In this document: one piece after another, positions 1 to 31,749 of the stretch
Layout: each line of letters opens with the position of its first letter
Numbering within the stretch: position 1 is the first letter of the stretch
Assembly: GCA_007375785.1 (NCBI GenBank)
Contig: VMEY01000006.1
Coordinates: 1 to 31,749, forward strand
Reading direction: 5' to 3'
Source: Parcubacteria group bacterium Athens0416_74
GTDB lineage: Bacteria > Patescibacteriota > Minisyncoccia > Phycocordibacterales > UBA2100
Length of the DNA: 31,749 nt
The notes under the pieces: model-generated
Told to the model about the DNA's origin: nothing
The model's database searches: none
Seen by the model: only the letters and a program-made list of their open reading frames with translations
Made by a program: the position numbers and the translations under genes

Positions 1-110
1 AGCTTCTTCACTACCTCACCGCGGGACATAGGACCCTTTCCAATAACCTCTTCGAGGTCCGCAGAAAGCTGCATTGGCTTCAAGAGTGCCGGATTCGCTT
101 TTCTTACCAT
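1..110 (-). CDS. SWIB/MDM2-domain protein, 5' part (runs off the window start)
   Basis: Manual translation from ATG at 110: MVRKANPALLKPMQLSADLEEVIGKGPMSRGEVVKKL. This matches the bacterial SWIB pattern (KP..LS..L..V.G..P..R.EV.KKLW). Not in the ORF track because it is truncated. Confidence 0.85.
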   Translation of the reverse strand, partial: MVRKANPALLKPMQLSADLEEVIGKGPMSRGEVVKK

Positions 111-300
111 AAGTAATGTATGTATATATCTACACTTTTATAATGTCTGCTTCGACAGGCAAAGTATATACCAGATGCCATTTATTGTCCGCAAGGCACC
201 AGGGCGGCCTGTGGGCGCGGACTAGACCACAACAATAGCTCTCTAACAATGGGCACTATGGAACTGGGGATGCAATCTCGCGCACGAGACCCATTGCCAC

Positions 301-741
301 ATGGTACGGTTGAGTGGAATCGATAGGAATACCGCAATGCACATGCACACTGAAGATCTTGACTCCCCAATCGCACGTATCAAGGGCATGCACGTACTCG
401 TGGTCGACGACAATATCCAGGCGGCGGATTCGCTGGCTATGCTCCTGAGCAAAGTTGGGGCGCCTGCCGGCGCACTGTACTCGGGCGAAGAGGTTCTCTC
501 TCACGACCTCAGTTCAAACCAAATTCTCCTCGTCGACGTAAGCATGCCGCATATCGACGGGCATCGGGTAGTACAAACGCTGCGCGAACGCGGCGTCACC
601 GTACCTATCATTGCACTCACCGGACACAGCATGCCTGAGGATGTGCAGGCAGCCATGGATGCCGGCTACAGCGCGCATCTCACCAAACCCATAGGTCTCA
701 AGGAACTCACCGAGGCGATTGTCGCTCTCACGCAAACATAA
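301..741 (+). CDS. Stand-alone CheY-like receiver domain protein
   Basis: VLVVDD acidic pocket, phospho-acceptor in LLVDVSMP, ALTG and HLTKP motifs, no output domain. The true start may be a later ATG (MHMHTED). Confidence 0.9.
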   Translation: MVRLSGIDRNTAMHMHTEDLDSPIARIKGMHVLVVDDNIQAADSLAMLLSKVGAPAGALYSGEEVLSHDLSSNQILLVDVSMPHIDGHRVVQTLRERGVTVPIIALTGHSMPEDVQAAMDAGYSAHLTKPIGLKELTEAIVALTQT

Positions 742-750
742 GGCTCGCAC

Positions 751-777
751 AAAAAACGGACCTTTCGGTCCGTTTTT
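751..777. terminator. Bidirectional intrinsic terminator
   Basis: AAAAACGGACC-TTTC-GGTCCGTTTTT is a perfect 11-bp inverted repeat including the A/T tracts, lying between two convergent genes. Confidence 0.9.
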
Positions 778-794
778 CTTACCACAGAGAGAAA

Positions 795-1892
795 CTACTC
801 TGCGCGTCGGAGCAGCATTGCGCCGCTAAGCGCGAGAAGTGCTGTCAGCAGAAGCATACCGAGGGTCATGGAAGCACCTCCTCCGAGACCTGTATTCGGC
901 ACGCCAGGCGTAGTCGGCTCACCCGTCGTATCTTCACCGGCGGAATCGACAGAGGTCACAATGACCGTGCCGTTCGTTGACGCAGGAAGACCGTTAGGAC
1001 CAAAGCCGATAGAAGCCGTGGGTGTAATCGATGCGCCGGACGACGCGTTGGTCGCTGAGAATGCGCTCGGCGTTATGGCCAGCGAGAACGTACCGCCGAC
1101 CGGGGTGCTCGCTGATACATCGCACGCGAGTGAGAGTGTCGCCGATGTTCCACTACTCAAGATGAGGGGTGACGAAAGTGAGAATGTCTGCGAACCTCCA
1201 CTTGGGTTAAGTGGGTTTGACATGTACAGCCCATTCACAATTGCCTGACGAATGCGGCAATTACTCAGGTTGCCTGCCTGCGCACCGCTACCGAAGCCGA
1301 TAGATACCGGGATGGCTGTCACAGACACGGGGACCGTCGAATGCGAAGCGTCAAGCATGATGTTGGCAATCGCCACGTCAGTCGAGCCAGCCGGGACACT
1401 CGGCGCGGAGTTGAAGTTCACTTGCATGCCGGGTGCAAACGGGACTGTGCCCGCGGATGCGAGGAAGACTGTTCCCGATGGAGTGTTCGAGGCAATATCG
1501 CAGCGCATGTACAGCGCTACGCTGCCGGATCCTACAGGCACATTGAGCGGCGAGTTGAACACAAACGTGTTCGAGCCCGAGACCGGGTTGATACTACCGG
1601 TGAGGGCAACGCCGGTGGTATTTACAAGACGGCAATTCGTCAGGTTGGAGACGCTGCCGCTACCTGTCGCACCAATCGCTATCGGGAGCGATGTGACGGT
1701 CGCACCGGTCGCAAGGCCGGTGAACTGGACGGTGGCAACTGTAACCCCTGTGCCGGGGGCTAGAGCGGTCGTGACCGGTGTCACAAACACATGCACATCT
1801 CCGTACTGGACGACCGTCTGCGCGGACGCCATGCCCGCTGTCATGAAGAGTCCTGTGACTATGGCAGGAATGATCAATTTATTGATGTTCAT
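795..1892 (-). CDS. Secreted beta-rich surface protein with two tandem repeat domains and a C-terminal LPXTG-like (VPNTG) sorting signal
   Basis: Signal peptide MNINKLIIPAIVTGLFMTAGMASA (start 1892 preferred over 1955). Two homologous domains (LPIAIGATGSGSVSNLTNCRL vs IPVSIGFGSGAQAGNLSNCRI), a T/P-rich linker, then VPNTG, a hydrophobic helix and an RR tail. Confidence 0.8.
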   Translation of the reverse strand: MNINKLIIPAIVTGLFMTAGMASAQTVVQYGDVHVFVTPVTTALAPGTGVTVATVQFTGLATGATVTSLPIAIGATGSGSVSNLTNCRLVNTTGVALTGSINPVSGSNTFVFNSPLNVPVGSGSVALYMRCDIASNTPSGTVFLASAGTVPFAPGMQVNFNSAPSVPAGSTDVAIANIMLDASHSTVPVSVTAIPVSIGFGSGAQAGNLSNCRIRQAIVNGLYMSNPLNPSGGSQTFSLSSPLILSSGTSATLSLACDVSASTPVGGTFSLAITPSAFSATNASSGASITPTASIGFGPNGLPASTNGTVIVTSVDSAGEDTTGEPTTPGVPNTGLGGGASMTLGMLLLTALLALSGAMLLRRAE

Positions 1893-1979
1893 AATTACAT
1901 TTCTAATGGATAAAGACTTACTAATGCACACGAGAGTGCCCGCGTGTACGTACATAAGACACTTTCACTCATTAAGAGC

Positions 1980-2014
1980 CCATGAAGAGATTTCATGAAG
2001 CTTGCGGTCATGAA
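1980..2014. promoter_or_regulatory. Three CATGAA repeats, candidate transcription-factor site
   Basis: CATGAA at 1981, 1994 and 2009, upstream of the VPNTG gene. Similar repeats occur at 3553-3582. Confidence 0.35.
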
Positions 2015-2015
2015 T

Positions 2016-2059
2016 AGAAAAAGAAACCGACGCGGCACATCGAAGTGTCGCGTCGTTTT
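2016..2059 (-). terminator. Intrinsic terminator of the deaminase-fold gene (probably bidirectional)
   Basis: 11-bp stem CGACGCGGCAC/GTGTCGCGTCG (2028-2055). It is followed on the - strand by GTTTCTTTTTCT and on the + strand by TTTT. Confidence 0.8.
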
Positions 2060-2065
2060 GAGAAA

Positions 2066-2674
2066 TCACCATTTCTCACCGTGAGCAGTCATCATGCGCG
2101 GGATCGTCTCCACATACCGAACTTGGCTGTGCGGTTTTGCAGTAACGATGAGTGTCCGCTGCCGGAGCATATGCCGATTGCATTCGCTGCGGAGCATGTC
2201 TCGACACTCCGCGCACGGATCCAATGTCTTGCGAAGCTTACCGCTCCGTCCGTCAGGCTGATTCTCCCCGACGACGGCGAGTCCGCCGATGCACGTACAG
2301 TGCATGTCCTTCGCGGCACGTAAAATTCGCATCTCCGCGCAGAACTTGGTCGCCTTCTTCGACGGCTTGGTGTTGCTCGCCGCAAAGACCCACCACTCGT
2401 ACGGCGATTTGGCATTCCCGCTCAACACGAGTCCGACGCCGACGCCGCCTACGTAGAAACGTCGGTAGTTGATGAGGCTATTGCGGCCAGTAGTGAGCCG
2501 CGCTTCGTCCTCTTCTTTCGCGAGCTCGCGCATGCGCTGCGCGACGCCTATAGCCGCATCTTGCACAGCACGCTCGCCGAGAGCCCGAAGTGCGTCTTCA
2601 GGACGCGGCTTCGGTGCGAGCTTGAACAGTGCGTCCAAAACCGGCGCTTCCACCAGTCCTTGAGCAACTATCAC
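2066..2674 (-). CDS. Cytidine-deaminase-superfamily Zn protein with an N-terminal extension
   Basis: CAE (FCAEMR) and PCxxC (DPCAECR) Zn motifs. NYRRFYVGG corresponds to PYSxFxVGA of homotetrameric CDA. GTG start with GGAGG 6 nt upstream. Confidence 0.75.
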   Translation of the reverse strand: MIVAQGLVEAPVLDALFKLAPKPRPEDALRALGERAVQDAAIGVAQRMRELAKEEDEARLTTGRNSLINYRRFYVGGVGVGLVLSGNAKSPYEWWVFAASNTKPSKKATKFCAEMRILRAAKDMHCTCIGGLAVVGENQPDGRSGKLRKTLDPCAECRDMLRSECNRHMLRQRTLIVTAKPHSQVRYVETIPRMMTAHGEKW

Positions 2675-2702
2675 GTCTGACCTCCATAGTTTTTCGGATT
2701 TT

Positions 2703-2731
2703 ATTCTACATCTTCGGAGTTACTCTGTCAA
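2703..2731 (-). promoter_or_regulatory. Sigma70-type promoter of the deaminase-fold gene
   Basis: On the - strand: TTGACA-17 nt-TAGAAT, upstream of the GGAGG SD at 2681-2685. Confidence 0.75.
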
Positions 2732-2800
2732 CCTCACGCAATATTTTCATCAGTGATTCATGCTGTGTTCTATAGAGTGATGTACAGCGAATGCTCATTG

Positions 2801-2839
2801 CGGGGCCGCCCCGACTTTTGTGTCGGGGCACAATGCCCC
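2801..2839. repeat. Nested GC-rich palindromes with a CGGGGC direct repeat
   Basis: GCCCCGAC-TTTTGT-GTCGGGGC (2808-2829) overlaps GGGGCA-CAA-TGCCCC (2825-2839). CGGGGC occurs at 2801-2806 and 2824-2829. Confidence 0.7.
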
Positions 2840-2936
2840 TTTATCAGTAATGCATGCCGATTACTCGATGAATACGTTCACCATGTCATACGAATCCGAA
2901 CGCTCGTACATTGAGCGCGAGATACAGATCATGTAA

Positions 2937-2976
2937 GCCGGGGAGGCTGCAGTGCCGAGCACGCAGCCTCCCCGGC
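2937..2976. repeat. Long hairpin (14 bp + 4 bp) without a U-tract
   Basis: GCCGGGGAGGCTGC-A-GTGC-CGA-GCAC-GCAGCCTCCCCGGC has a perfect 14-bp outer stem and lies 22 nt downstream of the tagD-like stop. Confidence 0.8.
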
Positions 2977-2998
2977 GTATGATGCGCTCACCTATTAT

Positions 2999-3454
2999 TT
3001 ATTGACCGCCGGCCTCTTCGCGCTTGAGTTTCTCCGCTTCGTAGATGCGCTCACGCAATGCGGTTGTCGAAAAACTGTGACCGCGTGAGTTGAAGTACAT
3101 CTCGATGGGCAAATCATGACCCGTGTACTCCTTACCTTTCCAGTCTGCGCCGATAATACGGATGTCCGGCTTGAGTTTGACCAGAAGATCGTAGAGCTCT
3201 TGCTCCGAGTTGTACACCACTATCTCATCGACGTACTTCACACTCTCAAGAATAATGCGCCGCTCTTCGAGCGACATGATGGGTTTGTTCTTCTTTTTGC
3301 CGCGATAGTCCGAAGGCGTGTGCGAAGGGTCCTCCTGAAGCGCAACGATGAGGTAATCACACACTTCTTTCGCCTCTTTAAAGACGAGCATGTGGCCCGC
3401 ATGACAGAGATCGAACGCGCCCGCCGTAAACCCGACTTTCTTCCCGTCCTTCAT
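2999..3454 (-). CDS. tagD: Glycerol-3-phosphate cytidylyltransferase-like protein (HxGH nucleotidyltransferase)
   Basis: GFTAGAFDLCHAGH, KPIMSLEER, VKYVDEI, IIGADW and FSTTALRERI motifs. The exact substrate is uncertain. Confidence 0.75.
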   Translation of the reverse strand: MKDGKKVGFTAGAFDLCHAGHMLVFKEAKEVCDYLIVALQEDPSHTPSDYRGKKKNKPIMSLEERRIILESVKYVDEIVVYNSEQELYDLLVKLKPDIRIIGADWKGKEYTGHDLPIEMYFNSRGHSFSTTALRERIYEAEKLKREEAGGQ

Positions 3455-3552
3455 GGCGCTCAGAATACCATGGCCTCATGCATAGAAGTCGATATTTCGC
3501 TGCGTCGCAATACAACACATTTTGTTGAGTAACAAAAGCCCCTTGCGATCGT

Positions 3553-3582
3553 CTTCATAAAGAACATCATGAAGAATTCATA
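3553..3582 (+). promoter_or_regulatory. Direct repeats TCAT(A/G)AAGAA upstream of the response regulator, candidate autoregulatory site
   Basis: TCATAAAGAA (3555), TCATGAAGAA (3567) and TCATA (3578), with a period of 11-12 nt. Confidence 0.4.
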
Positions 3583-3632
3583 CTACTTAGGGTACTGTGT
3601 ATCGAGGGCTTAGCAGCTAGAGAAATCAACCT

Positions 3633-4307
3633 ATGAAAATACTACTCGTCGAAGATGAGCAGAAGCTCGCGCAAGCGCTCACCAAGGGGCTTAGCCTCGA
3701 GGGCTATACTGTGGACACCATAGCGGACGGCAAGAAGGCCCTCACGCGCATATCACTTCATCGATCGGACTATGATCTCATTATTCTGGATCTCATGCTC
3801 CCCTCCATGGACGGGCACGAGATCTGCAAACAAGCGCGCGAGATGAACATCACCATACCTATTCTCGTACTTACAGCGCGCAATGAGACGGATACGAAGG
3901 TGCAGCTCTTGCTATCCGGCGCAGACGACTATCTCGTAAAGCCGTTTTCGTTTGCCGAACTCGTGGCCCGCATCCGTGCGCTCTTGCGCCGTCCCAACGA
4001 GTCGCTTCCGGAAAATCTTACCTTCGCAGATCTCGAACTCAATCCTGCTCAGAGACGAGTCTTGCGCGATGGCAAAGAGATTCCGCTCACACTCAAAGAG
4101 TTCGGCTTGCTAGAATACTTTATGAGACACCCAAACCAGGTCGTAAACAGAGAAGACCTTCTCAATCATCTCTGGGACTTCAATTATGCAGGCTTTAGCA
4201 ACGTAGTGGACGTTCATGTCAAAAACCTTCGACGCAAGCTGGGTGAGGGACACGGTAGAGATATCCTTGAGACAGTCCGGGGAATTGGTTACCGGCTTAC
4301 TGAATAA
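3633..4307 (+). CDS. OmpR/PhoB-family response regulator
   Basis: MKILLVEDE, LDLMLP, GADDYLVKPF, winged-helix LTLKEFGLLEYF, NVVDVHVKNLRRKL, ETVRGIGY. Confidence 0.95.
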   Translation: MKILLVEDEQKLAQALTKGLSLEGYTVDTIADGKKALTRISLHRSDYDLIILDLMLPSMDGHEICKQAREMNITIPILVLTARNETDTKVQLLLSGADDYLVKPFSFAELVARIRALLRRPNESLPENLTFADLELNPAQRRVLRDGKEIPLTLKEFGLLEYFMRHPNQVVNREDLLNHLWDFNYAGFSNVVDVHVKNLRRKLGEGHGRDILETVRGIGYRLTE

Positions 4308-5379
4308 ATACCGACACGATTCCTTCTACCGCACGGAGGTGCACATCATGCTCCTCCATACTGCCTTTGCAGTGGTTATCCTGGGACTCGTCGGCGCATC
4401 ATTCACACTTCTCTACCATGACTTCTCCGCAGCAGTAGCGGAGGGCATAAGTGAAGGACTCGGTAGTGGATCGCCCACGTCTCTCGGCGCTTCGATAGCG
4501 CAGGAGCTCCATCGTGTCAAAACGCAAAACTTGCTCACCATCATAGCCGTCATAATATTGACGACCATACTCTTCGGATACATCATCGCGCGCATCACGC
4601 TCGCTCCCGCACGCAACGCGCTCGCATCTCAAAAACAGTTCATCGGCAACATTGCCCATGAACTGCGCACACCACTCAGCGTCATCAAGACCAACACAGA
4701 GGTCGCACTTCTCGATGCAAATGTGAAGCCCGACATGAAAGAAACGCTCATCTCAAACATCGAGGAGCTCGACCGGATATCGGAAATTATTAACAACCTA
4801 TTGAGTCTATCCGCGCTGGTTCGGCCGGAGCGCATAGAGTTCTCGGCCGTCGACCTCTCCGCTGTAACGACCGACGTTATCCAGAAATTCTCCGCTCTCG
4901 CAAAGCGCGGCGAGCACCAGGTCACGCTTCGAAAAGGCCCCGACACTCAGATATGGGGCAACACCACGGCGCTTCAGCAAATTGTCGGTAATTTACTCAA
5001 AAACGCACTTAGCTACACCCCGCGCGGCGGTCATATCCGCATCACGGTAGAGCCGGCGCCCGATCACCAGGTCGAGCTCCTCGTACAAGATTCCGGAATA
5101 GGCATCGCACGCAAAGACCTCTTCCGTATATTTGAACCCTTCTACCGTGCCGACCCATCGAGAACCAAGGGCCAGCAGGGCGGCACCGGTCTTGGTCTTG
5201 CTATAGTCTCCGAACTCATCAAGTTGCACCAAGGGAAAATCACTATCCGCAGTGCCGTGGGTCGCGGCACGACCGTCGCAATCCTATTCCCGGGCGTACA
5301 CAATCAAAAACAGGTCGGTAACGAGGCTGATTTGCGCGATGGACTCCATGAAATAGCAGTGGACTTCTCAAAGCAGTAG
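4267..5379 (+). CDS. Sensor histidine kinase (HisKA + HATPase)
   Basis: Two TM helices, H-box IAHELRTP, N-box NLLKNA, G1 DSGIGI, FEPFYR and G2 GTGLGL. The start is uncertain: TTG 4267 overlapping the RR end is assumed, ATG 4216 and ATG 4348 are alternatives. Confidence 0.9.
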   Translation: MRQSGELVTGLLNKYRHDSFYRTEVHIMLLHTAFAVVILGLVGASFTLLYHDFSAAVAEGISEGLGSGSPTSLGASIAQELHRVKTQNLLTIIAVIILTTILFGYIIARITLAPARNALASQKQFIGNIAHELRTPLSVIKTNTEVALLDANVKPDMKETLISNIEELDRISEIINNLLSLSALVRPERIEFSAVDLSAVTTDVIQKFSALAKRGEHQVTLRKGPDTQIWGNTTALQQIVGNLLKNALSYTPRGGHIRITVEPAPDHQVELLVQDSGIGIARKDLFRIFEPFYRADPSRTKGQQGGTGLGLAIVSELIKLHQGKITIRSAVGRGTTVAILFPGVHNQKQVGNEADLRDGLHEIAVDFSKQ

Positions 5380-5397
5380 TCGTGATAGGATTCCCTC

Positions 5398-5973
5398 ATG
5401 AAAACTGCCTTGCTTGCCTCGTATGCCAAGGACGAGCCGCTGCTTCGTCTCGCTACGGCGCTCACTGAGGCCGGATGGTCGCTCATGGGCTCGGCAGGCA
5501 CCGCCAAGTACTTGAAAGAGAGTGGCCTCGTATGCATCGATGTGGCCGACATCGTGGGACCGCCAATTCTCGGTCATCGAGTGGTCACACTCGCTCGCGA
5601 GATATATGCAGGCCTGCTTGCAACCGAAGCCGACAGGGCCGAGTTGGAAACTTCCCGCATGCGATGGATTGACCTCGTGTATGTGACTCTCTACCCTCTC
5701 GAAGCCACTATCGCCGACCCTGCATCGACGCCCGATGATGTGCTCGAGAAAACCGATATTGGCGGCCCGACACTCCTGCGCGCTGCAGCAAAAGGCAGAC
5801 GCCTCACTCTTTCAGACCCATCGCACATTGATCTTCTTGAAGCATGGCTAAACGCCGGAAGCCCGGAGTCTGAGCACGAGAGCCTCGTTACAAAGCTCGC
5901 GGCGGCCGCAGAGCGCCGAGTTGCTTCATATGTGGCCGCATCTGCGGATTACTGGGAGAGTCGTGTCAAATAA
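5398..5973 (+). CDS. purH: IMP cyclohydrolase (MGS-like) domain of PurH only, no AICAR transformylase domain
   Basis: GSAGTAKYL, GHRVVTL, IDLVYVTLYP and DIGGPTLLRAAAK are PurH N-domain motifs. The ORF stops at 191 aa and the next gene starts 5 nt later. Confidence 0.8.
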   Translation: MKTALLASYAKDEPLLRLATALTEAGWSLMGSAGTAKYLKESGLVCIDVADIVGPPILGHRVVTLAREIYAGLLATEADRAELETSRMRWIDLVYVTLYPLEATIADPASTPDDVLEKTDIGGPTLLRAAAKGRRLTLSDPSHIDLLEAWLNAGSPESEHESLVTKLAAAAERRVASYVAASADYWESRVK

Positions 5974-5978
5974 ATCGC

Positions 5979-7332
5979 ATGGCAAATCTGGAGCGGACAA
6001 TGTTTAGAGAGTATGACATTCGAGGTCGCGAAAGCGATACAGAACTCAACGAAACATCGATTTGGCATATCGCGAAAGGATTTGCCCGACTCCTAAACGA
6101 CGCGGGCATTGACTCGGTCATACTCGGCAATGATGCGAGAGGCACATCGGAAGCATTTTCTCGCAGTGCTCTGCAGGCGCTTAGAGAGTCGGGAATACAC
6201 GTCGTCAACATTGGTACCGTGACGACTCCCATGAGTTACTGGGCACAGTATCACCTGAACGTCGCGGGACTCTGCATGATTACCGCGAGTCACAATCCAA
6301 CCGGCTGGAACGGACTCAAACTCGGTACCGGACTATCCAAGACGCTCTTACCGGAAGATATAGAGCGACTCTATAAAATTATCTCCAGCGAGGAATACAT
6401 CGACGGTGACGGCGAAGTGCGGGCTGAAGATATAGGGGCGCAGTACGCGCAAGACTTGATTTCACGGACGAACAGCGCCAGGCCTCTTAAAGTTCTCGTG
6501 AATACCGGCAATGGCACTGCGGGCCTCTTCGTTCCGACTCTGTTGCGTTCAGCCGGATATCAAGTCATCGAACACTACACAGACGTAGATACCAGCTACC
6601 CGCACTACACGGCAAATCCCGACGGCACCGCGATGATGGAAGATACGGGGGCACAGACCGTGGCAAATCATTGCGACATTGGGCTCGCGTTCGACGGAGA
6701 TGGCGACAGACTCGGGGTCGTCGACGAGAAAGGGTCCATCATATGGCCCGATAGGTACATGGCCCTGCTGTCTCGTCTCGTCCTCGCCAAGACGCCCGGC
6801 GCAAAAATCGTGTTTGACGTCAAAGTATCTGAAGCGCTTCCCGAAGATATCGCGGCGCACGGCGGTGTGCCCATTATGTGCAAGACCGGGCACTCGTATA
6901 TCAAATCGAAGCTGCAGGAAGAGCGTGCCGCTCTCGCAGGTGAAATGAGCGGGCATATTTTCTTCGCGGACGGATACTACGGATTCGATGATGCAAGCTT
7001 CGCCGCTCTGAAATTACTCGAGTACCTATCCGGACAGAGCATGAGCCTCTCACAACTCATCGCCGACACACCCACATATATCTCGACGCCGACTATTCAG
7101 GTGCAGACTACCGACGAGGCGAAGTACGAAATCGTGCGCGACATTGTGGCGCAATTTAAGTCTGAGGGACGCCGAAGAAGGTTGGGGCCTAGTTCGTGCG
7201 TCGTCTAATACGCCAACGCTCGTACTGCGATTCGAAGCAAAAACCGAGGAGTCCCTTGAGGCCATCCGGCAGATATTCAAGGCGAAACTCGCGCCGTACG
7301 GACTCACTGATTGGGATTCTTCCGGTCGATAA
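5979..7332 (+). pseudogene. Phosphomannomutase/phosphoglucomutase (alpha-D-phosphohexomutase), frameshifted near 7170
   Basis: FREYDIRG, ITASHNP and FDGDGDR motifs lie in ORF 5979-7208. The C-terminal GWGLVRASSNTPTLVLRFEA lies in another frame (ORF 7144-7332). The intervening DGxRV strand is absent. Confidence 0.85.
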
Positions 7333-7357
7333 GGCGAGTGTGATACACTACCTCACC

Positions 7358-8116
7358 ATGAACGCACTCACCGTAAAAGACGTCACGAAGACCTACGCTA
7401 CCGGCACACAGGCGCTGAAGGGTGTGTCGTTTGAGGTGCCCGAGGGCGACTTCTTTGCGCTTCTCGGTCCCAATGGCGCCGGCAAGACCACTATAATCGG
7501 TGTCGTAACCGGGCTCGTAAACAAGACCAGCGGGTCCGTCTCCGTATTTGAATACAACACAGATAAGGACACTGAATTGGCCAAGGCACAAATCGGTCTT
7601 GTCGGGCAAGAAGTCAACTTCAATCCGTTTGAAAAGCCGTTTGATATCGTCGTGAACCAGGGCGGATACTACGGAATCCCCCGTTCAAAAGCGATGCCGC
7701 GAGCGAAACAGCTGCTTGAGGACCTGGGTCTCGGCGAGAAAATGTACCAGAGTGCCCTCACGCTCTCGGGCGGTATGAAACGCCGCCTCATGATTGCCCG
7801 CGCGCTTATTCATGAGCCGCGCTTTCTTATTCTCGACGAGCCTACCGCGGGAGTCGATGTGGAGCTTCGCCGCGGTATGTGGGACTATCTCCGCAAGCTT
7901 ACAAAAGATGGTGTGACGATTCTGCTGACCACGCACTACCTTGAGGAATCAGAGCAGCTTTCGAAGCACGTCGCCATTATCAACAAGGGCCAGATAGTCG
8001 CGAGTGGAACGATGGATGAGATTCTCGCGATGCACGACGATAAAGAGGCCGCAAAAGATGGATATCGTGGCGGCAGGCTCGAGGAAGTATTCATCAAGCT
8101 CACAAGTGAAAAATAG
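7358..8116 (+). CDS. ABC-2 type exporter ATP-binding subunit (YadG-like)
   Basis: GPNGAGKTT, LSGGMKRR, ILDEPT and H-loop TTHY. Start ATG 7358 follows TGA-TACACT by 8 nt. Confidence 0.92.
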   Translation: MNALTVKDVTKTYATGTQALKGVSFEVPEGDFFALLGPNGAGKTTIIGVVTGLVNKTSGSVSVFEYNTDKDTELAKAQIGLVGQEVNFNPFEKPFDIVVNQGGYYGIPRSKAMPRAKQLLEDLGLGEKMYQSALTLSGGMKRRLMIARALIHEPRFLILDEPTAGVDVELRRGMWDYLRKLTKDGVTILLTTHYLEESEQLSKHVAIINKGQIVASGTMDEILAMHDDKEAAKDGYRGGRLEEVFIKLTSEK

Positions 8117-8117
8117 T

Positions 8118-8900
8118 ATGTCCCCTGCTCAACTCTGGATATCTTTCTACACGATGCTACGCAAGGACGTAGTGCGCATGTTCCGCATCTGGGTGCAGAC
8201 GTTTTTGCCGAGCGTCATGACATCGACCCTCTATTTTCTTGTTTTCGGTACGGTGCTGGGTTCGAGAATCGGTGACATGCAAGGTGTCGACTACATGCAA
8301 TTTGTGGTCCCCGGTCTTGTGATGCTCGCCATCGTGACATCGTCGTACGCCAACACATCGTTTACATTCTTTAGCTCGAAATTCTTTGCGCGCTCAATCG
8401 ACGAGATACTCGTCTCCCCTACGCCGCCGTGGCTCATGATTGCCGGATACGTGGGCGGTGGAGTTGTGCGCGGCGTCCTCGTCGGCACGTTGGTACTCAT
8501 CGTATCTATATTCTTTACGGGTCTCAGTCTTTCAGTGCATAGTCTCGCGATTATCCTCTCGTTTGCACTCCTTACATCGCTCGTGTTCGCGCTCGCAGGA
8601 CTCGTCAATGGTATCTATGCCAAGTCGATAGACGGCATCAACCTCGTGCCTACGTTTGTCCTCACCCCACTCGTCTACCTCGGCGGCATCTTCTATTCCG
8701 TGACATCACTCCCTTCGTGGTGGCAAGCTATCACGTACTCGAATCCCCTCTTTTACCTCGTCAACGGCTTCCGCTACGGGTTCCTGGGCATTACTGATGT
8801 GAAGCTCGTGTATTCAGTCGGTATTCTCCTCAGCCTCATCGCACTGCTTGTTGCCGTCAACTGGTATCTGATTCGTAAGGGTCTTGGTCTCCGTCAGTAG
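8118..8900 (+). CDS. ABC-2 type exporter permease (YadH-like)
   Basis: R.W.QTFLP, YMQFVVPGL, IDEILVSP, LGGIFYS and NPLFYLVNGFRYGFLG motifs, with six hydrophobic segments. Confidence 0.92.
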   Translation: MSPAQLWISFYTMLRKDVVRMFRIWVQTFLPSVMTSTLYFLVFGTVLGSRIGDMQGVDYMQFVVPGLVMLAIVTSSYANTSFTFFSSKFFARSIDEILVSPTPPWLMIAGYVGGGVVRGVLVGTLVLIVSIFFTGLSLSVHSLAIILSFALLTSLVFALAGLVNGIYAKSIDGINLVPTFVLTPLVYLGGIFYSVTSLPSWWQAITYSNPLFYLVNGFRYGFLGITDVKLVYSVGILLSLIALLVAVNWYLIRKGLGLRQ

Positions 8901-8912
8901 TACAATTGGCCT

Positions 8913-9260
8913 ATGGCGGAGAGTCCAAAGGATAGGCGTAAAGGATTTCGCTCTATTGAGGGCGGGCTCTCTGGGCTACCCCGTTTGAACCCATCGCTCG
9001 GAGATGCGCTAGATTTTAGCTCCCTAGACCGGGTCCGACTCTACGAGGAAGCGGCTCAGAGAATCATCTCGACTTTCGAAAGCGACCCTAACAATGCGGG
9101 AAGTAACCTATCCATCTGGAATGTCGATGTCGATGACGAAGAGCTCATCGGAGTAATGCGCGATTGGCAAAACTACCCGGACAAGGAGCAGTTCGACAGG
9201 GTCTGTGCATTTGCGCGCGAATACTTACGCCGCCTTAACGCAGGTATTTTGAATTTCTGA
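8913..9260 (+). CDS. Hypothetical protein (115 aa)
   Basis: The ORF fills the gap between the permease and purB. TACAAT lies 6 nt upstream of the ATG. No recognisable motif. Confidence 0.65.
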   Translation: MAESPKDRRKGFRSIEGGLSGLPRLNPSLGDALDFSSLDRVRLYEEAAQRIISTFESDPNNAGSNLSIWNVDVDDEELIGVMRDWQNYPDKEQFDRVCAFAREYLRRLNAGILNF

Positions 9261-9270
9261 AGCGGCTCAA

Positions 9271-10594
9271 CTATTTATTGGCCAGCTTCTCAGCAATACC
9301 GATATACGTCTCAGGACGCAGTGCCTTGAGTCGATTCTTTACCGTGCGCGATATATCCAATGAATCTATAAATGCTGCAAAATCTGCGACGCTTACCCTG
9401 CGTCCGCGCGTGAGCTCTTTGAGCTGCTCATAGGGTACAGGTACGCCCTCTCTCCTGAGCGCGGTCTGTATCGCTTCGGCGAGCACTTCCGGATGCGCGC
9501 TGAGCGCTTCGAGCATCGCCGCGAGCTTGGCCCCGGCGAAACACACGCTCCACCGTAGAGTCTGACAAGTCACGCTGCAATCGAGAGATGGGCAACTTGC
9601 GCGAGAAATGTTCGAACAACGCGTTCGCCACTCCGAGGTTACCCTCGGCGTTCTCGAAATCTATCGGATTTACCTTGTGCGGCATGGCAGACGAACCCAC
9701 TTCCCCCGCTTTTGGTTTTTGCGTAATCCAGCCGTCACTGATGTATCTCCACATATCCTGTGAGAGGTCGACAAGAATCGTGTTGATACGGCGCATTGAA
9801 TCAAAAAGTTCCGCATACGTATCGTGCGGCTCTATCTGGGTCGTGACCTCATTGAGCACGAGACGCATCGTATGCTTGGCGCCATCCCTATCGACGTTGA
9901 GTCCCTCTACGAACTTCGCCGCAAAGCTGAGCCAATCCACTTCGGGAGCCGCTATCGTATGCGCATTGTAGTTTCCGGTCGCGCCCCCCCACCTCATCAG
10001 ACGGGAAACTAATACATTCATCTCCTTTCCAAACGTCGTCGGGGATGCGCTCTGCCCGTGTGTACGCGCGAGCATCGGCGTCGCCTTGTGCTTCTTCGTG
10101 AGCGCCTTGAGGGCATCCTCTACACCGGCGATTGATTGAAGAAATACACCTTCCGTAGCATCACGAAGCGCAAAGCCATGCGCAACACTGTTTACATCTT
10201 CGGACGTGAGCGCAAAATGCACCCATTCTGTGACGTCGCGAAGGGAGGTGTCTTTTAATTTTAACTTTATGAAATACTCAATCGACTTCACATCGTGATT
10301 GGTCGCGGGAATCCGCCAACCGGCGGACTCGTACCCCTCCTTTTCTATCGCCTTGATAATGCGCCCGTCTTCGAGTGAGATATCGGACAGCCCGCGAAGA
10401 AGTGCCACTTCACGCTCTGAGAGCCTTCGCACTCCGAGCTTTGGGACTTTCGAGAGCGCTATGAGGTACCCGCACTCCACGCGCACACGATTGCGCATGA
10501 GCGCAAACTCACTGAAGTAGGGTGCCAGAGAAGCAGAAATGTCGCGGTATCGTCCATCAATAGAACTTACCGCCGTGAGACGCTCAAGCGGCAA
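9271..10594 (-). pseudogene. purB: Adenylosuccinate lyase with an in-frame internal deletion and a frameshifting deletion
   Basis: IDGRY, TNHDVK, HFALTSEDVN, RTHGQ and GSSAMPHKVNPIDFENAEG lie in ORF 9428-10672. The C-terminal PEVLAEAIQT..RR.G...PYEQLKELTRG lies in another frame (9271-9573). Probable start is TTG 10594, overlapping the purC stop. Confidence 0.88.
10312..10327. repeat. 16-nt palindromic element inside purB
   Basis: On the - strand: TCCGCC-GGTT-GGCGGA, translated in ESAGWRI. It differs by one base from the copy at 19084-19099. Confidence 0.75.
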
Positions 10595-11516
10595 AAGGTC
10601 TGAGGTTTTTCTCGATACGCGCGACGATGGGCTCTTCCCCCGGCTCAAACGCCTGCCCTGTGATTTGTTCATACATGCGAATATACCTGGCGCTTAGCTC
10701 TGCCACAAGCTCGCTCGGTGCCTCGGGAAGGACGGCGTCTTTGTACGGATCGGAATTCTCCTTAAACCAGAGTCGGAGAAATTCTTTATCAAAGTATTGT
10801 GGCTCCTCTCCTTTCTCGAATCGCTCTTCGTAGGTGTCGAGCTGCCAATACCTCGACGAGTCCGGTGTGTGTATCTCGTCGATAAGTACGAGATTGCCGG
10901 ATTCATCAGTGCCAAACTCATACTTTGTATCGACAAGGATGAGGCCGCGCTTCGCCGCAATCTCCTGGCCGCGCACAAAAAGCGCAGTCGCAGTCGTGCG
11001 TACATTCTCAAAAAGTTCCCGCGTAATGAATCCTTCTGCAATCATTTCCTCGGGTGTGATTGCGCGGTCGTGCGCTTCCTCCTTTGTAGTCGGATCGAAA
11101 ATCGGCTGAGAGAGCTTCTGGTTCTTCTTCATGCCATCCGGGAGCGTCACGCCCCCGAAATCGCGCTGACCCTTGGAATAGCGCGTCCAGATGGATGTAT
11201 CCGTGACACCCGTGTTGTACCCGCGCATTACCGCCTCCACGGGCACCATTTTCATCTTGCGCGCCACGGTCACGTTGGGGTCGGGCACCGCGAGAATCTG
11301 GTTCGGGACGATATCTTTCGTCTCATTAAACCACCAGGCGCTAATCTGGTTGAGCACCTGTCCCTTGTGCGGCACGTGCGCGATGATGCGGTCGAAAGAA
11401 GAGTGCCTATCGGTCGTAATGAGTATGAGCCTCTCATCCTGCTCGTATATATCACGCACCTTGCCCGTCTTCTTCTTCCCCAAAAAATCAAAGTTTGTTT
11501 CTCTTAGAATATCCAT
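10584..11516 (-). CDS. purC: SAICAR synthetase
   Basis: GKVRDIY, TDRHSSFD, KGQVLN, LVDTKYEFG, IDEIHTPDSSRYW, DKEFLRLW. Start ATG 11516 lies 1 nt after the purM stop. Confidence 0.96.
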   Translation of the reverse strand: MDILRETNFDFLGKKKTGKVRDIYEQDERLILITTDRHSSFDRIIAHVPHKGQVLNQISAWWFNETKDIVPNQILAVPDPNVTVARKMKMVPVEAVMRGYNTGVTDTSIWTRYSKGQRDFGGVTLPDGMKKNQKLSQPIFDPTTKEEAHDRAITPEEMIAEGFITRELFENVRTTATALFVRGQEIAAKRGLILVDTKYEFGTDESGNLVLIDEIHTPDSSRYWQLDTYEERFEKGEEPQYFDKEFLRLWFKENSDPYKDAVLPEAPSELVAELSARYIRMYEQITGQAFEPGEEPIVARIEKNLRPFAA

Positions 11517-11517
11517 A

Positions 11518-12660
11518 TCAATCAACGTCAAATGATAATTCCTGCCCGGGCTTCTCTACTCCTTTGCTAGATATTACAACGCGAGGTTCCGCAATTATTT
11601 CCCCTGCGACCTGCGCATCCATTCCATATCGTACTGCCTCTGCGAGTACCTTTTCTGGCTCAGGAGTAATCAGTGCCATCCCTTGTCCCATATTCCATGC
11701 GCGATATGCATCGTAATCCGAAATCGAACCTGTGCGCTGTACATATTGGACAATCTCACCAGGATCAAAAAGATTCTCGAGGCGAGCACCGAGCTTGGCC
11801 CTGCGAAGCACCCGAATCATCTTCTCAGGCACACCTCCGCCCGTGATGTGCGCGACACCATGTATCTCACACGTGCCCTCGGTGTCGAAGCCTCCGTGAA
11901 GCCCTGCCACGAATCGCGAGTAAATTCTCGATGGAGTGAGCGTAAGTTCGCCAAGTGTCGAACCCGCATGCTGTACCGTGTGCCACTCCTCGCCATGCAC
12001 ACTCTTCATGATTTTACGAACGAGTGAAAGGCCATTGCATCGAAAACCTTTTTCCTGCAACATGACCACCGCGTCTCCCGCCTTCATCTCAGTACCCGTC
12101 AATATTTTTTCTTTTCGAGCGACCCAGATGCATGCTGCGCCCCAATGGAATGGAAACTCTCCATATCCAGAAATGAGCGACCCCATCTGCGCTATTTCCC
12201 CGTTGATAACAGCCACATTGGCCTCTTTCGCGGCGGCAATATACCCTTCTCCGAGTTGCCGCATAATGGGTAGAAAATGATCGTCCATACCAACTGATTT
12301 TATGTCGAGGTTCGAACCAACGACGATTGATTCTCCACCGCGAATAAGAGCATCGTCACAAACCATGGCAAAAAGATCGAATGCGATCGTATTGTATCGA
12401 CCGACGCGCTCGGCTATTTCTACCTTCGTCCCGGCTCCATCAAAGCCGAGCGACATAAAACTTCCCTCGGGAAGCTTTGAAATGTTCACCATTTTTAGCC
12501 CTGCAAAATCATCAAACGGCGTGACTATTTCCCCTATACGTCCCGTACGATTCTCGAACGTCTTTTTTGACGCTTCATACATGATGCGCGAAGCTTCCGC
12601 CTCAACATCCACGTCGACTCCAGCGAGCGCGTAAGCGTTTGGCTTTCTCTCCTTTCCCAT
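11518..12660 (-). CDS. purM: AIR synthetase (phosphoribosylformylglycinamidine cyclo-ligase)
   Basis: YALAGVD, DGAGTK, DLFAMVCDD, GEIAQM, LTPSRIY, AHITGGG, WNMGQGM. Start ATG 12660. Confidence 0.93.
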   Translation of the reverse strand: MGKERKPNAYALAGVDVDVEAEASRIMYEASKKTFENRTGRIGEIVTPFDDFAGLKMVNISKLPEGSFMSLGFDGAGTKVEIAERVGRYNTIAFDLFAMVCDDALIRGGESIVVGSNLDIKSVGMDDHFLPIMRQLGEGYIAAAKEANVAVINGEIAQMGSLISGYGEFPFHWGAACIWVARKEKILTGTEMKAGDAVVMLQEKGFRCNGLSLVRKIMKSVHGEEWHTVQHAGSTLGELTLTPSRIYSRFVAGLHGGFDTEGTCEIHGVAHITGGGVPEKMIRVLRRAKLGARLENLFDPGEIVQYVQRTGSISDYDAYRAWNMGQGMALITPEPEKVLAEAVRYGMDAQVAGEIIAEPRVVISSKGVEKPGQELSFDVD

Positions 12661-12661
12661 A

Positions 12662-13189
12662 TTACTTCTGCTCTTCGAGATATGCTTTGTAGCCTTTTTC
12701 TTGAAGCTTTGCGTCTTTTGCGAGCACTTCGGACGACTGCTTTGCTTTGTGTGCTGCGACTTTCTCCGAGACTGACGCGTCGGTGAGCGCCACAATCTGT
12801 GCTGCGAGGACGCCTGCATTCTTGCCGCCATTGAGTCCTACGGTAGCTACAGGGACGCCGGGCGGCATCTGGACAATCGAGAGCACGGCGTCGAGTCCGC
12901 CAAGGGCTGAGCTCGATGACGTGAGCGGTATACCGATGACCGGAAGCGTTGTATGCGCAGCCACGGTGCCGGGTAGTGCGGCGGCCATGCCTGCGCCCGC
13001 AATAAAGACTTTGCATCCTCTCGCCTCGATGTCACGAATCCACTTCACCAAATCCTCCGGTACACGATGCGCAGAGAGGACACGCATTTCACTTGCTACG
13101 CCAAGCTGTTCGAGTACTTTGGCGGACTCCGCCATAAGTGCAAGGTCGCTGTCCGAGCCCATCACAATTCCGACGAGTGCTGTGTTCAT
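12662..13189 (-). CDS. purE: N5-CAIR mutase
   Basis: VGIVMGSDSD, SAHRVPE, AGAGMAAALPG, PVIGIP, SIVQMPPGVPVATV. Confidence 0.96.
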   Translation of the reverse strand: MNTALVGIVMGSDSDLALMAESAKVLEQLGVASEMRVLSAHRVPEDLVKWIRDIEARGCKVFIAGAGMAAALPGTVAAHTTLPVIGIPLTSSSSALGGLDAVLSIVQMPPGVPVATVGLNGGKNAGVLAAQIVALTDASVSEKVAAHKAKQSSEVLAKDAKLQEKGYKAYLEEQK

Positions 13190-13204
13190 AGTGAAAACAG
13201 CATA

Positions 13205-13732
13205 TCAAAGATTTGCGAGTATGAAATCGGCGCGCTCGGAAACCGGCATGACGGGCACTTCGACGATTTCGTAGCCCTGGTCCACGTATGCTTCGCGAAT
13301 CTGGCCGTGGATTATCATCGCCTGCTCCGGGGTCTCGGAGCGTGCCTCATCGGTGCGATAGTCGACAAGGTCGAGAAGAAAGACTTTTCGGTACCGTATC
13401 TCACTCATAGCGCGCACGAAGAACTCGTCGACGGGACGGTTGCTGAGCTTGTAGTACGCGAGACTATCCGGCATGGCTCTGTCAAAAAAGAAAAGTTCGT
13501 CTTTCGGCACCATGCTCTCTTGTGCGTGCGCACGGCGCACGACCGATGGAAGCCAATCAGAATCACCGACAATCTCTTGTATCGTGTGCCCTGCAGCAAG
13601 TTTTTCATCAATAATCAGTCGCGCGGGCTCGGCGAGGACCGGGTGGCCGCGACGTGCCAGCTCGTCTATCGTCGTGGTCTTGCCCGCGCAGGGGCCGCCA
13701 GTCAGTACATACCATGGAGGCGTTGATTCCAT
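13205..13732 (-). CDS. AAA_28/NadR-type P-loop NTPase (nucleotide-kinase-like)
   Basis: YVLTGGPCAGKTT, EPAR, FFDRAMPD, YRKVFLL, YVDQGYEIVEVP. Start ATG 13732 follows TGG-TATGAT by 7 nt. Confidence 0.8.
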   Translation of the reverse strand: MESTPPWYVLTGGPCAGKTTTIDELARRGHPVLAEPARLIIDEKLAAGHTIQEIVGDSDWLPSVVRRAHAQESMVPKDELFFFDRAMPDSLAYYKLSNRPVDEFFVRAMSEIRYRKVFLLDLVDYRTDEARSETPEQAMIIHGQIREAYVDQGYEIVEVPVMPVSERADFILANL

Positions 13733-13751
13733 GTGCGGCATCATACCAGAG

Positions 13752-13783
13752 AGACAACAAGAAGGGCACCTCATCGGTGCCCT
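13752..13783 (-). terminator. Intrinsic terminator after the gmk-like gene
   Basis: Perfect 8-bp stem AGGGCACC/GGTGCCCT (13763-13783), followed on the - strand by a U-rich tract (TCTTGTTGTCT). Confidence 0.7.
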
Positions 13784-13789
13784 CCTGAG

Positions 13790-14377
13790 TCAAACGGAGC
13801 AGTGCAGGAAGTCCCGCGCAGCGGAAAGGGCTCTCTGCTGTGCAATCAGCGGTGTCGGCGCCGAGTTGTCGATTACGAGATCGAAATCTGCGTAATCGTG
13901 CAGGTGCGGCGATACCGGGTCCGTCGACATGAGACGCATCACTTCCGCCTCGTCGATAGTTGGGTCGCGCGCTCTAATGCGCTTCCGTCTCTCCTCCGCA
14001 TCTGCGAAGACGCCGATGGTGAGGGCCAGACCGTTCAATTGCTGTCTCACGATGTCTCGCAAGGTACGAGCGCCGCTCGGCGTTATGTCGATGACGGAGC
14101 CACTTTCAGAGACCAGAAACTGTCCTCTATGTGTCCCCGACCGTTGTGTTTCGCCAATCTTGGCGTGATACACGAACTCTCCGGCCCTAAGCATGGCCTC
14201 AAAGTCCTGCAACGGCACGAAAAAATATTCGCGCCCATGCTGTTCTGACGGCCGTGGAGAACGCGTGGTATGCGGCGCAATTCTGTGCAGCTTTAGCTCA
14301 GAGCAGAGCGCGGTGACGATTGTCTCTTTGCCGGCCCCGCGCGGACCGCTTACGGTCACGAGTCGGATAGCAGGCAT
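13790..14377 (-). CDS. Guanylate-kinase-like protein, divergent
   Basis: SGPRGAGK P-loop and HTTRSPRPSEQHGREYFFV GK motif. The FLEW...YGT motif is altered to FVYH...RSGT. GGGAGG SD upstream. Confidence 0.75.
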   Translation of the reverse strand: MPAIRLVTVSGPRGAGKETIVTALCSELKLHRIAPHTTRSPRPSEQHGREYFFVPLQDFEAMLRAGEFVYHAKIGETQRSGTHRGQFLVSESGSVIDITPSGARTLRDIVRQQLNGLALTIGVFADAEERRKRIRARDPTIDEAEVMRLMSTDPVSPHLHDYADFDLVIDNSAPTPLIAQQRALSAARDFLHCSV

Positions 14378-14426
14378 GGGAGCCTCCCTGTGAATTCACT
14401 GCCGAGACTGTATCAATCCGTTCAGG

Positions 14427-14483
14427 TTATGCAAAGTAGCTCACCGCATTCCTAAACAGCGCAATTCCCGGACCCTCTTCAGG
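14427..14483 (-). repeat. Second copy of the purQ 3' end (PEEGPGIALFRNAVSYFA*)
   Basis: 14442-14480 is identical to 15230-15268 (39 bp). The next 5 codons are a recoded version of the purQ end. Confidence 0.95.
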
Positions 14484-15268
14484 CAAGTGAAGCGTTGAGG
14501 CTGTCATGCTTCTGAAGAAGACGATTCTACCTTGGCCACGAGTGATTGGAATCCCTCACAAACGGCATCGTACTCCGGTAGTGCGAAATGCGCACGCTCG
14601 CCTTGAACAATACGATTCATTTCCCTCAAGATGTGTAACAAAGTTTTTTTGTCGGAGTAAATAAATGGATCAACGTCAACGAGGTAGAGCCCTACATCGC
14701 TGTCCCCAACACGGCCGTATACGTATTGTGCCTCTTTAAAGACGTCGGCAAGAAATGACTGGTTACGTGCGAATTTGTCCTCATAGTACCGCAGGAGATT
14801 CTTTCGCAATTTTGCGAGCGCCGTACCCAGTTCACGGTCATTGATATTCTGCTCTACCGTGACCTTGTCTACGATTGCCAAGACGTCTGCTTTTGCCCTC
14901 GGAGTGTCTTGTTGTTTTTCGGCCACCATAAACGAGACCGGCACATGTATCCCATATTCCGATAACTCGTCAAAATGTTTCTTTGAAATCTGTGCGAAGC
15001 GTGTCGCGTTGATATTTTTCGTTGTTTCCCGTGGTTCAAATCGACTATTCGCTATAAACCACGACCAATTCAACGGCCGCACGATTATATCGTCTCGATT
15101 GGCGAATTTGTGAAGATCAGGATTTTTCTCCGGTGCGAGGTTCGATGCCTCCAGTTCGTGTTTAAACGCTGCAATACGAGGAACCCTTTCCATTCCGTGT
15201 ATGATAGCAAACCGCTACGCGAAATAGTCCACCGCATTCCTAAACAGCGCAATTCCCGGACCCTCTTC
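14442..15268. mobile_element. Single-gene islet integrated in the purQ 3' end (attL/attR-like direct repeats 788 bp apart)
   Basis: A 39-bp identical direct repeat encloses one orphan gene with its own -10 element. No integrase is present in the window. Confidence 0.7.
14504..15193 (-). CDS. Hypothetical protein, possible protein-kinase-like fold
   Basis: 229-aa ORF with TGC-TATCAT 7 nt upstream of the ATG. Motifs ELSEYGIHVP, FLADVFKEAQY and LYLVDVDP. Confidence 0.7.
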   Translation of the reverse strand: MERVPRIAAFKHELEASNLAPEKNPDLHKFANRDDIIVRPLNWSWFIANSRFEPRETTKNINATRFAQISKKHFDELSEYGIHVPVSFMVAEKQQDTPRAKADVLAIVDKVTVEQNINDRELGTALAKLRKNLLRYYEDKFARNQSFLADVFKEAQYVYGRVGDSDVGLYLVDVDPFIYSDKKTLLHILREMNRIVQGERAHFALPEYDAVCEGFQSLVAKVESSSSEA

Positions 15269-15985
15269 CGGTACGGGGGCACCGTCGCGCAGGTATCTCT
15301 CCTTTTCGCATGTCCACTGCGGGAGCTGTGTGAAGCGTATCGCGCGCTCGGGGTGCGGCATGAGGCCAAGAACCCGCCCGTCGTATGCCGTGACACCCGC
15401 GATATTCTCAAGTGCTCCATTGGGATTGCCCGGCAGGTCGAAGTGTTCGCTCATCGGCCCCCTCTCGTACCGAAGCGCTACCGCATCATCCTTTTTTAGC
15501 TGCGCCAGCGTCTTTTGGTCCGCGTAATACTTCCCCTCTCCGTGGGCAATCGGAAGCGAGAGTGACTCAATCCCGCGCAGCCACGGGCTATGTCCTTCGA
15601 CTTTCAAATCCACCCACCGGCAGATGAACCGTGCGGAGTCGTTGGCGATGAGTGCGCCCGGGAGCAGTCCCGCGCTCGTGAGAATCTGAAAGCCGTTGCA
15701 GATACCTATCGCGAGCGTATCTCGCTGCAAGAATGCATCCAACTCTTCTGAGAGGTGCTCCTTTACTCTATTCCCATACGCTTTGCCGGAGCCCGTGTCG
15801 TCACCATATGAAAAGCCTCCCGGGAATGCGAGTACTTGGGATTCCTTGAGCACCGACGGTGTCGCAATGATGTCGTTGATATGGCGTATGTGCGCCTCAG
15901 CCCCCGCAAACTCAAACGCAGCCTTAGTCTCCTCTTCGCAATTGAGTCCGTATCCCGAAAAGATTGTTACTTTTGGTTTTATCAT
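15215..15985 (-). CDS. purQ: FGAM synthase glutaminase subunit
   Basis: GYGLNCEEET, PGGFSYGDD, GICNGFQ, AHGEGKY, NPNG, GLMPHPER. Confidence 0.96.
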   Translation of the reverse strand: MIKPKVTIFSGYGLNCEEETKAAFEFAGAEAHIRHINDIIATPSVLKESQVLAFPGGFSYGDDTGSGKAYGNRVKEHLSEELDAFLQRDTLAIGICNGFQILTSAGLLPGALIANDSARFICRWVDLKVEGHSPWLRGIESLSLPIAHGEGKYYADQKTLAQLKKDDAVALRYERGPMSEHFDLPGNPNGALENIAGVTAYDGRVLGLMPHPERAIRFTQLPQWTCEKERYLRDGAPVPEEGPGIALFRNAVDYFA

Positions 15986-15987
15986 AG

Positions 15988-18957
15988 TTACCAGTCTTTA
16001 AAGGATGCGCGGTATGCAGCGGTGAGTGTACCGAGCGGAATCTTGAGCGTGCTCGAACCCGCGATAAGCGAAAGCTCACTCCCTTTCACCGTACCGATGC
16101 GTGTGCACTTCGCGCCCTTCATCGCCTTTTCAAACTCCGCCTCCATGCCGGCGCGCACGCTTACGAGAACACGACCCTGACTCTCCGAAAAAAGTATCGC
16201 ATCGTCGGATGATGCGTTGCCCGGAAGCTGAGAGAGATCGAGTAGTGCGCCGAGCTGTCCTCCAATTGCCGACTTCGAGAGCGCTACCGCGAGGCCTCCG
16301 CGCCCCACAGAGAGCGCCGACGCGATACAGCCTTTTTGTATCGCATGCTCGAGCGCTCTGTATGCGAGAAGGTTCTTCTTCGTGTGCGTGCGAGGCACGC
16401 CAGTCCCGACGTATGTTTTCTTTGCCTTTTCAGAGAGGAGAGCAAAGTACTCAGAAGCACCGAGTTCGTCGTGCGTCTCACCTATCAGATATATGCGGTC
16501 ACCCTCGGCCTTGAAATCTATTGTCACGGCACGCGAGACATCGTCGATGACACCGATGGCGGAAATCAAAAGGGTTGGCGGTGCGGCGATGTGTATCTTT
16601 TTGCCCTTTGCGTCAAAACCGCGGAAGTCGTTGAACATGCTGTCTTTGCCGGAAATGTACGGCGTACCATACGCGACCGCGGTGTCGTAGACGGCTTTTG
16701 CCGACTCTTTGAGCTCGTACAATCTCTCCGGCGTATTTGAAGAAGACCAGCAGAAATTGTCCAGAACCGCGAGATGCTCAAGCGAGGCACCGGCACACAC
16801 AGCGCTGCGCACTGCTGCATCTATCGAGGCAGCAGCCATCGCATATGTATCGATATCCGAGTACCAAGGGAAAAATCCATGACTGAGCACCACGCCCTTT
16901 TTTGAGTGAGGAAGTGGCTGGATGACACCTGCGTCCGCATTCACTCGCCCCCTACCCTGGAGTGGCTTCGTGACCGACGTGCCCTGCACTTCATGGTCGT
17001 ATTGCTGCGAGATAAACGAAATACTGCCGATATTGGAGCGAGAGAGAAGTGCAAGCAGAGACTTCTCGAGCGGCACGTTTCGAATACTCTTCGGCGGCTC
17101 GATATTCGTATAGACCGGCTTCCGAGTCTTCTGATGTTCGACAGGCCTTCCGTCGTGAAGGAATTCCATGTGCATATCCATAATCGTCTTGCCTTTGTAC
17201 TTCACGACGCACTTCCCCGAGGCGGTAAATTCGCCCACTACGCACGCTTCGACATCGTGTCTGTCGAAAAGTTTCTTTAATTCCTTCCAGTGCTTCTTTG
17301 GCACGGCAAATGTCATACGCTCCTGCGACTCCGAAATCCAAATCTGCCAGGGTGAGAGGCCCGGGTATTTGAGCGGTACTTTCTCGAGATTCACGAGTGC
17401 GCCGCCGCATTCTTTTGCCATCTCCGCGATGGAGCACGAGATACCACCCGCGCCGTTGTCGGTGATACTGGTGTAGAGCGCTCTATCGCGCGCCTCACGC
17501 ACCACCGCATCCGACATTTTCTTTTGCGTAATAGGGTCACCTATCTGCACCGCGGTAGCGGGCGACCCGCTCGCGAGTGCTTCAGAAGAAAATGTTGCGC
17601 CGTGTATGCCATCGAGGCCCACTCTCCCGCCCGCGACAACGATGTAATCTCCCGCTCGCGCTTTTTTCTTGTGAAGTACCCTGCCTGCACTTTTGCGCGG
17701 CAAGAAACCGACTGTACCGGCAAAAACAAGCGGTTTGCCGCGATACCGCGGATCAGTCGCGACAAAGCCGAGCGGCGTCGGTATGCCGCTTTGGTTGCCG
17801 CCCGCATTTACGCCCCTGATAACACCTTCAAGAATGCGGCGAGACGGCAGCAGCGGCTGCTTCTTAGCAGCGTCTCGATACACCGGCACGTCTTTATGAG
17901 GGTCTCCTACGCAATAACCGTACACATTGGCAATCGGTTTTGCTCCGAGCCCAAAACCGAGTGCGTCACGATTCACTCCCACAATGCCGGTAATAGCGCC
18001 GCCAAACGGGTCCAGCGCCGACGGAGAATTATGTGTCTCCACTTTGTGGGTAACAATGTATTCACCGTCGAATGCGATACCGCCCGCGTTGTCGGTAAAT
18101 ACCGAGAGACAAAAGTCTCTCTTTCCCTTTGATTTTCGAATCTTCTGCGTCGCCCCCTTTATGTATCGTTTGTAAATTCCCTCTTTCACTTCATCTATCG
18201 GGTCCGCAAATATGGAGTGCTTGCAATGTTCGGACCACGTCTGGGCCAGTGATTCGAGCTCTATGTCGGTCGGCAACCGCTTGAGCTTCCTGTAGTGCGA
18301 CTGAATCGTCTTCATTGCATTGAGCGAGAGCGCGAGCGGTCCGCGGCGCGTGCCGTCGGGATTGGCGACGCCCTCTTTCCCGATTCGTACAAGCTCGTCG
18401 TCAGAGACATCGAGGCTCACCGCATCGACAGCAACACGCTCGTGCAGATGCACCTGGGGTACCACGATAGGAAGCCCGCGCTTGGCTTGCTTGGCGTCAT
18501 AGATAGAGGCCCGTTCAATGAGCGGATTGTGAAGCTCTCGCGCCATTGCCTCCGCATCACTCCGCGACACTCCATCGAGAAATACAAAGAAGGATGTGTA
18601 CACATCTTCGTCTTTTTTGAGTTTCTTTCCCAGCGCATCCTCGAGCATCTGACGCGCTGTCTTTGCCACATTGTCCGTGACGCCCGGGTGGAAGCCTATT
18701 TCGATGACGAAGGTGTATTTCTTCGGTGCAATCACCCGCGAAGTCGAGTACTCATCGATGAGCGGGTTTGTGAGGCGCCTCGCGAACGTATCGATCTCCT
18801 TCGCTGTGAGCTTTGCGTCGACAGTATACGCTTGTGCGACTGCCACAGACCGAATCTTCGACCCGGGAAAGATGTCCCGGAGCGTGCGGAGGTAGCCGAG
18901 AGCTCGCGCATCTTCGACTTTCGCCGCTACCGTAATCCGCCGAGTCATTGTCCGCAT
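15988..18957 (-). CDS. purL: FGAM synthase synthetase subunit with N-terminal PurS-like domains
   Basis: QTWSEHCKH, DNAG, KVETHNSPS, GGRVGLDGIHGATFSS, DNGAGG, SESQERM, SGKDS, FSESQGR. About 190 extra N-terminal residues. The start may be 18972, 18957 or 18948. Confidence 0.95.
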   Translation of the reverse strand: MRTMTRRITVAAKVEDARALGYLRTLRDIFPGSKIRSVAVAQAYTVDAKLTAKEIDTFARRLTNPLIDEYSTSRVIAPKKYTFVIEIGFHPGVTDNVAKTARQMLEDALGKKLKKDEDVYTSFFVFLDGVSRSDAEAMARELHNPLIERASIYDAKQAKRGLPIVVPQVHLHERVAVDAVSLDVSDDELVRIGKEGVANPDGTRRGPLALSLNAMKTIQSHYRKLKRLPTDIELESLAQTWSEHCKHSIFADPIDEVKEGIYKRYIKGATQKIRKSKGKRDFCLSVFTDNAGGIAFDGEYIVTHKVETHNSPSALDPFGGAITGIVGVNRDALGFGLGAKPIANVYGYCVGDPHKDVPVYRDAAKKQPLLPSRRILEGVIRGVNAGGNQSGIPTPLGFVATDPRYRGKPLVFAGTVGFLPRKSAGRVLHKKKARAGDYIVVAGGRVGLDGIHGATFSSEALASGSPATAVQIGDPITQKKMSDAVVREARDRALYTSITDNGAGGISCSIAEMAKECGGALVNLEKVPLKYPGLSPWQIWISESQERMTFAVPKKHWKELKKLFDRHDVEACVVGEFTASGKCVVKYKGKTIMDMHMEFLHDGRPVEHQKTRKPVYTNIEPPKSIRNVPLEKSLLALLSRSNIGSISFISQQYDHEVQGTSVTKPLQGRGRVNADAGVIQPLPHSKKGVVLSHGFFPWYSDIDTYAMAAASIDAAVRSAVCAGASLEHLAVLDNFCWSSSNTPERLYELKESAKAVYDTAVAYGTPYISGKDSMFNDFRGFDAKGKKIHIAAPPTLLISAIGVIDDVSRAVTIDFKAEGDRIYLIGETHDELGASEYFALLSEKAKKTYVGTGVPRTHTKKNLLAYRALEHAIQKGCIASALSVGRGGLAVALSKSAIGGQLGALLDLSQLPGNASSDDAILFSESQGRVLVSVRAGMEAEFEKAMKGAKCTRIGTVKGSELSLIAGSSTLKIPLGTLTAAYRASFKDW

Positions 18958-18972
18958 GATAGCCTCTGACAC

Positions 18973-19506
18973 CTATCGCGACAAATCGACCCATCGATAC
19001 GCGAGCCCTTCGAATTCTCGATGCTCATCAGAGAGTACGCGGGTGAAATCCTGCTCGTATGCCGGGAAAAATGAGTCCGCCTCTCCGCCAGCCGGCGGAT
19101 TCGCATCAATCAGAGTGAGTTTCAAAATATCAGTATACGGTAGCGCCGCTTCATATATCTGCGCACCGCCCCCGATTGAGACCTGTTCGCTATCGAGTGC
19201 TTTTCCCTTTTCGATTGCTTCTTCTACCGAAGCAACGAACTCCACATTGCCCCATGATGGAGAAACGTTCTCCCTCATCGCGGAGGGGTCGCGTGTAACC
19301 ACGATGTTCTGCCGCCCGGGAAGTGGCTTGCCCAAGTACCCCACGATGGATTCAAATGTCTTTCTGCCGAGAACGATGGGGTGACCCGCCGTGAGCTCTT
19401 TGAATCGGTGTAGGTCATCCGGTATTCGCCAGAGCAATTCGTTGCCTCTCCCGAGCTCGCGGTTGCGCCCAATCGCTGCTATCGCCACGACTTTTGCGCC
19501 TTTCAT
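18973..19506 (-). CDS. folA: Dihydrofolate reductase
   Basis: IAAIG.N..LG..N.LLW.IP.DL..FK, GRKTFESI, LPGRQNIVVTR, IGGGAQIY, DSFFP. Start ATG 19506. Confidence 0.96.
   Translation of the reverse strand: MKGAKVVAIAAIGRNRELGRGNELLWRIPDDLHRFKELTAGHPIVLGRKTFESIVGYLGKPLPGRQNIVVTRDPSAMRENVSPSWGNVEFVASVEEAIEKGKALDSEQVSIGGGAQIYEAALPYTDILKLTLIDANPPAGGEADSFFPAYEQDFTRVLSDEHREFEGLAYRWVDLSR
19084..19099. repeat. 16-nt palindromic element inside folA
   Basis: On the - strand: TCCGCC-GGCT-GGCGGA, translated in NPPAGGE. Confidence 0.75.
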
Positions 19507-19585
19507 ATGAGCGGAATATACCACACCTCATTTCCCCTTTACCTGCAATCCTGCTCTCGTAACCTGGGGGCTATAATGACCGTCC

Positions 19586-20260
19586 ATGCAGACGTACGAA
19601 GTTGAAATAAAGTCACTGCTCGGCAACCCGGAAAATGCGCAAAAAGTGCGCGACGCTCTCAAGCAGGCCGACCCCTCGTGCACAATTCTCTCTCGCAACA
19701 AGCAACGCAATCACTACTTCATCGGAGGCGAGCTCTTAAACCTGGCCGAAGTCATGCGCGAACACCTCTCTGTCGAGGCGGCGGCTCGGCTCGACGACCT
19801 CGCGGCAAAAGCGACGGATTTCTCGGTCCGCACGAGGGACAAAGACGGTCAGGTGCTACTCGTAGTGAAGGCGTCCCTCGGAGCCGACTCAAGCGCCAAT
19901 GGTGTCGCACGGCTCGAGTTTGAAGAATGGGTCCAGCTTACGCTCGAAGAGCTCGACGCGCTCGTACTTTCCGCCGGATTCATGTATCAGGCAAAGTGGT
20001 CGCGGGAGCGTGAGGAGTACGTGGCACACGGCATCAACATCACGCTCGATAAAAATGCCGGCTATGGTTGGCTCGCAGAATTTGAGAAGGTCGTCGACGA
20101 CGCGGCAAAGGTGACGCAGGCACGTTCCGACATCGAAGAATTTATGAAGAGCATAGGTGTGCGTGAGCTTCCGCAAGACAGACTTGAGAGGATGTTCGCC
20201 TTCTACAATGCGCATTGGTCCGAGTATTACGGCACCGACAATATATTTACTATAGACTAA
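19586..20260 (+). CDS. CYTH / triphosphate tunnel metalloenzyme family protein
   Basis: N-terminal ExExK (YEVEIK), Q.NHYF, VRTR, R.EFE, KWSR.REEY, ITLDKNAGYG..AEFE. Confidence 0.85.
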   Translation: MQTYEVEIKSLLGNPENAQKVRDALKQADPSCTILSRNKQRNHYFIGGELLNLAEVMREHLSVEAAARLDDLAAKATDFSVRTRDKDGQVLLVVKASLGADSSANGVARLEFEEWVQLTLEELDALVLSAGFMYQAKWSREREEYVAHGINITLDKNAGYGWLAEFEKVVDDAAKVTQARSDIEEFMKSIGVRELPQDRLERMFAFYNAHWSEYYGTDNIFTID

Positions 20261-20265
20261 CTACC

Positions 20266-20835
20266 ATGTTCCTCTCCGACACAGACATAAAGAAAGCAGT
20301 AAAGAGCGGCGAGATTACCCTTGAGCCGTTCGACACATCCCGTCTGCAGCCCGCTTCGTACGATATCCTCCTTGGCAACAAATTCGTCGAGAACGACGCA
20401 AGCTCTACACACTACGTCGACCCCGCTCGTAAGATTTACGCAAAAACCACGGAGAAGATTATTAAAGACGGCGATGAGTTTATCCTTCATCCCGGCGTAT
20501 CGGTACTCGGCCTCTCAAAAGAATTCTTCGGTACCGACCACTTTCTCATACAAGTCGGCGGCAAGTCCTCGCTCGCACGCATTGGGCTCATGATTCACAA
20601 CACTGCGGGCATCATCAACCCCGGACACTTTCTCAACATTACGTTTGAGATAACCAACCAGAGCAACATCCCGATAATCTTGCGTCCCGGCATGGAAATC
20701 GCACAAATAACATTCTCAAAGCTCTCCTCCCCTCCTGAGCGCAACTACAAGACGGTCGGTCGCTTCGCCAAAGACAACTGGAAACACTTCGTCCCCGCGA
20801 AGAGTTCAAAAAAGAAGAGGGTCTCCAAAAAGTAA
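20266..20835 (+). CDS. dcd: dCTP deaminase
   Basis: LSDTDIK, LQPASYDILLG, LHPG, GKSSLARIGL.IH.TAG.I.PG, ITFEI, LRPGMEIAQITF. Confidence 0.92.
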   Translation: MFLSDTDIKKAVKSGEITLEPFDTSRLQPASYDILLGNKFVENDASSTHYVDPARKIYAKTTEKIIKDGDEFILHPGVSVLGLSKEFFGTDHFLIQVGGKSSLARIGLMIHNTAGIINPGHFLNITFEITNQSNIPIILRPGMEIAQITFSKLSSPPERNYKTVGRFAKDNWKHFVPAKSSKKKRVSKK

Positions 20836-20836
20836 T

Positions 20837-21799
20837 ATGAGCAACCACCCCGAGTATCAGTATCTGGATCTCTTGAGAGAGACGCTCGAGAAGGGTGAGC
20901 AGCAGGTAGATAAAGGCACGGGCGTAAAGACCTACAGCGTATTCGGCAGACAGATACGTTTTGACCTCTCAGAAGGCTTCCCGCTCCTCACCACGAAGAG
21001 GGTGTATTGGAATGGCGTCTTGCATGAGCTCTTCTGGTTTATGTCGGGACAGAGCAATATCAAGTACCTCGTCGATAACAACGTCCACATCTGGGACGAC
21101 TACCCGCACAAGATTTACTCAGAGAAAGCCGAGAAGCGTCTGGTGCCCACGATGACGAAAGATGAGTTCATCGCCAAGATAAAAGACGATGCCGCATTTG
21201 CAAAGGAGCATGGTGAGCTGCCGCACATCTACGGCGAGAGTTGGAGGCGATGGCCGGCGGAGGATGGCCGCACCGTGGATCAGCTCGGCTGGGCTATCGA
21301 GGAGCTTCGCCGTGACCCTGATGCGCACAACACGCTGGTGACCTCATGGAATCCGCAGTACCTCTACTCGATGGCTCGCCCGGGGGAGGGCGCACGCTTC
21401 CCTATCTGCCACAACATGTATCAGCTCAACATCAAACACGGCAAAGTGTGCCTGCAGCTGTACCAGAGGAGCGCCGATGTCTTTCTCGGCGTGCCGTTCA
21501 ACATTGCGAGCTATGCGCTCCTCACGGCGATCGTCGCCAAGATTCTAGGTCGTGAACCGGGAGAATTCGTCCACACGTTCGGCGACCTCCATATCTATGA
21601 GAATCACAAAGAGCAGGCACTCGAACAGCTCTCGCGCGAACCCAATCCTCTTCCGAAGATCTCATTCAATCACGATTTTGATTCACTTGATTCGTTCAAG
21701 CCCGAATACGTCACGCTGACCGATTATGTCCCGCACGCCGGTATCAAAGCGGAGCTCACGGTCGCGGGCGGGTACAACAAGGACCTGCACGGTGCATAA
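20837..21799 (+). CDS. thyA: Thymidylate synthase (ThyA)
   Basis: FPLLTTK, ELFWF, IWD, YG..WR.W, PICH (catalytic Cys), YQRSADVFLGVPFNIASY, GDLHIYENH. Confidence 0.96.
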   Translation: MSNHPEYQYLDLLRETLEKGEQQVDKGTGVKTYSVFGRQIRFDLSEGFPLLTTKRVYWNGVLHELFWFMSGQSNIKYLVDNNVHIWDDYPHKIYSEKAEKRLVPTMTKDEFIAKIKDDAAFAKEHGELPHIYGESWRRWPAEDGRTVDQLGWAIEELRRDPDAHNTLVTSWNPQYLYSMARPGEGARFPICHNMYQLNIKHGKVCLQLYQRSADVFLGVPFNIASYALLTAIVAKILGREPGEFVHTFGDLHIYENHKEQALEQLSREPNPLPKISFNHDFDSLDSFKPEYVTLTDYVPHAGIKAELTVAGGYNKDLHGA

Positions 21800-21850
21800 T
21801 TTCCCTATGAGCTAATTCCTTACAGACTTTATCCACTAAATTCTCACTCT

Positions 21851-23122
21851 ATGAAAAATCTCTATCCGCATATCAAGAAACAAGATAAGAAGGTATTTGC
21901 CGCAATCGAAGGCGAAGAGAAGCGCCAGGCGGAAGGTCTGGAGCTCATCCCCTCGGAGAACTACGTGTCCCAGGCGGTTCGCGAAGCCAACGCCTCAGCG
22001 CTTACCAACAAGTACTCGGAGGGATACCCAGGCAAGCGCTATTACGGCGGCCAAGAGTTCACCGACGAAGTGGAGATGATTGCGATCGAACGCGCCAAGA
22101 AGCTCTTCGGAGCAAAGTACGCCAACGTGCAGCCTCACGCAGGTGCGCCGGCAAACGTCGGTATGTACTTTGCGCTCCTCGAACCAGGAGACACCGTGCT
22201 CGGCATGGATCTCTCGCATGGTGGACACCTCACGCACGGTCACCCCGTCACCTATCTCACCAAAATATTCCGCTTTGTCCGCTACAAGATGAAGGATGTG
22301 GAGACGGGAGAAATCGATTACGACGAGATGCGCAAGGTCGCAAAGAAAGAACGTCCAAAGATAGTCCTCGCCGGTTATTCCGCCTACCCTCGTGAGCTCG
22401 ACTACGATAAGTTTGTCTCCATCGCACGCGAAGTTGGCGCCTACGCGGTCATGGATATCGCGCATATCGCGGGACTCATCGCAGGCAAGGCGGTGCGCAA
22501 TCCTTTCGACCATGGCTTCGACATCATGACCACCACCACACACAAGACGCTCCGCGGCCCGCGTGGCGGTATGATTCTCACGCGAGAAGATGCCGATTTT
22601 GCGAAGAAAATCGACAAGAGCATATTCCCTGGATTACAGGGCGGACCCCTCATGCACAACATCGCAGCGAAGGCAGTGTGCTTCGGTGAGGCGCTCTCCC
22701 CCAAATTCCGCGTCTACGCCAAGCAGGTATTGAAGAACGCAAAAGCGATGGAAAAAGTATTTGCTACAAACAATGTGCGCATGTTGACTGGCGGCACGAG
22801 CAATCACCTCATCCTCGCCGACGTGTGGGGCAGCATGGGTATCTCCGGCAAGGAAGCAGAGACGCTCCTCGACGAAGTCGGTATGACACTCAACAAAAAC
22901 TCAATCGCAGACGATGTACGAGGCCCCATGGATCCCTCGGGCATCCGCTTTGGCACACCCGCCATCACGACGCGCGGATTCAAGGCAAAAGAGTCAACGA
23001 AGGTCGCTGAGCTCATGATTGAGGCGCTCAAAAACAAGAGCAACAAAAAAGTACATAAGCGTATTCGTGAAGATGTTCGCAAACTCTGCAAACGCTTCCC
23101 CATCCCCGAATCGTTTGTTTAA
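21851..23122 (+). CDS. glyA: Serine hydroxymethyltransferase
   Basis: LIPSEN, NKYSEGYPGKRYYGG, NVQPH, GGHLTHG, TTTHKTLRGPRGG, FPGLQGGP, SGIRFGTPAITTRG. Confidence 0.97.
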   Translation: MKNLYPHIKKQDKKVFAAIEGEEKRQAEGLELIPSENYVSQAVREANASALTNKYSEGYPGKRYYGGQEFTDEVEMIAIERAKKLFGAKYANVQPHAGAPANVGMYFALLEPGDTVLGMDLSHGGHLTHGHPVTYLTKIFRFVRYKMKDVETGEIDYDEMRKVAKKERPKIVLAGYSAYPRELDYDKFVSIAREVGAYAVMDIAHIAGLIAGKAVRNPFDHGFDIMTTTTHKTLRGPRGGMILTREDADFAKKIDKSIFPGLQGGPLMHNIAAKAVCFGEALSPKFRVYAKQVLKNAKAMEKVFATNNVRMLTGGTSNHLILADVWGSMGISGKEAETLLDEVGMTLNKNSIADDVRGPMDPSGIRFGTPAITTRGFKAKESTKVAELMIEALKNKSNKKVHKRIREDVRKLCKRFPIPESFV

Positions 23123-23124
23123 AC

Positions 23125-23736
23125 ATGTTCTTCGGCATCGACCTCACAGACCTCCTCCAGCTCGTCGGCTACCCGGGCGTCTTCGCCATCATATTTGCGG
23201 AGTCCGGCCTTATCGTAGGCTTCTTCTTGCCGGGCGCGTCACTCCTCTTCACCGCCGGACTCCTCGCCGCTGCGGGTGTCTTCAACCCGTTCATTCTCAT
23301 CCCGCTCGTCACACTCGCGGCAATCCTTGGCGACAACGTGGGCTATTGGTTTGGCAATAAAGTAGGTATCAAGCTTTTCACAAAGCCCGATTCGCGATTC
23401 TTCCACCAAGAGCATCTCCGCCGCACGCAACACTTCTACGAAAAGCACGGTGCGAAGGCAATAATCCTTGCTCGCTTCATCCCTATCATCCGCACGTTTA
23501 CGCCGATTGTGGCGGGTATCGCGAGCATGAATTACCGCACTTTCTTCATCTGCAACGTCGTCGGCGCACTTGCATGGGCTACGGGCGTGACGACTGCAGC
23601 GTATATTCTCGGTACGCGCTTCCCGTTTATCGGTGACTACATAGAAATTGTCATCGTGACAATAATTGCTGTCACTCTCATCCCGCTCTTTTGGGAAATG
23701 TTTAAGCAGTACCGCTCGAGGAACGAAGTTGTGTAA
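23125..23736 (+). CDS. dedA: DedA/VTT-domain membrane protein
   Basis: IIFAESGL..GFFLPG.SLLF.AG, GDNVGYW.G, ARFIP.IRTF.P..AG...M.Y..F...N. Confidence 0.93.
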   Translation: MFFGIDLTDLLQLVGYPGVFAIIFAESGLIVGFFLPGASLLFTAGLLAAAGVFNPFILIPLVTLAAILGDNVGYWFGNKVGIKLFTKPDSRFFHQEHLRRTQHFYEKHGAKAIILARFIPIIRTFTPIVAGIASMNYRTFFICNVVGALAWATGVTTAAYILGTRFPFIGDYIEIVIVTIIAVTLIPLFWEMFKQYRSRNEVV

Positions 23737-24508
23737 GTCGTGCGACGCCACCCCAAAGTCCTCCATTGTCTGCCAGCTCAGCAATTTTGATGTGCGGCGT
23801 GGGAGCACCTCCAGCAAGGAGCTTACTGAGTGTTTCTTCGACGCGTTTGATTGGAATCGGATTTATACCAACTATCATTGATCCCCCGAGAACGATAGTC
23901 TCTGGCGACCAGCGAGCAACCACCTGACGAAGTCCGCCTGCCAATGTGTCTGCGAGACCATCCCGCACCTCCACTGAATCTAAGTCTCTAGGATCAATCC
24001 CAAATTTCGCTCGCACTGCAGTTCCAGATACAAGACCCTCAAGATCAGAGTCTCCGATTTTTATACTACCCACCCCACCGGCTTCGACGATATGCCCGTC
24101 TCGGATGAGGGCCCCGCCAACTCCGGTCGAGACAGTGACGTAGACCAGTGTCTTCGCCCCTCTACCAGCGCCGACATATGCTTCTCCCAGCCCGGCAAGA
24201 GCCGCATCGTTGACGACATCAGCCTGCACACCGAGAGAGTTCGAAAGTTCTTTTACGATATCAGTTCCCTCCCATCCTTTCAAATTTCCCGCATCTGATA
24301 TGACCCCGTTTACTACCATGCCTGCAACACACCCCGTGATGCTCTCTATCGCCTCACCCTGAGCGCATTCGCTCGCAAGTGTGACAAAAGTCTTGATTCC
24401 TTCTGAAGGATCTTTCGGCGTACGGACTTTGCGCACCTCTCCGATACTCTCGCCTAAGACCGGGGCGACTCGCATATTCGTACCTCCTATATCGAAGACG
24501 ATGTGCAT
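23702..24508 (-). CDS. ROK-family sugar kinase
   Basis: FDIGGTNMR, VVNDAALAGLGEA, YVTVSTGVGG, LEGLVSG. Its 3' end overlaps the dedA 3' end by 35 nt. Confidence 0.88.
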   Translation of the reverse strand: MHIVFDIGGTNMRVAPVLGESIGEVRKVRTPKDPSEGIKTFVTLASECAQGEAIESITGCVAGMVVNGVISDAGNLKGWEGTDIVKELSNSLGVQADVVNDAALAGLGEAYVGAGRGAKTLVYVTVSTGVGGALIRDGHIVEAGGVGSIKIGDSDLEGLVSGTAVRAKFGIDPRDLDSVEVRDGLADTLAGGLRQVVARWSPETIVLGGSMIVGINPIPIKRVEETLSKLLAGGAPTPHIKIAELADNGGLWGGVARLTQLRSSSGTA

Positions 24509-24513
24509 GAAAA

Positions 24514-25017
24514 TCAGTTCAAGACTGGCAGTCCGCCGAAATCAGTCGCGCGCACTTCTTTGTACTTCGGATTCTTTTTCAGCGCCGGAGCTCCGTCGTG
24601 CTCGACGACGTAGTACGCAAATCCCTGCATGGCCTTTACCGCCGTGTAGTCGGCATGCCCCGGCATCGAAGCGGAGTCCTCTGCCCCATCCACCGGGGAA
24701 TCATCCACCATCACGAGCCATGTCTTCCCGACATTTATCATGAGGTGTCCGTAGCCGGGCGGCATATAGACTTCGTCGCCGGCTTTGACCTGAATCGCAT
24801 TGAATTCTGCCACCACACTCGGGTCGCTCGGGTCCGCGAGCTTCTGGAGGAGCGCTACGCCCGCACCTTCCTTAAACCAGTACGTCTCATCGAGGTCACC
24901 GATGTGGTAGTGGCCATATGTCTTGATGTACTCACCTCCTATCGTACCTGTCTCAAGCGCCATGAGCACATCTCTCATCTTGTCATGCGTCCTTGCCGCG
25001 TATGGTTCAAATGTCAT
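24514..25017 (-). CDS. Cupin-type glucose-6-phosphate isomerase (PgiA-like), probably internally shortened
   Basis: GGEYIKTYGHYH, ETYW...G.G..LLQ and VKAGD.VYMPPGYGH...N.G match the cupin PGI metal-binding motifs (H, H, E, H). Confidence 0.8.
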   Translation of the reverse strand: MTFEPYAARTHDKMRDVLMALETGTIGGEYIKTYGHYHIGDLDETYWFKEGAGVALLQKLADPSDPSVVAEFNAIQVKAGDEVYMPPGYGHLMINVGKTWLVMVDDSPVDGAEDSASMPGHADYTAVKAMQGFAYYVVEHDGAPALKKNPKYKEVRATDFGGLPVLN

Positions 25018-25077
25018 GCGGGTATTGTACCAACAAAGTGACCGAAGGTGTCGTAATGTGCAGCCATAGAGCCACTG

Positions 25078-25105
25078 TTGACAATATCACGCAATGTGCT
25101 ATAAT
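25078..25105 (+). promoter_or_regulatory. Consensus sigma70 promoter
   Basis: TTGACA (25078-25083), 16 nt, TATAAT (25100-25105) with a TG extension. An AGAGG SD precedes ATG 25142. Confidence 0.85.
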
Positions 25106-25141
25106 TGAATTTGGAAATTCACCCAAGAGAAAGAGGTCGCC

Positions 25142-26008
25142 ATGCGAGTTATCGCTATCTTCCTGATGCTTCTCGGTCTGCTCGCTGTCGGCAGCAACGT
25201 CGCGGATTCGCTGCTGAACTCCAAGTCGAAGACATCAGCGCAAAGGAGCTTCCCCGTTTACCATTCGTATGACGAAAAGGACGGGGTCCGGTTCGGCAAG
25301 GTGGGAGCCATTTCGTACATGCTCGACCGCGAAGGTCGCGCCATGTCCGAGGGCTTTCACAGCTTCTACCGCCTTCCCGACGGGAAGTGGGTCGGTAACA
25401 TCGGCTCACTGAACTTCTTGCTGGTGAACGGGAAGAGAATCACGCCCGGATTCCACAGCATCTTGGCTCGCAACCATGGGTACATCGCATCCCTCGGAGC
25501 ACGCTCGTTCGAGCTCCACTCCGATGGGAGCTTCGTTGACCCAGATGCTGCGAACAGCTTTCGCGACCAGAAGTTTCCTGGTTCTCGCGCCGACCGCCTG
25601 AAAGGGCGGTCAACTTTTTTATATACCAAGCGAACGGCGTTTTTCGAGGTACGCGAGGATTGCAAGAACGTACGCAGCATGCGCCCAGGTGAGCGGTGTC
25701 GCTCCGACTTGCACGCCCGTATGTGGGTGGAGCTGTTCAGAGAGCACGCCCGACGGCTGTGCGTGGCGCACCACCCACGAGAATATGTCACGCACCCTGT
25801 CGAGGTCGTGATCATTCTTCGCGCGCGCAGTGAGGTACTCCGCATACCAGAGTGTGGTGATCGCCCAAGGATTACCTGCGGAATTGTGGTCAATCTGGTA
25901 GTAATCATCGTTGTCGAAGCGGGCCAATCCGCCGCTCGTAATCCCTCTGCCGAGCGCGCGCACCGTGGTATCCCATGCTTTGTGCAATCGCGGGTCAGTA
26001 ATCGGTAA
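25142..26008 (+). CDS. Secreted/membrane-anchored repeat protein; only the first ~150 codons look genuine
   Basis: N-terminal hydrophobic helix and about three 31-33-aa repeats with GFHS. The last 390 nt are antisense to the GH15 gene and lie beyond a terminator-like hairpin. Confidence 0.6.
   Translation: MRVIAIFLMLLGLLAVGSNVADSLLNSKSKTSAQRSFPVYHSYDEKDGVRFGKVGAISYMLDREGRAMSEGFHSFYRLPDGKWVGNIGSLNFLLVNGKRITPGFHSILARNHGYIASLGARSFELHSDGSFVDPDAANSFRDQKFPGSRADRLKGRSTFLYTKRTAFFEVREDCKNVRSMRPGERCRSDLHARMWVELFREHARRLCVAHHPREYVTHPVEVVIILRARSEVLRIPECGDRPRITCGIVVNLVVIIVVEAGQSAARNPSAERAHRGIPCFVQSRVSNR
25592..25620 (+). terminator. Terminator-like hairpin between convergent genes
   Basis: GACCGCCT-GAAA-GGGCGGTC (GNRA loop on +) followed by AAC-TTTTTT. 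It lies directly behind the GH15 stop on the other strand. Confidence 0.65.
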
Positions 26009-27577
26009 GATGCCGAAGCTAAACACACCGTAGATGCTCGAAATATCGATAGTCGTGTCGCGCTCGTACGAGTCTCCGACCGGAGTGAGCATGTTGATAA
26101 ACATTTCTTCTTTTTCATCCCACAGATGCTCAAGCAGGGCTTCCTTCACCTCTTCCGCTGCCAAACGGTAGCGACTCTCATGTGTATCTTTGCCCAAGAC
26201 GCGCGAGAGTTCGGCCGCCGCGATGAGTGCGCCGTACACAGCCGATGTGGTAAATGTGGATACGCCACGCTTTCGCTCCCACAAGTCGTAGGATGGGAGC
26301 GGGAGATTTGTTTGCGGGTCACGGTAGCGCACCATAAAATTGGCCGCCTTTTCCACAAGCGGGTTGTACATCTCTTCAAGGAAATCCAGGTCCTTACTCC
26401 GCTCATAATGCTTGCGAAGCGCATATATCACAAGCGCCGTCTCATCTTCCTGTATCGGCAATTGCGGGATGCCATCCTTTATCCACGGATGCCACGAGGA
26501 GCCGAGCGATTTGTCGGGCAGGTATTTATGGAGAAAGTAGCCTTCTTCAAAAAGTACGTCTCTCGAGAATGAGAAAAATCTTTGTGCGGTGTTCATCTCG
26601 CCCACCTGGTCAAGCGCGTGCGCCACGTATGCCGCATCGCGCGGCCACACGTACGAGTACGTATCGAGGCCGTACTGCAACATATCGGAATCCACCGACG
26701 CCAAGATGCCGCCGTCTTTATCGACCGCAGCGCGCATGTTGAGGAGTGAGCGCTTGAAGAGCGCGACGTGCTCCGCAGTGAGTCCATCGAAATCCCACTG
26801 GTACGCATTGACCCACGCGTGCCAGAAATTGGTCGCCGTCTTCACGAGGTGCTCGGGAGTTTTCTTGACCACGTATGCATTGAGATCTTTCGCCTCCTGA
26901 ATAGACTGCGCCGCTGCGAGCCAGTAGTAGCACGTGCGCGACTGCCCGGGCGCGTAAGAACCGTACAGGCCAAGTATTGAATCCGCGGGTCCGTGTTCTA
27001 TCGGGTTTTTGGATAGCTCGCCGTCTTCGGCATCGACATGTGACCCCTCTTTGCCTTGAAAGTTGGCGCGTCCGGTCGTGTAATCCTGAAAGGGCTCGCC
27101 GTCGAGCCGCGCGCCGATGAGAAAGACGCGGTGTCCCTTGTAGTGGATGAGCGCGCTCGTCTCCGGGTCGAAATACGCCGTGTCTGAGCCGTGCGATTTG
27201 TATATTTCAAATTGGTGCGCAAAGTAGAGTTTTATTTCGCGCTTTCTGTCAGACTTGTTGAGCACAGAGACGCGGCGGATGAAGACGGGCTTTTCGTTGT
27301 AGACAATATCCTTAAACGTGAGCTCAAGCTGCAGCCGCGCATGCTTCGCCACGATGGCGCTTGCGAGCGCATCGGTCTCGCTCGAGACGCGGATATCCCA
27401 CTCGCCTCCGCCAAACCACGTCATCTGCCCGTCTACCCACACACCGAGCCGATGCACATAGTGGCCGCGTACATGGTCTTCAAGGCCGACGTGCGGGTAG
27501 TAGATGTCGCGCACTTCTCCCCGCTCATCGAGTGAGACGCACAATTCTCCGTTGGAAAGAACAACAGCGCGTGCCAT
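25619..27577 (-). CDS. GH15 glucoamylase-like glycoside hydrolase
   Basis: G.ILAS.D, YSYVWPRDAAY, QEDETAL, SYDLWER, RF..D.YY, GNPWAITTLW, GVLSEQL, ATPLTWAHA.YV. Confidence 0.92.
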   Translation of the reverse strand: MARAVVLSNGELCVSLDERGEVRDIYYPHVGLEDHVRGHYVHRLGVWVDGQMTWFGGGEWDIRVSSETDALASAIVAKHARLQLELTFKDIVYNEKPVFIRRVSVLNKSDRKREIKLYFAHQFEIYKSHGSDTAYFDPETSALIHYKGHRVFLIGARLDGEPFQDYTTGRANFQGKEGSHVDAEDGELSKNPIEHGPADSILGLYGSYAPGQSRTCYYWLAAAQSIQEAKDLNAYVVKKTPEHLVKTATNFWHAWVNAYQWDFDGLTAEHVALFKRSLLNMRAAVDKDGGILASVDSDMLQYGLDTYSYVWPRDAAYVAHALDQVGEMNTAQRFFSFSRDVLFEEGYFLHKYLPDKSLGSSWHPWIKDGIPQLPIQEDETALVIYALRKHYERSKDLDFLEEMYNPLVEKAANFMVRYRDPQTNLPLPSYDLWERKRGVSTFTTSAVYGALIAAAELSRVLGKDTHESRYRLAAEEVKEALLEHLWDEKEEMFINMLTPVGDSYERDTTIDISSIYGVFSFGILPITDPRLHKAWDTTVRALGRGITSGGLARFDNDDYYQIDHNSAGNPWAITTLWYAEYLTARAKNDHDLDRVRDIFSWVVRHAQPSGVLSEQLHPHTGVQVGATPLTWAHAAYVLAILAYLEKRRSLGI

Positions 27578-27579
27578 GG

Positions 27580-28773
27580 TTATTTTCTTTTCTCAAGCCT
27601 GAGCTTGAGATCCGAGAGGGCATTCATGTATGAAATATATGCATCGTAGGGCGATTCATACGGCGAGAAGTATGCATGAACATCACCGTCGGCAGACCAC
27701 TTGGTACACATATAGTAGAAGTGGTCCGACGTCTGCAGCTTGCGCCAATCTTCCATGAGTCGCCCATCGTTGGCCAGCATCACCTGGTCTTCGATACCGT
27801 ACACCGCATCTATCGCGGCTTTTTGCATGGGATTGCCCACCCACGCGGTGAGGTCGCGGTCGGTGTCCGCCCACGTCACGATATTCGGCATATCCACCTC
27901 ATCGCGTGGTTCATATGCTTGAATCACCTCGCTCGGCGTCTTAAACGCAATATCGGGATTCTTGTAGAGCTCCTCGGGAAGCTTGTCGAGAAAGTGGAAG
28001 ATGCCCGTGTCTTCCCACTGGTGCTCTCCGAAGGTCTCGTAGTCCATAAAGAGATTTATCGTGTCCCCCTCCATCGCGTGCACCCACTGTGCGAATTTCT
28101 CCGTGGTCAGTGGCCACTCAGACCACTCACGCGACGAAAAACGAAATGCGATGTCGTCACTCAGACGATAGTTCTTGAGGAGTAGGCGCGTATTTTTTGC
28201 CCCCTTCGGTGTGTACACATAGTTCGGACTCCTCCAGCCCAATATCGGGTCCCATCCCTCTGCTATCACGCCGAGGTATCCCTCTCTATCGGCCCAGTGC
28301 CCGAGGTCGTTGCGGTACGAGAGCTCCGTATTGCGAAAGACGCGCGGCCACACGCCAAAGAGGCGCCGCACAATTTCTCGATGCTTTGCGACCTGCCGCT
28401 CAAACTCACCGGGAGAATAGAAAAAAGCGAGTGAGTGGTAGTACGTCTCGCCCAAGACTTCAGCGCGACCGGTGTCTACGACCTGTTTGAAGAGCTCTAT
28501 CGCCTGGGGCACATACCGCTCGAGCTGCTCAAGCGCGATACCCGAGAATGAAAAGCTTATTCGCATCTCCGGGTGACGCCTCAGGAGGTTGAGAAGGAGC
28601 GTCGTCGCCGGAATGTACGATTTGGCGGCGACTTTTTCCACAATCTTGCGGTTGTTGAGGTCGCTCTCGCCGCGGTCGTTGAAGTATTCGGGGTCGTTGC
28701 CGATATCAAACACGCGATACCGTTTGACGCGGTAGGGTTGGTGCACTTGAAAGTAAAAGCAGACCGACTTCAT
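27580..28773 (-). CDS. GH57 family alpha-amylase-like protein
   Basis: FQVHQP (CSR-1), GETYYHSL, FRNTEL (catalytic Glu), LFMDYETFGEHQW (catalytic Asp), LQTSDHFYYMCTKW. Confidence 0.93.
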   Translation of the reverse strand: MKSVCFYFQVHQPYRVKRYRVFDIGNDPEYFNDRGESDLNNRKIVEKVAAKSYIPATTLLLNLLRRHPEMRISFSFSGIALEQLERYVPQAIELFKQVVDTGRAEVLGETYYHSLAFFYSPGEFERQVAKHREIVRRLFGVWPRVFRNTELSYRNDLGHWADREGYLGVIAEGWDPILGWRSPNYVYTPKGAKNTRLLLKNYRLSDDIAFRFSSREWSEWPLTTEKFAQWVHAMEGDTINLFMDYETFGEHQWEDTGIFHFLDKLPEELYKNPDIAFKTPSEVIQAYEPRDEVDMPNIVTWADTDRDLTAWVGNPMQKAAIDAVYGIEDQVMLANDGRLMEDWRKLQTSDHFYYMCTKWSADGDVHAYFSPYESPYDAYISYMNALSDLKLRLEKRK

Positions 28774-28849
28774 GTTCGGTTTTCTTGGCTCACCGCATCA
28801 TTTTATCATCAAATTATGCACAAATTACATGGGTTCGCTGAAAAACACA

Positions 28850-30055
28850 TTACCGCACCAGCTCCTGGAGGATACCGTCGAGTTTTACTGCCGCATCAGC
28901 CCACGTAATGCGGTCAGCCTCCCTTTTGGCATTGTCGGCAAGCGATTCTCGAAGCGCATCATGACTGACCACCGAGAGTATCTTGCTCGCCATCTCATCG
29001 ATGTCCCAGAAATCGACTTTGAGCGCATGGTGCACCACCTCCGAGACGCCTGATTGCTTTGAAATAAGGACTGGCGTACCAAGCTTCATGCTCTCGAGCG
29101 GCGTGATGCCGAAAGGCTCAGAGACGGAGGGCATGACAAAGAGATCGGCAGCCATGTACATCTCATGCCGGTCAGAGCCGGCGAGAAAGCCTGTAAATAG
29201 CACATTGCGCGAAATATCGAGTTTCCCTGCGAGCTGCAGTATCTCCTCTTCCATATCCCCCGAGCCGGAGACGACAAACATGACCTTGGGGTCATGCTCC
29301 AGCACCTTTTTTGCGGCGCGCAGGAAATAATCGGGACCTTTTTGTAGCGTGAGACGACCGAGAAAGAGGACTATTTTGAATCCGGAGCTCTTGAGGTTGC
29401 GCATGCGCTTGAGGCCGTCACCACTTGGCGCAGTGCTCTCGTCGATGCCATTGTGCACCACGCGCACTTTGTCGGCCGGTATGCCGTACTTACTCACAAT
29501 AATCTGCTTCGTGAAATCAGAGACAGCGACTACCCTGTCGGCCGCTTCCATCCCCGCCTTCTCTACATCATACACATGGCTATTCACGCTCGCGTTGCCA
29601 CCGCTTCTATCAAACTCTGTCGCGTGCACATGCGCGATAAACGGCTTGCCCGTAGCCTTCTTCGCTTCTATGCCCGCACCGAAAGAGAGCCAGTCGTGCG
29701 CATATATCACATCAAACTCTTCTTCTTTTGCTATCACACTCCCCATCCGCGTATAGCGTTCTACTTCATCGAAGAGATTGTTTGCATAGATACTTCCACC
29801 GTTCTCCTTTTTATACTTGGAGCTCGTCACATAGGGAGTGAGCGGCGAGTTCACCGCATACTCCACGACACCCGGCCTCTCCGCAAAGACCATGCGCGCC
29901 CACGGACTCGAGACGTCGAGCTTCTTTGGCATCACAAATATCACTTCAAATCCGCGCTCGGAAAGCGAACGTGTTATCCCCTGGCATGCGACACCAAGGC
30001 CGCCGGAATTGTGCGGTGGAAATTCCCACCCAAACATGAGGATGCGGGTATGCAT
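28850..30055 (-). CDS. GT4 glycosyltransferase (glycogen/alpha-glucan synthase-like)
   Basis: MFGWEFPP..SGGLG, HDWLS, HVHATEFDR, GRLT.QKGP, PSVSEPFGITPLE. Start ATG 30055. Confidence 0.9.
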   Translation of the reverse strand: MHTRILMFGWEFPPHNSGGLGVACQGITRSLSERGFEVIFVMPKKLDVSSPWARMVFAERPGVVEYAVNSPLTPYVTSSKYKKENGGSIYANNLFDEVERYTRMGSVIAKEEEFDVIYAHDWLSFGAGIEAKKATGKPFIAHVHATEFDRSGGNASVNSHVYDVEKAGMEAADRVVAVSDFTKQIIVSKYGIPADKVRVVHNGIDESTAPSGDGLKRMRNLKSSGFKIVLFLGRLTLQKGPDYFLRAAKKVLEHDPKVMFVVSGSGDMEEEILQLAGKLDISRNVLFTGFLAGSDRHEMYMAADLFVMPSVSEPFGITPLESMKLGTPVLISKQSGVSEVVHHALKVDFWDIDEMASKILSVVSHDALRESLADNAKREADRITWADAAVKLDGILQELVR

Positions 30056-30098
30056 GAGGTGCCTCAATTTTAGCATCCGGTGTGGTAATCTCTTCCTC

Positions 30099-30824
30099 AT
30101 GACTGCACCAAAAGCTGCGCTCTTCGACCTCGACGACACGCTCGCTGAAAGCTTTCAGCCGCCCTCGACGAGCATGGTAGAAAAACTCGGCGTCCTTTTG
30201 ACAAAAATGCCGGTCGCCATTGTCTCCGCCGCCGGATACGGTCGGATAGAGCGCGATTTTCTTCCGATTCTCGAGAAATCACCCTTTGTGAAGAATCTTT
30301 ACATTCTCCCCAACAGCTCAGCGCAGGCGTACTCATGGCATGACGGCTGGAACGAAGAATATTCGCTCGCGCTCACGCACGAGGAGCGACACCGCATCCG
30401 CGAAGCTATCGAGAAGAGCGCGGAAAATGCAGATCCGCGTGCACTTATCCTCGACCGCGAGGTACAGATTGCGTACGCCGCGATTGGGATGGAGGCGTCA
30501 CTCGAGGAAAAGAAGTCATGGGATCCGGACCAGTCAAAGAGAAAGGCGCTCAAGGTACGGCTCGACGCGATGCTCCCCGAATTTGAAGTGCTCATCGGTG
30601 GTATGACGACCATAGACATCACGCGGAAAGGCATCAGCAAGGCTTACGGGGTGCGCTGGCTCAGTGAGAAACTCCACATATCCCCCGGTGACATGGTCTA
30701 TGTGGGCGATGCGCTCTACGAGGGCGGCAACGACGCCGTGGTCATACCGACCGGCGTCCGGACTCGCCCCGTCTCCGGCCCCGATGAGACCGAAAAGGTC
30801 ATCGACGAACTCCTCGCGGTATAG
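30099..30824 (+). CDS. HAD-IIB hydrolase (eukaryote-type PMM-like)
   Basis: Motif I FDLDDTLAES, GGMTTIDIT.KG..KAYG, motif IV YVGDALYEGGND. Start ATG 30099 follows TGG-TAATCT by 7 nt. Confidence 0.88.
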   Translation: MTAPKAALFDLDDTLAESFQPPSTSMVEKLGVLLTKMPVAIVSAAGYGRIERDFLPILEKSPFVKNLYILPNSSAQAYSWHDGWNEEYSLALTHEERHRIREAIEKSAENADPRALILDREVQIAYAAIGMEASLEEKKSWDPDQSKRKALKVRLDAMLPEFEVLIGGMTTIDITRKGISKAYGVRWLSEKLHISPGDMVYVGDALYEGGNDAVVIPTGVRTRPVSGPDETEKVIDELLAV

Positions 30825-31057
30825 AGCCATCCAAGTGCGATATTATCGCACCACGATTTCGGCCACTTCCTGGTGTGCGGCCCTGTTTTCTCATGTCCGA
30901 TGTTTTCAACTGCTGTATGTTCCAATATTCTCCTCCAATCGTAACGATACGGATTGCTGCCCAAACCTCAAATTTATTTACCGTACCGGCATGCCGATTC
31001 TTCAAAAGTCGTCCACCTGATGGCATGGCCTCGGATATCCATTGCTGACAGGAGTAC

Positions 31058-31086
31058 AAAAAGAAAAACCGCCTTTAACCGGGCGG
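31058..31086 (-). terminator. Intrinsic terminator of the MOSC gene
   Basis: On the - strand: CCGCC-8 nt-GGCGG followed by TTTTTCTTTTT. Confidence 0.65.
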
Positions 31087-31108
31087 CACGGCATTTACAT
31101 GGAGAAGC

Positions 31109-31558
31109 TTAGAGTATGAAGAAGACCTTGTGACCGAGCGCGACTGCACCTTCATGCGCCACCCTGCACGTGATCCCGCCACACCACCCGATGGCGAGAG
31201 CTTCTTTCAAGCCCGGATGGACCTGATCCATCCTTTCGCATGGTTCAGTCTCACCGGTGATTTCGAGAACTAGCGCGGGACCGAAGCAAAGCAAGCGTCC
31301 GACGTCGCGCGGGCCGAAACACGCGTCGGAGACATACAGATTCGCCCGACGCGAAAAAATCGAGAGCGAACCACCGATGTCGCGGCAGGCCTGATTCCAT
31401 TGCGGAACCGAGAGCACCGTCACCTGCCTTTTCCGATCGGGCCCTCCTCGTCCGAGACGGTCTCCCACAAGACCCACGGTGTTCGAGACAGCAATCTTCT
31501 CATGTTCGCGCATCCGCTCGCCTTTTCTCGCCTTTGTTGCAATACCGATGAGTTCCAC
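31109..31558 (-). CDS. MOSC-domain protein (YiiM/YcbX-like)
   Basis: GL.GD, RQVTVLS, RRANL.V and LEITGETEPC.RMD...PGL..AL....GG..CRV..G motifs. GTG start at 31558 with a GGAGGG SD. Confidence 0.85.
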   Translation of the reverse strand: MELIGIATKARKGERMREHEKIAVSNTVGLVGDRLGRGGPDRKRQVTVLSVPQWNQACRDIGGSLSIFSRRANLYVSDACFGPRDVGRLLCFGPALVLEITGETEPCERMDQVHPGLKEALAIGWCGGITCRVAHEGAVALGHKVFFIL

Positions 31559-31652
31559 GGATATTCCCTCCCACAAATGATGACAGACCGATTTATACAA
31601 TATATGCGGTGGTCTGTCGAGCTGTTCGGCGAGGGGCTTCCGCAATATCTGA

Positions 31653-31749
31653 CTAGCGAAATGTGACCGTGCCGCTGTCGTACTTGAGACTGAGGATGAG
31701 CTCTCCCTTTGAGGTGAAGTGGTAGCCGGCGGTATTTGCGAGTAGCTCA
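31653..31749 (-). CDS. C-terminal fragment of a probable META/HslJ-domain protein (runs off the window end)
   Basis: Manual translation ELLANTAGYHFTSKGELILSLKYDSGTVTFR*. It resembles the terminal strands of META domains. Confidence 0.55.
   Translation of the reverse strand, partial: ELLANTAGYHFTSKGELILSLKYDSGTVTFR

Follow-up and report, generated by a model that had tools for sequence, protein, structure and literature searches.

The window, that is, the whole stretch of 31,749 nucleotides that was analyzed, includes purB, encoding adenylosuccinate lyase (ORF at 9428..10672, minus strand), and folA, encoding dihydrofolate reductase (ORF at 18973..19524, minus strand, with a probable start at 19506). 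Each of these genes carries a palindromic hairpin sequence in frame. The copy in purB lies at 10312..10327 and reads GAG-TCCGCCGGTTGGCGGA on the minus strand, where it is translated as S-A-G-W-R-(I) within ESAGWRI, and the copy in folA lies at 19084..19099 and reads GAA-TCCGCCGGCTGGCGGA on the minus strand, where it is translated as (N)-P-P-A-G-G within NPPAGGE. The first-pass annotation had drawn attention to this pair, and its description was accurate: the positions are correct, the two palindromes agree at 15/16 nt (17/19 with the flank included), and they are read in different frames. It had also remarked that the family motif looks lengthened by ~4 to 5 residues at each of these sites, and we found an extension of 4 residues at each when the proteins were compared with orthologues and with solved structures.

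In dihydrofolate reductase, the 4 extra residues are placed between the strand ending in LTLID and the conserved (A/G)D(S/T)FFP motif, and alignment to the solved structure 3jvx leaves a 4-residue gap at the hairpin site. The purB hairpin falls within a 7-residue segment (GYEG-IPA) that most of the clade has and that solved lyases lack, and it lies 4 residues ahead of the conserved TNHDVK motif. The copy of purB found here also has a ~13-residue in-frame gap and a frameshift near 9520-9540. In 100 dinucleotide-shuffled versions of the window, the pattern TCCGCC-N4-GGCGGA never appeared.

The two palindromes belong to a family of about 42 copies

Both palindromes are copies of TCCGCC-RGCY-GGCGGA (consensus TCCGCCAGCTGGCGGA), which has a stem of 6 bp and a loop of 4 nt. 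The first-pass annotation had called for a count against a codon-preserving shuffle and had proposed that its interpretation would fall if only these two copies existed in the genome. That refutation fails: a search of the genome (0.8 Mb, Kaiserbacteria-like, 94 contigs) gave 37 strict matches to TCCGCC-N4-GGCGGA and ~42 copies when near copies were included, with <0.1 expected. The consensus itself was matched exactly 15 times, with one mismatch 15 times and with two mismatches 11 times, against expected counts of 0.0003, 0.016, and 0.34, respectively. Matches with three and four mismatches were near expectation, leaving no pool of partial matches, and half sites of the palindrome were not enriched (20 versus 19.5 expected). 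The 16-mer, with a density of one per 20 kb, stands at the top of the genome's list of over-represented 10-mers and 12-mers. When synonymous codons were shuffled across 709 ORFs, coding copies averaged 0.7 and never exceeded 4, as against the 28 observed.

The flanks of the copies were not conserved across the genome's copies, and no GTAG-type flank was found. Symmetric variants of the arms do occur, among them a compensatory arm variant at the same site in L174. Stem bases at third codon positions are invariant, and loop bases vary; this invariance could reflect in-place selection on the hairpin instead of recent copying. Hairpin families are named separately here as the 16-mer, a 15-mer, an 18-mer (CCTGCCTGCGCAGGCAGG), and TCCTCC-N3-GGAGGA.

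About two-thirds of the copies are intragenic. They sit in frame in purB, folA, and ~25 further housekeeping genes, the hosts including those for adenylosuccinate synthetase, TsaD, ATP synthase beta, topoisomerase I, and ribosomal proteins. The frames are used unequally, with 19 copies read as PPAGG, 8 as SAGWR-type peptides, and 2 as RQLAE (chi-square 15.4, 2 df). From our reading of the flanks, eight noncoding copies form the apex of longer, terminator hairpins that are followed by a T-run, and at one intergenic copy (C22:797) the same hairpin ends in a plain loop in a relative. Further copies are embedded in RNase P RNA and in the glmS ribozyme, and some are nested, such that a new hairpin sits within an older one. 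We considered whether a conserved RNA could be the master template and rejected the idea, the RNase P RNA and glmS copies being themselves insertions at variable positions.

Relatives have empty sites at the positions of the hairpins

The first-pass annotation had proposed that its interpretation would also fall if orthologues showed no gap at these positions. That refutation fails as well: gaps were found exactly at both, including in relatives of 90 to 95% DNA identity. The folA site was empty in ~107 of 120 database homologues, the nearest among them, and filled in 10; it was likewise empty in 27 of 30 orthologues from the genus. The empty folA sites include those of relatives 92 to 95% identical in DNA; in L083-L085 (92% nucleotide identity), the 12-nt gap in folA was the sole indel across 6.8 kb. 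The folA hairpin was missing, too, from relatives' contigs in 4 sequencing runs. The purB hairpin, a net gain of 12 nt, was absent from 29 genus orthologues and from a 91%-identical homologue (P0244), the nearest one, but was found in two 80%-identical homologues; 3 of 120 PurB homologues were filled. The empty purB site rests on protein homologues and is not among the indels listed for the relatives' contigs. The nearest relatives were also empty at purA, at a site upstream of purA, at tsaD, at a lexA-like gene, and at C22:797, a terminator loop.

All nine copies that we compared with relatives were gains of DNA and not substitutions. The seven coding copies added 12 nt five times, 15 nt once, and 9 nt once, and the two noncoding copies added 12 and 14 nt. 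At the level of sequence comparison, these data establish that the copies compared are derived gains, typically of 12 nt, and not products of point mutation; the hairpin repeat therefore arises by insertion. The first-pass annotation had asked whether coding copies always add multiples of 3 nt, and all 7 compared did so. Since the noncoding copies add 12 and 14 nt, this preservation of frame is due to selection and not to a property of the element. The net gain was smaller than the 16-nt element. No direct repeat, as expected of a target-site duplication, was present beside any of the nine filled sites compared with empty ones, and neither defined ends nor a donor copy could be identified, the junctions being blurred by divergence and the net gains ranging from +9 to +15.

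There is no conservation of copies between orthologous positions, and their number among related genomes ranges from 0 to 37. Strongly supported branches of the FolA tree require 3 separate changes, and within the genus the folA site was filled on at least three independent occasions. Separate lineages carry no fewer than 4 different hairpin inserts in the PurA loop. New copies arise time and again at the same permissive sites. The ~45 nt 5' of the folA copy belong to a 60-nt window that ties as the most diverged from L083, and the protein sequence encoded there is unlike that of filled, 76%-identical homologues. We found no donor for a conversion patch from a filled-site relative and discarded that origin for the folA copy.

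The same hairpin is found across the phylum

Of 251 genomes sampled, 47 had the identical 16-mer, the richest with 37 copies, whereas 1 had the reversed control. The identical sequence recurs in distant families, and many of those families are without any copies. In one genome (G109), a longer, ~40-nt repeat has it as its core. We found no description of the element in the literature on CPR/Patescibacteria. An identical sequence that is phylum-wide and unexplained calls for a conserved mechanism of recognition or copying.

A small GIY-YIG nuclease is the best candidate partner

A small GIY-YIG gene was present in all 25 genomes with ≥4 copies and in 120 of the 225 others (Fisher p = 5e-7, uncorrected for phylogeny). 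Ssn single-strand nucleases, which belong to the GIY-YIG group, and the related hairpin motifs NTS/dRS3 and SRM have been described by Chenal et al. (2025, PMC11893778), who report that repeats flank the ssn gene in 71% of homologues. Criteria for such a system include a single-domain GIY-YIG protein of ≤150 aa in CDD family cd10448 and cutting of single strands beside the hairpin. The genome studied here encodes an 84-aa GIY-YIG ORF (G000 C54:579-830; Pfam PF01541, 54.8 bits) and a second, broken GIY-YIG gene on contig C44 that is YhbQ-like.

No copy lies on contig C54 or C44 beside these genes, and C54-type loci elsewhere had an adjoining copy in only 1/12 and 1/19 cases, which is chance level. 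Near a tRNA-adjacent YhbQ-like GIY-YIG gene, an A-like hairpin lay within ~100 nt in 2 of 9 relatives. Within the genus the gene was no discriminator: 4 of 5 zero-copy genomes had it, and G005, with 9 copies, lacked it. The published SRM pattern (5' flank HGTCWY...) had 6 hits in the genome versus 5 to 9 in shuffles, and none overlapped a copy; no copy fits the pattern, and we rejected it as the identity of the 16-mer. A small single-domain Ssn-type GIY-YIG nuclease is nevertheless the best candidate for a partner, by co-occurrence, the link being undemonstrated.

One could imagine that the 16-mer and this nuclease constitute a two-part system across Patescibacteria, in which the nuclease would recognize the single-stranded DNA (ssDNA) hairpin, and breaks at hairpin loops or in incoming DNA would be repaired by copying an existing hairpin. 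We regard this as possible but rather unlikely. If it were true, a noncoding sequence of 12 to 16 nt would spread like a homing element and would also shape natural transformation, and it would be the smallest mobile element known, adding peptides to essential proteins and helices to ribozymes.

Origin of the hairpin repeats

The first-pass annotation had inferred a mobile or self-propagating palindrome that inserts frame-preserving peptides into surface loops, an interpretation that the data support within limits. Mobility agrees with the gains, the recurrence, and the copy number, from which it is itself inferred; confinement to protein loops does not hold, and the frame is kept by selection. 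The reading that we favor, at a probability of roughly 60%, is that the palindromes belong to a phylum-wide family of GC-rich mini-hairpin repeats that expanded recently to ~42 copies here, are gained by insertion and filtered by selection, and are probably copied or recognized in trans as ssDNA hairpins, the mechanism and the partner enzyme being inferred. Insertions would land widely, and selection would retain only those that do not disturb the reading frame and that lie at points able to accommodate additional residues or one more helix. In proteins, such points would be surface loops (read as PPAGG, less often as SAGWR); in terminators they would be the apical loops, in RNase P RNA and glmS the variable helices, and in older copies the center. 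A conserved trans-acting factor would then probably copy or recognize the single-stranded hairpin. We take the ssDNA hairpin as the unit because the sequence is identical across distant families, because only the whole palindrome is enriched, and because arm variants are symmetric. We observed no polymorphism or movement within a population directly; mobility is inferred from presence and absence, recurrence, and copy number.

Chance, a recurrent peptide motif, or an artefact of assembly or library construction can be dismissed for practical purposes. It is true that the assembly is fragmentary (94 contigs) and that several genes have odd short deletions, but the artefact is rejected because the same 16-mer is found in frame in many independent, complete assemblies: it occurs in dozens of them, single-contig genomes included, and the reading frames are open. 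The shuffles and mismatch counts rule out chance or peptide-driven similarity, the excess being ~800-fold and abolished by the codon shuffle, and a peptide motif would not use three reading frames plus noncoding contexts. A functional DNA site, accumulating because its carriers are favored and without any self-copying, deserves more thought. It could mark or limit the recombination of incoming ssDNA in naturally competent Patescibacteria, act as an uptake-type signal, or bind a dimeric chromosome-organizing protein, and a 16-bp palindrome at ~40 copies per genome is similar in size and number to Noc, SlmA, and parS-type sites. The identity of the sequence across many families, the invariance of synonymous third-position stem bases while loop bases vary, and the compensatory variant in L174 would all be expected of such a site, and in Neisseria, hairpin repeats together with an Ssn nuclease do modulate transformation (PMC11893778). 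Selection on a site does not account, however, for nine compared copies that are all gains of DNA with no substitutions, for the lack of conservation at orthologous positions with counts of 0 to 37 among related genomes, for unenriched half sites and the missing pool of partial matches, or for a density of only one copy per 20 kb. We therefore think it unlikely, and on the unenriched half sites we rejected a one-sided recognition motif or uptake signal.

A copying process might also need no dedicated enzyme, if in an error of replication or repair a nascent strand switched by microhomology to an existing copy, copied the stable hairpin, and returned, the hairpin thereby propagating itself as a favored ectopic template. 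The fuzzy junctions, the variable net gains, and the lack of target duplication suit such template switching, as do the new copies in the loops of existing hairpins; the readable ancestral sites have a GGY (Gly) codon or GC-rich, element-like sequence, and the rare loops GGTT (purB) and GGCC (tsaD) match ancestral GGT and GGC codons. Yet ancestral 4-mers and loops match at only 12/24 positions, and it is left unexplained why exactly one hairpin sequence, out of all stable hairpins, is common to distant families, which makes this origin, to our minds, quite improbable. The last proposal, which follows up the earlier suggestion of a co-occurring HUH/REP-associated transposase, makes the 16-mer a minimal REP-like element mobilized by the genome's RAYT-like HUH (Y1) transposases. 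Three RAYT-like genes in the genome do encode HUH and Tyr motifs (other genomes of the genus have as many as 15 such genes), enzymes of this type process ssDNA hairpins, and in the phylum the genes co-occur with the 16-mer (odds ratio 2.5 to 5, p = 0.02 to 0.03); the ~40-nt repeat of G109 is built around the 16-mer core. The tie to the palindrome is weak, though. The best NCBIfam hit of the proteins, REP-associated tyrosine transposase, scores 37 against a cut-off of 80 bits, far below it; the three RAYT contigs have 0 copies; 13 of the 26 genomes with ≥4 copies, complete ones included, have no RAYT-like homologue; genomes with 7 RAYT-like genes have zero copies; and the 16-mer copies lack a conserved GTAG-type flank. 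No RAYT gene was flanked by copies. A RAYT-like HUH tyrosine transposase is the second candidate partner, with no demonstrated link, and mobilization by these enzymes is, in our judgment, very doubtful.

Implications and comparison with known systems

To our knowledge, the genomes of Patescibacteria are the most reduced and constrained among bacteria, and despite this a noncoding 16-nt hairpin repeatedly extends essential proteins as well as the RNA of RNase P and a glmS ribozyme. The 16-mer provides a concrete sequence for testing orphan small GIY-YIG and RAYT-like proteins on ssDNA hairpins, and its copies can serve as a natural marker of very recent strain divergence. For annotation and structure prediction, it is a warning that PPAGG or SAGWR loops are DNA driven and not functional motifs.

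The repeats resemble Ssn/SRM systems in being multicopy hairpins with lineage-specific expansions in genomes that encode a small single-domain GIY-YIG protein (25/25 here), and their enrichment in small-genome symbionts agrees with a remark in PMC11893778. They differ in that the 16-mer has no oriented flank, does not match the pattern, is not adjacent to GIY-YIG genes, and lies within genes in two-thirds of cases. REPs are extragenic, imperfect elements of 20 to 40 nt that have a GTAG tetranucleotide at one end and flank a RAYT gene. With REPs and REPINs the 16-mer shares the form of a short GC-rich hairpin thought to be handled as ssDNA by a trans-encoded Y1 HUH enzyme, and RAYT-like genes are present here, but the 16-mer is two-thirds intragenic, is a perfect palindrome without a conserved tetranucleotide, and does not flank RAYT genes. 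MITEs are defined by terminal inverted repeats plus a target-site duplication, and we excluded this class on the lack of a duplication at the 9 compared sites.

HIP1 of cyanobacteria and the USS/DUS motifs are 8 to 12 nt long, have a density of about one per kb, and result from substitution and codon choice, with length unchanged. Like them, the 16-mer is a short, intragenic motif that is hugely over-represented across a phylum or family (HIP1 is also palindromic), whereas its copies are gains of 9 to 15 nt, occur once per 20 kb, and are not accompanied by enriched partial matches. The GC clusters of yeast mitochondria and the PstI palindromes of Neurospora mitochondria are GC-rich and 18 to 45 nt long, some classes having a defined target duplication. 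They, too, are very short and dispersed in a compact genome, with in-frame coding copies and no known dedicated transposase, but they have other sequences and belong to fungal organelle genomes.

Rickettsia palindromic elements (RPEs) are ~100 to 150 bp long, add 30 to 50 residues, and occur in one genus. Like the RPEs, reportedly described by Ogata et al. in 2000, the hairpin is a palindromic repeat that encodes no transposase, is found in frame in unrelated, often essential genes and in RNA genes, and places on the surface of the protein a peptide that is tolerated there. In contrast, the hairpin measures 15 to 16 nt, contributes 4 to 5 residues, has a perfectly palindromic sequence, and is identical at every base throughout the phylum. 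Few insertion-type repeats as small as this 16-base hairpin have been seen, and relative to the RPEs it brings the known lower limit of their size down ~10-fold.

A hairpin repeat in purB and folA belongs to a genome-wide family

Two copies of a 16-nt hairpin repeat, TCCGCC-RGCY-GGCGGA (6-bp stem, 4-nt loop), lie on the minus strand of the window. One, GAG-TCCGCCGGTTGGCGGA (10330-10312 including the 5' flank), is translated as ESAGWRI within a PurB-like open reading frame (ORF; 9428-10672), and the other, GAA-TCCGCCGGCTGGCGGA (19102-19084 including the 5' flank), is translated as NPPAGGE within a dihydrofolate reductase (DHFR) ORF (18973-19524). The window sequence and its translation confirmed the observation of the first-pass annotation that the same palindrome occurs in both genes, the two copies differing at one loop base and being read in different frames. 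The pattern TCCGCC-N4-GGCGGA was absent from all 100 dinucleotide shuffles of the window.

Genome-wide, the pattern was found 37 times in the assembly (795 kb, 94 contigs, 54% G+C, the window being contig C21). By the names that its homologues bear in public sources, the genome falls among Kaiserbacteria-like Patescibacteria. The family consensus is a perfect palindrome, TCCGCCAGCTGGCGGA, which occurred 15 times exactly (0.0003 expected), 15 times with one mismatch (0.016 expected) and 11 times with two (0.34 expected), and its sub-words took the top ranks among over-represented 10- and 12-mers. No flank conservation was seen around the copies in this genome. The half site CTGGCGGA was not enriched outside palindromes (20 versus 19.5 expected), and the unit is therefore the entire hairpin, with a predicted stability of -10.2 kcal/mol as RNA and -5.9 kcal/mol as DNA. 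Loop variants were nearly all transitions of AGCT, and arm variants were mostly symmetric (TTCGCC..GGCGAA four times, TCCGTC..GACGGA three times). The peptide PPAGG occurred 16 times (0.2 expected). After synonymous codons were shuffled, 0.7 palindromes remained on average (at most 4) versus the 28 observed, so the signal lies at the level of DNA and not of protein, as had been proposed.

A second over-represented motif, TATCTCA[C/T]GGGGTATA(CT), occurred ~17 times in the same genome and resembles a shared promoter or leader element.

Orthologues show filled and empty sites

Genus orthologues and database homologues showed empty sites for both window copies. The folA site was empty in 27 of 30 genus orthologues, reading LID-D(E/S)KE-ADTFFP, and was filled, in the same loop, in the source genome and in two others (G048 and G064). 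In the FolA tree the three filled genes did not form a clade; strongly supported branches require three separate changes, and the genes of G048 and G064 were each sister to an empty gene. Among 120 database homologues, ~107 were empty and 10 filled. The nearest, P0004 (91% identical), was empty, and its DNA (L083-L085) matched the window at 92% identity over 6.8 kb with a sole indel, a 12-nt gap at the palindrome. Relatives' contigs from four sequencing runs bridged the site without the 12 nt, and the solved DHFR structure 3jvx aligned with a 4-residue gap precisely at PPAG. For PurB, four residues were missing from all 29 genus orthologues compared and from a 91%-identical homologue (P0244), while the same SAGWR stood at the same position in two 80%-identical homologues; an adenylosuccinate lyase structure lacked, in the alignment, the entire segment around the insert.

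Other copies behaved similarly. The tsaD copy added 12 nt relative to an 80%-identical orthologue, the purA copy 12 nt relative to relatives of 90% and 87% nucleotide identity, the lexA-like gene copy 15 nt relative to a relative, and a copy upstream of purA 14 nt relative to locus L172; at the same place, locus L174 carries the compensatory variant TCCACCGTCCGGTGGA. An intergenic copy at C22:797 added 12 nt relative to a relative in which the terminator-like hairpin is the same but ends in a plain loop, indicating that the 16-mer landed in the loop. Judged from these alignments, the compared copies are gains of DNA.

No target duplication was seen when filled sites were compared with empty ones. 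A 15-nt variant, whose loop is 3 nt long, gave the same net gain of 12 nt as the 16-mer; either two 6-nt arms were placed around a retained 3- to 4-nt target or the hairpin replaced 3 to 4 nt. The rare loops GGTT (purB) and GGCC (tsaD) match the ancestral codons GGT and GGC; overall, agreement between loop and ancestral sequence is limited to 12 of 24 positions.

Several other features of this region were noted. The purB gene of this assembly lacks ~13 residues common to all close homologues (at SRLMRW/GGATGNYNAH, window about 9997-10000) and has a frameshift near 9520-9540, where relatives' contigs have 78 nt versus 19; at 7172/7173, relatives have 35 extra nt. These differences are either real deletions, in a decaying purB, or assembly errors. 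A palindrome with longer symmetric flanks, TGCTTATTCGCGCGAATAAGCA, recurs in six loci near folA or purB of relatives (among L002-L060); it resembles a conserved operator more than it does the hairpin family.

Copies occupy housekeeping genes, structured RNAs and other hairpins

About 28 of 42 16-mer sites in the source genome fell within ORFs of coding-like codon usage, and the host genes were housekeeping genes: PurB, FolA, PurA, a MurD-like ligase, ATP synthase beta, an HhH-GPD glycosylase, CarA, Dus, TsaE, RNase III, PheT, TopA, S2, UvrA, TsaD, a thioredoxin-reductase-like protein, a phosphoribosyltransferase, DnaG, a LexA-like protein, RecJ, L22 (twice) and a tRNA-binding protein. Frame use was skewed (xPPAGG, 19; SAGWR, SASWR or SAGRR, 8; RQLAE, 2, doubtful; chi-square of 15.4 on 2 df by our own calculation). 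Judged by reading their flanks, eight noncoding copies cap a longer G+C-rich hairpin that a T-run follows. RNase P RNA holds one copy between the 3' strands of P2 and P4, and a glmS ribozyme holds one within an expanded helix loop; in a different family, the P3 loop of RNase P RNA is filled by a copy. The gene for RNase P RNA (C88:3480-3951) is 472 nt long versus a 367-position model and scores 66 bits, under the Rfam gathering score; it and the glmS ribozyme (C48:6162-6355) both have expansions that include the 16-mer.

A second perfect palindrome, the 18-nt CCTGCCTGCGCAGGCAGG, occurred in 32 of 61 genus genomes, almost always identical (C22:437-454 in the source genome; also relatives' loci L054, L056 and L058 and protein P0144). 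In two genomes it adds LPAQAG to PurB, and in a third a second, decayed copy lies at the centre of the first; in-frame insertions of it occur in PurB and PurA of several relatives. The PurA loop after EWY holds, depending on lineage, the 16-mer, the 15-mer (SAKGG or SAQGG), the 18-mer or other hairpins. Within the 16-mer family, a nested copy is present at C63:5128 of the source genome. That new copies lie at the centre of older hairpins is compatible with a preference for such loops or with mere tolerance of insertion there.

In purA of G011, G069 and G048 (L181, L186 and L190), the 15-nt variant, TCCGCC-AAA/CAA-GGCGGA, adjoins a TCCTCC-N3-GGAGGA hairpin, giving KSAKGGSSSGG. Separately, a 92%-identical relative (L092) lacks an insertion of ~165-190 nt at C22:about 405-590. 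The terminal inverted repeats of this insertion are imperfect, a CATACC direct repeat flanks it, and it folds into a long hairpin (-88 kcal/mol) whose apex carries CCTGCCTGCGCAGGCAGG. This MITE-like element is present once in the genome.

Distribution and candidate machinery

Within the genus, other genomes had 0 to 10 copies and the source genome was richest, with 37. Across the phylum, TCCGCCRGCYGGCGGA occurred in 47 of 251 sampled genomes from many families (reversed control, 1 of 251), with top copy numbers of 37, 36, 16, 16, 13 and 13; in some of these 47, it forms the core of longer repeats and lies mostly outside long ORFs. In IMG/VR, the exact 16-mer was found in 55 stretches (L255-L309) on 52 viral contigs, one with three copies and two with two; these contigs could come from CPR phages or be CPR fragments assigned to viruses in error. 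The identical sequence at non-orthologous, evidently recent sites in distant families implies that a conserved factor or template is required.

A check for a co-occurring HUH or REP-associated tyrosine transposase (RAYT) had been suggested. The genome does contain three RAYT-like Y1 HUH genes (C1:4977-5888, C57:532-1104 and C80:3518-4189), but no 16-mer copies lie near them, and in the phylum sample, of 25 genomes with at least four copies only 12 had such genes, versus 61 of 225 others. Genomes of the genus, at <1.1 Mb, have up to 15 RAYT-like genes, unusually many for such a size.

Following work on Ssn, a small GIY-YIG single-strand nuclease (PMC11893778), we considered GIY-YIG nucleases as candidates. 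The source genome encodes an intact single-domain GIY-YIG protein of 84 aa, homologues of which were present in 25 of 25 genomes with at least four copies versus 120 of 225 others (P = 5e-7, uncorrected for phylogeny). At the loci inspected in this and other genomes, genes of this type were as a rule not adjacent to 16-mer copies; within the genus, GIY-YIG presence failed to separate 16-mer-rich from copy-free genomes; and the 16-mer did not match the published Ssn-related motif pattern (PMC11893778). The link to these enzymes is therefore merely suggestive. A broken YhbQ-like GIY-YIG gene (C44:2235-2467; frameshifted, central motif missing) adjoins tRNA-Gln (2699-2770). YhbQ-like genes are often beside tRNA genes, directly beside tRNA-Ser or tRNA-Gly in other families, and an A-like hairpin lay within ~100 nt in two of nine relatives.

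Comparison with known repeats

The reading in which the palindrome is ultra-short and self-propagating, and persists only where it keeps the frame in tolerant loops, is supported, with mobility inferred from presence and absence in relatives, recurrence and copy-number bursts and not directly demonstrated. Our literature search found no published description of the 16-mer in CPR/Patescibacteria. The repeat works similarly to Rickettsia palindromic elements, REP hairpin repeats and Ssn-type hairpin repeats but fails defining features of each.

Follow-up and report, generated by a model that had tools for sequence, protein, structure and literature searches.

The 3′ end of purQ in the tiny genome of this groundwater patescibacterium is duplicated around a single gene, and the 788-bp piece concerned is, as judged by sequence comparison with relatives, a real gain-and-loss cassette without an insertion enzyme of its own. 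The reading that we favor, at a confidence somewhat above even, is that an old single-gene cassette was inserted at the purQ 3′ end through recombination guided by homology, without the help of a dedicated site-specific enzyme. In layout, the cassette is a variation on known inserts that target gene 3′ ends. Below, "the window" means the whole stretch of DNA that was analyzed, a contig of 31.7 kb, and "remnant" the copy of the purQ end that lies downstream of the gene.

Layout of the duplicated purQ end

A repeat search of the window returned a direct repeat of 56 nt (89% identity, spacing 788) that covers the last 19 codons of purQ, the two copies bracketing one gene, orf229 (Table 1). All of the genes at the locus lie on the minus strand. 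The search confirmed the core of 39 identical bp reported in the initial annotation, and when the whole genome (795,370 bases) was searched for further copies, the 39-mer was found at just these two places, with 0 matches in a reversed control. The in-gene copy ends purQ in VPEEGPGIALFRNAVDYFA and a stop codon, and the downstream copy translates to LPEEGPGIALFRNAVSYFA and a stop codon. Codon comparison of the two copies bore out the earlier statement that five of six flanking codons differ only synonymously (in-gene versus downstream, CCG/CCT, TAT/TAC, TTC/TTT, GCG/GCA, and TAG/TAA), the nonsynonymous difference being GAC/AGC (D/S); a further upstream codon also differs, GTA/TTG (V/L). Extension of the purQ duplication into the 20-nt spacer was ruled out, as inspection by eye shows no more than chance identity there.

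Table 1. Features of the purQ locus, in positions of the window
Feature	Position	Strand	Basis
purQ, FGAM synthase glutaminase subunit, 256 aa, ending ...FRNAVDYFA and stop	15215..15985	-	Pfam GATase_5 2e-72; NCBIfam FGAM_synth_I above cut-off
In-gene repeat copy, putative replacement 3′ end brought by the insert; core 15230-15268	15216..15271	-	Tail comparison with empty sites
21-nt spacer with TGCTATCAT (15201-15209), extended -10-like box 7 nt before the orf229 ATG	15194..15214	-	Conserved motif
orf229, 229 aa, sole cargo gene, predicted protein-kinase-like fold	14504..15193	-	AF2 model, fold matches, dN/dS 0.135
Nonconserved spacer, orf229 stop to remnant	14487..14503	-	~45% different from L036, 1-nt indel
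Remnant, putative displaced original purQ 3′ end, LPEEGPGIALFRNAVSYFA and stop; repeat 14428-14483, core 14442-14480	14427..14486	-	Closest to L041/L082 tails ending in SYFA and stop
788-bp presence/absence unit; equally written 14428-15215	14484..15271	-	Skip in X4 contig
gmk-like kinase gene, old downstream neighbor of purQ	13790..14377	-	Pfam Guanylate_kin 4e-15

Occupied and empty sites in relatives

L036 has the same occupied layout with HAD instead of gmk as the downstream gene, and the occupied arrangement is also found on contigs from runs X20 and X2. The duplication is thus supported by independent assemblies of three other samples, and an assembly artifact was ruled out. Run X20 carries a 1-nt deletion at position 14492, in the spacer between orf229 and the remnant, and L036 has a 1-nt indel in the same spacer. 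As a consequence, the remnant has no fixed reading-frame link to orf229, and these indels among the window, L036, and X20 rule out a small conserved ORF read from the remnant.

Empty sites in which purQ ends in SYFA had been predicted, and they exist. In a relative with a 91% identical PurQ, purQ ends in ...SYFA and a stop codon and is followed directly by the same gmk-like gene; at the empty site L041, this gene starts 50 nt after purQ. The layout of the empty sites is purQ(SYFA)-gmk-AAA_28-purE in L041, L042, and L043 and purQ(SYFA)-HAD-AAA_28-AAA_28-purE in L082, which is the counterpart of the occupied L036. Furthermore, recombination between the repeats had been predicted to remove 788 bp, and a contig of X4, from a population ~95% identical, joins position 14484 to position 15273 at a depth of 10.7, omitting exactly 788 bp; depth in X4 is 0 to 1.5 across the islet and 10 to 24 in the flanks.

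The initial annotation had also proposed that the insert carries a replacement purQ end and leaves the original end on its far side. Tail comparison supports this proposal: over 60 nt, the tails of the empty sites L041 and L082 show 5, 9, 11, and 12 differences from the remnants but 10, 16, 16, and 15 from the in-gene ends. The empty-site tails are nearer to the remnant, which suggests that the DYFA end is the incoming one and the SYFA end the displaced original. Comparison of L041 with L036 placed a crossover between CTTTTT and CGC, in a single informative case. The hybrid tails expected are identical whether an empty site gained the cassette or an occupied site lost it, and either direction fits. 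The purQ-purE interval as a whole varies in gene content among species of the genus, and neighboring segments have been swapped between lineages.

Comparison of the window with L036 gave a dS of 0.92 and a dN/dS of 0.135 for orf229, indicating that the gene is under purifying selection, and a dS of 0.67 to 1.5 for the flanking genes; in run X2, identity to the window is ~95% for islet and flanks alike. Because the cargo is as diverged as its flanks, the cassette is not a recent jumper, and the earlier description of it as mobile was not upheld, in that nothing shows current mobility. Horizontal spread, in the form of near-identical copies in diverged flanks or at other sites, was not seen: a search of 5.8 billion proteins found no near-identical copy of orf229 elsewhere and four homologues, at 78, 50, 51, and 39% identity, and the genome has no third copy of the 39-mer.

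The two repeat copies of the window share four derived synonymous states (GAG, CCG, GGA, and CTG), the corresponding states being GAA, CCC, GGC, and CTT in L041 and in both copies of L036; the outgroup L082 has three of the latter, with GGA instead of GGC. This pattern suggests that gene conversion between the tails is a better explanation of the 39 identical nt than a conserved att core is. Between the window and L036, the remnants show only 10 differences in 60 nt, even though dS is ~0.9 and the spacer beside them is ~45% different with an indel, which also fits gene conversion; such unusual conservation could, however, reflect direct selection instead. In an alternative reading, the downstream tail copy is kept for its function, whether as a regulatory RNA, a small peptide, or a promoter of the gene that follows, and the duplication would be adaptive and not a scar. 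The remnant is indeed much better conserved than the adjacent spacer and synonymous sites, and the comparable remnant at smc (see below) is an ATG-started 39-codon ORF in G000 and L080. We nevertheless think a functional tail copy very improbable, since no stable or covarying RNA structure was found in the remnant or spacer (z = -0.48; 1 of 23 pairs compensatory), which ruled out a structured RNA there, a search for promoter-like sites was negative, the frame of the remnant relative to the upstream stop or start varies among the window, L036, and X20, and the synonymous states peculiar to the window are the same in the remnant and the in-gene copy, as conversion would leave them.

Possible routes of insertion and loss

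The same genome has a second tail duplication, at smc, the 3′ end of which is duplicated (100 nt at 93%) around the single gene orf164; the arrangement recurs in L080, where smc is complete. A genome-wide scan for tail duplications found purQ and smc only, other local repeats being tandem paralogues (C62 and C71) or repeated intergenic hairpin or promoter-like sequences (C19 and C85). The purQ and smc repeats have no 7-mer in common on either strand, which rules out an att core common to the two and favors homology-driven over sequence-specific recombination. The reading of the 39-nt repeat as an att-site signature was not supported, as nothing shows site-specific recombination and the two repeats have no shared motif. 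The cassettes at the two loci are similar in size (788 bp at purQ and 738 bp at smc), and the presence of both in one genome is a hint at a regular process that counts against the homology-guided reading.

As the initial annotation had stated, there is no integrase at the islet, and no recombinase was found in the 31.7-kb contig. A search of the genome for recombinases found one Xer-type tyrosine recombinase (264 aa, contig C30) and one large serine recombinase (on the short contig C82), neither of them on the purQ contig. Large serine recombinases are present in 99 of the 151 genomes of the family; their frequency there, and the presence of one in this genome, count against the homology-guided reading and would suit a cis-mobilizable mini-element resembling a CIME. 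In such a satellite, the tails would be attL and attR, and a serine or Xer-type recombinase encoded elsewhere would excise a 788-bp circle and reinsert it in purQ ends. The layout is the classic one for such elements (the element restores the 3′ end of its target gene, with the old end on the far side), exact empty sites exist, and the gene that follows the same cassette is gmk in the window but HAD in L036. The lack of a recombinase on the contig argues against the satellite, however, as does a sample of 30 serine-recombinase loci from the family, none of which adjoins orf229, orf164, or the tail of purQ or smc. Furthermore, the purQ and smc repeats have no common motif, no inverted repeat or palindrome was found in or beside the purQ repeats (they contain a direct GGAAT(T)GCG duplication without inverted arms), the cargo codiverges with its flanks and has no near-identical copy elsewhere, and no viral or plasmid relative was found. 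Taken together, these points make mobilization in trans an unlikely, although serious, alternative.

If insertion was instead guided by homology, the donor DNA would have carried the last ~60 nt of the purQ gene of another lineage (...NAVDYFA and stop), the 21-nt spacer with its -10-like box, orf229, and ~20 nt of trailing sequence. A single crossover inside the purQ tail (Campbell-type insertion of a circular molecule, or its equivalent) would then have given purQ the incoming end and moved the original ...NAVSYFA end 788 bp downstream, where it would still have preceded its old neighbor. Thereafter the arrangement was inherited and diverged together with its flanks, as is seen in L036, and the tail copies would have stayed alike by swapping sequence through gene conversion, in keeping with the shared synonymous states. 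Homologous recombination between the copies would remove exactly 788 bp and restore a normal purQ ending in SYFA, and such precise loss would account for the presence/absence polymorphism found among close relatives. A double crossover of the ordinary kind in the flanks, following DNA uptake, could also put occupied alleles in place of empty ones; the genome encodes ComEC and DprA. Two further points count against the homology-guided reading: a single crossover demands a small circular donor, the origin of which is unexplained, and RecA was not found in the assembly (89% complete). RecA is present in 18 of the 18 relatives in the genus that were searched.

A broader proposal, which we put forward tentatively and regard as doubtful, is that Patescibacteria regularly plug in one-gene units, each with its own -10 box and a leaderless ORF, behind conserved genes without any recombinase, by homology at the gene end that the unit carries. 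The displaced end, kept alike by gene conversion, would serve as the site of precise loss and regain, the cassettes would act as population-level on/off modules, and the purQ and smc loci would be two instances.

Integron cassettes and the Xer-dependent dif modules/IMEX are, like the purQ cassette, one-gene units without their own recombinase. The purQ repeats, unlike theirs, are coding 3′ ends in direct orientation; they have no attC-like palindrome of the integron kind and no 28-bp 11-6-11 dif-like palindrome, and the only tyrosine recombinase of the genome is the Xer-type protein of 264 aa. In Rhs/CdiA orphan strings and fungal mitochondrial mobile ORFs, a new 3′ end and a linked gene come in through recombination within the conserved part of the gene, and the old end is left as an untranslated relic. 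The purQ locus resembles these displacement arrays and mobile ORFs in that a new end and a gene appear to have come in with the old 3′ end left downstream, but its old and new ends encode nearly the same peptide, with no functional swap, and neither an immunity gene nor an endonuclease is carried as cargo.

Some genomic islands target a gene 3′ end and bring a replacement for it, as SGI1 does at the trmE 3′ end (PMC8409611), and CIMEs are characterized as decayed elements that retain attL and attR without an integrase (PMC5704250). As in islands that target 3′ ends, the direct repeats at purQ are the 3′ end of the target gene, the incoming copy completes the gene with the old end lying on the far side, and empty sites are what recombination between the repeats would leave; like CIMEs, the cassette contains no recombinase. 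Unlike islands and CIMEs, the purQ cassette is 788 bp with a single metabolic-type gene in a patescibacterial host, it has no cognate integrase nearby or in tandem and no sign of horizontal spread, and the second locus, smc, has an unrelated repeat. Homologous recombination during natural transformation makes duplications, namely merodiploids bordered by repeats (PMC3784515). In common with these and with Campbell-type insertion, the insert at purQ is bracketed by a direct duplication of host-homologous DNA, is reversible, and needs no specific site; such cases are laboratory events or large unstable duplications, however, whereas the purQ duplication of 57 to 63 nt persists across a dS of ~0.9 and encloses one foreign gene. 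In Prochlorococcus, the streamlined genomes of which have islands remodeled by tycheposons, these mobile elements are described as excising from and integrating at seven tRNA genes (10.1101/2020.12.28.424599). The likeness is that flexible genes collect at conserved gene ends in a very small genome, and the difference is that no tRNA target, excision, or mobility gene was seen at the purQ locus.

To our knowledge, few classical mobile elements have been described in Patescibacteria, and so the gain and loss of accessory genes in these ultra-small, host-dependent organisms are poorly understood. The purQ locus offers a clean natural example, with occupied and empty alleles in near relatives, incoming and displaced ends that can be distinguished, and a second independent case. 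If the process is homology driven, a small genome can reshuffle individual genes at the ends of conserved ones with no dedicated enzymes, and the leftover gene ends could serve as markers for finding cassettes systematically.

The cargo gene orf229

A check of base composition, called for by the initial annotation, gave a GC content of 46.8% for orf229 (GC3, 49%) versus 55 to 59% for its neighbors (GC3, 59 to 66%); equally AT-rich windows of 690 nt make up 2.3% of the windows of the genome. The AT richness of the cargo, and replacement and displaced ends that fit any integrase-borne element, would be expected of the last remnant of a larger integrated element (a prophage, plasmid, or island) that once had its own integrase and was reduced to one gene and the far att site. 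We consider such a remnant improbable. The boundaries of the cassette are tight (21 nt before the gene and ~20 nt after it) and common to lineages at a dS of ~0.9, no relic of mobility genes was seen, and distant homologues of orf229 lie in chromosomal nucleotide-metabolism clusters (DHFR, a small zinc-ribbon gene, orf229, AAA_28, and purE/purK) with the same low GC content of 47 to 48%. Low GC content is thus typical of the family and does not prove that the gene is a recent foreign arrival. A phage origin of the cassette was likewise unsupported, as orf229 has no relative among viral contigs and no match to PHROG or PADLOC.

The motif TTCTGnTAyAyT-N6-7-ATG precedes the orf229 homologues in the window, L036, L037, L038, and L040, and the DNA upstream of it differs among them. 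This -10-like box is probably the promoter of a leaderless mRNA. Of the earlier description of the cargo as a promoter plus one gene, the single gene stands, and the promoter is plausible from the box in five loci, although a two-hexamer consensus scan of the islet found no promoter or terminator on the coding strand.

The product of orf229 had no match to Pfam. Its AF2 model (pLDDT 88.6) matched kinases only (Bud32, Rio2, and Kdo kinase), with a probability of up to 0.99 and TM scores of 0.3 to 0.46, below 0.5, and an Atlas structure search gave TM scores of 0.57 to 0.62 to DUF6206 and Kdo-kinase clusters. The D173 residue in VDVDP is invariant across eight orf229 homologues. These models suggest that orf229 probably encodes a kinase of the small-molecule or nucleotide-related type. 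Members of the family are rare, and a kinase-type AAA_28 gene usually adjoins them; genome and metagenome collections contributed just two more loci, both distant. The cargo also points to an uncharacterized kinase-fold family linked with purine and nucleotide gene clusters.

Empty and occupied purQ sites

We found that the 3′ end of purQ is present twice, as a 56-nt direct repeat (14428-14483 and 15216-15271; identity, 89%; spacing, 788 nt) flanking orf229, the sole gene of a 788-bp cassette. The C-terminal end of purQ is VPEEGPGIALFRNAVDYFA, and the short downstream copy, which we call the remnant, reads LPEEGPGIALFRNAVSYFA. Minus-strand genes make up the whole purL-to-purM-like region. Repeat search and translation confirmed the initial annotation's description of the repeat and of both ends. 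The GC content between the copies is 46.8% versus 55-59% in neighboring genes, and the 39-nt identical core has only these two copies in the genome, a 795-kb assembly (94 contigs, 89% complete) of which the window is one entire contig. The PurQ homologues that carry names are from Patescibacteria, Paceibacterota, and "Kaiserbacteria."

Features of the purQ locus and of related loci elsewhere in the genome
Feature	Position	Strand	Remarks
purL	15988-18972	minus	
purQ	15215-15985	minus	
orf229	14504-15193	minus	
remnant (short copy of purQ end)	14427-14486	minus	
gmk-like gene	13790-14377	minus	
AAA_28 gene	13205-13774	minus	
purE	12662-13189	minus	
purM-like gene		minus	next after purE in gene order
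smc tail duplication	L049:3176-4030 = C63:8675-9529		outside window
orf164	L049:3412-3906	minus	orphan ORF between smc tail copies; no Pfam hit
large serine recombinase	L045:1-1422 (C82)		Resolvase + Recombinase + Zn_ribbon_recom; adjoins AAA_15/AAA_23 ATPase gene

Exact empty sites exist in both near and more distant relatives. The closest PurQ (P0009, 91% identical, ending ...FRNSVSYFA) is encoded on three contigs, L041-L043, in which purQ is followed after 50 nt by gmk-like, AAA_28, purE, and purM genes, the order of the window minus the 788-bp unit. In a ~95% identical population, a contig of sequencing run X4 links 14484 to 15273, an exact 788-nt skip at a depth of 10.7, and the depth over the islet is 0 to 1.5 versus 10 to 24 in both flanks. 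The occupied arrangement is spanned by contigs from two other populations (runs X20 and X2; ~94-95% identical) and recurs in another sample on contig L036, as purQ(...DYFA*)-orf232-remnant(...SCFA*), in which orf232 is 78% identical to orf229 and HAD-AAA_28-AAA_28-purE stands in place of gmk. The same cassette thus precedes two different downstream neighbors, gmk in the window and HAD in L036. The empty counterpart of the L036 layout is L082 (purQ-HAD-AAA_28-AAA_28-purE; PurQ 82% identical). Nucleotide identity is ~80% between the window and L041, ~91% between L036 and L041, and ~71% between L082 and each of the other three. The SYFA end that the initial annotation had predicted for purQ after cassette loss is seen at the empty sites of L041-L043 and L082.

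The insertion came with a replacement purQ end, as had also been claimed. Over the last 60 nt, the empty L041 tail shows 5 differences from the L036 remnant and 10 from the L036 in-gene end, and 9 and 16, respectively, from those of the window; for the L082 tail, the corresponding values are 11 and 16 (L036) and 12 and 15 (window). The empty-site tails are therefore nearer the remnants than the in-gene ends, so that the host's own end is the one now displaced into the remnant, and the DYFA end arrived with the insert. The L041 tail is a hybrid: it matches the L036 in-gene copy as far as CTTTTT and the L036 remnant from CGC on, as expected if the cassette either entered an L041-like site or was deleted from an L036-like allele.

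Concerted evolution of the repeats

Cargo and flanks have diverged together. Between orf229 and orf232, dN is 0.123 and dS is 0.915 (dN/dS, 0.135), and the flanking dS values are 0.67 for purE, 1.5 for AAA_28, and 0.93 for gmk (window versus L041); in X2, islet and flanks alike are ~95% identical to the window. By these rates, orf229 is a working gene that has diverged in step with its surroundings, and neither dS, identities, nor homologue searches gave any sign of recent horizontal spread of the cassette.

At a dS near 0.9, a neutral relic is expected to be nearly randomized. The 20- to 21-nt spacer before the remnant does differ at ~45% of positions between the window and L036, with a 1-nt indel, and in X20 it has lost a further single nucleotide. 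Between the remnants, by contrast, just 10 of 60 nt differ, and seven of the nine differing codons are synonymous. Furthermore, both tail copies of the window share GAG, CCG, GGA, and CTG, where both copies of L036, and L041, have GAA, CCC, GGC, and CTT. The outgroup L082 matches L036 and L041 at three of these sites and carries GGA at the other. The repeats thus evolve in concert, and the best explanation for such parallel change is gene conversion linking the selected in-gene copy and the remnant, which would account for the 39-nt identity without a conserved att core. Neither the remnant nor the spacer gave evidence of a structured RNA (z, -0.48; of 23 pairs, 1 was compensatory). We rejected the remnant as a separate product, since the spacer indels among the window, L036, and X20 leave it no fixed frame link.

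A second duplicated gene end and proposed routes of insertion

Scanning the genome for local direct repeats, we identified one further locus like that of purQ. On contig C63, smc has its final ~33 codons (...AAGELYGVTM.NDGVSKLLSVKFEEAAKVAK*) in two copies, a 100-nt repeat of 93% identity with a spacing of 738 nt; the downstream copy forms an ORF of 39 codons that starts with ATG, and it precedes a 74-codon ORF and rpsP. The smc body lies on contig C58 and breaks off 49 codons before the stop, and in the 89% identical DNA of L080 (1711-5475) a complete smc is followed on one contig by orf140, remnant, orf74, and rpsP. In relatives such as G003, rpsP follows smc after 36 nt, and distant orf164 homologues are likewise placed between the two genes. 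The smc tail copies within the genome differ at 10 of 105 nt, versus 17 to 21 for orthologous copies between it and L080. The repeat sequence of this second locus is unrelated to that of purQ, with no shared 7-mer on either strand.

At the C63 end (L049:4010-4032), the last ~20 nt, which lie upstream of the smc tail copy, encode FLRVE, against THNRAT (H-loop) in smc relatives; the C63/C58 join is unassembled, and an extra copy or a contig-end error is possible. In two genus relatives (L056:2201-2283 and L070:1986-2069), an ~82-nt piece follows the smc stop; it has a GC-rich hairpin and, after it, the last 11 to 13 smc codons again (IGVKLEEAERVAK, VKFEGAERVVK), a gene-end copy with no intervening gene. 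Elsewhere in the genome, a 37- to 56-nt terminator-like hairpin (C19:3374-6624) and a 33- to 53-nt promoter-like sequence (C85:1542-3211) each recur in three or four copies between small genes, at spacings of 0.3 to 2 kb.

The layout of the purQ cassette is that of CIMEs and of islands integrated at the 3′ ends of genes (PMC5704250), and the genome does encode one Xer-type tyrosine recombinase (264 aa; C30) and one large serine recombinase (at least 474 aa; 2.9-kb contig C82). Large serine recombinases occur in 99 of 151 family genomes, at up to 9 per genome. A cognate integrase and horizontal spread, both defining features of such site-specific elements, were looked for and not found. The window holds no recombinase, in line with the initial annotation; 30 serine-recombinase loci of the family were sampled, and not one adjoined the tail of purQ or smc, orf229, or orf164. 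We regard a CIME-like cassette served by a recombinase in trans as rather unlikely. More probably, the cassette entered by a homology-guided single crossover, drops out when the two repeats undergo homologous recombination, and can be exchanged among lineages through ordinary recombination of the flanking DNA. It would work like Campbell-type insertion-duplication, known from transformation experiments (PMC3784515), and it resembles C-terminal displacement arrays. The genome encodes ComEC and DprA; RecA was not found in the incomplete assembly under study, but a search of 18 genus relatives recovered it from every one.

The purQ-purE junction and the cargo gene

We compared 25 purQ loci from congeneric species, whose PurQ is 65-76% identical. 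Most have purE directly after purQ, and no second copy of the purQ tail was seen within 1.5 kb in any of them. The remaining loci carry a HAD-type hydrolase, an AAA_28 gene, a membrane protein, or small ORFs in between, and the junction (window 12662-15985; L007-L033) is therefore a variable spot in the genus. Depending on the species, purQ and purE are adjacent or are separated by a HAD-type hydrolase of 220 or 277 aa, by AAA_28 genes (one or two), by a gmk-like gene, by a membrane protein of 191 aa, or by small ORFs. The 437-aa purM-like gene at 11518-12831 is of a type unlike the 373-aa purM of near relatives L036 and L041. The two types show no DNA-level alignment, although purE and purC on either side do align, at 83-88%. 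The 437-aa product is only 24-28% identical to most genus purM proteins and 66-77% identical to those of L022, L029, and L033; this stretch looks like a swapped segment.

orf229 had no family assignment in Pfam, NCBIfam, PHROG, or PADLOC, and its family is rare: we found 4 homologues among 5.8 billion proteins, two further distant metagenome loci (one of them contig L038), none in viral contigs, and 28-34% identical relatives in 5 of 150 other family genomes searched. All matches of its AlphaFold model (pLDDT 88.6, built on 8 homologues) in PDB and Swiss-Prot models were protein-kinase-like folds (Bud32, Rio2, Kdo kinase, MAP kinases), with probabilities of up to 0.99 yet TM scores of only 0.3 to 0.46; an Atlas structure search gave 0.57 to 0.62 to DUF6206 and Kdo-kinase clusters. 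The usual neighbor of orf229 homologues is an AAA_28 kinase-type gene, directly adjoining in L037 and L038/L039, whereas in the window and L036 one gene intervenes; L040 is a 1.4-kb contig that ends just past the homologue. The homologues occur in clusters of nucleotide genes ordered DHFR, small zinc-ribbon gene, orf229, AAA_28, and purE/purK, and their GC content there is equally low.

A two-hexamer promoter scan found nothing. A TTCTGnTAyAyT box lies 6 to 7 nt before the ATG in five loci whose upstream DNA is otherwise unrelated, and it may be the extended -10 promoter of a leaderless mRNA. Cluster genes often have a -10-like box at this distance without a Shine-Dalgarno sequence, for example, TATAAT-GCGCTCG-ATG before AAA_28 (L083:4771-4793) and TGCTATCAT-ACACGGA-ATG before orf229 (window 15194-15214), suggesting that they are leaderless single-gene transcription units.
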